Below are positions 1 to 64,000 of a stretch of DNA of 64,000 nucleotides, in pieces (position 1 is the first letter of the stretch; every line of letters starts with the position of its first letter). The position numbers and the translations under genes were made by a program. This DNA comes from Candidatus Latescibacterota bacterium (GTDB lineage Bacteria > Latescibacterota > UBA2968 > UBA8231). The notes below the pieces were generated by a model, which was given only the letters and a program-made list of their open reading frames with translations, was not told the origin of the DNA and searched no databases. The stretch is from assembly GCA_965197905.1 (NCBI GenBank), contig CBDAOB010000004.1, forward strand, positions 1,504,001 to 1,568,000, written 5' to 3'.

Positions 1-1296
1 TTCGTCATTTCATTCATAATTGCCCTGGGCATCCTGGTGTTCGTCCATGAGTTGGGCCACTTCCTCGTTGCCAAGCGCTTTGGCATTCGGGTTGAACGTT
101 TCTCTCTCGGCTTCCCTCCAAAGGCGATCGGGTTCCAGTGGGGCGAGACCGAGTACTGTCTCTCGTGGATTCCGTTCGGTGGTTACGTCAAGGTCGCCGG
201 CATGGCGGACGTGGGTCAGGAAGAAACCACCGGCGAGCCCTGGGAATTTCCATCCAAGCCGATCTGGGTGCGCATGGCAGTGATCGCCGCTGGCCCGGTT
301 ATGAACTTCCTGTTCGCTTTCGTCGCCTTTCTCGCGCTGCTCTTCTTCTTCGGAATCGACACCTGGGATACCACTGTTGTCGCACCCGAGAAGGATTCGA
401 TAAGCGCTCGTGCCGGCATTGAGAAAGGGGACCGCGTCGTGCGGGTCGGTGACCACGAGGTGTTTAACAGCCACGACTTGCTCAAGGCACTCAACGCCGC
501 CGCCGAGGAAGGCGCGTTTGTGGATGTTGAGCGCAACGGTCGCGGTCATACGGTGGAGTTCCCGCCGCTGCCGTCGGGCAGTTACGGGTTGCGCATCGAA
601 CCCTTACCGAAGGTAGGGGATGTGCGTTCCGGCATGCCGGCGGAATCGATCGGCCTCCAGGAAGGGGACCGAATCGTATCGGTGGCCGGCACCGCGGTTT
701 CGAGCTGGCAGGAGATGAGCACCGAAATCCGCCGCTACCCAGAGCAGAAAATCGAGTTGAAGTGGGATCGCTCCGGTCTGTTGATGAGCTCCAACATCAC
801 ACCGATCGCCCGTCAAGACGGGGACGATACCATCGGTCAAATTGGGATCGGCCTGTATGTGGTTTCCTTGGAGATTCCCTTCGGCGAGTCCGTCGTCTGG
901 GCCACCCAAAAACTGTTTTCCGATTCGTTTATGATCATCGGTTTCCTCGCCGAGCTGTTTCAAGGGGATCGCTCGACGGATGAATTGGGTGGACCCCTGC
1001 GCATTGCGCAATTCGCCGGGGAAAAGGCCGAGCGCGGCGCCAAGGAATTCATCAGCTTTCTCGCGATTCTCAGTGTCCACTTGGGCATTTTGAACCTGTT
1101 GCCCATACCAGTGCTCGATGGCGGTCACCTGGCTTTTCTGACGTTGGAAGGCATCATGCGACGGCCCTTGTCGCTGCGCAAACGCGAGGTTTTCCAACAG
1201 GTAGGATTGCTTCTTCTCCTGGTTATCATGGTTCTGGTCACCTTCAACGATCTCAACCAGATGGTCTTCCCCCACATCGCCGAACTATTCCAATAG
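1..1296 (+). CDS. rseP: RIP metalloprotease RseP (M50, two PDZ domains), 5'-truncated by the window edge
   Basis: Frame is open from base 1 (FVISFIIALGILVFVHELGH). Has HELGH zinc motif, GGYVK, AGPVMN, two PDZ-like repeats and NLLPIPVLDGGH. Confidence 0.95.
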   Translation, partial: FVISFIIALGILVFVHELGHFLVAKRFGIRVERFSLGFPPKAIGFQWGETEYCLSWIPFGGYVKVAGMADVGQEETTGEPWEFPSKPIWVRMAVIAAGPVMNFLFAFVAFLALLFFFGIDTWDTTVVAPEKDSISARAGIEKGDRVVRVGDHEVFNSHDLLKALNAAAEEGAFVDVERNGRGHTVEFPPLPSGSYGLRIEPLPKVGDVRSGMPAESIGLQEGDRIVSVAGTAVSSWQEMSTEIRRYPEQKIELKWDRSGLLMSSNITPIARQDGDDTIGQIGIGLYVVSLEIPFGESVVWATQKLFSDSFMIIGFLAELFQGDRSTDELGGPLRIAQFAGEKAERGAKEFISFLAILSVHLGILNLLPIPVLDGGHLAFLTLEGIMRRPLSLRKREVFQQVGLLLLLVIMVLVTFNDLNQMVFPHIAELFQ

Positions 1297-1298
1297 CG

Positions 1299-2429
1299 TT
1301 GGGTCTGAAGGAAGAGATTCGCGCGCGGGCGCAGGATCTCGGATTCGGCCTCATAGGCTTTGCGCCGGCCGATCCTCTGGAAGGGGCGGAATTCTATGCC
1401 CGCTGGCTCGCCCACGGGTACGCCGGGGAGATGGATTACCTGCGCCGGCACCAGGGTGAGAGAGCTGACCCGGAGCGCCTGGTACCAGGTGCCCGGACGG
1501 TCATTTGCCTGGGATTTAACTATTATCAGCCGACCGCCGAACCCGTCGATCCCCTGCGCGGCCGGATCGCTGCCTATGCCCGCGGCGACGACTATCACGA
1601 CCTTCTGAAAACGCGACTGCGAGAGCTTTGGAAATTTATCTGCGAGCAAACCAACGAGGGTGCGCGGGGCCGGTATTACGTGGATACAGCTCCCGTGTTG
1701 GAGCGCGAGCTGGCGTGCCTTGCCGGCCTGGGTTGGTGGGGGAAAAACACCTGCCTCATCAATAAGCGCGGCGGGTCCCACTTCTTTCTGGCCGAAATCA
1801 TTACCGATCTGAATTTCGAGTACGACACGCCGGCCACCGATCATTGCGGTAGCTGCACCCGCTGCTTAGACGCCTGTCCGACGCAGGCATTTCCACAGCC
1901 TTACGTGCTGGACGCCACCCGCTGTATCTCCTACTTGACCATTGAACTGAAAGGCGGGATACCGCGGCCGCTGCGCGGCGACATGGGGAACTGGATTTTC
2001 GGTTGCGACATCTGTCAGGATGTCTGCCCCTGGAACGCCAAGGCGGAAAGCGCCAGTGAGCCCTCGTTGCGCAGTCGCGCGGAGCTGGACAACCCGCCAC
2101 TGCTGGAGCTCATGGGGCTGGGAACGGACGAATTCAATGCACGCTTCCGGCGCAACCCCGCCAAACGACCCAAACGCCGCGGCATGCTGCGAAATGTGGC
2201 GATCGCGCTGGGGAACGCAGGCCGCCCGGAAGCTATTCCCGCTTTGGAAAAGGCGTTGGGAGATAGCGAAGCGTTGGTGCGCGCCCACGCCGCCTGGGCC
2301 TTGGGGCGCATCGGAGGGAAGCGCGCTCGTCAGACCCTGGAACAAGCGTTGGCGGGGGAAGACGACGACGGGGTTCGGAATGAGATGGAGTGGGCGCTGA
2401 CCGACTCAGGGCAACGGGAGATCGAATAA
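1299..2429 (+). CDS. queG: tRNA epoxyqueuosine(34) reductase
   Basis: YARGDDYH, VDTAPVLER, GKN, CGSCTRCLDACPT, CISYLTIE, GCDICQDVCPWN and C-terminal HEAT repeats. TTG start. Confidence 0.95.
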   Translation: MGLKEEIRARAQDLGFGLIGFAPADPLEGAEFYARWLAHGYAGEMDYLRRHQGERADPERLVPGARTVICLGFNYYQPTAEPVDPLRGRIAAYARGDDYHDLLKTRLRELWKFICEQTNEGARGRYYVDTAPVLERELACLAGLGWWGKNTCLINKRGGSHFFLAEIITDLNFEYDTPATDHCGSCTRCLDACPTQAFPQPYVLDATRCISYLTIELKGGIPRPLRGDMGNWIFGCDICQDVCPWNAKAESASEPSLRSRAELDNPPLLELMGLGTDEFNARFRRNPAKRPKRRGMLRNVAIALGNAGRPEAIPALEKALGDSEALVRAHAAWALGRIGGKRARQTLEQALAGEDDDGVRNEMEWALTDSGQREIE

Positions 2430-3344
2430 GGCCTGGGCGAATTCGGCCGGGTCGAACGCCTGCAGATCGTCCGGTCCTTCTCCCAGCCCCACCAATTTCA
2501 CCGGAACCTCTAGCTCGCGCTTCAGCGCCAGCACGATACCTCCCTTGGCGGTTCCGTCCAGTTTCGTCAGAACCAGCCCGCTCAGCTGCATGGCGGCATG
2601 AAACTCCCGTGCCTGAGCCAGGGCGTTTTGCCCGGTGGTGGCATCCACCACCATGAGGGTCTCGTGGGGTGCGCCCGGTTCCTGTTTGGCCAGTGAGCGA
2701 CCGACCTTTTTGAGTTCCTCCATGAGATTGATCTTGGTGTGCAGACGGCCGGCGGTATCCACGATCAGCACGTCCATCTGGCGCGCCTTGGCGGAAGCCA
2801 AAGCGTCGAACGCCACCGCCGCTGGATCGGCTCCTACCTGAGGTTGCACCAACGCGGCATCGGCTCGTTTCGCCCACACTTCCAGCTGTGGGATGGCCGC
2901 GGCGCGAAAGGTATCACAGGCGGCCAACATGACGCGCCTGCCAGCGTCGGCGTACTGCTTTGCCAGCTTGCCGACCGTAGTCGTCTTGCCGGTGCCGTTG
3001 ACCCCAACAACAAGAATCACGAACGGCTGATGGGGCAGCTGGGTTGCGATGGGCAGAAGGTCGGCGTCAGCCATTCCCTCGCTGATCTGAGCCCGCAACA
3101 CCTTCATCACATCCCCCGCGCCCAGGTTGCCGGCCTCGTCCCGCAGTCGGCGCCGGAGCTCGGCGACGACGGAGGTTGCCGTCTCCAGCCCCACGTCGGC
3201 CTGAATGAGCAGGTCTTCAATATCATCGAGGACCTGGTCGTCGATCGGGATTCCCCCATCCAACACCGCCTTCAACCCCTGGTTCATCGCCTCCCGAGTG
3301 CGGGTGAGTCCGCTGACGACCTTCTCGAAGAAAGGGCCTACCAA
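2406..3344 (-). CDS. ftsY: Signal recognition particle receptor FtsY (NG domain only)
   Basis: GVNGTGKTTT, DTFRAAA, DTAGR and TKLDGTAKGG. Its 3' end overlaps queG convergently by 24 bp. Confidence 0.97.
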   Translation of the reverse strand: MVGPFFEKVVSGLTRTREAMNQGLKAVLDGGIPIDDQVLDDIEDLLIQADVGLETATSVVAELRRRLRDEAGNLGAGDVMKVLRAQISEGMADADLLPIATQLPHQPFVILVVGVNGTGKTTTVGKLAKQYADAGRRVMLAACDTFRAAAIPQLEVWAKRADAALVQPQVGADPAAVAFDALASAKARQMDVLIVDTAGRLHTKINLMEELKKVGRSLAKQEPGAPHETLMVVDATTGQNALAQAREFHAAMQLSGLVLTKLDGTAKGGIVLALKRELEVPVKLVGLGEGPDDLQAFDPAEFAQALFDLPLP

Positions 3345-3392
3345 GGTCTGACTCGAATATCGACATGGATCGCCGCCGACCGCCGCAAGGGA

Positions 3393-4475
3393 TCAGTCAA
3401 CGACACTCTCTTCAACACCGGGGTCGACGATATACAACATCGGCTCCTCTTCCAGCCGGTACTCGCGCGATTCTTCCAGTCGTTTGCCGCGGGGGTCCAC
3501 CAGAATCTCGAGGATCGGTCGCGTGGGGTGCAGCCTGCTAGTGCTGACGACGCGGCCGATCTCGCCGCTGTTTAGCTTCACCAGGCTCCCTAAAGGAAAG
3601 ATGGAAACGATATCCAGCAGTGCCTTGACGAAACGTCGGTCGAATAGGGCGTTTTCGACATCGACGATCTCCTTCAGCGCCTGGTAGATAACCCTGGCCT
3701 TGCGGTCGGCACGGGGGTGCGCCATCGCTTCGTAGGTGTCGGCCAACCCCAGTATGCGCGCAAATTCGTGAATCTGCTCGCCTTTGAGGCGCCGGGGATA
3801 GCCGCTGCCATCGAAACGTTCGTGAACCTGTACTACGATACGGCCGATCCATTTGAAAGACTCGCCGAAGTTTTCGACGATCTCTCGCGAGCGCGTGGGA
3901 TGTGTCCGCAAGGTCTCAAATTGATCGTTCGTGAGCGTGGAACTGGCGGTAATCTCCGGCGGCATCTTTAGCATCCCCACGTCGTGCATGAGGGCACACA
4001 AACCCAGAGCGACGCAACGCCGCTTCTCGTATTCTAATTCCATACCGAGCCGAAGGGCGAGGATCGCCGAATTCGCGCTCCGTGCCGGCACCGATTGATC
4101 GCGCTCGCGCTGGCGCACCGTCTCCGACAGGAGCTGCTCGCCCCGCGCCAGCTGATCAATGGTGCGGGCAATCAGATCCATGATCGCATCGCCATCAGGT
4201 ACAGAATCTGCCGCGGCTGCGGCAAAGATGTCGTGTGCGCCTTCCACGAGCTCGTCGAACAACGCCCTTGCCAAGTCCGCTTCAGAATCTTCGAGGGTTT
4301 CCTGCTCTGGCGCAACGTCGAAGATGGAGGTTTCGATCGATTCGAGGTGGGTTTCCGGTTCGGGTTCGGCGTCCTGCGGCGTCGGTGCCGGAGATTCGTG
4401 GTGCATGTGGTTCGAGGGCGCCGCATTCCCGCGCACCTGTTTCGAGGTGCGCAGCATGGAATTCATCCTAAGCAT
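3393..4475 (-). CDS. HD-GYP domain cyclic di-GMP phosphodiesterase-like protein with acidic N-terminal region
   Basis: HDVGM...HERFDGSGYP...ADTYEAM. Start placed at ATG 4475 overlapping the upstream stop; the ORF-track extension to 4592 lies inside the upstream gene. Confidence 0.85.
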   Translation of the reverse strand: MLRMNSMLRTSKQVRGNAAPSNHMHHESPAPTPQDAEPEPETHLESIETSIFDVAPEQETLEDSEADLARALFDELVEGAHDIFAAAAADSVPDGDAIMDLIARTIDQLARGEQLLSETVRQRERDQSVPARSANSAILALRLGMELEYEKRRCVALGLCALMHDVGMLKMPPEITASSTLTNDQFETLRTHPTRSREIVENFGESFKWIGRIVVQVHERFDGSGYPRRLKGEQIHEFARILGLADTYEAMAHPRADRKARVIYQALKEIVDVENALFDRRFVKALLDIVSIFPLGSLVKLNSGEIGRVVSTSRLHPTRPILEILVDPRGKRLEESREYRLEEEPMLYIVDPGVEESVVD

Positions 4476-5274
4476 AACTGCTTTCAGCGCGGATGAGACG
4501 CTCCATCCAGTCCGGGTCGATCGATGGTAGCTTGCGGCTGCTTCCGATAACCAGAGAGATGTCGCAGATATTGTTGATCTTGCGCGGCACACCGCCGGAG
4601 TAGCGGTGAATCAGCTGCACCGCTCCTTCGGTGAACACCGGTTCCTCGCGGCCGGCGACCTGGAGGCGGTATCCGACGTATTCGTTAACTTCGTCAACGG
4701 TCAGCGGTTTGAGGGTTCCACGCGCGGCGATACGCTGGTCCAGGGCAGCAAACTCCCCCAGCCGCTGGGCCATAGGGTTCTGTCCTACCATCAGCAAGGT
4801 AACCAGGAAGGCATCGTCCAACTGGAAGTTCAACAATAACCGGATCTCCTCGAGGATCTCCTGGTCTTGCAGCAGGTGACCTTCCTCGATCAGAACCAGG
4901 GTGATCTTGTTTGCGGAGTAGTTTTCGTACAACAGCTCGTGAACGCGGTGCAGCACAGCCGAGCGATCGGATGAGCCCGCCTCTTCTCCCATCTGATATA
5001 GCAGTTCACGGAGAAATTCGTCCGCGTTCCGAGCCGGAGTGGTCACGAAAGCGACCTCAAGTCGATCCGCCTCGAACTCCTGCACGAGGGCCCGAGCCAT
5101 GATCGTTTTCCCACACCCCGTGGCGCCGGTGAGCATGGCGGCTCCACGGTTGCTCTCCATGGCGTAAAACAGGCGCGCGAACACCTCGGCCCCGTCCGCG
5201 GATTGGAATAGAAATCTGGGATCGGGGGTATTTTCGAACGGTTTTTCCTTCAGTCCCCAGTATTCCTGGTACAA
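4468..5274 (-). CDS. ExeA/MshM-family AAA+ ATPase
   Basis: YxxYWGLKEKPFENTPDPRF N-terminus, Walker A GATGCGKT, LMVGQ and SGGVPRKINNICD. Likely TTG start at 5274 after GAAGGGG. Confidence 0.88.
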   Translation of the reverse strand: MYQEYWGLKEKPFENTPDPRFLFQSADGAEVFARLFYAMESNRGAAMLTGATGCGKTIMARALVQEFEADRLEVAFVTTPARNADEFLRELLYQMGEEAGSSDRSAVLHRVHELLYENYSANKITLVLIEEGHLLQDQEILEEIRLLLNFQLDDAFLVTLLMVGQNPMAQRLGEFAALDQRIAARGTLKPLTVDEVNEYVGYRLQVAGREEPVFTEGAVQLIHRYSGGVPRKINNICDISLVIGSSRKLPSIDPDWMERLIRAESSYA

Positions 5275-5378
5275 TTCGGCGTGGACCCCTTCGACAACTT
5301 GCTTGCGACCGGCGTAAGCAGTTTTGGCATATTGACGGGTGGTTTGCTCTTTTGGTTTGCTCTTTTTCGGGTGTAGCA

Positions 5379-5407
5379 TATTTAGCTGTGAGAGGCACTT
5401 TTGTCAA
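5379..5407 (-). promoter_or_regulatory. Putative sigma70 promoter for the ExeA/HD-GYP/ftsY genes
   Basis: Minus strand reads TTGACA-N17-TAAATA. Confidence 0.5.
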
Positions 5408-5486
5408 GGGTGGTCGCGTCGCCTCCGCATCCCTGAAAGTTTCCTTTTTTCAAGAGGTTATGCGTTATTGGAGGGACCTCAAATCC

Positions 5487-5515
5487 TTGACTTTTGAGGC
5501 GCTCCGACCTATATT
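5487..5515 (+). promoter_or_regulatory. Putative sigma70 promoter for the S55 protease/rib gene string
   Basis: TTGACT-N17-TATATT upstream of the AGGGAG RBS and TTG at 5549. Confidence 0.65.
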
Positions 5516-5548
5516 CACCAGTTTCCACAATTAGGGAGATATACCTCA

Positions 5549-7318
5549 TTGCAGCAGAGTATCTTGCGTCACGTCATCTGGCTATTGATTGCGGTGTGCG
5601 GCGCCGAAGGGGCGTCACCCCAGGGCCAGTTCCATCCGGTTGTGACGCTGGAGCGCGGCATGCGGGGGGTCGGCAAGACGGTCTTCCAGGGCACCGCGAT
5701 CGATACCTTCGGGGTCGAAATCCTGGGGGTGGCTTACAACGGGCTGGGACCGAAAAGAGACCTCATATTGGCGCGGCTTTCTGGCGGCCCACTGGAGGAG
5801 ACCGGCATCATCGCCGGCATGAGCGGCAGTCCGGTCTATATCGACGGGCGCTTGGTGGGCGCCGTGGCCTACGGCTGGGCCTTCTCCAAGACTCCGATCT
5901 GTGGCATCACGCCCATTGGTGAGATGCTTGAGGTGATGGCACGGCCGTTGGACGCCGGTCCAAAGATGACGACGCCGCAAATGGATGCTCGCGGGACGGG
6001 CCCGAGCCAGCGCTCGAACACCGCGATCTTCACCACCGCCGGCCTGCACGCCGAACATCTAGCGCCGCTGGCTACACCCGTCAGTCTGAGCGGTTTGACG
6101 CCGGCCGCTGCCGCCGTCCTGGGTGAGGTCCTGGCGCCGTACGGCCTGGCGGTGCAGACGGCACCGGGAGGAACGAGTACCGATTCGAGCCAGGTGCCCG
6201 AACCTGGCTCGGCGTTGGGCGTGCAGTTCATTGCCGGAGACATGAGCGCCACGGGCATCGGCACCGTGACCTACGTGGAAGACAACCGCGTCGTCGCTTT
6301 CGGGCATCGCCTCGGACTGGCCGGCGCAATTGAAATGCCCATGACCAGCGCCTTCATCCACGAGGTCATTCCCAACCAAATCGTTTCCTTCAAGCTGGGC
6401 GCCGCCGCCCAGCGGATCGGCGCCGTCCGACAAGATCGCGCGGCGGCGATCGCCGGTTTGGTCGGCTCGGCTCCCGCCATGCTTCCGGTCACGGTGAGCG
6501 TTTCGTCATCCCAGCAAAGCCGCAGATTCTCCTTCGAGTTATTGCGCCACCGGGAATTGACCTCCCGCCTGGCCGGCGCAGTACTGATTGGCAGCCTTGG
6601 AGCCGCCGAGAAGCTGGCCGGAGACGCGACGCTGGATCTGGCGGGCACCGTGCTTCTTGGCGGTGGAGAGCAATTGAAATGGAGTCAGATCTTCGGCGGC
6701 CCCGGGGCGATCTTGAGGGCGGCGCGTACCGCGGCGGTGCCGCTTGGTCGGCTAACCCGGAGCGAGGTGGCCGACGTCGAGCTCGACTCCGTCCACTTCG
6801 CGGTCAAGTTGCGGGAGCAGGTGCAGACGGCAACCATCGATCGGCTTCGGGTCCCACAAGCCGCACTCCGAGCCGGTCAGTCTTTCCAGCTGGAGGTTAT
6901 ATTGCAACCGTATCGGGGTGACCGCGAACGGGTGCGTTTCGAAATGGAAGTGCCGCCAGGGTTGACTCCGGGTCCGATGCGACTGCGGGTGGGAGGGGGC
7001 GAAGCGAGTCGAGGCTGGGAGCAGAAACGTCGGCCTGATGCGATCACGCCGCGCAATCTGTCGCAGCTGTTGCGCGAACTTGGAGCGGTTGAGCGGAATG
7101 ACGACCTGGTGGTGGAGCTCTACCGCGACGACGCCAGCGTGAGTGTCGATGGCCGCGAGCTCCCAGGTTTACCGCCCTCGGTACGCCGCGTGCTCGACGA
7201 CGCGAGCTCTACAGGATATGTGGGGCCGGTGTTCGGCCGCGTGTTGAAGCGCGAGGTCAGACGCACCGACTACGTCCTGCAGGGGGACCAAAAGCTCGAG
7301 TTGGAGGTGATTCAGTGA
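5549..7318 (+). CDS. Secreted SpoIVB-type peptidase S55 domain protein (no PDZ domain)
   Basis: Signal peptide, IIAGMSGSPVYIDGRLVGAVAYG and GIGTVTYVEDNRVVAFGH. Confidence 0.85.
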   Translation: MQQSILRHVIWLLIAVCGAEGASPQGQFHPVVTLERGMRGVGKTVFQGTAIDTFGVEILGVAYNGLGPKRDLILARLSGGPLEETGIIAGMSGSPVYIDGRLVGAVAYGWAFSKTPICGITPIGEMLEVMARPLDAGPKMTTPQMDARGTGPSQRSNTAIFTTAGLHAEHLAPLATPVSLSGLTPAAAAVLGEVLAPYGLAVQTAPGGTSTDSSQVPEPGSALGVQFIAGDMSATGIGTVTYVEDNRVVAFGHRLGLAGAIEMPMTSAFIHEVIPNQIVSFKLGAAAQRIGAVRQDRAAAIAGLVGSAPAMLPVTVSVSSSQQSRRFSFELLRHRELTSRLAGAVLIGSLGAAEKLAGDATLDLAGTVLLGGGEQLKWSQIFGGPGAILRAARTAAVPLGRLTRSEVADVELDSVHFAVKLREQVQTATIDRLRVPQAALRAGQSFQLEVILQPYRGDRERVRFEMEVPPGLTPGPMRLRVGGGEASRGWEQKRRPDAITPRNLSQLLRELGAVERNDDLVVELYRDDASVSVDGRELPGLPPSVRRVLDDASSTGYVGPVFGRVLKREVRRTDYVLQGDQKLELEVIQ

Positions 7319-9369
7319 TCGGGTCGGAAAAATGGCGCCGCCTGCTGCCTCACGCGGCGATCCTTGTCCTTATCCTGGCAACCGCTGCCGAGATCGGGGC
7401 TGCGCGGCCGCGAACCTGGCGCCAGGAGTCGTTTGCCGCTTTTGCCGCGGGGAAAGCGGACGGCGTGTCGATTGCACACGACGGCACCTTGCAATTGGCC
7501 CCCAAACTCGATGAAGTCGTAGTCCTCGACGCGGAGCGGGTGTGGTCTTTCGCAGCAGATGTGGGTGGTGCGAACTACGTAGGCACCGGGGACAGTGGGC
7601 AGATCTTCAAGGTCGATGCCGCGGGCAACGCCGTGCTCGTCTTCGACTCCATGGAAGTCTCGATCCACGCCCTGGTGGCGGACGCGGGCGGTCATTTGTA
7701 TGCGGGAACCGCTCCCGACGGCTTGATCTACCGAATCTCCCCCGCCGGCGAGGCCACCACCTTGGCCGCCACTCGCGCCCATTATGTTTGGGATCTGGAG
7801 CTTGGTAGCGACGGTGAGCTCTTTGCCGCCACGGGCGAACCCGCCGCGATTCTGCAGATCGACCGCGCCGGTAACGTCGATACCCTGGTACAAATGCAGG
7901 ATCGGCACGTCATGGCGCTGGCGTGGGTGGAAAAGCGGCTCTACGCCGCTACGTCGCAGAAGGGTCGCATCTACGAGATCGAAAAAGGGCACCGCCCGAG
8001 GTTGCTCTACGAGGCCGTTCAAGAGGAGATCCATAGCCTGGTCTCGGGTGCCGGCGGAAACCTGTTTGCGACCATGGTGACCGGCACGGAGGAGAGCGAA
8101 ACCTCAGGAGCCACGACAGCTGTGCTGCGGTTTCATCCTCTTACCGGAGGACGAGTCGTATGGAGCGCTCAGGAAGGGCAAGCACTCGGAATCGTCAGTG
8201 AATCCGCTGAGCGACTGCTGTTCTCGGTCACCGAACCGCCGAGAATATTCCTGCTGGATCGAGACGACCGCATCTCGACCCTGATCGATCTCGAGGGGGA
8301 AAGTCCCAGTCGCCTGGCGCGGACCAGAAGCGGTGAGATCCTGATCGGCATGTCGCAGTCGGGCGCCGTCCAACGTTTGAACCAGTCCCCGCGGCACAGC
8401 GGACAATTCGAATCTAATGCTCACGACTTCGGCGGGCACTCGCACTGGGGCCGCATCTATTGGCAGGGGACGGTCCCTGAACAAACCGACATCCAACTTC
8501 AGACCCGATCCGGCAACAGCGCCGAGCCCGATGATACCTGGGGCGACTGGTCGAAAGCACTAGACGTCAGCGGTCAACCCGTGGCGAGCGCCCCAGCACG
8601 TTATCTGCAGTACCGGGCGACCTTGAGGTCTTCCGATCCCGCTCGGACGCCCATACTCCACAAGGTGGAGGTGTGGGCGCGCCAAGCTAACCTGAGGCCG
8701 GAGATCACCGATTTGCAGACGTATCCCCGGCGGATGGGGGAGAACATCGCCAAGAGCGGCGGCGAGAACGCCGTCAACGGCAAGATTGCCAGCAACAATA
8801 ACGCCCGTCGCAATCTGCCTCAACGCAAGAGCTTGCGCGTGGTTCGCTGGCAGGCAAAAGACCCCAACGGGGACGATCTGAGTTACGACGTGTACCTGCG
8901 CAGCCTCGATCAGCAGGAGTGGAAGCTGGCGCAGGAGGATATACCGCGGAATTCCATCTTGTGGGATACCGAAACCATGCCGGAGGGTATGACGCTGTTG
9001 AAGCTGGTTGCTTCCGACAGGCCGGACAACGGGGAGGGGGAAACCCTGAGTGCGGAGCGGGTAGCGGGACCGTTTGCTATCGATAACTCGCCGCCCGAGA
9101 TCACCGCCAAAGCGAAGGTGGACAGGGACGTCGTCGTGGACCTGACCTTGCAGGATCGGATCTCACCCGTCCGCAAAGTGCAGTATTCGGTGGATTATTT
9201 GGATCAAATTCGCCAGGTGTCGCCGCTGGATGGCGTTTTCGACAGCACCGAAGAGCGCGCCCGCTTTACGGTGAGCGACCTGGCACCCGGTGAACACGTA
9301 ATCGCCATCCAGGCTTGGGACACATTGGACAACGTCGGGACGCAGCAGATCGTCGTACAGGTAAAGTGA
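7315..9369 (+). CDS. Secreted beta-propeller protein with C-terminal Ig/FN3-like domains
   Basis: Signal peptide, repeated blades (LYAGT/LFAAT/LYAAT...G.IY.I), TRSGN..PDDTW.DWS...ARYLQYR module and W.AKDPNGDDLSY. GTGA overlap with the S55 gene. Confidence 0.75.
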   Translation: MIGSEKWRRLLPHAAILVLILATAAEIGAARPRTWRQESFAAFAAGKADGVSIAHDGTLQLAPKLDEVVVLDAERVWSFAADVGGANYVGTGDSGQIFKVDAAGNAVLVFDSMEVSIHALVADAGGHLYAGTAPDGLIYRISPAGEATTLAATRAHYVWDLELGSDGELFAATGEPAAILQIDRAGNVDTLVQMQDRHVMALAWVEKRLYAATSQKGRIYEIEKGHRPRLLYEAVQEEIHSLVSGAGGNLFATMVTGTEESETSGATTAVLRFHPLTGGRVVWSAQEGQALGIVSESAERLLFSVTEPPRIFLLDRDDRISTLIDLEGESPSRLARTRSGEILIGMSQSGAVQRLNQSPRHSGQFESNAHDFGGHSHWGRIYWQGTVPEQTDIQLQTRSGNSAEPDDTWGDWSKALDVSGQPVASAPARYLQYRATLRSSDPARTPILHKVEVWARQANLRPEITDLQTYPRRMGENIAKSGGENAVNGKIASNNNARRNLPQRKSLRVVRWQAKDPNGDDLSYDVYLRSLDQQEWKLAQEDIPRNSILWDTETMPEGMTLLKLVASDRPDNGEGETLSAERVAGPFAIDNSPPEITAKAKVDRDVVVDLTLQDRISPVRKVQYSVDYLDQIRQVSPLDGVFDSTEERARFTVSDLAPGEHVIAIQAWDTLDNVGTQQIVVQVK

Positions 9370-10460
9370 AGGACGATGAGTCTTATATGCAGCGGGCGCT
9401 GCGGCTCGCTGACAAGGGCCGGGGCCGGGTCAGTCCCAATCCTCTGGTGGGGGCAGTGGTGGTGTATGACGGTGAGATCATCGGTGAGGGCGCGCATCTG
9501 CAGGTGGGCTCGGTCCATGCTGAGGTAAACGCACTGCGCGAGCTGGGCACCCGTGCCCGCGGCGCGACATTGTATGTGACCCTCGAGCCGTGCTCGTTTC
9601 ACGGGCGGACGCCACCATGTTGCGAAGCGGTGATCGATGCCGGCATCGCGCGTGTTGTTTGCGCCCTGGAGGATCCCGATAAACGGGCTCGGGGGTCCGG
9701 GTTCAAACGTTTGGAGGAAGCCGGCATTCGCGTCGACGTGGGCTTGCTCGCCTCCGAAGCATCGAGGCGCAACGCCCCCTACCTCAAGCACCGCCGCACC
9801 GGCTTGCCGTGGGTGGTGCTGAAACTGGCGCAAAGCCTCGATGGAAACATTGCGACCTCATCAGGCGATTCGCGCTGGATAAGCGGTGAACCTTCGCGCC
9901 GTCTGGTGCATCGGTGGCGTTCGTGGGTCGATGCGGTCATGGTGGGTGCCGGTACTGTTGGAAAAGATGACCCGCAACTAACGGTCCGGCGGGTACGGGG
10001 CCGCGATCCGCGAGTGATCGTCGTTGATGGGCGCCTAGGCGTGCCGTGTTCGGCGCAGGTTTTCCAACGCGGGGGAACGGTGGTCGCCACCCTGGCCTCG
10101 TGCCCAGCTGCTCGGCGAGCTGCCTACGCCGACCTGGGTGTCGAGGTATGGTCCTTTGCGTCCACGGCGGAACGCATCGATTTGCGGCAGCTGCTGATGA
10201 AAGCTGGAGAAAACGAGATCACCAGCGTTCTGGTGGAGGGCGGCGCCAAACTGGCCGCCGCCGCGTTGGCGGATCGCGTGGTGGACGAGGTAATGATTTT
10301 CCTGGCCCCGCTTCTGTTGGGTGACGGGGTTGCCAGTATCGGTCAACTGGGCATTAAACGCGTGGACGACGGCATTCGGCTCGACCGCGTGCGCACCCGG
10401 CGCGTTGGAGAGGATATGCTGCTCACCGGAGAGGTTCGATACCCATGTTCACCGGATTGA
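9366..10460 (+). CDS. ribD: Riboflavin biosynthesis deaminase/reductase RibD
   Basis: PNPLVGAV, HAE, TLEPCSFHGRTPPC, SLDG, SRWIS and VEGG. GTG start overlaps the upstream TGA. Confidence 0.96.
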   Translation: MKDDESYMQRALRLADKGRGRVSPNPLVGAVVVYDGEIIGEGAHLQVGSVHAEVNALRELGTRARGATLYVTLEPCSFHGRTPPCCEAVIDAGIARVVCALEDPDKRARGSGFKRLEEAGIRVDVGLLASEASRRNAPYLKHRRTGLPWVVLKLAQSLDGNIATSSGDSRWISGEPSRRLVHRWRSWVDAVMVGAGTVGKDDPQLTVRRVRGRDPRVIVVDGRLGVPCSAQVFQRGGTVVATLASCPAARRAAYADLGVEVWSFASTAERIDLRQLLMKAGENEITSVLVEGGAKLAAAALADRVVDEVMIFLAPLLLGDGVASIGQLGIKRVDDGIRLDRVRTRRVGEDMLLTGEVRYPCSPD

Positions 10461-11089
10461 TCGAGGAAGTCGGAGAGGTTGGAGAGCTGCGCCGCTCGGT
10501 CAGCTTTCAGCGGATGGAGATCACCGCGGGGTCGGTCCTGGAGGATCTTGCGATTGGCGACAGCATCTGCATCGACGGCGTCTGCCAGACCGTGGTCGCC
10601 CTAAAGGGAAACCGATTCGTCGTTGAATCGGTGGAGGAAACCATGCGCCTGACCACCTTGTCGGCCTTGCGAACCGGTGACCGGGTCAATCTGGAGCGCC
10701 CCCTGAAGGCCAGCGATCGCCTGGGAGGTCATATGGTCCTGGGGCATGTCGACGGCGTCGGTGTCATCCGCCGTTTGGAGGCCTCGGGAGGCAGCTGGAT
10801 CCTGCAGGTGGAGATACCCGCTCTGCTGCGTCGATACATCGCGCCCAAGGGCTCGATCGCCGTCGATGGGATCAGTTTGACAGTGGTGACGAGCACCGCG
10901 GAGGGGTTTACGATCAGCCTGATACCGCATACATTTGAGCATACAAATCTAAAGCAGCGAAAACGGGGCGATCGCGTGAATATCGAGGTGGACGTGGTCG
11001 CCCGTTACCTTGAGCGCCTGCTGGTCCGTGAAGATGCAAACGGTGAATTCGATCTCTCCAAACTGAAGGAAATGGGATACGATGCCTGA
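10445..11089 (+). CDS. ribE: Riboflavin synthase (alpha chain)
   Basis: MFTGLIEEVG, GVCQT, NLER, GGHMVLGHVD and KGSIAVDGISLT. Confidence 0.96.
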   Translation: MFTGLIEEVGEVGELRRSVSFQRMEITAGSVLEDLAIGDSICIDGVCQTVVALKGNRFVVESVEETMRLTTLSALRTGDRVNLERPLKASDRLGGHMVLGHVDGVGVIRRLEASGGSWILQVEIPALLRRYIAPKGSIAVDGISLTVVTSTAEGFTISLIPHTFEHTNLKQRKRGDRVNIEVDVVARYLERLLVREDANGEFDLSKLKEMGYDA

Positions 11090-12365
11090 CTTCAATTCCG
11101 TCGAGGAAGTTCTCGAAGAGCTACCGGCTGGGTCGATGGTTGTGCTCGTCGACGAACGGGGCCAGGACGTGGACGGTACGGAGCTGGTCGGCGAGGGTGA
11201 GTTGATGACGCTGGCAGAAACGGTCACTCCTCAGACGATCAATTTCATGGCGCGGCACGCCAGCGGCCCGCTGAACGTAACAGCCAGCGGAGAAAGACTG
11301 GAAGCACTTGGTCTGAAGTTGGCTACCGGTGGTCACGGCCCTCGCGGAGCAGCCGTAATGGCTTCCGTGAACGCCCGCGACGTCACCGGAACCGGTGTTT
11401 CGGCCCACGATCGCGCTGCGACGATTCGCAAACTCGCCGACCCCGCCAGCGCGCCGGGGGACTTTGTGCAACCGGGACATATCACCCCCTTGCGCGCCCA
11501 GGTCGGGGGTGTGCTCAGGCGGGCCGGTCATACAGAGGCCTCGGTCGATATGGCGGTCCTGGCCGAATGCCAGCCCGTGGGTTTGATCTCAGCGATCCTC
11601 GACGAGGACGGAGAAGTCGCTTCAACCCCGTATTTGCTCGAATTCGCCCGCCAACACGGACTTAAGATCGCCAGTATCAAGGACCTCATCGCCTACCGCC
11701 GGCGAACGGAGAAACTGATCTCCCTGGAGGCCCGCTCGACCATGCCTACCCGCTTCGGGGAGTTCGAGCTGTTTGCCTATCGCAGCCTGGTCGACGACAG
11801 TCCGTACATCGCCCTGGTGATGGGAGAGGTGGCTGACGGAGAAGATACGCTGGTGCGCATGCATTCGGCCTGTCTTACGGGCGACGCTCTCGGTTCGTTT
11901 CTGTGTGATTGCGGCGACCAGCTGCAACAGTCGCTGGAACTCATCGCACGCGAAGGCCGGGGCGTGCTGGTCTACATACAGAACCACGAGGGGCGCGGCA
12001 TCGGGATCCTGCATAAGATGAAGGCGTACCAATTGCAGCGCACCGAAGGGCTGGACACCATCGAAGCCAATCACGCCTTGGGCTTGCCCATGGATGCCCG
12101 GGACTACGGCATCGGTGCCCAGGTCCTTCATGACCTGGGGTTGAGCCGCGTCCGGTTCCTCACCAACAATCCGAAGAAACGAGTGGGTCTAGAGGCATAC
12201 GGCCTTACCGTCGTCGAGCAGGTGCCCATCGCCGCCCACCCGAACCCTCACAATATTCGCTACTTGAAAACCAAGCAGGACAAGATGGGCCACACGACGC
12301 TCTTGGAACGGGATTCGACGCTCCCCGCCGCCGAAGGAGAACAACAGAATGCCAAAAGTGCATGA
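11082..12365 (+). CDS. ribBA: RibBA fusion: DHBP-synthase-like domain (degenerate) plus GTP cyclohydrolase II
   Basis: PGH, RAGHTEA, HSACLTGD..GS..CDCG, EGRGIG, TNNPKK and YLKTKQDKMGH. Confidence 0.9.
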   Translation: MPDFNSVEEVLEELPAGSMVVLVDERGQDVDGTELVGEGELMTLAETVTPQTINFMARHASGPLNVTASGERLEALGLKLATGGHGPRGAAVMASVNARDVTGTGVSAHDRAATIRKLADPASAPGDFVQPGHITPLRAQVGGVLRRAGHTEASVDMAVLAECQPVGLISAILDEDGEVASTPYLLEFARQHGLKIASIKDLIAYRRRTEKLISLEARSTMPTRFGEFELFAYRSLVDDSPYIALVMGEVADGEDTLVRMHSACLTGDALGSFLCDCGDQLQQSLELIAREGRGVLVYIQNHEGRGIGILHKMKAYQLQRTEGLDTIEANHALGLPMDARDYGIGAQVLHDLGLSRVRFLTNNPKKRVGLEAYGLTVVEQVPIAAHPNPHNIRYLKTKQDKMGHTTLLERDSTLPAAEGEQQNAKSA

Positions 12366-12816
12366 GGGTCAGCTCGCGGCCGGGGGCAGCAGCTTCGCCA
12401 TCGTGGTGAGCCGTTTTAACAGCTTGGTCACCGGCAAGTTGCTGGAAGGAGCGCTGGACTGCCTGAAGCGGCATGGATGCACCGACGAGAACATCGAAAT
12501 TGCCTGGGTCCCGGGGGCGTTCGAATTGCCGCTCGTGGCACAGAAGATGGCCGCCGCGGGTCGGGCGGATGTGGTCATTTGCCTGGGTGCTATTATCCGC
12601 AGCAATACCCCGCATTTTGATTTCGTAGCCAACGAAACGGCGCGCGGCATTTCGCGGGTCGGGCTCGACAGCGGCGTGCCGGTTACCTTCGGCGTAATCA
12701 CCACCGACGACGTGGAGCAGGCCGTTGAACGGGCGGGGACACGGGCGGGCAACCGCGGCTGGGATGCCGCCCTCAATGCCATCGAAATGGCCAGCCTCTG
12801 CGCCCAACTGGGCTGA
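12349..12816 (+). CDS. ribH: 6,7-dimethyl-8-ribityllumazine synthase
   Basis: SRFN, VPGAFELP, LGAIIRSNTPHFDFV and QAVERAG. Confidence 0.96.
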   Translation: MPKVHEGQLAAGGSSFAIVVSRFNSLVTGKLLEGALDCLKRHGCTDENIEIAWVPGAFELPLVAQKMAAAGRADVVICLGAIIRSNTPHFDFVANETARGISRVGLDSGVPVTFGVITTDDVEQAVERAGTRAGNRGWDAALNAIEMASLCAQLG

Positions 12817-12817
12817 T

Positions 12818-13276
12818 ATGACGCTGACGGAATTTCAGGACAACTTCGAAGCCGTCGACACCCCGGACAACCGTCATGGTGCGCGACGGCTGGCTCTGCA
12901 AGCTCTCTACTGGGAGGCGTGTGACGCCGGCAAGGCAGAGGGGGCGCTGGAGAATCTCCAACAGGCGGTGGAGCTTTCAGAGCCCGTGCGCGCCTTTGCC
13001 GAAACTCTGGTTTTACTGGTCGCTGACCACGCCCTCGAGCTCGAAGAGCTCATCGGGACAAACGCCACCCACTGGCGCACCGATCGGATGGCCCGTATCG
13101 ATTTGATCATCCTGCGCCAGACATTGGCGGAAATCCTCTTCGTCGACGATGTCCCAGTTCGAGTCTCCATCGACGAGGCGGTGGAACTCGCCCGCATCTT
13201 CAGCACCGAGCAGTCGTACGCTTTCGTGAACGGGATTCTCGATGCGGTCGTTCATAAAAAGGGTCTACCGGTGTAG
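12818..13276 (+). CDS. nusB: Transcription antitermination factor NusB
   Basis: RHGARRLALQALY, VSIDEAVELA and FVNGILD, in the conserved ribH-nusB order. Confidence 0.93.
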   Translation: MTLTEFQDNFEAVDTPDNRHGARRLALQALYWEACDAGKAEGALENLQQAVELSEPVRAFAETLVLLVADHALELEELIGTNATHWRTDRMARIDLIILRQTLAEILFVDDVPVRVSIDEAVELARIFSTEQSYAFVNGILDAVVHKKGLPV

Positions 13277-13306
13277 GTGCGTTGGCTTGCGGTTCAGGAA
13301 TCGCCC

Positions 13307-14031
13307 ATGCGCACGGCAATTATCTCGGATATCCATGGCAATCTGGAAGCATTGGAGGCGGTCTATCGGGCGGCAACCGAGTGCGGCGTTGACTCCTGGG
13401 CCTGTCTGGGCGACATCGTTGGCTACGGCGCTGACCCGCAACCCTGCCTGCAGCGGATTCGGGCGACGACGGAACAGATCCTTCGCGGGAATCACGACGC
13501 GGCGGTGGCGGGCACACAGAGCCTTGACGGCTTCAACCTCGTCGCACGCGAAGCGGCGCTGTGGACCGCCAGCCGGTTGACGCCAGCGGAGCGCGAGCTC
13601 CTCGCCACGCTACCGCTGGAGTTGGAGCGCGACGGGGTTCTTCTGTGCACGCAGGGCCAGGGGACCCGGAGGCCTGGGAGTACATATACTCCGCGATCGA
13701 AGCTCGACAGGCGTTGGAGGTGACTGATGCGCACATCTGCTTCGTCGGTCATACCCATTGCCCTCTGGCGTGTGTGGAAGCGGGGGGCGCTGTCAGCTCG
13801 ATGTCCGGAAATGCCATCGAGCTGGACGCTCACTCTAGGTACCTCTTCAACGTGGGAAGTGTCGGGCAGCCCCGTGATGGCGATCCACGTGCATGCTTCG
13901 TCGTGTGGGACGCCGACGCGAAGACGGTCGAATTTCAGCGCGTCTGCTACGACGTGGAAACAGCCCGTAGAAAGATCCTGGACGCCGACCTGCCGCGGTT
14001 TCTGGCCGATCGACTTCTCAGCGGCAGATGA
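13307..14031 (+). pseudogene. Metallophosphoesterase (calcineurin-like), split by a one-base deletion near 13645 (real lesion or sequencing error)
   Basis: First frame has SDIHGN, LGDIVGYG and RGNHD. Second frame continues VHAGP, VGHTH and NVGSVGQPRDGDPRA. Confidence 0.8.
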
Positions 14032-14114
14032 AGAACGCCCTTGCCCCGCGCGCCAGAGCGAATGGGGAAGAATCCAACCGAGCCGGATGACAATCTACTG
14101 AGTGAGGAACTGGC

Positions 14115-17100
14115 ATGTTTGGACAGGTTTTTAACAAGGTTTTCGGTTCGCAGGCGGACCGCACCTTCAAGAAGTTTCTTCCGGCACTGGAAGAGGCTAA
14201 ACACTACGAAGCGGAGCTCGGCAAGCTCGACGAGACCCAGCTGCAACACAAAACCTTCGAGTTCAAGGAGCAGTTGTCCGCGCGGATCGGACCACGCGGT
14301 GCCCGGATTCTGGAGTTGGCGAATGAGCTGAGGGGAGATTTGGATACCGCTGACCGCGAGCCGCTCAACAATCAGTACGACGCGCTCCTGCAGGAGATCC
14401 GCGATCTGGAAGAGACCGTGCTCGACGAACTCATGCCGCAGGCGTTTTCGGTAGTGCGAGAGGCATGCCGACGCCTCATGGGCCGCGAATGGGATGTCAC
14501 GGGCAATATGACCAGCTGGGACATGGTCCCCTACGACGTGCAGATGTTCGGTGGCACGGTACTTCACGAGGGCAAGATCGCGGAAATGGCGACCGGCGAG
14601 GGCAAGACGCTGGTGGCCACCATGCCACTATACCTCAACGCGCTGACCGGGCGCGGCGTCCACCTGATTACACACAACAACTATCTCGCCAAGCGGGATG
14701 CCATGTGGATGGGGCCGCTCTACAACTACCTGGGGCTTTCTGTAGGCATCATCCAGGACGCCCACCAGACCGGAGGGTCCGAGGCGTTTCTGCTGCACCG
14801 ACCGGATGGCGTCCCCACCGAATTCGAGTGGCAGGAAACTACGTGGAAAGAAGCCTACGGCGCGGATGTGGTCTACGCCACCAAGGACCAGATCGGCTTT
14901 CACTACCTCTACGACAACATGGCCTCCCGTCGCGAAGATATCATGCAACGGGAGTTCAACTACGCGATCGTCGACGAAGCGGACAGCAATCTGATCGATG
15001 ACGCGCGCACGCCCTTGATCATATCCGGCCCGGTGCGCGAATCGAGCAATCGGTACGGCGAGCTCAAACCGATGGTTGACAAGCTCATCAGGGCGCAGAA
15101 CTCGCTGGTAAGCAAGATCATCGCCGAGGCGGAAAAGAAGCGGGGTAAGGATGCCGACGGCGATGACTACGACGTCGGCATCGAGCTGCTCAAAGCGGCG
15201 CGCGGGGCACCGAAGAACCGTCGCTTCATGAAGATCCAGCAGGAAGAAGGGGTGAAACGCCTCATCGGCAAGGTCGAGGCGGACTACATGCGCGACAAGC
15301 GGCTCAGCGAGATTGACGAGGCGCTGTATTACGCCGTCGACGAGAAGAGCCACACCATCGACATGACCGACAAGGGGCGCGATCTCCTTTCACCGGACGA
15401 GCAGGCCGTGTTCATCTTGCCCGACATCAGCGCCGAAGTGGATGCCATCCAGAAGGATGAGACGCTCGACTCGGAGCAGAAGTCACTGGCCGAGGAGGAG
15501 GCCTACCGCAACCACGCCAGTAAGAGCGAAGCGGTGCACAACATCAACCAGTTGATGCGCGCCTACACGCTGTTCGAAAAGGATGTCCAGTATATGGTCA
15601 GCGACGACGGCCGCGTCGTCATCGTTGACGAGTCAACAGGCAGGCCGCAACCGGGACGGCGGTTTTCCGATGGGCTGCATCAGGCGTTGGAGGCGAAGGA
15701 AGGCGTAAAGATTCAGCAGGAAACCCAGACCATCGCCACCATTACCCTGCAAAACCTCTTTCGCATGTATCACAAACTGGCAGGGATGACGGGCACCGCC
15801 GAAACCGAGGCCGGCGAATTGTGGCAGATCTACAAGTTAGATGTGGTCGTCGTTCCCACCAACAGACCCATCCGGCGGGTCGATCTGGAGGACCTCATCT
15901 TTCGCACCAAGAGAGAGAAATACAACGCCCTTATCGACGAAATCGCGCGCTTGCATGAAGCGGGGCTGCCCATGCTCGTGGGAACCATATCGGTGGAGGT
16001 CTCCGAGCTGCTTAGCCGTATGTTAACCCGCAGGGGAATCAAACACCAGTTGCTCAACGCGCGGTACCACGAAAAGGAAGCGCAGATCGTAGCCGAGGCG
16101 GGACACCCCGGCACGGTGACTATTGCCACTAATATGGCGGGACGGGGAACCGACATCAAACTGGCCCCATCGGTGATCAAGATTGAACGGGAGCTTCTCA
16201 ATTCCGACATGACGTTGAGCCACCGGCTTCCCGAAGGCGACATATTGAAAGAGCATCTGATCAATGAACCAAGCGGCCTACAGGTGATCGGCACCGAGCG
16301 CCACGAAGCTCGTCGCATCGATCGCCAGCTACGTGGCCGCTCCGGTCGACAGGGTGACCCGGGCTCGTCGCGGTTCTTTCTGTCCCTGGAAGACGATCTT
16401 ATGCGGCTATTCGGCTCAGAGCGTATCGCCTCCGTCATGGATCGGCTCGGCGCCGAAGAAGGTGAAGTGATCGAGCACTCCATGGTCACGAAGTCGATTC
16501 AGCGGGCGCAGAAGAAGGTGGAGGCGAGAAACTTCGAGATCCGCAAGCACCTGCTGGATTACGACGACGTGATGAACCAGCAACGACAGGTGATCTACAA
16601 CCGCCGCCACGATGTTCTGGATCGGGAAACCGCCGCCGAACAGGTGTTGGAGATGATCGGTGAATCGATCGACGCTCTGCTCACCACCTACACCGATGCC
16701 GAGAGCCATCCAAGCGAGTGGAACTGGGACGCCCTGCAATCGGATTTTGGCAACACCTTCTTTATGGGGTTCCCCAACTCCGCGGAAGAGCGCGAAGGCA
16801 TGTCGCCGGACAAGCTGAGGGAGTTGATGCAGACTACCGTGGAGAACTCCTACCGGCGGCGGATCGAGCTGGTCGGTGAGGAGACCTTTCACGAGGTGGA
16901 GAAGGCGATCGTTCTGCACACCATCGACAGCTGCTGGCAGGACCATCTCTACGAGATGGACGAACTGAAGGAAGGGGTCGGATTCGTCGGTGTGGGCGGC
17001 AAGAACCCGTTGATCGAGTACAAGAAAGGCGCCTATGATCTCTTCGAGAATCTGATTGCCCGCATCAACGAAGAAACCTTGCGCCATCTATTTCAGCTGC

Positions 17101-17405
17101 GGGTGGATGTGGATATGCCGAATGTCCTGCCGCGACGGGGTTCGGGGGGTCGATACAGCTCCGTCCACCGCGAGGCCACCAACCTGGGTTTCGACGGCGG
17201 ATCTCCCGAAGGGCGAGCCGCTCCGGCCGTGGAAGGGATCACCGCTGGCTCCCAGGGAAGAGAGGGAATGGTGACGTCAGGAGGAGGCGCCGGAGAAGCC
17301 CCGCCGAAACAACCAAAACGCGTGGCGCCGAAAGTGGGGCGCAATGAACCGTGTCCCTGCGGCAGCGGCAAGAAGTACAAGCGCTGCTGCGGTGCTGGTG
17401 GGTAG
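14115..17405 (+). CDS. secA: Preprotein translocase ATPase SecA (long form with insertions)
   Basis: [43 protein letters not shown] and C-terminal SEC-C motif [13 protein letters not shown]. Confidence 0.97.
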
Positions 17406-17432
17406 TCGTATAAACCCCGATTCGAGATAGCT

Positions 17433-18926
17433 ATGGAAATATGGGAAGTCACCTGCCTGGTCTTCTATTGCGGTGTGGTAGCGCTGTTGGCTCTGTACGG
17501 CAGCCATCGCTATCAGATGCTGCATCTCTACTATCGCCACCACCAGAAAACGGTGGCGCCCAGTGGGGCCTTCGAGGACCTGCCACCGGTTACGGTGCAA
17601 CTACCCATCTACAACGAGTCGGAAGTCGTCGAGCGCCTCCTGACCGCGGTCGCCGCCCTCGACTACCCGCGCCATCGCCTGCAGATCCAGGTGCTGGACG
17701 ACTCCGAGGATGAGACCAAGGAGCGGGCTCGAGCAGTTGTCGACCGGCTTTCATCTCAGGGTTTCGATATCGAGTATCTCTCCCGCGAACATCGCCTAGG
17801 CTTCAAGGCCGGGGCCCTGGCCAACGGTCTAAAGCGGGCCAGTGGCGAATTCCTCCTGATCCTGGATGCAGATTTCGTGCCGCCTCCCAAGATCCTCAAA
17901 CAGTGCATCGACTACTTTACCGATCCAGGCATCGGGATGGTACAGATGCGTTGGGGCCACCTCAATCGCACCTATTCCCTGTTGACTCGGATTCAATCGA
18001 TCTTCCTCGACGGCCACCTGATCATCGAACATACGGCGCGAAACCGGTCCGGACGTTTCTTCAATTTCAACGGCACTGCCGGGATATGGAGAAAGCGGGC
18101 CATCGAGGAGGCGGGCGGGTGGCAGCATGACACCCTGACCGAAGATCTGGATTTGAGTTACCGAGCACAGCTTGCAGGTTGGAGGTTCGTCTACCTGCCG
18201 AAGGTCGCTGTGCCCGCAGAGATACCGGTGGAGATGAACGCGTTCAAGCTGCAACAGCACCGCTGGACGAAAGGCGCCGTACAAACCGCCAAGAAGATTC
18301 TCCCGAAGGTTTGGTGCAGCCATTTTCCATTGGCGGTAAAGATAGAAGCGACCTTTCACCTCACCTCCAACATCAGCTACATACTGATGTTCCTGGTGGC
18401 GCTGTTGACCTTGCCCGTGTTGCACATTCGCTCACAGCTGGGTTGGGAGAAGCTGCTCATCGTCGACGTGCCGTTGTTTTCGCTGGCTACGATGGCAGTC
18501 TCGGGGTTCTACATTGCCTCGCAGCGTGCTCTTTACCCCGACTGGAAGCGGCAGATAAAATATCTGCCTATGCTGCTTGCCCTCGGGATGAGCCTGTGCA
18601 TCAACAACACGCGCGCGGTTTTGGAGGGATTGGTCGGGCACAAAAGCAGCTTCAGGCGCACACCCAAATACGGCGTAACGAACCGTCGGGAGCGAGGATC
18701 GGGAAAGTGGCGCTACAGCGCGCAGAAAAACGTGCTGGTCCTCTTCGAGCTTACCATGGCTATCTACTTCGCCGTGATTCTGTATTATGCTCTGAGCGTC
18801 GATCTCTATTTAGGGATTCCTTTCTTCGCCCTGTTTCACCTCGGTTTCCTCTACAGCTCGGTGCTCTCGACAATGCAGTCCCACATTGGTAGCCCTTTCT
18901 GGCCGCGCTGGAACCCGGCGACCTGA
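17433..18926 (+). CDS. Processive GT2 glycosyltransferase (cellulose-synthase-like)
   Basis: QLPIYNE, DDS, KAGAL, DAD, TED, QQHRW and multiple TM helices. Confidence 0.9.
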   Translation: MEIWEVTCLVFYCGVVALLALYGSHRYQMLHLYYRHHQKTVAPSGAFEDLPPVTVQLPIYNESEVVERLLTAVAALDYPRHRLQIQVLDDSEDETKERARAVVDRLSSQGFDIEYLSREHRLGFKAGALANGLKRASGEFLLILDADFVPPPKILKQCIDYFTDPGIGMVQMRWGHLNRTYSLLTRIQSIFLDGHLIIEHTARNRSGRFFNFNGTAGIWRKRAIEEAGGWQHDTLTEDLDLSYRAQLAGWRFVYLPKVAVPAEIPVEMNAFKLQQHRWTKGAVQTAKKILPKVWCSHFPLAVKIEATFHLTSNISYILMFLVALLTLPVLHIRSQLGWEKLLIVDVPLFSLATMAVSGFYIASQRALYPDWKRQIKYLPMLLALGMSLCINNTRAVLEGLVGHKSSFRRTPKYGVTNRRERGSGKWRYSAQKNVLVLFELTMAIYFAVILYYALSVDLYLGIPFFALFHLGFLYSSVLSTMQSHIGSPFWPRWNPAT

Positions 18927-18980
18927 CGAATGGGATTCCTGCCGTCCCCAATCGATTTGGGATGCTGATGCGCCATGTGA

Positions 18981-19009
18981 TTGACGGTGTAGTTTACTGG
19001 CAATACCTT
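18981..19009 (+). promoter_or_regulatory. Putative sigma70 promoter for purC
   Basis: TTGACG-N17-TACCTT. Confidence 0.5.
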
Positions 19010-19044
19010 TTTCCCCACCCCCATCCTAACCCATTCTTCGCTCT

Positions 19045-20013
19045 ATGATAACCCAAGATCAAATCCGAGATCAGCTGCAGAATTGCCTCATGGAGGCGCG
19101 GTTCGAACAGTGGTCGCGGTACTACCGCCAGGGCAAGGTGCGGGACATGTACCTGCTGCCGGACAAGCGCATCCTCATCACCACCGATCGACAGAGCGCC
19201 TTCGATCATGTGCTTGGGGCCATTCCGTTGAAAGGCGCGGTGCTGAATCGCATCGCAAAGTACTGGTTCGACAAAACCAGCGACATCGTGCCGAATCAGG
19301 TGTTGGAGGTGCCCGACCCCAACGTAACCGTCGCTCGCGAACTGCAGATGCTGCCGGTGGAAATCGTCGTACGTCGGTATCTGACCGGTAGCACGGATAC
19401 CTCGGTTTGGACCAACTACAATCGCGGCGCGCGCGATTTCTGCGGTGTGAAATTGCCCGAGGGCATGGTCAAGAATCAGCGATTCGACGCTGCCATCATA
19501 ACCCCGACCACCAAAGCCGAAGATCACGACGAGTCGATCTCGCCACAACAGATCGTCGAGCGCGGGTTAGTCGCGCGGGACCGGTGGGAGGAGATCGAAC
19601 AGGTTGCTCTTGCCCTGTTTGCCCGGGGCACGGAGATGGCGGCAGACCAGGGTTTGATTTTGGTGGACACCAAATACGAAATGGGGTTGGACAGTAGCGG
19701 CCATTTGACCATCGCCGACGAAATCCATACACCCGACTCCTCGCGTTTCTGGATTGCGGCTACCTATGAGGAGCGGCACGCAAACGGCGAAGAGCCGGAA
19801 AGCCTTGACAAGGAGTTTCTGCGACTGTGGCTTCGCGACCGCAACTTTTCCGACGACAACATTCCCGAACTGGATGACGACATCCGGGTGCAGGTGGCCG
19901 AGCGTTACATCGACCTCTATCAGCGAGTTACGGGCGAACCTTTCGACGCCGCTCTAGATACGGGACCGATCGCGGAGCGGATCGAACGGAACATTGATCA
20001 ATACATTAGCTGA
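19045..20013 (+). CDS. purC: Phosphoribosylaminoimidazolesuccinocarboxamide (SAICAR) synthase
   Basis: GKVRD, TDRQSAFD, TPTTKA, DTKYEMG, DEIHTPDSSRFW and DKEFLR. Confidence 0.95.
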   Translation: MITQDQIRDQLQNCLMEARFEQWSRYYRQGKVRDMYLLPDKRILITTDRQSAFDHVLGAIPLKGAVLNRIAKYWFDKTSDIVPNQVLEVPDPNVTVARELQMLPVEIVVRRYLTGSTDTSVWTNYNRGARDFCGVKLPEGMVKNQRFDAAIITPTTKAEDHDESISPQQIVERGLVARDRWEEIEQVALALFARGTEMAADQGLILVDTKYEMGLDSSGHLTIADEIHTPDSSRFWIAATYEERHANGEEPESLDKEFLRLWLRDRNFSDDNIPELDDDIRVQVAERYIDLYQRVTGEPFDAALDTGPIAERIERNIDQYIS

Positions 20014-20028
20014 ACTTCGCTGGCCCTG

Positions 20029-20208
20029 ATGATCAAGAACCTCGTCCGCGCCTTCCTGGTACTCCGACTCGAATCCCGCCTCCTCTCCGTCGACCTCAGC
20101 CAGGTGATGATGGCCTGGCGCAGCCGCCCGGTCATTGAAGTGATGTTCGACCGCCTCGTTCGCAAATCCTGCCTCGTTCGCAAACTGGACGAAGTGTATC
20201 CGTTCTGA
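20029..20208 (+). CDS. Small hypothetical protein (59 aa), absent from the ORF track
   Basis: ATG...TGA reads MIKNLVRAFLVLRLESRLLSVDLSQVMMAWRSRPVIEVMFDRLVRKSCLVRKLDEVYPF. Strong C/G third-position bias; fills the gap between purC and the next gene. Confidence 0.55.
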   Translation: MIKNLVRAFLVLRLESRLLSVDLSQVMMAWRSRPVIEVMFDRLVRKSCLVRKLDEVYPF

Positions 20209-20221
20209 GCCTTGCCTTCCA

Positions 20222-20500
20222 ATGCTGCACCGACAACTGCGAACCGCACTCGAAGAGATCTTTGGCGACGAATATGTATCCAATGCTCTGACTCAACCCG
20301 AGATGGCCCAGTTGGTCCTCTACGAACGTCCCACGGACTTCAAGGAGACCATTCTCGGTTTTCAGCGGTTGAACTACCGCGAAGAGCAACAGACCTACGC
20401 CGAGCGTCTGGAGTCAACACTGGGCGTAGCCCTCATCTGTTCCCTGCTCGACGAATCCACCCGCGAGCTCGTAGCCGAACTCGGACTGAACTACATCTAG
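20222..20500 (+). CDS. Hypothetical protein (92 aa, acidic, predicted helical)
   Basis: ATG start and gene-like codon bias; no recognisable motif. Confidence 0.7.
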   Translation: MLHRQLRTALEEIFGDEYVSNALTQPEMAQLVLYERPTDFKETILGFQRLNYREEQQTYAERLESTLGVALICSLLDESTRELVAELGLNYI

Positions 20501-20712
20501 CCGGCCGCTAACCCGCCGCGCGGAACTGATTGCAGCGGTGGTTCGTTCTATCAAGAGGACCGTCTGGGCGGTGCGCCGGCGAACGTGGCGATTCGATCGA
20601 ATTGCACTTGATTCGGCGTACAACTCGTGTGGCGGCCCCTACCGATTTTCGTTATCTTGAGTGACTTCGTCGTCGCCTAGGTATCTCACATTCCCGGATT
20701 ATCGTTGTAATT

Positions 20713-21540
20713 GTGCGCTACAACCTCGCAGATCTCCACATCCATTCATTCTGTTCCGACGGCGTTCGCACACCGCGTCAGGCGGTTGAAGAGGCGGATG
20801 CCGCAGGGCTCCAGGCTCTGAGTCTGACTGACCACGACACCGTGGCCGGCATCGACGAAGCCAGGCGCGCCGCGGACGAGCTAAAGATAGAGGTGATACC
20901 TGGCACGGAGCTGAGTGCTCACATCGGCGAGCGTGAGGTTCACATCCTCGCCTACTGTTTCGAGTGGAAAGACCCGCGACTGCTGGAACACGTCGGAGAT
21001 CTGCACCAGAAAAGATATGAGCGCGGTGTCGCCATTGTGGAGCGTCTCAACCATTTGGGTATCGAGATGAAGCTGGATGAGGTGTTGGACACCGCCGATG
21101 GCTCTCCACTGGGGCGTCCGCACATCGCCGCGACCATGGTCGACAATGGGGTCGTGACCAGCAAGGAAGAAGCGTTTGATCGTTTTCTGGGGGACCGCAG
21201 TCCGGCCTTCGTGCCAAAACCACACATCTCCGCCCAAGGTGTCATCGATCTGGTTCACAATGTGGGTGGCGTCGCCTTTCTCGCCCACCCCGGTTTGAGT
21301 CTTCAAGAGGCCACCATCGTCGAACTGGTGGAGAGCGGGTTGGACGGAATCGAGGTGTTTCATCCCGGGCACCAACCACCGCAGATCGACTACTACACCC
21401 AGCTCGTGCAGGATCACAACCTGCTGCAGACCGGCGGCTCGGACAGCCACGGAGAAGCTACGGGCACAAAAATCGGCGACTACGGTATCGGGTATGAAGC
21501 CGTAGAGGCCATGCGTCAACGGGCGGCGACCTTCAGTTGA
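20713..21540 (+). CDS. PHP-domain phosphoesterase (TrpH/YciV-like)
   Basis: DLHIHS..SDG, TDHDT, GRPHIA, LAHP and GGSDSHG. Confidence 0.92.
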   Translation: MRYNLADLHIHSFCSDGVRTPRQAVEEADAAGLQALSLTDHDTVAGIDEARRAADELKIEVIPGTELSAHIGEREVHILAYCFEWKDPRLLEHVGDLHQKRYERGVAIVERLNHLGIEMKLDEVLDTADGSPLGRPHIAATMVDNGVVTSKEEAFDRFLGDRSPAFVPKPHISAQGVIDLVHNVGGVAFLAHPGLSLQEATIVELVESGLDGIEVFHPGHQPPQIDYYTQLVQDHNLLQTGGSDSHGEATGTKIGDYGIGYEAVEAMRQRAATFS

Positions 21541-21582
21541 CCGCCCACACTTCCCCTTTTCTACCCTTCTTCTACATCTGAT

Positions 21583-23247
21583 TTGATGAAGGTTCTCCTG
21601 GGGTCGCTGCGGTGTTGGTTGGCCGTCGCAATCCTTCTGCCGGCCGCGTCAGGGGCTGCCGTTCCGTTGCGCTTCCATCAGCAGGATCCGGGACCGTTGA
21701 GCGGCCTCATCGGCGCGGACATCGGTGACGTGAGATGGAGCGGCCGTTACCTGTGGGTCGGAACGGAGAGCGGACTTGCACGGCTGGAGCTGGATCGAGC
21801 CAGCGGGTTGGACGGGGGCGACTGGATAACGTTTACCGAGGCGAACGGTCTCGGGCGCGGCGCCATAAGCGCCCTGGCAGCGTCTGGGGACACCGTCTGG
21901 GTAGCAACCATCGTCGACACTGCCATCACCGGCTTGGGCGAGCATCAGATGGGAACCGGACTCAGCTACTCTTTCGACGCCGGCGCATCGTGGAGACACA
22001 TTTCGAATGAAGAGCTGTTCCAACTGCCCGGTTTTAACCGGGAACCTCCTATCGACAACGGTTGTTTTGGCCTCGATTTCGTAGGCGACATTGTGTGGGC
22101 TGCATTCTTTTCGGGCTCCCTAGTGCGTTCGCCCGATGGGGGTCAAACCTGGGAGCGGGTCCTCCCTGGAGGCTCTGCGGAAATCTATTACTTCGAGGAC
22201 GAAACCGGGGCGGATGTGGTCGAGGCTCGCGCTGACAGCTTGCAGCGAGCTGGCGCCTCAGCCGAGGTAGTCGAACGAGTTCGGGTGGATGCGGACAGCC
22301 TGCGCAGTCTCCATCTCTTGCACCGCACGTTTGAAGTCCTCGCATATGGCGATACCGTGTGGGTCGGCACCTCTGGTGGCATCGCGCGCAGTTTCGACGG
22401 GGGCGAGACGTGGCGCAACCACAAGGTCCGTTTCGACCGCGACGGGGCGCTTCTTCCCGGCAACATCGGCGGCAACTGGGTAGTTGCTCTGGAGCGCGAA
22501 ATCGCCTCCGACGGTAGATCTATTTTATGGGCAGGTACCCGCGTCACCGACACACCCGCGTCGGGACAGCGCAACTCCATCAGCTTCAGCATTGACAACG
22601 GAGAGAACTGGCAATCGGGTGGGCCCACCTATGCCTGGGGATTCGCCTTTACCGAGAATGGCGTTTGGGCCGGAACCGAGCGCGGCCTGCTGGCCAGCTT
22701 CGACAACGGGGAATCCTGGGACGAGGTTGAAGTAGAAGATGCCACCACGCGGGAACGACTGCGCGGAACCTTCGTCGGCATGGCTGGGATAGAAGAGATT
22801 CTGTGGGTCGGTTCCGAGGTCGGGCTAGGTCGCACCACCGACGAAGGCATTACCTGGCGCATCGTCACATCTCCCATCAAGACGCTGACGATCGACACCG
22901 GACAGTTCACCGGTAACGCCAACGTGCTCGACACCCTGTATACCCTGTCGGGACGAGTGCGGTCGTATGCGGCGCCCAATCCGTTCGCCCCGACCCAGGG
23001 CGAGCTCTCCCGAATCAACTACAGTATAGAAGCTGCGGCGCAGGTTAGTATAGAACTCTATGACTTCGCCAGCCGCCGAGTGCGCACGTTGTTGAGCAAG
23101 GAATCCCGCAGTGGGCAAACCAACCATGGCGAAAACTGGGATGGGCGCGACGACGACGGCCGGATCGTCGCCAATGGCGTTTATTTTTACCGTATCGGAC
23201 TCGAAAACGGAAAAGCATCCTTCGGCAAGGTGGTTGTACTAGATTGA
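21583..23247 (+). CDS. Secreted Asp-box (BNR) beta-propeller protein with C-terminal FlgD-Ig/T9SS-like sorting domain
   Basis: Six S/TxDxGxxW boxes; ends PNPF.P...WDGRDDDGRIVANGVYFYRI...GKVVVLD. Confidence 0.85.
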   Translation: MMKVLLGSLRCWLAVAILLPAASGAAVPLRFHQQDPGPLSGLIGADIGDVRWSGRYLWVGTESGLARLELDRASGLDGGDWITFTEANGLGRGAISALAASGDTVWVATIVDTAITGLGEHQMGTGLSYSFDAGASWRHISNEELFQLPGFNREPPIDNGCFGLDFVGDIVWAAFFSGSLVRSPDGGQTWERVLPGGSAEIYYFEDETGADVVEARADSLQRAGASAEVVERVRVDADSLRSLHLLHRTFEVLAYGDTVWVGTSGGIARSFDGGETWRNHKVRFDRDGALLPGNIGGNWVVALEREIASDGRSILWAGTRVTDTPASGQRNSISFSIDNGENWQSGGPTYAWGFAFTENGVWAGTERGLLASFDNGESWDEVEVEDATTRERLRGTFVGMAGIEEILWVGSEVGLGRTTDEGITWRIVTSPIKTLTIDTGQFTGNANVLDTLYTLSGRVRSYAAPNPFAPTQGELSRINYSIEAAAQVSIELYDFASRRVRTLLSKESRSGQTNHGENWDGRDDDGRIVANGVYFYRIGLENGKASFGKVVVLD

Positions 23248-24206
23248 TTTCATCCGGGAGGGTGTGGAGTTGGCGCGGTTGGTTGTTGGCCGCTCTGGCA
23301 GTTGGAAGCCTGCCAGGCAAGGGCATCGCGGCGGACTACGCCGCGGCGTTTATAGAGGTTGGGGTCGGCGCGCGCGGGGTGGGCATGGGCAACGCATTCG
23401 TGGCCGCCGTCGACGATGCCACCGCATCCTACTGGAACCCGGCTGGGTTATTGCGGTCCAAGGGAAAAGGAATGATGACCTCGGTCCAGCCCATGTCGCT
23501 GGATCGGCGGCACAGCAGCTTCTCTGCCCGGCTCAACCTCAGGGGCGAGTTCGCCTTCGGATTCAGCTGGGTGCACGCCCGTGTCGGCGACGTTGTGGCT
23601 CGCTCTTCAAGCGGGATCCCGACCGGTGACATCAACAACTCCCAGAACGCATACCATGTCGCCGTGGCGCGCCAGTTGCATCCGCGGTTGGCGGCGGGGG
23701 GCATCCTGAAGGTGCTCGAACACGAGATTGCGGTGCCGGGGCGGGGCGGCTCCAGCGGCCGCGGCTACGGATTTGATTTCGGGGTCCAGTTCCACGCGTT
23801 CGAAAACACCTTTGTCGGGGTGACGGCGAGAAACGTTAATTCCGAACTGAGTTGGAAGGTGAAACGAAGCAGCCAACAGAGCACCACCACAGACGACCCC
23901 CTGCCCCGCGTCGTGACGGCTGGACTCGCCCACCAACCGGTGGAGCGGGTGGTGGTCGCCGTCGACGTGCACATGGGCAATGAAAGCTATCTGAACTTGG
24001 GCGCCGAGTGGGAACTCAGCCCGGTACTCACCGTACGGGGCGGCTTGAGCCGCCTTCCCGGCGACGACACCGCCGTCGGCTCGACAGCGGCTGGCTTGAC
24101 CCTCCGACCCATGCGCACGGAATCGGTGCAATTCCACTACAGCTACACCACCGACGAGTTGGACGCCGGGGGCCGCACAGTAGCCGGCGTAGCTATAACA
24201 TTCTAG
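23244..24206 (+). CDS. PorV/PorQ-family outer-membrane beta-barrel
   Basis: AFIEVGVGARGVGMGNAFVAAVDDATASYWNPAGL, amphipathic strands and terminal Phe. Confidence 0.85.
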   Translation: MISSGRVWSWRGWLLAALAVGSLPGKGIAADYAAAFIEVGVGARGVGMGNAFVAAVDDATASYWNPAGLLRSKGKGMMTSVQPMSLDRRHSSFSARLNLRGEFAFGFSWVHARVGDVVARSSSGIPTGDINNSQNAYHVAVARQLHPRLAAGGILKVLEHEIAVPGRGGSSGRGYGFDFGVQFHAFENTFVGVTARNVNSELSWKVKRSSQQSTTTDDPLPRVVTAGLAHQPVERVVVAVDVHMGNESYLNLGAEWELSPVLTVRGGLSRLPGDDTAVGSTAAGLTLRPMRTESVQFHYSYTTDELDAGGRTVAGVAITF

Positions 24207-24209
24207 AAG

Positions 24210-25157
24210 GTGCGGTTGAAGCCAAGAACCGGAGGCCGCCGATTGCTATCGCGGACAGCCACACACACAGTGGGGCGACGCTGGGGCCGGCGATGTTTGA
24301 TCGCCGCTGTGCTGGTTTGCTGCTGGACCGTGATGGCAGACGCCGCTGGCTTGCCGTTCTTGCGGCTCAGCTCCGGCGCCCGCGCCAGCGCATTGGGAGA
24401 AGCCGTAACCGCACTTACCGACCTCGAGGCGATGACCTACAATCCGGCCGCGTTGACCGCTTCGGCATCCCGTGGTGTCAGCATTGGCCACAGCGAATGG
24501 ATCCAGGACATTCGCCACGAATATCTCGCTCTTGTTGCGCCAAGGGGACCGGGAACCATTGCGTTAGCCGGCGCATTTTCTCAGGCCGACGGGCTGGAAC
24601 GTCGAACCGGCCCATCCGCTCTTCCGTTGGGAGATTTTGGGGTATACGACAGTGTGGTCGGGGTCGGATATGCCCGCGACTGGCGTCCTAAGCTGCGCCT
24701 GGGAGTGGGTGTCAAGATGGTGAGGCAGACCATATTCACGAAAACGGCCAGTGGGGCGGCCGTTGACTTGGGTGCTCTCTATCGGGTCAAACCCGAGCTT
24801 CAGATCGCCGCAGCGGTGCGCAACATGGGCGCCATGGGCAAGCTGGTTTCGGAGTCGACCGATTTACCCGTCGAAGCCAGGGTCGGGGCCGTCTATCGAG
24901 GACCCGGACAGCTGTTGGTGGTGTTGGATCTGCAGCGGGTGCGCGACACCGGGACCTCGCTCCATGTGGGAACGGAGTACGCCATACAAAGTCGGCTCGC
25001 CCTGAGGGCGGGCTACCAGACGACGGACAGTCGGGATCTGTCCCTTGGGCTGGGAGTCAACTGCGGTTCGTGGGCATTCGACTACGCCTTCGTCCCGTTT
25101 CCGTCCGGCCTTGGGGATGCACACAGGGTCGGGGTCAGGTTCCGCGGCTCTCGGTGA
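24210..25157 (+). CDS. Second PorV/PorQ-family beta-barrel (true start probably later than 24210)
   Basis: FLRLSSGARASALGEA...YNPAAL, HSEW, AVDLG, LRAGY and DYAFVPF..LGDAHR. Confidence 0.85.
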   Translation: MRLKPRTGGRRLLSRTATHTVGRRWGRRCLIAAVLVCCWTVMADAAGLPFLRLSSGARASALGEAVTALTDLEAMTYNPAALTASASRGVSIGHSEWIQDIRHEYLALVAPRGPGTIALAGAFSQADGLERRTGPSALPLGDFGVYDSVVGVGYARDWRPKLRLGVGVKMVRQTIFTKTASGAAVDLGALYRVKPELQIAAAVRNMGAMGKLVSESTDLPVEARVGAVYRGPGQLLVVLDLQRVRDTGTSLHVGTEYAIQSRLALRAGYQTTDSRDLSLGLGVNCGSWAFDYAFVPFPSGLGDAHRVGVRFRGSR

Positions 25158-25176
25158 ACCTGGAACAGGTGCCGGC

Positions 25177-26154
25177 ATGAACCTTTGGCGCAAAGAGTTG
25201 CCATCGGCAGCTCCCATCCCTACCCTCCGCGCCCCGGTACCACCCTTGCCAGCCGCGCCTCGACGCGGCTTGCGCGAGAGGGCCGAAACTCCCGCGTGGA
25301 AACATCTTGTGCTGTTCGTTCTCACCTTGCTTTCGATGGCCGTCGCCGGTGCCATGCAACAAGGGGTAAATCCGCTCGGCAGTATGTCGAGCCTCGTGCA
25401 CCTGGTGGAGGGCATACCTTTTGCGGCGACGCTGCTGGGAATCCTAGCTGTCCACGAATTTGGCCACTACTTTGCCGCTCGCCGCTGGGGCGTCAAGGCA
25501 TCCTTGCCCTACTTTCTGCCCCTGCCCTACATATCAATCCTCGGAACATTGGGGGCCGTGATTAGAATCCGCTCACCCATCCCACACAAACGCGCCCTCA
25601 TGGATATTGGCGCCGCCGGGCCTCTGGCCGGGCTAGCTGTTGCCGTGGTTGCATGTGCGGTCGGATTGGCACATTCCACCGTCGTGGACGCCGACTATTT
25701 TCAATGGCGGCCCGTACAGCTGGGAGCCCCGCTGTTGTTTCAGGGCATCTACTCCCTGTTGTTGCCCGAAGTTGCCCCAAACCAGCTGGTGTTGCTCAGT
25801 CCCATCGCTTTCGCCGGGTGGGTCGGCCTGTTCATAACCGCGCTCAACCTCTTGCCCGTCGGTCAGTTGGATGGCGGGCACATCGCCTACGCACTTTTCG
25901 GCCGGTGGTTCCGCCATCTCGCCCGTGTCACCTTCGTTTGCTTGCTGGGTATGAGCAGCTATAATATTTTACAGTGGGGCTGGGCGCAGTCGCCCGTATG
26001 GCTGGTGTTGGCGTTGATTCTGGTCATGCTGGGAACGGACCATCCTCCACCCCGCGATCCCGTTCCGATTCTGGGACCCGGGCGCAAGATCGTGGGTATC
26101 TTGTGTTTGGTGGCGTTCGCCGCCTGTTTTACTCCCCTTCCGTTTCGCCTGTAG
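25177..26154 (+). CDS. Site-2 protease (M50) membrane metalloprotease
   Basis: HEFGH, LPYFLP, GTLGA, DIGAAGPLAG and NLLPVGQLDGGH. Confidence 0.92.
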   Translation: MNLWRKELPSAAPIPTLRAPVPPLPAAPRRGLRERAETPAWKHLVLFVLTLLSMAVAGAMQQGVNPLGSMSSLVHLVEGIPFAATLLGILAVHEFGHYFAARRWGVKASLPYFLPLPYISILGTLGAVIRIRSPIPHKRALMDIGAAGPLAGLAVAVVACAVGLAHSTVVDADYFQWRPVQLGAPLLFQGIYSLLLPEVAPNQLVLLSPIAFAGWVGLFITALNLLPVGQLDGGHIAYALFGRWFRHLARVTFVCLLGMSSYNILQWGWAQSPVWLVLALILVMLGTDHPPPRDPVPILGPGRKIVGILCLVAFAACFTPLPFRL

Positions 26155-26157
26155 ATC

Positions 26158-26889
26158 GTGCGGGCCACCTGTTTCGCACTCGCAACGTTTTTCTCTTTGA
26201 CTGCCGGTTGCGGACTAGACGACAGGGCGCAGGTTTCCTGCCGCTGTACCGATGAAACGAATCTGGCGGACTTTCCCGATTGTGTCAGCGGGGCTCGACC
26301 TACACCCGACAACCCATTCACGACTCAGTTGCCCGACTGCCCTAGCGGGCAGCTGCTCATTCTGGCCGAGCCGACCCGGCCGGAGTTCGTCCTGGAGAAC
26401 CTACGCACCGTGTTTGAAGCCCGTCCCCAGACACGCAACGTAAACCAGTATATGGACCAACTGGCAGAGAATTTTACCTTCGTTCCGGATGCGGATGACA
26501 TTGCTCTGCACCCTGAGGTCTACGACACCGGCGCGGACACTCTGTGGAATCGGGAGCGGGAACGGCGCTTCGCGCGGGTGATTCTGGACCCCCTGTTGGT
26601 GCAAACCGTGCGTTTTCGGCGGTGGTATCAATCCTCGCGGGACGAGCGCATCATCTCGTCCGACGGGCTGCGACAAAGTTATATCTTTCCCTATGAAGTG
26701 GACTTTGACAGGGTGCCCGACGAGAGCGGCGCAATGGAGATGTTCACTATTGCAGGTCGTGCCGAGATCAGTTGCGTCACGCCGACGCTGCAAAATCCGG
26801 TCTGGACCGTAGAGGAATGGATAGACCTGCGTGATTCAGAAAGCGTGCATCGTTCCTGGGGAGAGATCAGGGCCGAGTTTTTCCGCTGA
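26158..26889 (+). CDS. Hypothetical lipoprotein (possible NTF2-like fold)
   Basis: Lipobox-like TAGC; PEFVLENL...Y...L..NFTF; W.VEEWID. Confidence 0.7.
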   Translation: MRATCFALATFFSLTAGCGLDDRAQVSCRCTDETNLADFPDCVSGARPTPDNPFTTQLPDCPSGQLLILAEPTRPEFVLENLRTVFEARPQTRNVNQYMDQLAENFTFVPDADDIALHPEVYDTGADTLWNRERERRFARVILDPLLVQTVRFRRWYQSSRDERIISSDGLRQSYIFPYEVDFDRVPDESGAMEMFTIAGRAEISCVTPTLQNPVWTVEEWIDLRDSESVHRSWGEIRAEFFR

Positions 26890-26896
26890 CCAGCGA

Positions 26897-27568
26897 ATGA
26901 GCGATATGCGAAAAATGCTTCTGACCTTCGCCGGAGTCGTGTTGCTGGCAGCGTGCTCCAATCCGTTCGCGCCGGAGAAGCAGACCCCTGAAGGCACGAC
27001 ACAACAGCCGGCGCCGGCCGCCGAGACCCCCCAGCTCCTGATCGACAACCTGCATCGAGCTATGCGCGATCGCGACAAGGATCTCTACGAAACATTGCTC
27101 GACGAGCGGTTCTGGTTTACGGAGGACAACTGCCAGGGTGACCTTGTGCTAGCCAATGGCAAGGAAGAGGAATTGGAGATCATGGGCGGCAGTCGGGATA
27201 GCGATCGGCCGGGCATATTTCAGATTTTTCGCACCTTCGAATTCGATTTTCAGACCATTGCCCGCTCACGGGAGTTGGGCAGCGAGTACCCGAATGCGTT
27301 CGAGGACGATCCGGACGGCCACCCCGACGAAGACTGGGATGTGTTCAGAGGTCGCGTGCAGATGTTGATTCTGGATGAGGGTGGTGACGGCTTTCGCGTA
27401 GACCAGATCATGACGTATAAGCTACGACTCGATGATGCAGGGATCTGGCGCATGATTCGGTGGATCGATGACCCGCTCAGCGGAGACTGCGGCGGGCCGG
27501 CACGCAAAGAGATTGCCCAGTTGATCCCCTGGGCTTTGGCGAAACGAGGGTTTCCGGGTGCCGACTAG
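26897..27568 (+). CDS. Hypothetical lipoprotein, apparent paralogue of the preceding gene
   Basis: Lipobox LAAC-SNPFAP; TPQLLIDNL...LY..LL.ERFWF; WRMIRWIDD. Confidence 0.75.
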   Translation: MSDMRKMLLTFAGVVLLAACSNPFAPEKQTPEGTTQQPAPAAETPQLLIDNLHRAMRDRDKDLYETLLDERFWFTEDNCQGDLVLANGKEEELEIMGGSRDSDRPGIFQIFRTFEFDFQTIARSRELGSEYPNAFEDDPDGHPDEDWDVFRGRVQMLILDEGGDGFRVDQIMTYKLRLDDAGIWRMIRWIDDPLSGDCGGPARKEIAQLIPWALAKRGFPGAD

Positions 27569-27696
27569 TACCGTCCACTTCTAGCGTACACAACGCGGGA
27601 TCCAGCCCCGGTTCCGCCCTTCCCAGGTGACTCGGTCTTGCGCCTGGTCCCTCACATCCCCTGAGATCCGACCGCAACTTGGCTAAACGCGCAAAA

Positions 27697-28842
27697 ATGG
27701 CACGCCGGCAGCGGCGTCCGTTGTGGCATCTCGCACTCAGCGCAGTGCTGGTTTTCGGCGCTGTGTCGGCGGCCCTCTACCTGCATTGGGAGGCGGAGTT
27801 CCGCGAGGATACGGCGGCGGCGCAAGCCCGCGATGCCCGTCGAGCAAGCGAGAATGCCGCGGCGTTGGGTGACCGGATAGCGGCAAAGTTGGGAGAAACG
27901 CTGGAGGAACTGGGTATCGGAGCCGACCTGGTGGAAAGGCGCGCCGAGCCGCAGCCGAACTCGAGCGCTCGGTACCAGTTCCGCGTGCGTGTACCCGGCG
28001 ATCTGCCGTTGACTACGGTGAATCTGCAGATCACTCGCCTGGTGCGCGCGCAAGGCGGGTTGATTTTGCGCGCGGTGGAATACGAGCGAACCGGCAGAGT
28101 GCAACTTCATTGTGGCCTCGATACCATCGAAATCGCTACGATAGAGCTGCTCAGATCCCGGTCCCTTCTGCGCCGGGCTGGAAAGATCGCCATCGTCATC
28201 GACGATTTCGGCCATACGAGCCAGCGATTGGTCAAGCAATTCTGTCAGCTCCCCTTTCCCCTCACCTTGGCCGTGCTGCCCAACGAGGGTCGGGGAGACG
28301 CCATCGCGGAAAGAGCGCTGGCGGCAGGACATGAGGTGTTGGTTCACCTGCCGATGGAGCCGGATGGCTACCCGGAAAACGATCCTGGACCCGACGCCGT
28401 TATGGTGGACCAGGATGCCGATGAAATTCGCTGGCACGTGCGGCAGGCGATCGACCATGTCCCCGGCGCCGTCGGCTTGAACAACCATATGGGGTCACGG
28501 GCGACCGCGGATGCGCGGGTAATGGGGTTGGTGTTGGAAGAGGTGTCGCGCCATCCGTTGTTTTTTCTCGACAGCCGCACGACCCCCGAGTCGCAGGGAT
28601 GGAAAATAGCGCAGGAGGCCGGCATTCCCTCCATCCAACGGGATCTATTTATTGATCCCCTCGAAGAAGCTACCTCGGTGGAAGAGAACCTGTGGGAGCT
28701 GGCGGAGTTGGCCGCCCGCAACGGGCATGCCGTGGGCGTCGGTCACGATCGGCAACAGACCTTGAGCGCCCTCGAGTACGTCCTGCCGCGGTTGGAGCGA
28801 AGGGGCTTCCGCTTTGTCCCCGTTTCCCAGCTGGCGCAGTGA
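27697..28842 (+). CDS. Divergent polysaccharide deacetylase family protein (YibQ-like) with N-terminal TM anchor
   Basis: IAIVIDDFG, HLPMEP, NNHMGS, FLDSRT, RDLFID and GH. Confidence 0.9.
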   Translation: MARRQRRPLWHLALSAVLVFGAVSAALYLHWEAEFREDTAAAQARDARRASENAAALGDRIAAKLGETLEELGIGADLVERRAEPQPNSSARYQFRVRVPGDLPLTTVNLQITRLVRAQGGLILRAVEYERTGRVQLHCGLDTIEIATIELLRSRSLLRRAGKIAIVIDDFGHTSQRLVKQFCQLPFPLTLAVLPNEGRGDAIAERALAAGHEVLVHLPMEPDGYPENDPGPDAVMVDQDADEIRWHVRQAIDHVPGAVGLNNHMGSRATADARVMGLVLEEVSRHPLFFLDSRTTPESQGWKIAQEAGIPSIQRDLFIDPLEEATSVEENLWELAELAARNGHAVGVGHDRQQTLSALEYVLPRLERRGFRFVPVSQLAQ

Positions 28843-29973
<1,131 letters not shown>

Positions 29974-30054
29974 TATTCTTTAGATTGAGAAAAATTTCTT
30001 CATGACGGCCTGCGTTGCGGGCCTCATCCGGCTTACGAAGGAAAGGAACCCGCC

Positions 30055-30384
30055 TTGTTCGATTTGATCGATTCCGCCCATGCCATGGGCGCCTCTCCCG
30101 ACGGCGCGGAGGGGGGCAATCCCATTCTGTCTTTGCTTCCGTTCATCCTCATGTTCGTCGTTCTCTATCTGCTCATCCTGCGTCCACAGATCAAGAAGCA
30201 GAAAAACCAGCAAAAGATGGTGGATGAGTTGAAGAAGGGCGATGCCGTTGTGACCAGTGGTGGTATCCACGGTGTCATCACCAACCTCAAGGATGAAGTC
30301 ATGGTGTTGAAGGTGGCCGAAAACGTGAAGATCGAGGTTTCCCGCAGCGCTGTATCCCGTGTCAAAGCCAGCGAAAAAAGCTAG
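30055..30384 (+). CDS. yajC: Preprotein translocase subunit YajC
   Basis: Single TM, LRPQ.KK and LKKGDAVVTSGGIHG; follows tgt. Confidence 0.95.
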   Translation: MFDLIDSAHAMGASPDGAEGGNPILSLLPFILMFVVLYLLILRPQIKKQKNQQKMVDELKKGDAVVTSGGIHGVITNLKDEVMVLKVAENVKIEVSRSAVSRVKASEKS

Positions 30385-30432
30385 TTGGCGAAATACGGTT
30401 ATCCTGGCCAGGTTCCGCCTTGCTGACGCGCG

Positions 30433-31362
30433 ATGAAAATCGTTTTCATGGGAACACCGCAGTTTGCCGTGCCCTCGCTGACCCGTCTGGCGATCAGCGC
30501 CCACCAGATCATCGCCGTAGTTACGAATCCGGATAGCCGTCAGGGACGAGGACGTAGAGCGGCTCCCCCGGCGGTCAAGGTGGCCGCGGTCGATCTCGGC
30601 CTCGAGGTGGTGCAGCAGCAGGACCTGCATTCGGCAGAGCTCGCCGAGCGCTTGGCGGCCCTCCAGCCCGACCTGTTTGCCGTGGTGGCTTTCTCCATCC
30701 TGCCCGCCCGACTTCTCGAGATTCCGCGCCTCGGAGCCATCAACCTGCATCCCTCACTGCTGCCCGCCTATCGCGGCGCCGCACCGGTCATCTGGGCGGT
30801 TATCAACGGGGAATCGACGACGGGGATCACCACCTTCTATCTAGATGCGCGCGTCGATGCCGGCGACATTCTCATGCAGGAAAACGTCGCCATCGACCCC
30901 GACGAAACAGCGGGCCAACTGGAGGCTCGTTTGAGCGCGGTGGGTTCCCGGTTAATGCTGGCCACGGTTGACGGTATTGCCAACGGAACGCTGACACCCC
31001 AACGGCAAACGGGGCGGGCATTCCCACGGGCCCCGAAGCTTCGAAAAGAGGATGGGCGCATTGACTGGGACCGACCCGCCGAAACGGTGCGCAACCACAT
31101 TCGCGGCGCCAACCCGGTGCCCGGAGCGTTTACCGATTGGGAGAGGGGTCCGCTGAAGATTCTACGCGCCCAACGGGTCGAATGTGCGGAGCTCGAGGTA
31201 CCCGGGACGGTGTTGACCGCGGGTCCCCGCGAGGGGCTGATCGTCGCTGCACAAGACGCCGGATTGCTTCTCCAGCAGGTGCAACCCGCCGGCAAGGGGC
31301 CGATGGAGGGTGCGGCTTTTGTTCGCGGCTACGGAATATCCCCCGGAGAGCGATTCGAATGA
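30433..31362 (+). CDS. fmt: Methionyl-tRNA formyltransferase
   Basis: FMGTPQFA, NLHPSLLP.YRGAAP, DAGD and APKL.KEDG.IDW. Confidence 0.96.
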   Translation: MKIVFMGTPQFAVPSLTRLAISAHQIIAVVTNPDSRQGRGRRAAPPAVKVAAVDLGLEVVQQQDLHSAELAERLAALQPDLFAVVAFSILPARLLEIPRLGAINLHPSLLPAYRGAAPVIWAVINGESTTGITTFYLDARVDAGDILMQENVAIDPDETAGQLEARLSAVGSRLMLATVDGIANGTLTPQRQTGRAFPRAPKLRKEDGRIDWDRPAETVRNHIRGANPVPGAFTDWERGPLKILRAQRVECAELEVPGTVLTAGPREGLIVAAQDAGLLLQQVQPAGKGPMEGAAFVRGYGISPGERFE

Positions 31363-31814
31363 AGGCTGAACGAGGTATGCGGATCGCCTCAGGGATCTTG
31401 TCATGCCTCCTCTTTGTGGGATTTTCCCAGGCAGCGGCGCAGGAAAATGAGATTGCGGCTGCCAACGACAGTTTGCCGGTCAACCCGCGGAGCGCCTTGT
31501 TGCGCTCGGCAGTAGTACCTGGATGGGGCCAATGGCACAATGGTCACCCCTGGAAGGCGGCGCTGTTCGCTGGAGCTGCATCCGGTTTTCTCACCAGCGC
31601 GCTGCTGGAGGTTCGATCCTTGGACGACGCCACCACGGCGGCGGAGCGGGAGACGCGGTCCAACCGACGCAACACCCGGTTCCTCTACTTCGGATTGACC
31701 GTTACCCTGGCCGCCATTGACGCCTTCGTCGACGCGCACCTGGCCGGCTTTGACCGGATTGGCGTGGCGCCTTCCAAGGGTGCGATTTATATGCGACTCG
31801 ACCTGCGTCGGTAG
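31359..31814 (+). CDS. DUF5683-like membrane protein
   Basis: PRSALLRSAVVPGWGQWHN...WKA and IDAFVDAHL. ATGA overlap with fmt. Confidence 0.75.
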   Translation: MKAERGMRIASGILSCLLFVGFSQAAAQENEIAAANDSLPVNPRSALLRSAVVPGWGQWHNGHPWKAALFAGAASGFLTSALLEVRSLDDATTAAERETRSNRRNTRFLYFGLTVTLAAIDAFVDAHLAGFDRIGVAPSKGAIYMRLDLRR

Positions 31815-31967
31815 CCGTACCCGAGCCGACAGCTTTCGGGTGCGGATCTTCGGTAACATCTCCGTAACCCTCGTTACCCAAACAATTCTCCCACCATATT
31901 GTCGTCCTGCCTGAACCGTTCCTGGCCCATCGATTGCACCATCATGGTGCAAACAAGGGAGCGGAAC

Positions 31968-32738
31968 GTGGCCAATTTTTTTCGTGGAGCCTGTTTCATC
32001 CTGTTGCTGCCGGCAGGGCCGCTAGGTGCGGCTTTTGAGCTCGACGAAGCGGAGATTCAGCCTCCTGCTCTCGGTCGGGAAGAAGGTGGAGATCCCGCCC
32101 ACCTAGCAACGGCGGCGTGTTGGCGTTGGTCGTTTAGCTATCATCTGCCGTTTGGGCTGCGGGAGTTGCAGTATTCCGCCGCCAGGGTTGACGGACCCGT
32201 GTACGGGCTGGGCGTCGGTTTCGGGGCAAGCTCTTCCGGGTTCCATCTTCACCGGAAGACCACTTTCCGGATAGGTGCCGGCCGTAGCTTCGGCCCTACA
32301 AGCATTGGTGTGGCGGTCGAACACCTCCTGTTGCAGCAACGAGGAAAAGGAATCCGGGACTTCAGGCGCTGGGTCTCCGCATGGCGAGCCAGACTGAGCG
32401 ATCGCACCTCGCTCCGTGGTTCCTTCACATCTGACATCGATGGGGTCAGCGACCGACGCTGGAGCTTCGCTCTCCTCCGGCAACTCGATGGAGGTGGCTC
32501 CTTGTCTGTCAGAACGCAGCGACGGTCTGGAAAACCACGAGTGATCGGCATAGCGTTGTTACACCCCCCGCACGATCAGGTGGCGATACTCCTGGGCACC
32601 CGATCCGCACCTCGGCGGTTTGCATTCAGACTTGGGCTGAACTTCGGCATCCTGTCGCTGCACCAGGTTGTGCACACCCACAGCCAATTGGGCCCCAGCC
32701 ATACGACACAACTAGGGACGACTTGTAGGAGCCGATAA
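31968..32738 (+). CDS. Hypothetical secreted beta-strand-rich protein, possibly a divergent PorV/PorQ-like barrel
   Basis: Signal-like N-terminus; DPAHL..., SYHLPFGLREL and C-terminal H.QLG.SH resemble the NPA.L / PFGL.EL / HP.LG.SH pattern of that barrel group. Confidence 0.5.
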   Translation: MANFFRGACFILLLPAGPLGAAFELDEAEIQPPALGREEGGDPAHLATAACWRWSFSYHLPFGLRELQYSAARVDGPVYGLGVGFGASSSGFHLHRKTTFRIGAGRSFGPTSIGVAVEHLLLQQRGKGIRDFRRWVSAWRARLSDRTSLRGSFTSDIDGVSDRRWSFALLRQLDGGGSLSVRTQRRSGKPRVIGIALLHPPHDQVAILLGTRSAPRRFAFRLGLNFGILSLHQVVHTHSQLGPSHTTQLGTTCRSR

Positions 32739-32797
32739 AAGCCAGTATGTTTCCGAACCATGCCGACCTCTCCGCTACTCGTCGCACCCGTTTTCGC

Positions 32798-33397
32798 ATG
32801 TTCTCCAAGCGTCTGATAACGTGCCAGCTGCTGGTGGCGTTTACCATCGCGCTGACGGTCGCCCACTGCGGCGAGACCAATCGCAGCAGCAACTTGCAGC
32901 TGCCCAATCCGGCACCGGGGGCGAGGGAACCCGAGCTCAACCTCAAAGCCGAGCTCAACGGTCGATATATCGGCGAAATCAGCATCGATGGCACGCGCTG
33001 GGCGGCGACGGGACCTGGTCAAGATATCGCGTTGACCTTTGATGCCATCGGCCTCGAGCAGGTAGTCCAATTCGAACTCATCGTCGAAACCGAGCCGGCT
33101 AATCTCTTCGATTTCGATGCTTCCAGTTTTGCACCACAGGGACCGTTTGTCACCTTCGGTTCGGGAGTGGAGGCTATTGGGGAAGACAGATTGCGTTTCG
33201 GTGGAGCGAATCTGCGCAGTCCTGTCGCTGGCGACCGCACCCTGGGAACACTCTCCCTGACCACGGCGGCAGGGTTCAGCGCCTCCACCAGCGTCCGCGT
33301 GCGGCTCGTGTTTTTCTCCATTGGACCGAGTTCCTCCGAGCGCGATTCCTACGATGCCGACCAGTTGAACATGGGTGTTGTTGTAAATGCAAGATAG
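32798..33397 (+). CDS. Hypothetical (lipo)protein with cohesin-like beta-sandwich
   Basis: Hydrophobic leader ending VAHC; pattern QFELIV.......FD...F...GGA....VAGDRTLGTL.L. Confidence 0.55.
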   Translation: MFSKRLITCQLLVAFTIALTVAHCGETNRSSNLQLPNPAPGAREPELNLKAELNGRYIGEISIDGTRWAATGPGQDIALTFDAIGLEQVVQFELIVETEPANLFDFDASSFAPQGPFVTFGSGVEAIGEDRLRFGGANLRSPVAGDRTLGTLSLTTAAGFSASTSVRVRLVFFSIGPSSSERDSYDADQLNMGVVVNAR

Positions 33398-33420
33398 CGC
33401 ACTCGTTGCACCATCCGTTA

Positions 33421-33449
33421 TTGACGATCGAAAGGCGATGGATTAGTTT
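33421..33449 (+). promoter_or_regulatory. Putative sigma70 promoter for tRNA-Ala
   Basis: TTGACG-N17-TAGTTT, 15 nt upstream of the tRNA. Confidence 0.6.
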
Positions 33450-33464
33450 TTCAATCTCCCATGG

Positions 33465-33540
<76 letters not shown>

Positions 33541-33549
33541 TTTGAAATC

Positions 33550-33590
33550 AAACGCAACTCTCGGTCGTGAATAGGAGTTGCGTTTTTTAT
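33550..33590 (+). terminator. Intrinsic terminator after tRNA-Ala
   Basis: AAACGCAACTC...GAGTTGCGTTT stem followed by further T residues. Confidence 0.85.
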
Positions 33591-33615
33591 TGTGTGCATC
33601 CCCGTTGTCGCCTAA

Positions 33616-34368
33616 ATGCTACCGGAAAAATCGAACGAAGGTCACCAGCGGATCGTCGTAGTGATGCCGGCCTACAACGCCGCGCGGACGCTCAAACTGA
33701 CCTATGACGATCTACCCCATGAGATCATCGATAACATTATCCTTGTTGACGACGGTAGCGAAGATGCCACGGTGGGCATTGCCAGGTCACTGAACCTGAA
33801 AATCTTCATCCACGACCGAAATCGGGGATACGGAGCGAATCAGAAGACCTGTTATGCGGAGGCGTTAAATGACAACGCCACGATCGTGGTGATGGTTCAC
33901 CCGGATTACCAGTACGATCCCACCTTGTTGCCTGAAATCGTCGCGCCCATTCAGGCAGGTCGTGTCGACGTGGTGCTTGGATCGAGAATGATGGGGCCCA
34001 GCGCCTACAAACAGGGGATGCCGTGGTGGAAATACGTTGGCAACAAGATCCTTACGGGAATAGAAAATTACTGCTTTGACCTCAACCTATCCGAATATCA
34101 CACCGGGTACCGCGCCTACAGCGCCGAGGTTCTAGAGACGGTTGATTTCCACGAAAATTCTGATGGCTTCGTATTCGACCAGGAACTCATCGGCCAGATT
34201 GTTCGCGGTCGTTTCAGGATCGCCGAGGTGTCGGTTCCCGTGCGCTACTTCCCCGAAGCTTCCTCGATCGGATTTGTCGGAAGTACGGTCTACGGTTTCC
34301 GCATAATCTTGCTGCTGGCTCGGTTTCTCCTAGGACACCGGCGAGCGCGAGGTGAGGACGGCCACTGA
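33616..34368 (+). CDS. GT2 glycosyltransferase, polyprenol-phosphate sugar synthase (DPM1-like)
   Basis: MPAYNAA, VDDGS.D, N.GYGANQK, HPDYQYDP, GSR and HTGYRAY. Confidence 0.9.
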   Translation: MLPEKSNEGHQRIVVVMPAYNAARTLKLTYDDLPHEIIDNIILVDDGSEDATVGIARSLNLKIFIHDRNRGYGANQKTCYAEALNDNATIVVMVHPDYQYDPTLLPEIVAPIQAGRVDVVLGSRMMGPSAYKQGMPWWKYVGNKILTGIENYCFDLNLSEYHTGYRAYSAEVLETVDFHENSDGFVFDQELIGQIVRGRFRIAEVSVPVRYFPEASSIGFVGSTVYGFRIILLLARFLLGHRRARGEDGH

Positions 34369-34431
34369 GCCCGCCCGCCGCTTGGTGTTCTCCAGTATCG
34401 CTTCCCTCGGAGGCATGACGGGATACGAGAG

Positions 34432-36291
34432 ATGTCGCTGAGTGTCACGAAGTCATGTTTCACATCCACGCTCATCCTTCTTGTCGGACTTGGCGTTTAC
34501 TACAACAGCCTGCCGAACCCGTTCGTTTTCGACGATCTGGAGTTCATCGTAGATAATCCCGATATCCGCTCCATCTGGCCGCCCGCTTGGGCGCGTCCCA
34601 ACGACTTGCCTCATGCATCCCTCAACGGACGTCCGCTGGTCTCGCTCTCCCTGGCGCTGAACTTCGCCGTCGGCGAACTGCGGGTGCACGGTTACCGCAT
34701 GGTGAATCTAGCCGTGCATCTCGCGAACACCTTGGCTCTGCTTGGCCTTTTGCGACGCTTGCTGCAGCAAGATTGGGCTCGTTATCGATTCGGCACCTCG
34801 ACTCCGCATCTCGCCGCCGGCATCGCCTTGCTGTGGATGGTGCATCCGCTGCAGACCGAGTGCGTCAACTACATCTCCCAACGCAGTGAGTCTATCATGG
34901 GATTCAATTTTCTCATGACATTCTACTGTCTGATGCGCGGAGCTGCAACGCATCGCCTTGGCTGGTACTGCGGCGCGGTGCTTTTTTGTGCTCTGGGAAT
35001 GATGAGCAAGGAGGTGATGGCCACCGTGCCATTGTTGGCGATGCTGTTCGACCGCACGTTCGTGGCGGGCAGCTTCAGGGAGGCCTGGCAGCGGCGCTGG
35101 GGTCTGTATATCGGACTGGGAGCCGGATGGCTCATTCTTGTCAGACAGCTGTGGAGTGATCCCCATATTGGCATGATCGGATTTTCGACGATACATCCAT
35201 GGGAGTATGCCCTCAACCAGTGCGATGTTCTTTCCCGGTACGTGAGGTTGGTGTTCTGGCCGGATCGCCTGCTGCTCGATTACGGTCCGCCAGTGCCCTT
35301 GAGTGTGGCAGATATCGCGCCTCAAGCGGCGCTGGTGTTGACGCTTCTGATAGGGGTGATCGCAGCGCTCAAACATCGGCCTCGAGTCGGATTTGCCGGG
35401 GCCTGGTTCTTCATCATTCTGGCGCCCACCTCGAGTTTTCTGCCGATCCTCACCGAAGCGGGCGCGGAGCGTCGACTCTACCTGCCATCGGCGAGTCTGA
35501 TAACGCTCGTCTTCCTGCTCGTGGCTGCCTTCATCTGTCGGCGGGATAAGCCGGAAATGGGATATGGGTGGAAAGCGGTCGGCGGGGTTCTGTTTGCAAT
35601 TGCTTTCGGTTCTCTCGCGTTCAAGACCGTGGAACGCAACCGTGAATACAGCAGCGCCCTCTCGATCTGGCAGACTGTGGTTGACCGGGCGCCAGGCAAC
35701 CATCGAGGCCACAACAATCTCGGTGTTCAGCTGGCGGCGGCCGGCCAACTCGAGCGCGCCATCGAGCATTACCGCGAGGCATTGCGTATCTATCCCGGGT
35801 ATGTCGACGCCCGTATAAACCTTGGCAATGCGCTGGCCGGCGGCGGTCACTGGGCGCAGGCAATCGAGCAGTTCCGTTACGCGCTGAAAGTCAACCGCGA
35901 GGTAGCGGAGCTGCACTACAACCTCGGCCGGGCGCTGGCCGCGAGCAGACAGGCGACGCAAGCGGTCGTCCACTATCGCGAAGCCTTGCGTCTCGACCCC
36001 CAGTACGCCAAAGCCCACAACAATATCGGTGCCGTATACCTATCCGGTGAGCGCATCTCCGGTGAGCGCATCGATCTGGCGATCGATCACCTTCGTGCGG
36101 CGGTGGGCATCGACCCCGATTTTGCCGGCGCCCATTACAATCTGGGAATGGCTCTGGAGTTTCGGGGACAGCTGGACGCCGCACTGGAGCAGTACCACAA
36201 GGCCGTGGCTCTGGAGCCCGGCCGGAATGATTGGCGCGAGAATCTGACCCGGGCGCGCCGGTTGCTTGAATCGGAAGGCTCCGCAAAATAG
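34432..36291 (+). CDS. TMTC-like multi-pass membrane glycosyltransferase (GT-C) with C-terminal TPR repeats
   Basis: FVFDD...I.DNP, RPL, HPLQTECV.YISQRSE, SKE and AERRLYLP, followed by several TPRs. Confidence 0.85.
   Translation: MSLSVTKSCFTSTLILLVGLGVYYNSLPNPFVFDDLEFIVDNPDIRSIWPPAWARPNDLPHASLNGRPLVSLSLALNFAVGELRVHGYRMVNLAVHLANTLALLGLLRRLLQQDWARYRFGTSTPHLAAGIALLWMVHPLQTECVNYISQRSESIMGFNFLMTFYCLMRGAATHRLGWYCGAVLFCALGMMSKEVMATVPLLAMLFDRTFVAGSFREAWQRRWGLYIGLGAGWLILVRQLWSDPHIGMIGFSTIHPWEYALNQCDVLSRYVRLVFWPDRLLLDYGPPVPLSVADIAPQAALVLTLLIGVIAALKHRPRVGFAGAWFFIILAPTSSFLPILTEAGAERRLYLPSASLITLVFLLVAAFICRRDKPEMGYGWKAVGGVLFAIAFGSLAFKTVERNREYSSALSIWQTVVDRAPGNHRGHNNLGVQLAAAGQLERAIEHYREALRIYPGYVDARINLGNALAGGGHWAQAIEQFRYALKVNREVAELHYNLGRALAASRQATQAVVHYREALRLDPQYAKAHNNIGAVYLSGERISGERIDLAIDHLRAAVGIDPDFAGAHYNLGMALEFRGQLDAALEQYHKAVALEPGRNDWRENLTRARRLLESEGSAK
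36043..36072 (+). repeat. Perfect in-frame 15-bp tandem duplication (TCCGGTGAGCGCATC x2; SGERI-SGERI)
   Basis: Directly visible at 36043-36057 and 36058-36072. Confidence 0.9.
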
Positions 36292-36334
36292 CGGATCGCC
36301 GCGTTGCCCGGACCCTACACCAGCGGGGTGAGAA

Positions 36335-36751
36335 TCAGCCGGATTTCGTGTCTATTTTTCGCTCCCCGTACGGTACCGCGCAAAGTTCAGTGTCGCATTC
36401 CATGCGACCGAAGCGGTGGCGGTTGCGGGCGATTAGGGAGTAGCCGATACGAAATAGCTGCCGCAGTACGGGCACCTTGTAGATCCAGGCGATGAGGTGG
36501 TAGGGCGGCATGCGACGGTAGATCTGATGGACGGCATCGGCACCGACAAAAACCCTCGTGTCGACATCGATCAGCCGGAGGCCGGTATTGAAATCCGAGG
36601 CTGCCAATACCGGAAAGCGCGTCTCGGCCCCTGGGGTTTGTCGAGGCAGGTATTCGAACTGCCGGCGGCGGTCGCGCTTTTGAATGCGTCGCACGCTCCA
36701 GTCGCAGAAGCGACATTCGCCGTCGTACACGATGACCGGGCTATTCGTCAT
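36335..36751 (-). CDS. DCC1-like thiol-disulfide oxidoreductase (DUF393)
   Basis: VYDGECRFC and Y..IARNR. Start at ATG 36751. Confidence 0.9.
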   Translation of the reverse strand: MTNSPVIVYDGECRFCDWSVRRIQKRDRRRQFEYLPRQTPGAETRFPVLAASDFNTGLRLIDVDTRVFVGADAVHQIYRRMPPYHLIAWIYKVPVLRQLFRIGYSLIARNRHRFGRMECDTELCAVPYGERKIDTKSG

Positions 36752-37304
36752 CTGCAGGTTCCTCCCCGTCGCTGCCCTCATCATCGCTGTCGGCCTCATC
36801 ATCTCCGTATTCGTCGTCTAACCCGTTATCCTCTTCATCTTCTTCGCTGGCCGCCGACTGCAACGACTCCACCAGCAATCCCGTGTCCTCCAGGCGGTTA
36901 CTAAGAAGAGCGACCAGGTTGTAGAGCAACTTGATGTGCATATCCTTGTCTCTCTTCAAAACCTCGATGAGGTTCCTTCTTTTGATGACAATGCCAACGG
37001 AAGGTTCGTACGAGGCTATGCGGGCCGAACGGGGATGTCCGGTGAACATACCCATTTCACCGACGGATCCGCCGGGAAGGATCAGCGCCAACTGCTCACC
37101 TGAATCCCCGACTACGCTCAGCTCCCCCTTTAGAAGAATCAGCATATCATCGCTCGGTTCCCCTCTCGCATAGATAGTTTCTCCCGGAGAGATGGGAACC
37201 GATGTGCAAATCTTCAAGATAGCGAGGATCTGATGTTGGTCGAATCCTTGGAAAATCGGAATCTTCTGAACTATCTTTAGAATTTCAAAATCTTTCTTCT
37301 GCAA
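36741..37304 (-). CDS. Stand-alone cyclic nucleotide-binding domain protein with acidic tail
   Basis: IPIFQG, GE.SD.M.ILLKG.L.V and GEMGMFTGHPRSA; no HTH; D/E-rich C-terminus. Confidence 0.88.
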   Translation of the reverse strand: MQKKDFEILKIVQKIPIFQGFDQHQILAILKICTSVPISPGETIYARGEPSDDMLILLKGELSVVGDSGEQLALILPGGSVGEMGMFTGHPRSARIASYEPSVGIVIKRRNLIEVLKRDKDMHIKLLYNLVALLSNRLEDTGLLVESLQSAASEEDEEDNGLDDEYGDDEADSDDEGSDGEEPADDE

Positions 37305-37378
37305 CTCGTCTGCCTCGATATTGCGTTCTGCTTGAATCTCGGAATCGACAATTCCCTTGGTAACGATTTATTTAGAGT

Positions 37379-37675
37379 GTGCCGAGTCTCAGACAAATCA
37401 TCTGGATGCGTCAACAGTGGCGGCGCTACCAAAAGCTGATCGGAATCGGAACGATCGGTTTGTGGACAGTCTGCTCCTCCGGCATTCTGCTGCTGAACGA
37501 CGAAGACTTCATCGTGCGCATGGCATTGCTGGCCATGTTCGTATTGTGCACCCCGCTGAGTCTGTACCTTTACCTGACAACGCGCAAGGAAACTCGCAAC
37601 CTGGATCGGGAAGCGGCGGAAATGCGGCTGCAAGAGCAGATCAACTCCGACACCAGATCCGGTTCAAATCGCTGA
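37379..37675 (+). CDS. Small two-TM hypothetical membrane protein
   Basis: Two hydrophobic segments and gene-like codon usage. Confidence 0.6.
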   Translation: MPSLRQIIWMRQQWRRYQKLIGIGTIGLWTVCSSGILLLNDEDFIVRMALLAMFVLCTPLSLYLYLTTRKETRNLDREAAEMRLQEQINSDTRSGSNR

Positions 37676-37689
37676 GCCGTCGTCCTTTC

Positions 37690-37719
37690 TTGACATAGAA
37701 CTTCCACCCCCCTTATCTT
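37690..37719 (+). promoter_or_regulatory. Putative sigma70 promoter for the mfd gene string
   Basis: TTGACA-N18-TATCTT. Confidence 0.55.
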
Positions 37720-37792
37720 AAATCGATTGTTGCCAACCAGTTGCGTATGTAGGATGGACGCGACCTGGAAAGGCCTTTTTGTGTTCTAATAT

Positions 37793-40700
37793 ATGGATTC
37801 TACCGGCTCACTAGACGAAATTGCGCGAAAAACTGCGCAGACCTCTTCCTTCAAGGAAGTGGTCAGTAGACTGAATTGCGGCGCAAAACAGGTCCTCCTG
37901 CAAGGCCTGCCGGACACCCTCTTCTCCTTCCTGCTCACCCACGTTCAACGCTCCACCCGCAAGCAGATGCTTGTCGTCGCCAGCGACGAGGACACTGCCG
38001 AACGCTGGCGCGACGATCTCCAGGCGATCGCCGGCGAAGACATCGTGAAGTACTTCCCGGCCTGGGATATAGATCTGTTCGAATCGCGATCTCCGGATCC
38101 AGAGATTAGCGAGCTGCGAATCGTCGCGGCAACCTCTTTGCTGGATCGCGAACCCACCATAGTGGTGGCACCCATCGAAGCCCTGGTGACCCCCCTCATT
38201 CCCGCCCATGCGCTGGATCTGGGCACGGTGCGGTTGCGCGTGGGGGCCGAACACTCCCTGGAGGACTTGACCTCCCATTTAGCCGACTGTGGTTTCGAAC
38301 GCGTTTCCATGATCGACGCCATTGGTCAATACAGCGTGCGAGGTGGAATCCTCGACATCTATCCATTCGGCGCGGACAACCCTTTCCGGCTTGAATTCTT
38401 CGGCGATGAAATCGAGTCGATTCGCACCTTCGATGTCGCCACCCAGCGTTCTGTAAGCAGCTGCCGGGAAGCACTGATTCCACCCGCCCGTGAAGTGCTT
38501 TTGATCTCGCCGCTCTTCGAGGATTACCTGGAGCGGATCGATGCCGCCCGGGTTAACGCCGGCGGGGAGCTGAACAATCTCAGGGATCAGCTGGAACTGG
38601 GTGCTTCTCTCGAGGGGATCGAAAGTTACATGTCGGTGCTCTACGATCTCGGAAACGGCCTGTTCGACTACCTGGCCGAGCCCCTGGTATTTGCGCCGGA
38701 GGGCGAAGAGCTGAACAGCGCCGTCGAGCAGGTTCTCGAGAAAGCCCGCAAGGAGCACAAACGGCGATCGTTCGAACACCCCTTCGATGCTTACCTGCCC
38801 CCCGCCAGCTGGATACCCCAACAACTGGGCCGTTTTCAAGCCCTGCGCTGGGGTGGCGGCGATGACGCGGTCCGCTTCGGTGCCGAGAACCCGCGGGCCG
38901 TCGAAGGGGAGCTCGGCCTGCTGCGGCACGAGATCGATCGCCTGCACGAAGATGAATACGCCATCCACATCCGCTGCGAAACCCAGGCGCAGAATAGCCG
39001 GCTTCAAGAGCTGTTTGCCGACTGGTCGGACCACATCTCCTACGGTCTCGGTACGCTGCAGAGAGGTTTTGTCTTTCCAGAAGCCAAACTGGCGCTGCTC
39101 AACGACCACGAAATCTTTAGCCGCCAGAAACGCCGATACCGCTACCGCAAGTTCAAGGCGGCAACTCCGCTGTCCACCTTCAAGGCGTTGCAGCGGGGCG
39201 ATTTTGTCGTGCACGTGGATTACGGAATCGGGCGCTTCGCCGGCATAAAACGATTGTCGATCGGCGGGATTGTGCACGATTGCCTGCAGGTGTCGTACCA
39301 GAGCTCGGACAAACTGTTCGTTCCGGTGGAGCAGCTGGATAGACTACGCAAATATTCCGGCGCGGAAGCCGATCCACCGCTGCTCAGCAAGCTTGGGGGC
39401 ACAGCGTGGGAGAAGCTGAAAGAGCGCACGCGGGAAGAGATCTTCAAGATGGCAGCGGAGCTGGCACAGCTGTATGCGGAACGGCAGGCACGGTCCGGAT
39501 TCCGCTTTTCAGCGGACGGTCCCATGCAGCGGGAACTGGAGGCCAGTTTTCCGTTTCAGGAAACCCCGGATCAACTACGGACCATGGAAGAGGTCAGTAG
39601 CGACATGGAATCCGGGTCTCCGATGGATCGGCTCGTCTGCGGCGACGTGGGGTATGGTAAAACGGAGGTGGCCATTCGCGCTGCCTTCAAGGCGGTCTGC
39701 GATGGCAAGCAGGTGGCCATTCTTGTACCCACCACCATCCTCGCCGAACAACACTTTCAGACCTTTACCGAGCGCATGGGGCACGTGCCTGCCAAGGTGG
39801 AGGTAATGAGCCGCTTCCGCACCGCCAAGGAGCAGAAGGAGATCGTCGCCAAGGTCAAGAGCGGAAACGTCGATATTCTCATCGGCACCCACCGAATTCT
39901 TTCCAAGGATATCGCTTTCCGCGATCTCGGTCTGTTGGTGGTGGACGAAGAACAGCGATTCGGCGTGCGCCACAAAGAACGCTTGAAGCAGATGAAGCGG
40001 CTGGTGGACGTGTTGACCTTGACGGCCACCCCGATCCCGCGCACCCTGCACATGTCCCTCATGGGCTCCCGCGACATGTCCGTCATCAACACCCCGCCCC
40101 AGGATCGTCTGCCGATTCACACCGAGATCATCTCCTTCGACGAAAACCGCATCGCCGCGGCCATCTTGCGGGAGGTGGAACGCCAGGGCCAGGTCTACTT
40201 TGTACACAACCGAGTGCAGTCGATCTATCGCCTGCAAGATTTCCTTGCCGAGCTGGTACCTCAGGTCCGGTTCGCCGTGGCCCACGGCCAGATGCCGCCG
40301 CGACAGCTGGAAAAGATCATGTTCGACTTCCTGGAACGGAAGTACGACTGTCTGGTCTGTACCATGATTATCGAGTCTGGGATTGACATTCCCTCGGTAA
40401 ACACGATTCTGGTGAATCGGTCCGATGCGCTGGGGCTCAGCCAGCTCTACCAGATTCGCGGCCGGGTGGGCCGCTCAAAGGAACGAGCGTTTGCCTACCT
40501 GCTGGTTCCCAAGGGGAAGAAGCTCACCAAAGAGAGCCGCATGCGTCTGCGCGCCATCGAGGAGTTCGCTGATCTGGGATCCGGATTCAACATCGCCATG
40601 CGCGACATGGAGATTCGCGGTGCGGGCAATCTTCTCGGGGCGCAGCAGCACGGCTTCATCGCCGCTGTAGGTTTCGATCTCTATTGTCGCCTGCTCGAAG

Positions 40701-41182
40701 AAGCGATGCGCGAGTTGAAAGGCGAAGAAGTCGTCGAAGAGATCGAGCCGGAGATCAAGATCGGGGTCAGCGCCTACATACCCGACGATTACATCCCCGA
40801 CGGCGACCAGAAGATGGAATTCTACCAGCGCCTGGCGAATGCGCGCAAAGTCGTCGAGCTATTGGGCATCCGCGAGGAGATGGAAGATCGATTTGGACGC
40901 CCTTCGATCCACGCCCAGGCGTTGCTGCACACGATGGAGATCAAGGTGATGGCTCGCCAACTCGGTTTAGCGGCCGTATACCTCGAGAAGTCATCCTTCA
41001 GGCTGTATTTTCCCGAAGGGCGCGAACCGGCTCCAGCCGCGATAGAACATCTGGTGCGGAAGAGCACGTCGCAGCTGGAGTTCAAGATGGGAGAACGACT
41101 GTGCATCGAAATCGATGTTGGGGGACGAGACCAACAGGAGCGTTTGGAAAAGGCGAGGAACGCCATACAGGAGTTGCTGTGA
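37793..41182 (+). CDS. mfd: Transcription-repair coupling factor
   Basis: UvrB-homology region (RGGILDIYP), RID (VVHVDYGIG), GDVGYGKTE, DEEQRFGV, TATPIPRT, QIRGRVGRS and TRCF domain. Confidence 0.97.
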   Translation: MDSTGSLDEIARKTAQTSSFKEVVSRLNCGAKQVLLQGLPDTLFSFLLTHVQRSTRKQMLVVASDEDTAERWRDDLQAIAGEDIVKYFPAWDIDLFESRSPDPEISELRIVAATSLLDREPTIVVAPIEALVTPLIPAHALDLGTVRLRVGAEHSLEDLTSHLADCGFERVSMIDAIGQYSVRGGILDIYPFGADNPFRLEFFGDEIESIRTFDVATQRSVSSCREALIPPAREVLLISPLFEDYLERIDAARVNAGGELNNLRDQLELGASLEGIESYMSVLYDLGNGLFDYLAEPLVFAPEGEELNSAVEQVLEKARKEHKRRSFEHPFDAYLPPASWIPQQLGRFQALRWGGGDDAVRFGAENPRAVEGELGLLRHEIDRLHEDEYAIHIRCETQAQNSRLQELFADWSDHISYGLGTLQRGFVFPEAKLALLNDHEIFSRQKRRYRYRKFKAATPLSTFKALQRGDFVVHVDYGIGRFAGIKRLSIGGIVHDCLQVSYQSSDKLFVPVEQLDRLRKYSGAEADPPLLSKLGGTAWEKLKERTREEIFKMAAELAQLYAERQARSGFRFSADGPMQRELEASFPFQETPDQLRTMEEVSSDMESGSPMDRLVCGDVGYGKTEVAIRAAFKAVCDGKQVAILVPTTILAEQHFQTFTERMGHVPAKVEVMSRFRTAKEQKEIVAKVKSGNVDILIGTHRILSKDIAFRDLGLLVVDEEQRFGVRHKERLKQMKRLVDVLTLTATPIPRTLHMSLMGSRDMSVINTPPQDRLPIHTEIISFDENRIAAAILREVERQGQVYFVHNRVQSIYRLQDFLAELVPQVRFAVAHGQMPPRQLEKIMFDFLERKYDCLVCTMIIESGIDIPSVNTILVNRSDALGLSQLYQIRGRVGRSKERAFAYLLVPKGKKLTKESRMRLRAIEEFADLGSGFNIAMRDMEIRGAGNLLGAQQHGFIAAVGFDLYCRLLEEAMRELKGEEVVEEIEPEIKIGVSAYIPDDYIPDGDQKMEFYQRLANARKVVELLGIREEMEDRFGRPSIHAQALLHTMEIKVMARQLGLAAVYLEKSSFRLYFPEGREPAPAAIEHLVRKSTSQLEFKMGERLCIEIDVGGRDQQERLEKARNAIQELL

Positions 41183-42018
41183 ATCGACGCCCGATCATCT
41201 CCGTCGCCTGTTGCGGCGTGCTGGCGGCAATGATGTTTCAAGGTTGTGGAGAATCGTCCTCACCGGACCCGTTGGTAGCCCATGTTGGCGAGGTTTCGTT
41301 GACTCAGGCGGCGCTGAACGATCGTGTTCCGGGGGGCGCCGATGCGGAGACGGCGGCCCTGCGCCAGCGCGAGTTTGTGGAGAGCTGGGTGCGGCAGGAG
41401 CTGCTCTACCAAGAAGCATTGTCGCGGCAGTTGGACGAAAATGCGCGCATCCTGGATTTGATCGAGCAGACGCGGAGGGACCTCCTGGTAGCCGCGTTGC
41501 TGGAACGGGAATTCGGCGGCCGTAGCGTCGACCTCCCTGAAGAACATATCCAGGCCTACTACGACAGTCACCAGGAAAGTTTCCTGCGCAATGCCGCCGA
41601 GATCAGGGCGCGTCACATCCTGCTGGCAAGCCAGAGAGATGCCAATGCCCATCGCCAGGTCATTCTGCAAGATGGGGGTGCCTTCGAAAAAGTGACGCGG
41701 GAGCATTCCCTCGACGAAGACACCAATCAGCTGGGCGGCGACCTAGGGTATTTCACTCAGGATCGCAATCCCATTCTATGGGAAGCGTGCCGCAATCTCG
41801 GACTCAACCGGCTGTCCAAACCGCAACGCACGTCCTACGGCTACCATCTCATTCAGGTACTCGACAGACAGGATTCGGGAACCGTGAAGAAACTCGAACA
41901 GGTACGCGATCAGATTGTTGCCACCGTCGTCCGTGAGCGCCAGCGAAGTCGGGTCGAGGCACTGATCGAGCGCTTGAAATCAGAACGGAAATGGGCGGTA
42001 TATGCGGAGGCGTTGTAG
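41179..42018 (+). CDS. Lipoprotein parvulin-type (PpiC/PrsA-like) peptidyl-prolyl isomerase
   Basis: Lipobox FQGC, RARHIL, GGDLGYF and SYGYHLI. GTGA overlap with mfd. Confidence 0.88.
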   Translation: MNRRPIISVACCGVLAAMMFQGCGESSSPDPLVAHVGEVSLTQAALNDRVPGGADAETAALRQREFVESWVRQELLYQEALSRQLDENARILDLIEQTRRDLLVAALLEREFGGRSVDLPEEHIQAYYDSHQESFLRNAAEIRARHILLASQRDANAHRQVILQDGGAFEKVTREHSLDEDTNQLGGDLGYFTQDRNPILWEACRNLGLNRLSKPQRTSYGYHLIQVLDRQDSGTVKKLEQVRDQIVATVVRERQRSRVEALIERLKSERKWAVYAEAL

Positions 42019-42025
42019 AATCCCG

Positions 42026-43306
42026 ATGTCGAAATTCTCGAGCCTGTTCGTTTTTTCTGTTTTGACTATGGGCGCCGCAATCGAGGCCTTCGCCCGTCCC
42101 GAGCTGTTGGACCGCATCGTTGCAGTCGTTGACGACGAGATCATTCTCTGGTCCGAGCTCAACTTCAGACTGCGAATTACCGCCGAACAGGAAGGCCTCA
42201 GCACGTTCGGTGAATCGGAGCGTTTGACCGCCCTGCGCGAAGAAATTCTCGAGTCGATGATCGACGAGCAGGTCCTGCTGCTGAAAGCGGAGAGGGATAG
42301 TATCGCGGTCGACGAGAGCAAAGTAGATGAGATCCTGCGCGAGCAGTACGGCGCCATCAAGCGGGATTTGGGGAGCGAGGGGTTCAAGACCATGTTGGAC
42401 CGCGCCGGTCTCAGCGAGCGCCAGCTGCGCTCACGTTATCGCAAGGAGATCCGCCACAGCCTGTTGTATCAGGAAATGCTTCGCCACCTGGCCTTCAGGC
42501 TGCACATCACACACAAGGAAATCAAGGCGTTTCGCGCGCACCATGCCCATTCCCTGCCCGAGCGACTCTCCTTCAGCCGGATAAAAGTAAATCTCAAGCC
42601 GGATTCCACGGCGTTGGAGTCGCAGCTGGGCACGCTGGCTACGATCAAAAGGAAGCTGGCCGAGGGAGAAAGCTTCGCATCCCTGGCGCGGCAGTACTCC
42701 GAGGATCCCGGCACCGCCAGCGAAGGCGGAAATTTGGGATGCTTCGGCACCGGACAACTGGTTCCGCCATTCGAGGAGGCGGCGTTTGAGTTGAAACCCG
42801 GAGAAACCAGTGAACCTGTTCTCACCCGGTACGGCTATCATGTCATACAGCTACACGAGAAGCGGGAAGATGCGTTGTGCGCTAGCCACATTTTGCTGCG
42901 TTCATCCATCACCGACCAAGATCGAAAGCGCGCCACAGAACAGCTGCTGACGCTCAGGCAGAGAGCCTCCACCGGTGAGGACTTTGCCCAGTTGGCGCGC
43001 GAACATTCCGAGGAGCCGCAGACCGCCATGCGAGGAGGATTCTGGGAGGTGGTACCCCGGGATCAGCTACCGCCGTTCCTGGCCCCCTATGTGAAGAATC
43101 TGAACCTCGGTGATATCAGCGAACCGTTCTTTCTCGAGGAGGGCGGGTTCATCGTAAAAATAAACGATGATCAGTCCACCCTCGAGTCGTTGATTCGCGA
43201 GGACCGACTTAGCGATAGCATGCGCCAAACCATCGACGAGTTCAAAACCAAGATTCACGTCGACAAACGCCTGAATGAGAGCGCGGCGGGCAATGGCGCG
43301 TCTTGA
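42026..43306 (+). CDS. surA: SurA-like periplasmic chaperone/PPIase
   Basis: DRIVAVVDDEII N-domain and two parvulin domains (FASLARQYSEDP, FEEAAF, YGYHVI, ASHIL). Confidence 0.85.
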   Translation: MSKFSSLFVFSVLTMGAAIEAFARPELLDRIVAVVDDEIILWSELNFRLRITAEQEGLSTFGESERLTALREEILESMIDEQVLLLKAERDSIAVDESKVDEILREQYGAIKRDLGSEGFKTMLDRAGLSERQLRSRYRKEIRHSLLYQEMLRHLAFRLHITHKEIKAFRAHHAHSLPERLSFSRIKVNLKPDSTALESQLGTLATIKRKLAEGESFASLARQYSEDPGTASEGGNLGCFGTGQLVPPFEEAAFELKPGETSEPVLTRYGYHVIQLHEKREDALCASHILLRSSITDQDRKRATEQLLTLRQRASTGEDFAQLAREHSEEPQTAMRGGFWEVVPRDQLPPFLAPYVKNLNLGDISEPFFLEEGGFIVKINDDQSTLESLIREDRLSDSMRQTIDEFKTKIHVDKRLNESAAGNGAS

Positions 43307-43577
43307 CACCTATTTGAAGAATACGGGACTCATCAAGCAGCGCGGTGAGGCGAAACGCGCCTGTAGCAACGGGCAGGTGCAGGTGAACGGCACCCTGGCA
43401 AAACCGGGCCGGGAGGTCCGCGTCGGCGAAGTCATCACCCTGGAAACCGACACCGCTTTCGTCGAGGCGGAGGTCCTGGGTATTCCACAGCGACCCGCAC
43501 CCAAGTCCCAGAGAGAAACCTTCTACCGGATACTTCGACGGGAGGCCCGAGACCCATTGGACGATCTCAGTTTCTAG
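43293..43577 (+). CDS. S4-domain RNA-binding protein (Hsp15/RqcP-like)
   Basis: RLD.YLK...LIK.R..AK.AC..G.V.VNG..AKP. Confidence 0.9.
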   Translation: MARLDTYLKNTGLIKQRGEAKRACSNGQVQVNGTLAKPGREVRVGEVITLETDTAFVEAEVLGIPQRPAPKSQRETFYRILRREARDPLDDLSF

Positions 43578-43587
43578 ACGGATTCGT

Positions 43588-44352
43588 TTGTCGACACAAA
43601 CGGTTACGCAACCGCCGTACCAGGTACTGGCCGAGATCTACGATCATGTGATGACCCACGTGGACTACCCACGATGGGCTCACTACGTCCATGACCTGAT
43701 CCAACACGACGCGGCCGACACCCGCGCGGTCGTCGATCTGGCGTGTGGAACCGGCAGCTTGACCCTGGAGCTGGACGAGCTGGGATACGAGATGACGGGG
43801 GCCGACCTTTCGGAAGCGATGCTCAATGTGGGCAAGAAGAAGGCGGGGGCGGCTGGCAAAACGATACCGTTTTTGCATCGCGATCTGCGACGACTCAACA
43901 ATATGGGACCCTTTGATGCTGCCATTTGCATGTACGATAGCATTAACTATATAATGGACGCCGCGGGTATCGAGCGCGGTCTACGCAACATCTACGACAT
44001 ACTGCACCCGGAAGGTCTGTTCATTTTCGACGTCTGTACGGAACAGAACTCCTTGCGCTATTTCAGCGATTTGCGGGATGCCGGTCAGGGACCGGGGTAC
44101 ACCTACGATCGCACCAGCAGTTATGACCGTGAGAACCGGCTGCAGTTTAATAATTTTGCCATCCGGTTCTCGGGCGGTGACGTGGTTTGGAAGGAATCGC
44201 ACACCCAGCGAATCTACCGGTTGGACGAAATCGAATCACAGATTCAGTCGAGTGCCTTCGACTTGCTCGATGTCTATTCAGGTTTCACTTTTAACAAAGG
44301 TTCAGAACAGTCGGATCGCGTTCACTTCGTTCTGCGCCGCCCTGCGCGCTGA
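43588..44352 (+). CDS. Class I SAM-dependent methyltransferase
   Basis: YD, DLACGTG, GADLSEAML, DSINY and GLFIFD. Confidence 0.9.
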   Translation: MSTQTVTQPPYQVLAEIYDHVMTHVDYPRWAHYVHDLIQHDAADTRAVVDLACGTGSLTLELDELGYEMTGADLSEAMLNVGKKKAGAAGKTIPFLHRDLRRLNNMGPFDAAICMYDSINYIMDAAGIERGLRNIYDILHPEGLFIFDVCTEQNSLRYFSDLRDAGQGPGYTYDRTSSYDRENRLQFNNFAIRFSGGDVVWKESHTQRIYRLDEIESQIQSSAFDLLDVYSGFTFNKGSEQSDRVHFVLRRPAR

Positions 44353-44393
44353 GCGCCGCAGGGGCTATTGCAGTTCTCGAGGAGACGTCTCAA

Positions 44394-45350
44394 TTGAATC
44401 TGCCAGAGCTTGAGGCTGCCAGAAATTTCGTCGAAGAAGGCGACAACTTCCTTCTCACATCCCACATCAACAGCGATTGGGACGGACTAGGTGGTTGCAT
44501 CGCGCTCAAGCTTCTGCTCGAGAAGATGGGCAAGAATTCTAAAATCGTGCTGCACGATCTGCCAAACGAGTTCTACCGATTTCTGGACGGCTGGGAGCAT
44601 GTCACGAAGGTGCCCGAAGGCCATGTGGAACCCGCACCCTACGCGGTAGTGCTCGATTCGCCCAACCTGTCTCGCATCGGAGATGTGGCGCGTTGCATCG
44701 GCGAAAACACGCAGATTCTGAACATCGATCACCACAAAGACACAGACCCCTTTGGCACCGTCAACCTCGTATCTACCGATGTGAGCTCGGCGTCCGAATT
44801 CGTTTTTCACCTGGCCATGAAATGCGAGAGGGAGATCGACCCCACCATGGCGGCGCAACTCTACACCGGTATCCTGTTCGATACGGGCGGATTTCGCTAC
44901 TCGCTGACGACACCAGAGACCTTTGAGGTAGCCGCGGCGCTGGTGCGAAAAGGGGCCGAGCTGGACTACATTGCCGACCAGCTGTTCAACAACAAGACCT
45001 TCGACTCCGTCAAACTCATTGGTAAGGCGGTGCAATCGATGGAGCTGCACTTCGACAATCGCGCTGCCGTGTTGGATCTGGCATACGGAGATCTCGGCAG
45101 CGGCGATCCGGAGGATATCGTCAACTACGGCTTGCTGGTGCGGGGGGTGCAGGTAGCCCTGCTGTTGCGCGAGGAAGAGCGCGGCAAATACAGGGTCAGC
45201 CTGCGCTCGCGCGACGAGGTGGACGTTCGGGCTATCGCTTCCCAGTTCGACGGCGGCGGGCACACCAAAGCTTCCGGATGCCGCGTCGAGGGCGATCTGA
45301 CAACGGTCAAAGACAAGCTGCTCGAAGCTGTAAAAGCGGCGCTGCCCTGA
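44394..45350 (+). CDS. nrnA: DHH/DHHA1 phosphoesterase (NrnA-like oligoribonuclease/pAp phosphatase)
   Basis: H..SDWD, IDHH, DTGGF, SLRS and GGGHTKASG. Confidence 0.85.
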   Translation: MNLPELEAARNFVEEGDNFLLTSHINSDWDGLGGCIALKLLLEKMGKNSKIVLHDLPNEFYRFLDGWEHVTKVPEGHVEPAPYAVVLDSPNLSRIGDVARCIGENTQILNIDHHKDTDPFGTVNLVSTDVSSASEFVFHLAMKCEREIDPTMAAQLYTGILFDTGGFRYSLTTPETFEVAAALVRKGAELDYIADQLFNNKTFDSVKLIGKAVQSMELHFDNRAAVLDLAYGDLGSGDPEDIVNYGLLVRGVQVALLLREEERGKYRVSLRSRDEVDVRAIASQFDGGGHTKASGCRVEGDLTTVKDKLLEAVKAALP

Positions 45351-45363
45351 GTGGAGACGGTTC

Positions 45364-46290
45364 TTGCATCTGGTGACCCTGAAAGACTGGACCTCCGAAG
45401 AGGTGGCGCAGGTCCTCGAAGTGGCGCTGTCGGTAAAACGCAGCCCGGGCGACTTCGCCCAAGCCTTGCGCGGGCAAACCTTGGCGCTGCTCTTTCAGAA
45501 GACATCGACCCGAACCCGCTGCTCCGGTGAGGTGGGCGTCACCCAGATGGGCGGTCATGCCATCTACTTGGACTGGCGTGCGACCAATTTTGGGCTGGCC
45601 GACCTGGGAGACGAAATCCGCGTTCTTTCGGGATACGCCGATCAGGTCCTGGTGCGATTTCTTCAACACGCCGACGTTGTGCGCGCGGCCGAGGTCTCCA
45701 CCGCGCCGGTGATGAACGGGTGTTGCGACCGCTACCATCCGCTGCAAGCGCTGGCCGACCTGATGACCATTCAGGAACTGTTTGGACACCTCGATGGGGT
45801 GCGCCTGACCTATGTCGGTGTCCTGAACAACGTGTGCAACTCGTTGATCGCGGCAGCGCTGAAAACGGGGCTTCGGGTGTGTGTGGTAGCCCCTGAAAGC
45901 AATCCCGCCGCCGTCGATGCGGAGCTATACGAAGCGGCGGAGCAGGGTGGACTCTACCACCGCGAAGACGATTTTGCGCTGGCCTTGCGAAGTTCCGACA
46001 TAGTCTACACCGACACTTGGATCGACATGGAGTACTTTACCGACCCCACCTTCGCCGCCGAGAAGGAACGCCGCAGCAAGCTGTTCGAACCGTACCGGGT
46101 TACGCGCCAAGTTCTGCAGGGGCTCGACCTGCGGATCATGCACTGCCTACCGGCGCATCGGGGATACGAAATCGAAGGAGAGTTGTTGGATGATCCCCGG
46201 TCGGTAGTGTTTCAGCAAGCCGAGAATCGTCTGCACAGTCAGAAAGCGGTCATGCTCAAGTTGGCCGAAAAACGGGCGCCGCCATCTTGA
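45364..46290 (+). CDS. argF: Ornithine carbamoyltransferase-like transcarbamylase
   Basis: STRTR, HPLQALAD, HCLPAHRG.EI and QAENR. The SMG loop reads DME. Confidence 0.8.
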   Translation: MHLVTLKDWTSEEVAQVLEVALSVKRSPGDFAQALRGQTLALLFQKTSTRTRCSGEVGVTQMGGHAIYLDWRATNFGLADLGDEIRVLSGYADQVLVRFLQHADVVRAAEVSTAPVMNGCCDRYHPLQALADLMTIQELFGHLDGVRLTYVGVLNNVCNSLIAAALKTGLRVCVVAPESNPAAVDAELYEAAEQGGLYHREDDFALALRSSDIVYTDTWIDMEYFTDPTFAAEKERRSKLFEPYRVTRQVLQGLDLRIMHCLPAHRGYEIEGELLDDPRSVVFQQAENRLHSQKAVMLKLAEKRAPPS

Positions 46291-47057
46291 ACATGCCCCG
46301 CTGGTTTCTTGCCCTGGCAGCCGTCGTGTTGTTCGCGCACAGCCTCGAATCCGAGGTTGCGGTCGAGGCGGGCAGCGCCGACACAGCGGATACCGAGATG
46401 GCCATCGCGCCGCGCTTTGTTCCCTCGAAATACCGCATCGTGCGAGTCCAGATGCTGCCGGCTCCGATGGATGCCCAGAGCGCCACCAGTCGCGGGCGCT
46501 TCCTCGTCAACTTCGGCAGCCGCGATGGCGTGCAAAAGGGCAGCATCTTTCAAGTCCATAACCTCAGGGAACTTATCGCTTTGGTGCGCGTACATCAGGT
46601 ATGGCGCGACAGCGCCGCCGTACAGCTGGTCAACCTGATCCGGAAACCGGAGCCGAATAACCCTCGCCCGCTGAAAAAAGGGTACCATCTGGAACCCAAG
46701 TTCGTGCTGCTCGAGACGGTTTTCTTCGAGCAGGGCAAACCGGTGTTTTCACCCGAGATGCACGAACAGCTGCATTATGCTTCGCGGTTTATTCGTTCCT
46801 ACCCCGATTTCCCACTGGTGCTGGAAGGGCACACCGACGATCGCGGACCGAAAACGGACAACGCCAAACTCTCGGTACAGCGGGCGGCCACGGTGATGAC
46901 CTATTTGAAGGAAGTGCACCATATTCCGGCGGCGCAGATGCAACTGCGGGGGTTGGGTGAAGCCCACCCTATAGCCACCAATTCCACCGAAGAAGGCCGC
47001 CAGATAAACCGCAGGGTCGATATTATCCTGATGGAAAAAACGGTCGAGGGTAGCTAG
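46287..47057 (+). CDS. OmpA-family peptidoglycan-binding protein with small N-terminal beta domain
   Basis: Signal peptide, EGHTDDRG...N..LS..RA, G.GE..P and NRRV. Confidence 0.88.
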   Translation: MNMPRWFLALAAVVLFAHSLESEVAVEAGSADTADTEMAIAPRFVPSKYRIVRVQMLPAPMDAQSATSRGRFLVNFGSRDGVQKGSIFQVHNLRELIALVRVHQVWRDSAAVQLVNLIRKPEPNNPRPLKKGYHLEPKFVLLETVFFEQGKPVFSPEMHEQLHYASRFIRSYPDFPLVLEGHTDDRGPKTDNAKLSVQRAATVMTYLKEVHHIPAAQMQLRGLGEAHPIATNSTEEGRQINRRVDIILMEKTVEGS

Positions 47058-47070
47058 GGACTACGAGCGA

Positions 47071-47553
47071 TCAGCGATCGGGGCTCCGAACGTAGCTGCC
47101 GCTGGTCCCTCCCTGCTTCTCAACCAGACGCAGGTTCGAGATCACCATGCCTCGATCCACCGCCTTGCACATATCGTAGATAGTCAGCAGGGCCACGGCT
47201 GCAGCCGTGAGCGCCTCCATTTCGACGCCGGTGCGGTCTTCTATGCGGGCTTCCGCTTCGACCACTACCCGGTCTTTTCCCAGCTCGAACGTCACATCCA
47301 CTGCCGTCACGTTCAACGGATGGCACAGCGGGATCAGATCTCCGGTGCGTTTCGCCGCCATGATAGCCGCCAGACGCGCGGCTTCCAACACGTTTCCCTT
47401 GGTGATCTTGTTCTCGGTGATCAGGAGGGCGGTTTCGGGACGCATGTTGATTTCGCCGCACACGCGGGCGGAACGACGACTCACACTTTTGTCCCCCACG
47501 TCCACCATGCGCAGGCGGCCGTCCGCGTCCACATGGGTCAATTCGTCGGGCAT
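47071..47553 (-). CDS. moaC: Cyclic pyranopterin monophosphate synthase
   Basis: LTHVD..G...MVDV, LIPLCHP, TGVEMEAL and YDMCKAVD. Confidence 0.96.
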   Translation of the reverse strand: MPDELTHVDADGRLRMVDVGDKSVSRRSARVCGEINMRPETALLITENKITKGNVLEAARLAAIMAAKRTGDLIPLCHPLNVTAVDVTFELGKDRVVVEAEARIEDRTGVEMEALTAAAVALLTIYDMCKAVDRGMVISNLRLVEKQGGTSGSYVRSPDR

Positions 47554-48806
47554 CACATGTTGTCGACGATCGCGTCCGCGAACTCCGAACACTTGACTTC
47601 CCGGGCACCTTGCATCAAGCGAGCGAAGTCGTAGGTAACGACCTTTGCCGCAATCGTGCGTTCGAGGCCGGCGACGATCAAGTCGGCCGCTTCCGTCCAA
47701 CCGAGATGGCGCAGCATCATATCGCCCGAGAGGATCAACGAGCCCGGATTGACCTTGTCCTGGCCGGTGTATTTGGGCGCGGTCCCGTGGGTGGCTTCAA
47801 AGATTGCGTGTCCTGTTTCATAGTTGATGTTGCCGCCGGGGGCGATGCCGATGCCCCCGACACACGCAGCCAGAGCGTCGCTGACGTAGTCGCCGTTGAG
47901 GTTCAACGTAGCAATGACGGAATACTCCGCCGGTCGGGTCAAAATCTGCTGCAGGAAGGCGTCGGCGATCACATCCTTGACCACCAGCGACTGCCCGTTG
48001 GCGGTCACTTGGGTCCAAGGTCCGCCGTCGATCTCCGCGCCCCCGAAGCGTTCTTTCGCCACCCTATATCCCCAATCGCGGAAACCGCCCTCGGTGAACT
48101 TCATGATGTTGCCTTTGTGAACCAGGGTTACGCTGTCCCGTTTCTGGGCGATTGCGTAGTCGATGGCCGCCTTGACGAGTCGGCCAGTGCCTTCCGCCGA
48201 TACTGGTTTGATGCCGAACCCGGCAGTGTCAGGGAAGCGAACCTTGGCGTAGTGATCTGGAAAATGTTCGGCCAGCAGGGACTTGAACGTGGCGTTGTCC
48301 TCGCTTCCTTGCTCAAACTCGATGCCGGCGTAAATGTCCTCGGTATTCTCCCGAAAAATCACCATGTCGACCAATTCGGGCCGGGTAACCGGTGACGGCA
48401 CACCCTGGAAATAGCGGACTGGTCGCAGGCAGACGTAAAGATCGAGCACCTGCCTCAGCGCCACATTGAGGCTGCGGATGCCACCGCCGACGGGGGTCGT
48501 AAGCGGCCCTTTGATCCCCACCAGATACTCGCGAAACGCATCGACGGTTGCATCGGGAAGCCAGTTCTCGAGAGCGTCGAATGCCTTGCCTCCGGCCAGC
48601 ACCTCCGTCCAGGCGATACTGCGGCCGCCCCCGTAGGCTTTGGACACCGCGGCATCGAAAACTCGGGAAGCCGCCGCCCAGATGTCGGGTCCGGTGCCGT
48701 CACCCTCGATAAATGGAATAATCGGCCGGTCGGGGACCTTGAGCCCGTCGTTCTTCAGTTCGATTTTCTGGCCATCTTTGGGGACGGCCGGTCGCCACTC
48801 ACTCAT
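47553..48806 (-). CDS. icd: NADP-dependent isocitrate dehydrogenase
   Basis: [40 protein letters not shown] and [10 protein letters not shown]. Confidence 0.96.
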
Positions 48807-49024
48807 ACATTCTCCTGAAAATGCCCGATTCCGGTGTCCCTTCAGGCTCCAAAAAGCGAAAGCAACAGACCTCTAACTCATTGTCGAACAAAGATTTTAA
48901 AGTAATCATAAGCCGGTTCTGCAGCAAGACTTCGGGGCCTCGCCGCGGCCTCAATACACTCGCCGCTAGCGGCAAATTCCCGGCTGGGATTGCAACCCGG
49001 ACTGACGCCAGAATGGGCGCACTC

Positions 49025-49053
49025 TTGCGCCCCCAGAAGCTTCAAGCTATATT
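49025..49053 (+). promoter_or_regulatory. Putative sigma70 promoter for groEL
   Basis: TTGCGC-N17-TATATT just upstream of the CIRCE element. Confidence 0.55.
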
Positions 49054-49073
49054 AGCAAACTCGATTAGAAATT

Positions 49074-49100
49074 TTAGCACTCTCGGCAGGAGAGTGCTAA
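49074..49100 (+). promoter_or_regulatory. CIRCE element (HrcA operator)
   Basis: Perfect consensus TTAGCACTC-N9-GAGTGCTAA. Confidence 0.97.
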
Positions 49101-50831
<1,731 letters not shown>

Positions 50832-50852
50832 AATCAGTCGCCAGACTACAGC

Positions 50853-50892
50853 AAAGCGGCTCTCTGACATGGCAGGGGGCCGCTTTTATTTG
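50853..50892 (+). terminator. Intrinsic terminator after groEL (possibly bidirectional)
   Basis: AAAGCGGCTCTCTG-loop-CAGGGGGCCGCTTT followed by TATTT. Confidence 0.85.
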
Positions 50893-50938
50893 TTGGGACG
50901 ATGGATGCGAGTGGTACTGTTGGGTGGGACCGGACGGC

Positions 50939-51274
50939 CTACTCCTCGGTCGCGGCTTCCTGAAAAACGGCGCCCTCTTCGATGACCAGGCGAGGGGTCT
51001 CCAGCTTACCGCAAAACTGAGATCTGGGACCGATGGAAACTTCCTTGGTCGCTCTCAGCATGCCCGCAACGCGCCCGTCGATGATGGCTTCCTCGACCTC
51101 TATGACATCGGCCTGAACCTCCCCTTCCAAACCCACCACTAAAGCCCGCTCGATAGCCAGACGATCGCCACGGAGCACTCCATCGACCCAGACATTGTGT
51201 TTGATATCCAGAGTACCGCTCAGTACAGAGCCGCGGCCGATTACCGTATCGCGCGAGTCGCGTTGGGGTCGCAT
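50939..51274 (-). CDS. Bactofilin (polymer-forming cytoskeletal protein)
   Basis: TVIG.G....G.L......VDG...G, IIDG.V.G and L.IEEGAVF beta-helix pattern. Confidence 0.9.
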   Translation of the reverse strand: MRPQRDSRDTVIGRGSVLSGTLDIKHNVWVDGVLRGDRLAIERALVVGLEGEVQADVIEVEEAIIDGRVAGMLRATKEVSIGPRSQFCGKLETPRLVIEEGAVFQEAATEE

Positions 51275-51283
51275 GGATCACTC

Positions 51284-52033
51284 TCAGAGCCAGAGCCGAA
51301 ACTTCAACGGATCGCGAGCTATGCCGTTTTCACGCACGGCGTAATACAGTCCGGACACCCAGGCTTTACCGCTCTTGCCTGACAATGCTACCGCTTGCCC
51401 TTTCTGCACCGCCTCGTTGACATCTACAAGGACTCGATTGTTGTAGCCATAAACGGATTGAATGCCGCTGCCATGATCGACAACGACCAAGTGTCCCAGC
51501 TCCTCGTCGAAGCGATTCTGAACGACTTTGCCGGCGGCGCTGGCGCGCACCAGCGCTCGTTCCCTTGCGGCGATGAGCACACCCCCGAACTCCGGGTTGA
51601 AGTGGTGCACAACGGTGCCGTTGATGGGCCACAGGGACGGAACCGAGCCGATGTTGCCCCACTCTAAACGTTCGATCGAGGAGACGTATTCGTCACCCGA
51701 TGGCCGGGGAGCGATGGCGCCGATGCTGGGCGACTCCCCCAAGATGGAGCGGAGCTGTCGATTGCTCTTCTCCAGGTCGAGCAGCGTGGATTCCAGTTGT
51801 TTGATCTGGCCGATCTCTTGCTCGAACACAGCCTTTTCTCGCTTCAGAAGGATCACCGAGTTCGCCAAATCGTTGGCGCGGTCGTAAGAGACAAACCCTA
51901 GACCGAGAAGGAATACAACACCGAGGCCGAGCAGCCCAAAAAAGGCCAAGGCAAGACGCGGAAGCTTGAACTCCAACGTCTTGCTTCCCTCTTCGGGGAT
52001 GATGAGCAAGGTGATGCGGCCACCTTTCAACAT
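51284..52033 (-). CDS. M23/LytM-family protein (TM, coiled coil, degenerate M23 domain)
   Basis: PSLWPING, V.A.A.G.V, G..VVVDHG, V.KGQ.VA..G.SG and DP. Zinc ligands are absent. Confidence 0.85.
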   Translation of the reverse strand: MLKGGRITLLIIPEEGSKTLEFKLPRLALAFFGLLGLGVVFLLGLGFVSYDRANDLANSVILLKREKAVFEQEIGQIKQLESTLLDLEKSNRQLRSILGESPSIGAIAPRPSGDEYVSSIERLEWGNIGSVPSLWPINGTVVHHFNPEFGGVLIAARERALVRASAAGKVVQNRFDEELGHLVVVDHGSGIQSVYGYNNRVLVDVNEAVQKGQAVALSGKSGKAWVSGLYYAVRENGIARDPLKFRLWL

Positions 52034-52108
52034 GCCCGCTTCGCCCCCTCACTCATGTTGCAGCCTCGAAACTCGAGCGGTCGTGTGGTGTTGTGGTCGA
52101 ATGCGCCC

Positions 52109-52414
52109 TCACCCGCGCATGTCGAGGAGGACTCCGAGCATCTCGTCCTGCGTTTGGGCGGCGCGGACGTTGGCGGTGAAGTGATGCCCGGCCAGAATCT
52201 GCTCAACGGACTCGTCAACAACGCTGATATCCCGGTCGCTCGCCGAATGGCGCGATCGCACCCCGCCTCCGGGAACCTCTTCCGCCTGGACGTGGGCCCT
52301 GGCGGCATCCTCGATGGTGAGATTGGCCGTATTGTGAGCTGAAGCGTTCAGCCGCTTCTCGTTGAAGGCCAATCCCGAAGAGCTTATGGACAATCCATGA
52401 ATCAAATTTCCCAC
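52109..52414 (-). CDS. Small flagellar basal-body rod-like protein (N- and C-terminal rod helices only)
   Basis: SGL......L..SAHN.AN and V.QI.....F.AN......DEMLG.LLD. Start may be TTG 52405. Confidence 0.75.
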   Translation of the reverse strand: MGNLIHGLSISSSGLAFNEKRLNASAHNTANLTIEDAARAHVQAEEVPGGGVRSRHSASDRDISVVDESVEQILAGHHFTANVRAAQTQDEMLGVLLDMRG

Positions 52415-52471
52415 CTTCTACTATCTAAATTATCGGTAACTGGCAATAATTTCGGCAGCTCCGCACGAATG

Positions 52472-53095
52472 TCAAGCCGACTCGCCGGGCTCCGCGCCAA
52501 ACTCGCGCCGGTCCAGCTCATTCTGTACTACTGCAATACACTGGGAGGCGAAGAGGGTTCGTGGTCCGACGCTCAGCGCCGACGCGCCCAACCTCTCCAG
52601 GTGTTTCTCGGACTTCTTGGGCATCGACATGTGGTCGCTGAATACAAACACGGCCGCCGAATCGAGCGGGGCCGAGCGAATGTCGCCCCCCCGCCTGTTC
52701 ATGTAGAAACAGGGCCCCTTTTGACATTTCTCCTTGACCAGTTGCTCGAAACTCAGCTTGGCGACGAAGAGTCCCTCGTCGACGGCCAGCTCCTCGCCGA
52801 GCAGTAGGCGACGTCCGGCCTTCAAAGCCCGTTGCACTACAGTCCCGATCGAACGCTCCGTGTGTCCGTCGAGGGAGCAAAGGCGGTCACTCTCGAAGCG
52901 CACGGTCTTGGGGGGCGCCGAAGGCCCCTCGAAAACGATGTGGATAGCGGTCAGGGGGCGAATGTTTCCCGAGTAGAACAACGCGTTGACGATGCACGAG
53001 GTGAGAATCTCGAAATGTCCTTTGGCGGCCAGTTCGTCAAGAGAGCAGTCGGCAGTGGAGCGACCCTTTCGCGATCTCAGTATGAACTCGGGCAT
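52472..53095 (-). CDS. trmY: TrmY-like SPOUT tRNA (pseudouridine54-N1)-methyltransferase
   Basis: I.NALF.S..IR, G...PP..V, ER, FVFSDH and SVGP..LFASQCI.VV.NELDR. Confidence 0.82.
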   Translation of the reverse strand: MPEFILRSRKGRSTADCSLDELAAKGHFEILTSCIVNALFYSGNIRPLTAIHIVFEGPSAPPKTVRFESDRLCSLDGHTERSIGTVVQRALKAGRRLLLGEELAVDEGLFVAKLSFEQLVKEKCQKGPCFYMNRRGGDIRSAPLDSAAVFVFSDHMSMPKKSEKHLERLGASALSVGPRTLFASQCIAVVQNELDRREFGAEPGESA

Positions 53096-53320
53096 GAGAA
53101 AGCTGAAGATACTGCGGCTGGCGCCGCGAACAACCCAGATAGCAGGTGTGTGGACGCCTCCGAGGCACGTTTTGTTGACAGCCGTCCGCGTATTACTTCT
53201 GTATGATGGTTGGCAAACTTGTGGACGGCTGAAGTGACGAATCGGATTAAACACTGCGGAAACATAGCCCTGCTATGGCACCGCTTGGCGACCCATCGGG
53301 TCTGCAGCTCGCTTGTGGGC

Positions 53321-54749
<1,429 letters not shown>

Positions 54750-54763
54750 TGCAAAGGAGGGAC

Positions 54764-55927
54764 ATGAGACCGTTTTCGGGATTCCTCGCCTTCGTTCTGG
54801 TATTTTTCGGAACACCGCTTGTCGTTGCCGATGAAATCGCTCTGACGGCCACCAAAGACAACACCATTTTCGAGAGTTCCACCGGGGGATTGAGCAATGG
54901 CTCCGGGCAGTTCCTCTTTGCCGGTCGCTCGGGGCAGGGCAGCGGCTCCGTTCGCCGAGCCCTGTTGGGCTTCGATCTCTCCAGCATTCCGGCAGAGGCA
55001 GTGGTCACGGCGGTGCGACTCACCATGAACATGTCCAAGACCGCCGCGGGGGCTACGATGGTGTCCCTGCATCGGGTTGTGGTCGATTGGGGCGAAGGGA
55101 GCTCAAACGCCACCGACCGAGGAGGCGGACAGGGGGCGGCGGCCACCAACGGCGATGCCACCTGGATCCACGCGTCCTTCGATAGCGGCACCTGGTCGAA
55201 CCCCGGTGGGGATTTCGTGACGACCGCCAGCTCGAGCCTGGAGGTAGGATCAACGGGCTCATACACCTGGCCGTCGACTTCACAATTGGTGGCCGATCTA
55301 CTGGGATGGATTGACAGTCCAGCGACGAATTTCGGATGGATCGTCATCGGCGACGAGTCGGCGACACGCACCGCCAAGCGGTTCGACAGCCGCGAGCACG
55401 ACACCACCTCCCGTCGACCCCAGCTGGTGGTGGAGTTCACCGTGGCATCGGGCAACAATCCTCCGGCTGCAGCGAATTCGGTCGCGGCGCAAGCGCTAAC
55501 CTTGGGGGGGAACTCCGTCTCGTTTGACCTGAACACCGAGCCGGTGGTATTCACGGATGCCGACGGTGATGCCCTGAGCTACACGGCCGCGAGCAGCGAC
55601 GAGGCAATCGCCACCACAGCGCTTGTGGGAAGCGTGGTGACCGTTGCCGCTGTCGGCGAGGGCTCGACGACGGCAACCCTAACAGCGACGGATGCGGATG
55701 GCGGGAGCGCTACGGTGGAATTCGGGGTCGTGGTGGGACGACTAACCGGAGATTTTGACGGCAATGGCACGGTTAACTTCGACGACTTCTTTCTCTTTGC
55801 CGACAGCTTCGGCTCGACCCCGGCCTCGGAGAACTGGAGTGTCGTGTTCGACCTGGTCGGCGATGACGTAATCAATTTCGACGACTTCTTCGTCTTCGCT
55901 GACAGTTTCGGATCCCAGGCCAACTGA
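54764..55927 (+). CDS. Secreted DNRLRE/CBM96-like domain + Ig-like domain + duplicated EF-hand/dockerin-like tail
   Basis: AGGAGG RBS, KDNTI, RRALL.FDLSSIP, NFGW, F.SRE...RPQL.V, DADGDALSY, DFDGNGTVNFDDFFLFADSFG and DLVGDDVINFDDFFVFADSFG. Confidence 0.8.
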   Translation: MRPFSGFLAFVLVFFGTPLVVADEIALTATKDNTIFESSTGGLSNGSGQFLFAGRSGQGSGSVRRALLGFDLSSIPAEAVVTAVRLTMNMSKTAAGATMVSLHRVVVDWGEGSSNATDRGGGQGAAATNGDATWIHASFDSGTWSNPGGDFVTTASSSLEVGSTGSYTWPSTSQLVADLLGWIDSPATNFGWIVIGDESATRTAKRFDSREHDTTSRRPQLVVEFTVASGNNPPAAANSVAAQALTLGGNSVSFDLNTEPVVFTDADGDALSYTAASSDEAIATTALVGSVVTVAAVGEGSTTATLTATDADGGSATVEFGVVVGRLTGDFDGNGTVNFDDFFLFADSFGSTPASENWSVVFDLVGDDVINFDDFFVFADSFGSQAN

Positions 55928-55944
55928 CCACCTCCCACGGCTGT

Positions 55945-56688
55945 TCAGGGCGCAGCCCAGGAAGCCATATACTCGGGCGCCCACTTGCGCGCCAGATAGA
56001 AGCTCTTCTCCGAGTATAGACCGTGCGGCGGTTTCACTTCGGCGTCGATAAAGATTTCGGCCGCCCCGAAGGTTGGAAACTCCATCACCAGCACCCGATG
56101 CCAGGGCGACTGCCGGTCGATCAGCTGAAAGACCTCCATGCGGCTCAGCTTCTGTTCGCGGGCCACCTGGCGCATCAGGGTTTCATGCTCAGCGTCGCCG
56201 CGCACGGTCGGGTCCAGCGCCTCGGCGCCCGGACGCCAGCGCCCGAATAACAGCAGAATCGCACTGGAGAGATCGGTCCACAACTCCGGGATCTGTCGCG
56301 GGTCGGCGGGCAATGGAACCGCAGGCGGCGCCGGATGGTGAACCCACGTGTCGAAGAAATCGGCTCCCCAGCGGCGCGACAGGAAATATTCGTAATATCC
56401 GTACAACCCGTACGGAGGCGCCATCTCAGCCTCGATCCAGGCCTCGGCGCCTGCCATGGTCGGAAACTCGATCAGCCAGAAGCGCTCCCAGTTCTTGTGA
56501 GGACCCACCAGCTTGAACCCCTCCAGCCGCTTGAGCCCGTGCTCGTGGCCGACCTCGAGCATGAGGTCCACATGTTCCCGCGACGCGGCATCCTGTTCGG
56601 CGGTGGTGAGATGTCCCCAGCTGGGTAGTCTTCCTCCCTTGTAGAGCACGACCACGCTGCTCTTATCGACTTCGAAATCGAAAGCCAC
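55945..56688 (-). CDS. Hypothetical protein made of two tandem homologous alpha/beta domains
   Basis: Internal repeat EH..LM..V..E..L.R.E.F.L......W.R....EFPT...AE..I.AE..PP.GLY....F/Y L.R.W occurs twice. Confidence 0.75.
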   Translation of the reverse strand: MAFDFEVDKSSVVVLYKGGRLPSWGHLTTAEQDAASREHVDLMLEVGHEHGLKRLEGFKLVGPHKNWERFWLIEFPTMAGAEAWIEAEMAPPYGLYGYYEYFLSRRWGADFFDTWVHHPAPPAVPLPADPRQIPELWTDLSSAILLLFGRWRPGAEALDPTVRGDAEHETLMRQVAREQKLSRMEVFQLIDRQSPWHRVLVMEFPTFGAAEIFIDAEVKPPHGLYSEKSFYLARKWAPEYMASWAAP

Positions 56689-56824
56689 GCTAACTCCTAG
56701 TATTCGGGTTCGCTAAATCTCGACGCTGCTGAAACGCGGCTATATACTATCAAGTCGTACCCGCCCGGCAACCGCGGTGGCTATAGCGTTGTCACCTCAC
56801 TTCCCACGAAGAAGAGAGAGACCG

Positions 56825-57658
56825 ATGTCTGAAATCGTTGATTCGACGCACCGAATGGACGGGTCCGTCGCCGTAGTAACCGGTGCCGCCCAAGGGCTCG
56901 GTCTGGCGATGGTGGAGCAGCTCGCACAGAGCGGCGCGACGGTGTTGATCGCCGATCTGCAGCTAGAGAAGGCCGAAGCCGAAGCGGAAGCCCTGAACGC
57001 CCGCGGAATGCAGGTCAAAGCAGCAACCCTAGATGTCACCGACAGTGCTGCGGTGGATGAGCTCTTCGACCGCGTGCGCGCCGAAGCAGGAAGCGTGGAC
57101 ATCCTGGTAAACAACGCCGGGGTGGGCCAGGAGGTCGGACCGATTGTCGAAACCAGCGATCGCGAGTGGGACCGCGTCATGGGACCCACGCTCACGGGCG
57201 CGTTCTACTGCTGCCGTGCTGCTGGACGCCACATGGAGGAGCAGGAGTCGGGGACCATCGTCAATATCTCCTCCATAAACGGACAGGCGCCGGCAGCCTT
57301 GGTGGCGGCCTACAACGTGGCCAAGGCCGGCATCATAAGCCTGACCAAGACTATGGCGCTGGAGATGGCAGCCTATGGCGTCCGCGTCAACGCCGTCTGT
57401 CCCGGGCCGGTCTACACCGAATTCAACCGCCGGAACATGGCCCAGCGCAGCGTCACCCTGAAAGTCAGCGAGGAAGAGATGATCGAGCGCGTGCGCGCTT
57501 CTATACCTTTGGGACGCTGGGGGGAGCCGGTGGATATCGCTCGCGGCGTCGCTTTTCTCTGCAGCCCGGCGGCTTCGTTCATAACCGGAGAGGTGCTTAC
57601 GGTCAGCGGCGGCCTTGTGGGGGTTTCAGCCACGCCTCCTAAAAGGGAAAAGAAATAA
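56825..57658 (+). CDS. SDR-family NAD(P)-dependent oxidoreductase
   Basis: TGAAQGLG, NNAG, SS, YNVAK and NAVCPG. Confidence 0.93.
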   Translation: MSEIVDSTHRMDGSVAVVTGAAQGLGLAMVEQLAQSGATVLIADLQLEKAEAEAEALNARGMQVKAATLDVTDSAAVDELFDRVRAEAGSVDILVNNAGVGQEVGPIVETSDREWDRVMGPTLTGAFYCCRAAGRHMEEQESGTIVNISSINGQAPAALVAAYNVAKAGIISLTKTMALEMAAYGVRVNAVCPGPVYTEFNRRNMAQRSVTLKVSEEEMIERVRASIPLGRWGEPVDIARGVAFLCSPAASFITGEVLTVSGGLVGVSATPPKREKK

Positions 57659-57663
57659 CGCCG

Positions 57664-58632
57664 ATGAAATCGCGGGTTCTCATAACCGAGCATATCTCCG
57701 GCGCCGGCATCGACCTGCTTTCCTCCGAGTGCGAATGTTTGATTCCGTGGCAAGAGGCCAGCTTTTCTTCGGACGATCAGATGCGCAGTGTGCTCGGCGA
57801 GGTTGATGCGGTACTGGTCCGGCTCTTTGCGGTGGACGCTTGCGATTTGGAGCGGGCCGCGCGCCTCAAGGTCATCGGGAAACACGGCGTCGGTGTAGAC
57901 AACATCGATTGCGGAGCGGCGACCCAACACGGCGTAGCCGTGGTCAATACCCCGGTTGCCAACAGCAACGCCGTCGCCGAACATGCCATCACCTCCATGT
58001 TGGCCCTGGCACGGCAGATCGATCATATGAGTCGCGAGATGCGCGCGGGAAGATTCGACGTGCGCAACGACATAAGGGGGATGGAGGTAGCCGACAGGAG
58101 TCTGGGTGTAGTCGGGCTCGGTCGCGTCGGGGCTCGCGTTGCGGAAATCGCCGCGCTAGGGTTTGGCATGAAGGTGTATGCCTATGACCCCTTGGTCCCT
58201 GATTATTCGGGACCGGCGACCCAGCTAACCACCGTCGCGGAGCTTCTTCCCCGCGTCGACTTCCTCACCTTGCACGTACCACTCACCCCCGAAACCAAGG
58301 ATCTGATCAATTCCGCGAGTATCGGTCAGCTGAAACCGGGCTGCCAGATCATAAACACAGCCCGGGGAGGCGTGGTGAATGAGGTTGACCTGGCGCGGGC
58401 CCTCAAGGGAGGAGCGCTGGCGGGAGCGGCGATTGACGTTTTTGAAGACGAACCACTGCCGCAAGGTCACCCCTTATTCGCGGCACCGAACTGCCTGCTA
58501 ACCCCCCACATCGCCGGCCTCACGGCCGAGTCGATGGATCGTATGGCCACCCACTCGGCCCAGGGGGTTCTGGATGTTCTCAACGGACGCCGGCCCCGGC
58601 ATCTGGTTAACCCGGAGGTGATGTCCGACTGA
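57664..58632 (+). CDS. D-isomer-specific 2-hydroxyacid dehydrogenase (PGDH-like, no ACT domain)
   Basis: GVGVDNID, GLGRVG, NTARG, DVF..EP and TPHIAG. Confidence 0.92.
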   Translation: MKSRVLITEHISGAGIDLLSSECECLIPWQEASFSSDDQMRSVLGEVDAVLVRLFAVDACDLERAARLKVIGKHGVGVDNIDCGAATQHGVAVVNTPVANSNAVAEHAITSMLALARQIDHMSREMRAGRFDVRNDIRGMEVADRSLGVVGLGRVGARVAEIAALGFGMKVYAYDPLVPDYSGPATQLTTVAELLPRVDFLTLHVPLTPETKDLINSASIGQLKPGCQIINTARGGVVNEVDLARALKGGALAGAAIDVFEDEPLPQGHPLFAAPNCLLTPHIAGLTAESMDRMATHSAQGVLDVLNGRRPRHLVNPEVMSD

Positions 58633-58696
58633 TGGCAAGCGACGAATCATTGGTTGGTTGGCTGCCCGCCACCCACTGAATTAGAGGAGGGAATCG

Positions 58697-59260
58697 ATGT
58701 CACACAGCGAAATCGTAGCACAGATCGTCGAGCTCTTTGCGAAGAAAGGGAGTTCCAACTACGGGGGGGAAGCCGTCAGTCAACTCGAGCATGCGCTGCA
58801 GACCGCCGCCCAAGCCCGCGACGCGGGTTCCTCGTCGAGGCTGGTGTGCGCGGCGTTGCTTCACGATGTGGGCCACCTGGTCGAAGACGAAACGGACGCG
58901 GGTCGCGATCCGAGCCTGCTCGACGACCGCCACGAAGACAAGGGATCGCAGTGGCTGATCGACCATTTCAGTCCCGAAGTCAGCGATCCGGTTCGACTGC
59001 ATGTAGCCGCCAAGCGGTACCTTTGCACCGTGGATGCGGACTATCTGGATTGCCTGTCTCCGGCGTCGCTGCAGAGCTTGCGCGAACAGGGCGGCAAGAT
59101 GTCCGCCGCGGAAATCGCCGAGTTCGAGTCCGAGCCGAACCGCGATGCCGCCGTTTTGGTGCGCAAGTGGGACGACAACGGCAAAACGCCAGGCCGTTCC
59201 ACTCCAACCATCTCCGACTTCGTCCCCGATCTGGAAGCGGCGGTAGCAGCGGGGCACTGA
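58697..59260 (+). CDS. phnZ: PhnZ/TmpB-type HD-domain diiron oxygenase (C-P bond cleavage)
   Basis: GAGGAGG RBS; YGGE.VSQLEH, LLHDVGH, RHE, HV.AKRYL, LS.AS..SL..QGG and R.WDD..K. Confidence 0.85.
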   Translation: MSHSEIVAQIVELFAKKGSSNYGGEAVSQLEHALQTAAQARDAGSSSRLVCAALLHDVGHLVEDETDAGRDPSLLDDRHEDKGSQWLIDHFSPEVSDPVRLHVAAKRYLCTVDADYLDCLSPASLQSLREQGGKMSAAEIAEFESEPNRDAAVLVRKWDDNGKTPGRSTPTISDFVPDLEAAVAAGH

Positions 59261-59307
59261 GCTTGACAACGACCGCATGCAGAGAGTCGGTCCTCTTGAC
59301 CAGCGGC

Positions 59308-61506
59308 ATGCCAGGCAAGGCCCAGCTGCATCACAAATGGGACTTGGGGGAGATCGAACAGAATCGCCGCTACGGTAAGGCGAGTCTCGATCTGTCTACC
59401 GTGCCGGTGGTTGCCGGCGAGCCAGCCAAGATCGGATTCAGGTTCGAAGCCGGCGAGACGACGATCCCCGTCGGCGGCAGGATCCGGTTCGCCTGGCGGT
59501 GGCCGTTCGACTGGGACATCCCGAGGATCCACAGCACGGCTCTACCTCCGTCCACGAGCGTCGAGGCAGCCTTCGAACCCAAAGGCGACCTCGACGCTTG
59601 GAACCATCACATCGAGCTGAAAGTAACCTCCGGGGCCCTGAATCGAGGCGACGTCGCCGCGTTCGAATGCGGCGACGAGCACGGTTGGGGTGCGCCGACT
59701 TTCTCGACGCCGGCGGCCGGATTCCGAATAGCGATCGATCCGGACGGCAGCGACCACTGGATGCAGCTGGTCGACCCGCCCGGCTTCGTCATCGAGGCTG
59801 GAAAACCGGTGGAGCTGATGGTGGAGTCCCATAGCGGCTGTGGGTTAGGTGAAGCGGTGGAGGTTGCCGTCCGCGCCGTGGATCTCTGGGGCAATGCCGG
59901 ATCGCTGCCGACCCCTCCCGAGTTGGTGTCGGCCGCCGGCATGGAGGCGAAGGAGTTGGAGCCGGTCGCCGAAGGTCGCGTATTTCGGTTCGCGGTGAAA
60001 TGGTCTGCGCCTGGTGTATATCGTGTGCGCGCGCGCGTCGCCGGAACCGATCTCGTAGCAGAGAGCAATCCCGTCCAGATCCGCGACAGTGCGGTCCACC
60101 GAATCTTTTGGGGAGATCTGCATGGCGGGCAGACCGGGATTGGGTGCGGAGCCGGCTCTTTGGAGGAACAGTTCGTTTTTGCTCGCGACGTGGCGCGCCT
60201 GCAGTTCACCAGCCAGCAGGCGAACGACCATTACATCCCGCTGCCTGTCTGGAACCACGTGCGCGAGGTCTCCCATGCCTTCGACGACCCGGGGCGATTC
60301 ACCTGCTTTCTCGGGTGCGAATGGAGCCCGTTCACCGTGGACGGCGGCGACCGAAACGTGATCTATCGCAACGATGAGTCGCGCTTGCGACGCTCGGACC
60401 GATTCTACACCGAGGAGGTGCCCGATCCCGAACCGGACCTGAAGCGGGCCCCCGAATTCCTCGCCACCATGCGAGAGGAGGAGGTGCTGCTCAACCTGCA
60501 CGTGGGGGGCCGGCCGACTAACCTCGATTATCACGAGCCGAAGATCGAGCCCCTTTTCGAGATACATTCTACCCACGGCACCTCGGAGTGGTTCGTTGAA
60601 GACGCCCTAGACCGCGGATACCGCGTCGGCATAACCGGCGGTGCCGACGGCGTCATGGGGCGGCCGGGCGCCGACCGGCCCGGCCGCAGGGTGTCCCGCA
60701 ACGTGCGCAGCGGCCTGACAGCCGTTTTCGCGGAAGACCTGAGTCGCGAGTCTTTATGGGAGGCGTTTCACGCCCGGCGTTGTTACGCCACCACCGGCCA
60801 GCGCATCCTCCTATGGGTGGAGGTCGACGGGCATGTCATGGGTGAAACCTACCAGACCGACGAGTCCCCCGAGATCGCGATCCAGGTGGAGGGGACAGCG
60901 GCAATCGAGCGCGTCGACCTGCTCCGCGGCACAACTGTCTTGAACAGCTGGCCCGTCGCCGAACGCGCCGTAGATCTGACCCGAATCCTTTGGGGGGGCA
61001 CGGAGAAATGCGGTACGGCGGGGGATCAGAAGGTGGTCTGGGATGGCAGACTGCGCGCCGATGGAGGGAAGATCTCGCGGATTCAACCCATCGGGATTCA
61101 AAGCGGAACGGATCAAGTCCGCCAGACCGGCGCGCAGCAGATATCGTGGTCCAGCGCCACGGCGGGAAACGACATGGGCGTAATCTGCCATCTAGAAGGG
61201 GACGAAGGGACCCGCTTTGGGTTCGAAACGGACCCGTGTAGGTTCGATTTTACTATTGCTCAAACGGAGCTTGAAGCGTGGCGCGTCGACGCCGGCGGCG
61301 CCAGCAGGTTTGTCGAAGTGGGTCCGGCACCGTCCGCGGATGGGCCCTCCGGCGTCGAGCTATCCTTTCGCGACGAGGAACCGCTGGGCGGGGAAACGCC
61401 GTACTGGGTACGCGTCGTACAGGTGGACCGCGCTCGCGCCTGGAGCAGTCCGGTCAATGTGATCAGACCGCGATCTGCGGCGCGTCGGACGAACCCGGAT
61501 GGCTGA
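59308..61506 (+). CDS. DUF3604-like PHP-fold metallohydrolase with N-terminal beta-sandwich domains (start 59263-59308)
   Basis: WGDLHG, NDH, GCEWS, GGDRNV, EIHSTHG, RRCYATTG and YWVRV.Q.D...AWSSP. Confidence 0.8.
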   Translation: MPGKAQLHHKWDLGEIEQNRRYGKASLDLSTVPVVAGEPAKIGFRFEAGETTIPVGGRIRFAWRWPFDWDIPRIHSTALPPSTSVEAAFEPKGDLDAWNHHIELKVTSGALNRGDVAAFECGDEHGWGAPTFSTPAAGFRIAIDPDGSDHWMQLVDPPGFVIEAGKPVELMVESHSGCGLGEAVEVAVRAVDLWGNAGSLPTPPELVSAAGMEAKELEPVAEGRVFRFAVKWSAPGVYRVRARVAGTDLVAESNPVQIRDSAVHRIFWGDLHGGQTGIGCGAGSLEEQFVFARDVARLQFTSQQANDHYIPLPVWNHVREVSHAFDDPGRFTCFLGCEWSPFTVDGGDRNVIYRNDESRLRRSDRFYTEEVPDPEPDLKRAPEFLATMREEEVLLNLHVGGRPTNLDYHEPKIEPLFEIHSTHGTSEWFVEDALDRGYRVGITGGADGVMGRPGADRPGRRVSRNVRSGLTAVFAEDLSRESLWEAFHARRCYATTGQRILLWVEVDGHVMGETYQTDESPEIAIQVEGTAAIERVDLLRGTTVLNSWPVAERAVDLTRILWGGTEKCGTAGDQKVVWDGRLRADGGKISRIQPIGIQSGTDQVRQTGAQQISWSSATAGNDMGVICHLEGDEGTRFGFETDPCRFDFTIAQTELEAWRVDAGGASRFVEVGPAPSADGPSGVELSFRDEEPLGGETPYWVRVVQVDRARAWSSPVNVIRPRSAARRTNPDG

Positions 61507-61537
61507 CCCTACACGCGCTAGCCATTGAGGGGTTGCG

Positions 61538-62296
61538 ATGGAGACGCAGAGAGTTGCTGTGGTGACCGGGGGCGCACGGGGCATAGGTCTTGCCATCGCC
61601 CGCAAGCTGGCCGCCCACGGTGACCGCGTGATCGTTGCCGACATTCAAACCGACCTTGGGCGCCAAGCGGCGCAGGGTCTCGACGCACATTTTCACTTCG
61701 TCGACGTCGGCGTCGAGAGTTCGGTTGTGCAATTGGTCAAAGAGGTTGAGAACGAGCACGGAGCGATCGAGGTCTGGGTGAATTCGGCCGGGCTTCTCCA
61801 GGCTCCCCAGCGCACCGAATCGATGCCGATGGAGGAACACGACCGCATATGGGAGATCAACTACCGAGGCACCTATCTCTGCTGTCGCGCGGCGGCTCCG
61901 CGCATGGGCGAACGGGGCAAGGGTGCTATTCTGAACATCGGCTCCACCAACAGCTTTCGCATCATGCCTCTGCCTGCCTACTCCCCCTCTAAAGCTGCCA
62001 TCAAGGCACTGACCGAACTACTGGCGGCCGAGTGGGGGCCGCGAGGGGTGCGGGTGAATACGGTCGCCCCCGGATTCGCCCGCACCCCGGCGTTCCAGGC
62101 GCAGATCGACGCCGGCACGCGGGACGTGCAGAAAATCTCCGACACCACCGCCTTGGGCCGGCTGGTGGAACCGGATGAGGTGGCCGAGACGGCGCTGTTT
62201 CTCTGTTCCGAAAAAGCATCGGCTATCACTGGCGTATGTCTGCCGGTCGATTGCGGCTGGTTGCCGACCCATAGCTATAACGCATTTCCCCGATAA
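61538..62296 (+). CDS. SDR-family oxidoreductase
   Basis: TGGARGIG, NSAG, YSPSK and NTVAPG. Confidence 0.93.
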   Translation: METQRVAVVTGGARGIGLAIARKLAAHGDRVIVADIQTDLGRQAAQGLDAHFHFVDVGVESSVVQLVKEVENEHGAIEVWVNSAGLLQAPQRTESMPMEEHDRIWEINYRGTYLCCRAAAPRMGERGKGAILNIGSTNSFRIMPLPAYSPSKAAIKALTELLAAEWGPRGVRVNTVAPGFARTPAFQAQIDAGTRDVQKISDTTALGRLVEPDEVAETALFLCSEKASAITGVCLPVDCGWLPTHSYNAFPR

Positions 62297-62320
62297 CCGC
62301 GCCAGATCAAATCGAATCCT

Positions 62321-63199
62321 ATGCAGCTGACCGACGAACATCTCGAAACCTTCCACGAACAGGGTTTTGTGGTGGTGGAGAACTTCTACCCCGAAGAAAA
62401 GCGCGCCCGGATCGCCGCAGCGATCCGCGAAACCCACCCTCCGTGGGAGATCATGAAGGATCGAGAACCGGAAAAGCTGTCCCCTCCCGGGTTACTGAAG
62501 GCCCGGTTTCCGTACGAGAATATGCTGTTCAACGAACTCACCATCGACGGCGACCTCATCCACTTCATCCAACGGGTGCTGGAAACGGAGGACATACACT
62601 TTCGCTACGCCCACAACTGGGCGCGCTACCCCGTACCGAACCCGCCTCCCAAGCTGCACATGGACAACAGCAACAACTCGCTCTTGCCCCCCACCGGCGG
62701 CGCGCCCTACGGTCAGATCAGCACCTGGTACTTTCCAGAGGCGGTGGGTGAGGACGAAGCGCCGATGTTAGTCATCCCTAAGCGTTATAGCCGCGATTTG
62801 AGCAAGAAGGTGGTCCTCGCCGTGCCCGCCGGCACGCAGATGATCTTTAGCACCCACATCTGGCATTCGGCAACCTTGTTCAAACGAACCGATTCCCAGC
62901 GTTATTCGGTAACCCGCATCTACGGTCGAGCTGATCATTACTGGGAGGGTGTCGGCTTCATCACCAGTCTTGGAAGAAACGAACATTTCAGGGAGTTTAT
63001 CGGCACCCTGACTGCCCGCCAGCGCGAGGTGTTTAGGTTCCCCCCGGCGGGGCACTCGTTTTACACCCGCGAACACCTCGCCCTGTTGGAAGGCCAGTAC
63101 CCCGGCTGGAACACGAGGCAAGAGTACCTGCCCGGCGAGGAGATCGAACCTCTCGACGATCCCTTTCTCTTCGGCCTCGGTCATGTTCCCGATGAGTAG
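62321..63199 (+). CDS. Phytanoyl-CoA dioxygenase (PhyH) family Fe(II)/2-oxoglutarate dioxygenase
   Basis: LTDE....F.EQGFVVVE, HxD (HMD), VPAG, WHS and distal R. Confidence 0.85.
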   Translation: MQLTDEHLETFHEQGFVVVENFYPEEKRARIAAAIRETHPPWEIMKDREPEKLSPPGLLKARFPYENMLFNELTIDGDLIHFIQRVLETEDIHFRYAHNWARYPVPNPPPKLHMDNSNNSLLPPTGGAPYGQISTWYFPEAVGEDEAPMLVIPKRYSRDLSKKVVLAVPAGTQMIFSTHIWHSATLFKRTDSQRYSVTRIYGRADHYWEGVGFITSLGRNEHFREFIGTLTARQREVFRFPPAGHSFYTREHLALLEGQYPGWNTRQEYLPGEEIEPLDDPFLFGLGHVPDE

Positions 63200-64000
63200 A
63201 CCGCTGGTCACCCCTCTAGTTGTGGACGCGCATGGCCACACCCTGGACCTTGCGTTTGAAGCGGGTGTGGATCTCCACAAGGATCTGCGGGGGTTGACCG
63301 ATCTTCCCTTGATGCGTAGCGGAGGAGTGACGGCACAACTCACGGCCTGCTGGATACCCGATGCGGCCATTGGCGGACCCCATGCTACCCGAGAACCGTT
63401 GCAGAAGGCTCTGCGAATGGTGGACTACCTGCTCCGTCAGCTGGAGCAGGAAGCGGGACATCATTTTGTCGTGGCAACCTGTGCGGAAGACATCCGCACG
63501 GCGAAGGCGAACGGCAAGATTGCGTTTATTCTCGGCTTGGAGGGGGGCGACGCGCTCAAAGGCGATCTGGGCTTGTTGCGCACCTTTTACAGACTCGGTC
63601 TGCGCCACCTAGGTCTGGTCCATGAAGGGCGGAATGCGTTGGGAACCGCGACCCAAGTATGGGACGGGCCGCACATGCGGTTGTACGATGACAAGGTCGA
63701 CCCGAGCGGAGGGCTGACGCCGGACGGGAAAGCGTTTGTGCGCGAAATGAATCACCTCGGAATCATGGTGGACGTTACGCACATGGAAGAAACGACCTTC
63801 TGGGATGCCCTGGACATCGCCAAGGCCCCGGTTATCGCAACCCATGGAAACGCGCGATCCTTGCGCGACACCCCCCGCAATCTTACCGATGACCAGATAC
63901 GCGCGATTGCCTCGACGGGCGGAATCGTGTGTCCCAGTCCAACGCCGCTGGGACCGGGAGGTGAAAAACCCGGCCTCGAGATGGTGCTGGACCATATCGA
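63192..64000 (+). CDS. Membrane dipeptidase (peptidase M19), 3'-truncated; absent from the ORF track
   Basis: Manual translation: MSRPLVTPLVVDAHGHT...DLP.MR.GGV...LEGGD...GGLT..GK..V.EMN.LG..VDVTH...ATHGNAR...RNLTDDQ..AIA..GG...DHI. Confidence 0.88.
   Translation, partial: MSRPLVTPLVVDAHGHTLDLAFEAGVDLHKDLRGLTDLPLMRSGGVTAQLTACWIPDAAIGGPHATREPLQKALRMVDYLLRQLEQEAGHHFVVATCAEDIRTAKANGKIAFILGLEGGDALKGDLGLLRTFYRLGLRHLGLVHEGRNALGTATQVWDGPHMRLYDDKVDPSGGLTPDGKAFVREMNHLGIMVDVTHMEETTFWDALDIAKAPVIATHGNARSLRDTPRNLTDDQIRAIASTGGIVCPSPTPLGPGGEKPGLEMVLDHI

Follow-up and report, generated by a model that had tools for sequence, protein, structure and literature searches.

A predicted PhnZ-type oxygenase without a known hydroxylase partner in a genus-limited gene string of a Latescibacterota bacterium

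Background

Among the closest described counterparts of the locus analysed here are the two-gene pathways phnY*Z and tmpAB, in which, as in this locus, an Fe(II)/2-oxoglutarate (Fe/2OG) enzyme and an HD oxygenase are encoded in one run. The occurrence of phnZ without phnY* is also documented (PMC8154272, Table 1), and in phnWX and phnWAY clusters such a phnZ has been read as an R-HAEP scavenger (PMC8154272). The NAD-dependent HAEP racemase PbfF, a member of pfam02826, is always accompanied by pbfA and is encoded in alphaproteobacterial clusters (PMC12366243). Poribacteria, which belong to a different phylum, possess a true phnY-phnZ pair, unlike the locus described here (PMC3909097). More generally, newly formed operons often combine unrelated genes (PMC1480536).

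The window (the whole analysed stretch of 64,000 nucleotides) ends within a gene string that the original prediction interpreted as an oxidative phosphonate operon. The PhnZ/TmpB-type enzyme, as judged by its sequence, and the operon-like packing stand; the proposal that the neighbouring genes define a complex substrate is not supported.

Layout of the gene string

The run consists of seven co-oriented, tightly packed ORFs on the forward strand, all confirmed at their predicted coordinates (Table 1), with gaps of 5, 64, 47, 31 and 24 nt followed by one overlap, between the genes for the PhyH-like protein and the dipeptidase. Because co-oriented runs of at least seven genes with gaps of at most 70 nt account for only 41 of the 3441 runs in this genome (counted with our own gene caller), the packing is operon-like and resembles a single transcription unit. 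The gene order is not an assembly artefact, given that the stretch is also represented in contigs from two other public runs, of which one extends over 58408-61894. The GC and GC3 values of the cluster are those of the genome, with no sign of recent transfer. Seven-gene windows that combine a PhyH gene with at least two dehydrogenase genes are uncommon (21 of 5801 overlapping windows); the genome carries at least 151 PhyH matches, and a PhyH gene lies within four genes of a random gene in 20.6% of cases.

As anticipated, the run goes on past the window: the dipeptidase gene ends 208 nt beyond it and is followed by a gene for a TfdA/TauD-family dioxygenase, nitrilase remains and a pirin gene, with no transporter gene there or elsewhere in the run. 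The TfdA-like protein is closest to 2,4-D/aryloxyalkanoate dioxygenases (5bke, E 1e-62), and in this genome a deletion of 10 nt, by comparison with G002 (one of the two other genus members compared), shifts the frame of its gene. Run genes are broken in two of the three genus genomes.

Table 1. Features of the locus, in window coordinates (positions above 64,000 continue the same frame)
Feature	Coordinates	Strand	Basis or remark
Divergent 247-aa gene	55945..56688	-	No Pfam or NCBIfam match
Sigma-70-like promoter candidate, TCGACG-N17-TATACT	56720..56751	+	Motif scan; weak alone
SDR1, classical short-chain dehydrogenase	56825-57658	+	TGxxxGxG, NNAG, YxxxK
D-2-hydroxyacid dehydrogenase	57664-58632	+	PF02826/PF00389; nearest solved relative McyI
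HD-domain diiron oxygenase, PhnZ/TmpB type (predicted)	58697-59260	+	Profile and structure-sequence matches; no known hydroxylase partner nearby
DUF3604 (PF12228) protein	59308-61506	+	Pfam 53.8 bits vs cut-off 20.4; ATG start
SDR2	61538-62296	+	Close orthologues only within the genus
PhyH-type Fe(II)/2-oxoglutarate dioxygenase, ColD-like subfamily (putative)	62321-63199	+	Triad and fold
M19 (renal-dipeptidase-family) dipeptidase	63183-64208	+	341 aa
TfdA-like dioxygenase, broken	64275-65125	+	66 nt 3' of the dipeptidase gene

Predicted functions of the encoded proteins

The HD-domain protein is predicted to be a PhnZ/TmpB-type diiron oxygenase. It aligns to TmpB (6npa, E 4e-34) and PhnZ (4mlm, E 2e-25) and, in agreement with the original prediction of a preserved diiron pattern and Y..E, K, S and R positions, retains all 16 of the PhnZ/TmpB active-site positions checked. 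These include the diiron ligands of the H...HD...H...H...D pattern (H32, H56, D57, H79, H102 and D159), the YxxE loop (Y22, E25) and H60, K106, S124, S127 and R156, the counterparts of the phosphonate-contact residues H62, K108, S126, T129 and R158 of PhnZ. The contact residues are near-invariant across all 85 alignment rows and thus mark the PhnZ/TmpB family, not a substrate. The ligand pattern is as described in PMC8177086. With TIGR03276 the protein scores 211.6 bits and its G001 and G002 orthologues 215.5 and 204.8 (cut-off 214.6); it falls under the TmpB and GmPhnZ1 equivalog cut-offs (NF049941 and NF052439, 170.2 and 172.1 vs 300 bits). Phylogenetic analysis (a quick IQ-TREE with SH-aLRT support only and without PDB references) places it in its own clade with PVC-group proteins; the clade includes no characterised member among those compared, and the phnZ genes of other genera fall into other clades. 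The best class match beyond the genus is 53% identical.

The PhyH-like protein scores 20.1 bits in Pfam, just below the cut-off of 22, and has no NCBIfam match at E<=0.01. This assignment, weak by sequence, is upheld by an invariant H113-x-D115...H182 triad, the 2OG-binding R194 and the double-stranded beta-helix fold of the model. The nearest structure is ColD (8xp6, E 2e-27; TM 0.76, 21% identity). The protein is not a hydroxylase partner of known type: it has no PhnY*/TmpA homology and no match to the respective models, vs 320-346 bits (NF052437) and 394 bits (NF049936) for true neighbours of phnZ.

The model of the DUF3604 protein (pLDDT 91.5) has beta-sandwich domains around a PHP-like metal barrel with invariant His/Asp/Glu; among enzyme-like folds, 3e38 matches best (E 1.4e-7) but aligns with just a portion of the model, and a search for a solved relative by sequence found none. 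An in-frame TTG is located at 59263, upstream of the ATG start. Among plasmids, nine annotated DUF3604 loci of 59 records were examined; four have sulfur-related neighbours (TauE/SafE twice, SfnB, SoxC), none names a phn gene, and the homologues are only 26-33% identical. SDR2 has matches in 6 of 132 class genomes, with 45-48% identity beyond the genus. Five of the six metagenome loci found with SDR2 were inspected, all with unrelated neighbours (several contigs being 1-3 kb), and the two plasmid loci read, of 15, both place the gene beside hydantoinase/oxoprolinase genes.

SDR1 orthologues, 64-86% identical, are present in 55 of the 132 class genomes. The divergent upstream gene has orthologues in 49 and adjoins SDR1 also in the sister genus (G004 and G020); this pairing predates the cluster. 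In the atlas, its product has hypothetical proteins as neighbours, and DUF6616 and Darcynin are no more than leads. The promoter scan found one site vs 2.3 expected by chance; its TATACTATC block is unchanged across five genomes, including two without the cluster, and the only other invariant positions in the five aligned upstream regions are a few scattered bases. No RNA run is listed for the locus, which is uninformative on expression.

Conservation of the gene string

The string is present and tightly packed in all three genus genomes (G000, the genome analysed here, 91% complete; G001, 89%; G002, 93%), with 68-86% protein identity. However, the whole 85-kb region is collinear within the genus, and since 84 of the 85 called genes over 86 kb are matched in the G002 stretch fetched, and the G001 contig matches 32 of 40, the genus-level conservation of the run is background synteny.

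Beyond the genus, SDR1, DUF3604, the PhyH-like gene and the dipeptidase gene have frequent orthologues, but these are dispersed: across 17 near-closed chromosomes, no two of them (117 pairs) come closer than 132 kb, and the closest approach to any phnZ is 173 kb. Of 77 PhyH-homologue loci, only the two that belong to this genus carry phnZ and DUF3604; the other 75 are without phnZ. Nor is phnZ found in the DUF3604-orthologue loci (0/40, of 49 beyond the genus), and none of 34 other phnZ loci includes DUF3604, the PhyH-like gene or the dipeptidase, some comparison loci lying on short contigs. Since phnZ of other genera falls into other clades, the neighbourhoods of those copies serve as an indirect control; those of the nearest-clade members (P0248-P0260 and P0264) were left out of the comparison. 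In the sister genus, SDR1 at this locus, with the same -10 box, is followed by another SDR gene and next by the gene found here at window-frame 77556. Beyond the genus, no cluster was found in class-wide searches with each gene, in contigs scanned for the PhyH-like protein, in metagenomes scanned for SDR2 or in the plasmid and phage collections. In a 401-genome sample of another phylum, the sole match at E<=1e-40 was the centre genome; there and in a relative, phnZ lies behind genes for an aldo-keto reductase and a xylose-isomerase-like protein, both copies being outside the tree. Synteny had been set beforehand as the refuting test of the proposed operon, and outside the genus the order is unconserved. 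A literature search over main texts, with most subscription papers outside its range, found no paper describing this gene string and none on ColD.

Partnerless phnZ is the commonest state: 35 of 45 loci have no PhnY* or TmpA gene within 3 kb (26 of the 35 with flanks of 3 kb or more on either side), and the true pairs comprise seven PhnY*-like and three TmpA-like ones. The gene directly 3' of phnZ is mnmA in 7 of 42 loci, and a positive control (L287) carries phnZ with phnX, phnA and an HpnW-type gene. A tmpAB-like pair is located elsewhere in this genome (C3:433-434 kb); G001 and G002 yielded no phnZ besides that of the run and no PhnY*- or TmpA-like gene. There are no other phn genes within the run. 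In G000 (91% complete), C-P lyase phnJ, phnW and phnX are not found above cut-off; phnA passes the cut-off in all three genus genomes and lies here on another contig than the run. The search for phosphonate transporters was negative in the run and in the genome, where the only PhnD-like protein is a putative selenate-binding protein.

Functional prediction and alternatives

We estimate a probability of roughly 70% that the phnZ product is an orphan PhnZ-type oxygenase acting on ready-made 1-hydroxyphosphonates and encoded inside a genus-limited mosaic of older mini-modules. Because orthologues of the neighbours are scattered, far from phnZ, in related genera, the run as a whole is most probably a mixed string of genes that was assembled recently, not a new phosphonate pathway. 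By analogy with PhnZ/TmpB chemistry, a mixed-valent Fe(II)/Fe(III) centre would use O2 to cleave the C-P bond of an (R)-1-hydroxyalkylphosphonate, yielding a carboxylate and phosphate; given that E25 is kept, there is a weak pointer to 1-hydroxy-2-aminoethylphosphonate, which would yield glycine, as the likeliest substrate. The surrounding genes are older, separately located genes or pairs, namely, SDR1 and its divergent neighbour, the pair of SDR1 and hydroxyacid dehydrogenase genes (seen without phnZ in G006 and G011) and the dipeptidase within about 6 kb of the TfdA-like gene (G004, G020, G005), whereas DUF3604 and the PhyH-like gene are singletons in other genera. In this genus, they would have been collected in a variable zone of about 20 kb behind the pre-existing SDR1 promoter; they probably share a transcript while acting on different substrates. 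Points against a mosaic are the tight packing in all three genus genomes and the rarity of seven-gene windows of this composition; moreover, phnZ and SDR2 could have arrived together, given that both are without close class orthologues (best 53% and 48%). A new hydroxylase partner for this PhnZ is possible in G001 and G002, where the lack of a detected PhnY*- or TmpA-like gene leaves room for one.

A recently assembled, genus-specific oxidative phosphonate pathway, in which the DUF3604 protein and the dipeptidase unmask a phosphonate ester or peptide, a ColD-like or TfdA-like enzyme serves as the C1 hydroxylase and C-P cleavage by PhnZ follows, is unlikely. It is favoured by the two Fe/2OG oxygenases in one run and by the tight packing in all three genomes, but in other genera the two oxygenases, DUF3604 and the dipeptidase have their orthologues far from phnZ, and this genome carries only a broken TfdA-like gene. 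The phnA genes indicate that the genus handles phosphonates; still, the run has no transporter gene, the only PhnD-like protein of G000 is the putative selenate binder, the phnD-, phnX- and phnA-like genes of G001 sit on another contig, and the plasmid DUF3604 loci name no phn gene. The related proposal that the ColD-like PhyH or the TfdA-like enzyme, neither of a kind known to act on phosphonates, replaces PhnY*/TmpA for a distinct PhnZ clade, the operon being caught in formation, appears improbable as well, even though no known hydroxylase for this PhnZ was found in G001 and G002 and a different TauD-family gene (35% identity) lies directly before a phnZ in one other genome (L043).

It is quite doubtful that a mini-module alone is functional here, with the hydroxyacid dehydrogenase, alone or together with an SDR, racemising, or oxidising and re-reducing, an (S)-1-hydroxyphosphonate to feed an (R)-specific PhnZ. 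The dehydrogenase gene immediately precedes phnZ in each of the three genus genomes and its product shares pfam02826 with PbfF; yet the SDR1-dehydrogenase pair does without phnZ in G006 and G011, the dehydrogenase gene is disrupted by a deletion and a frameshift in G002, where phnZ is intact, and no aminotransferase-type gene such as pbfA, the constant companion of pbfF, is among the run genes. The family has 20 members in this genome, the nearest solved relative is McyI, and a plasmid search at E<=1e-50 gave no match. The original prediction of a redox inversion of the 1-hydroxy stereocentre has a precedent in PbfF, but nothing ties this dehydrogenase to inversion.

It is improbable that the run is united by a theme other than phosphonates, in which the TfdA-like enzyme, the DUF3604 protein and the nitrilase would break down organosulfur compounds, ethers or nitriles and phnZ would be an inserted passenger: the sulfur-related neighbours on plasmids accompany distant DUF3604 homologues, and the similarity of the eighth gene to 2,4-D/aryloxyalkanoate dioxygenases and its proximity to the dipeptidase in three other genomes are set against the scatter of the non-phnZ genes themselves and the absence of the TfdA-like gene from the DUF3604-orthologue loci (0/40).

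The preferred reading, a mixed string with an orphan PhnZ, is cautionary: where a genome is rich in paralogues of PhyH and SDR genes, the substrate of PhnZ can hardly be read from an operon-like string that surrounds its gene. What keeps its value is the dominance of partnerless phnZ among the loci examined in the class, together with a PhnZ clade in which none of the members compared is characterised. A new pathway, if true, would add a third hydroxylase class for oxidative C-P cleavage and a first function for DUF3604.

Comparison with known systems

The HD protein shares with PhnZ (HF130_AEPn_1; 4mlm, 4n6w) and TmpB (Leisingera caerulea; 6npa) the diiron motif, the YxxE loop, the K/S/R positions and a full-length alignment, but differs in its clade with PVC-group proteins, its low equivalog scores and the lack of phnY* or tmpA beside its gene. 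Compared to phnY*Z and tmpAB, the Fe/2OG oxygenase of the run matches neither partner model, is encoded three genes away from phnZ and has homologues unlinked to it. Ancillary phnZ genes in phnWX and phnWAY clusters likewise have no hydroxylase partner, although the locus described here has no phnW, phnX, phnA or transporter neighbours. The product of the gene before phnZ shares the PF02826 family with PbfF, but the gene is broken in G002. ColD (8xp6, 8xpf), an Fe/2OG oxygenase solved with collinodins, is the closest profile and fold match of the PhyH-like protein, but at 21% identity its substrate is not transferable. Finally, this genome resembles those of Poribacteria in its PhyH expansion, a very large and diverse repertoire with few assignable members.

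Gene string and its surroundings

The seven genes that run off the window's end (Table) are best interpreted, with a probability of about 0.7, as part of a mosaic transcription unit housing an orphan PhnZ that would cleave ready-made (R)-1-hydroxyphosphonates. As originally predicted, the seven ORFs are co-oriented and closely spaced, and the run extends beyond the window: the dipeptidase gene ends 208 nt outside, followed by genes for a TfdA/TauD-family dioxygenase, a nitrilase and a pirin, after which no transporter gene was found; the dioxygenase has 5bke as its nearest relative of known structure (E 1e-62). The same gene order is present on contigs from two other runs covering this stretch. 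Runs of at least seven co-oriented, closely spaced genes account for 41 of 3441 runs in the source genome G000 (6.69 Mb, 91% complete); co-transcription of the string is therefore likely. A 10-nt deletion, seen against G002, shifts the frame of the TfdA-like gene in G000, where the nitrilase is called only as a fragment, but both genes are whole in the same-genus genomes G001 and G002; the G002 hydroxyacid dehydrogenase has a deletion of ~58 nt. These breaks could be assembly errors; they do not resemble homopolymer slips.

The divergent upstream gene encodes 247 amino acids that include an internal repeat and match no Pfam family (atlas leads: DUF6616 and Darcynin). Farther upstream, two ORFs appear to be the pieces of one gene, presumably sugar-dehydrogenase-like, whose product has a secretion-type tail at its C-terminus; the G002 counterpart of this gene is a single 512-aa ORF.

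Coordinates of the features discussed (the window corresponds to G000:C4:1504001-1568000, and window-frame positions are counted from its start)
Feature	Locus	Coordinates
Apparently split gene	window	53210-54749
Counterpart of split gene, G002	L033	4172-5710
Upstream divergent gene	window	55945-56688 (-)
SDR1	window	56825-57658
D-2-hydroxyacid dehydrogenase	window	57664-58632
HD protein (phnZ)	window	58697-59260
DUF3604	window	59308-61506
SDR2	window	61538-62296
PhyH-like	window	62321-63199
M19 dipeptidase	window	from 63183
Broken TfdA-like gene and fragmentary nitrilase, G000	L001	8276-9126 and 9177-9900 (window-frame 64275-65900)
tmpAB-like pair, G000	L052	9685-11350 (G000:C3:433084-434749)
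Putative selenate ABC transporter	L274	G000:C2:228459-232196
TauD-family gene and phnZ, G005	L043	6697-8343
phnZ-mnmA loci	L035, L036, L037, L039, L040, L047, L259	

The HD protein and its relatives

The assignment of the HD protein to the PhnZ/TmpB type is sound at the sequence level. Its alignment to TmpB and PhnZ spans the full length, and the claim that it keeps the PhnZ ligand and substrate-binding motifs is borne out at each of the 16 positions checked (ligands, loop and contacts; motifs as defined in passages of PMC8177086). These positions are nearly invariant across all 85 aligned homologues and therefore mark the family, not the substrate. K108, S126, T129 and R158 of PhnZ count among the phosphonate-contact positions. 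E25 is retained here, a weak pointer to the substrate: of 7 proteins encoded next to methylphosphonate-hydroxylase-like genes, 5 have another residue there. The protein scores 211.6 bits with TIGR03276 (cut-off 214.6) and far under the TmpB and GmPhnZ1 cut-offs. Of the 6751 homologues listed, the best 120 comprise six with 70-93% identity and others with at most 57%. A quick tree places it in a 21-row clade (SH-aLRT 100); the copies linked to PhnY* or TmpA fall outside this clade, and its named members come from Verrucomicrobia, Lentisphaeria and Phycisphaeraceae.

A partnerless phnZ is the ordinary state among the loci examined: of 45, seven have a PhnY*-like neighbour, three a TmpA-like one and 35 neither, and phnWX and phnWAY clusters with phnZ but without phnY* are on record in passages of PMC8154272. 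Seven of 42 loci, belonging to several genera, have the tRNA-modification gene mnmA immediately after phnZ or overlapping it, so that close coupling with an unrelated gene is common; newly formed operons often join unrelated genes, as a passage of PMC1480536 states. A positive-control locus (L287) combines phnZ with phnX, phnA and an HpnW-type gene. Phosphonate genes also occur at other sites of these genomes. A second phnZ of G000 adjoins a gene that reaches 394 bits with the TmpA model, whose cut-off is 400; this tmpAB-like pair was found in neither G001 nor G002. All three genus genomes have phnA, and one G001 contig contains phnD-, phnX- and phnA-like matches together. The sole PhnD-like protein of G000 passes a putative selenate-binding model.

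Some other loci deserve mention. The putative selenate transporter (TIGR04553, 371 bits) is divergent from a presumably EgtB/SenA-like gene. In G005, a genome of the same class, a TauD-family gene lies directly 5' of a GmPhnZ1-like phnZ, the only such neighbour among 45 loci; the two may form an alternative hydroxylase pair. In another family (L042, L260, L261, L262, L263, L264), phnZ mostly follows an MFS transporter gene and, in three loci, precedes a HAD hydrolase, possibly an import-and-cleave module without a hydroxylase.

Is there a pathway?

That the string forms a recently assembled pathway with a hydroxylase of a new kind, a narrower form of the original prediction, is unlikely. The PhyH-type assignment itself stands (HxD...H triad and Arg invariant, confident model with pLDDT 89); the nearest structure is ColD, a solved Fe/2OG oxygenase (TM 0.76, 21% identity). 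No NCBIfam match was obtained at E<=0.01; real phnZ partners in relatives reach 320-346 bits with the PhnY* model or 394 bits with TmpA. G000 has at least 151 PF05721 matches, and in our own count the 5831 called genes include 224 PhyH-like genes, 78 SDRs and 20 hydroxyacid dehydrogenases; a randomly chosen gene lies no more than four genes from a PhyH gene in 20.6% of cases. Against the mosaic reading, few overlapping seven-gene windows (21 of 5801) combine PhyH with two dehydrogenases.

Cluster synteny, named in the original prediction as a test, did not extend beyond the genus. The string is found in G000, G001 and G002, where almost all surrounding genes are shared as well: 84 of 85 have a match in G002, and of 40 compared with the G001 contig, 32 do. 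Elsewhere its genes survive separately: among 132 class genomes, SDR1 occurs in 55, DUF3604 (at least 44% identity) in 52, the upstream gene in 49, the PhyH-like gene in 35, the dipeptidase in 26 and SDR2 in only 6. A phnZ is present at 2 of 77 PhyH-homologue loci, both in the same genus, and at none of 40 DUF3604-orthologue loci. Among SDR1, SDR2, DUF3604, PhyH-like, dipeptidase and any phnZ, 117 pairs were measured in 17 genomes of one or two contigs, chosen by hand; all are at least 132 kb apart in linear distance, and those involving phnZ at least 173 kb. No TfdA-like orthologue was found near phnZ, the nearest on a shared long contig being ~100 kb away. Conservation of gene linkage does not back the pathway, in a comparison whose phnZ loci from outside the genus come from other clades, not from the closest relatives of this PhnZ.

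Older pairs exist without phnZ: the upstream gene with SDR1 in the sister-genus genomes G004 and G020, SDR1 with the hydroxyacid dehydrogenase in G006 and G011, and the dipeptidase near the TfdA-like gene in G004, G020 and G005. The sister-genus locus reads SDR1, another SDR and the gene at window-frame 77556; some 20 kb differ. Both genera share an invariant putative -10 block, TATACTATC. Since several other genera have these genes at scattered sites, gain in the source genus is a simpler explanation than loss in its sister.

The DUF3604 protein is predicted to combine beta-sandwich domains with a PHP-like barrel; a passage of a preprint states that no activity is reported for the family. Distant homologues on plasmids are set in regulator-transporter-hydrolase cassettes: nine annotated loci mostly include a regulator and a transporter, none has a named phn gene beside DUF3604, and four (L288, L291, L297, L298) lie beside sulfur-related genes (TauE/SafE, SfnB, SoxC), which hints at organosulfur substrates. 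A coherent non-phosphonate operon in which phnZ is a passenger is still less probable than the new pathway; outside the genus, the non-phnZ genes are themselves scattered.

Comparison with known systems

The PhyH expansion is comparable to that described in passages on Poribacteria (PMC3909097). Catalytic motifs are kept in both SDRs, the hydroxyacid dehydrogenase and the dipeptidase, and none of their solved relatives is informative. A mini-module resembling that of PbfF, the NAD-dependent HAEP racemase of the hydroxyacid dehydrogenase's Pfam family, is as improbable as the passenger reading, the SDR1-dehydrogenase pair occurring without phnZ; PbfF, as presented in passages of PMC12366243, is nevertheless a precedent by analogy with which stereo-inversion by the string's dehydrogenase would be chemically plausible.
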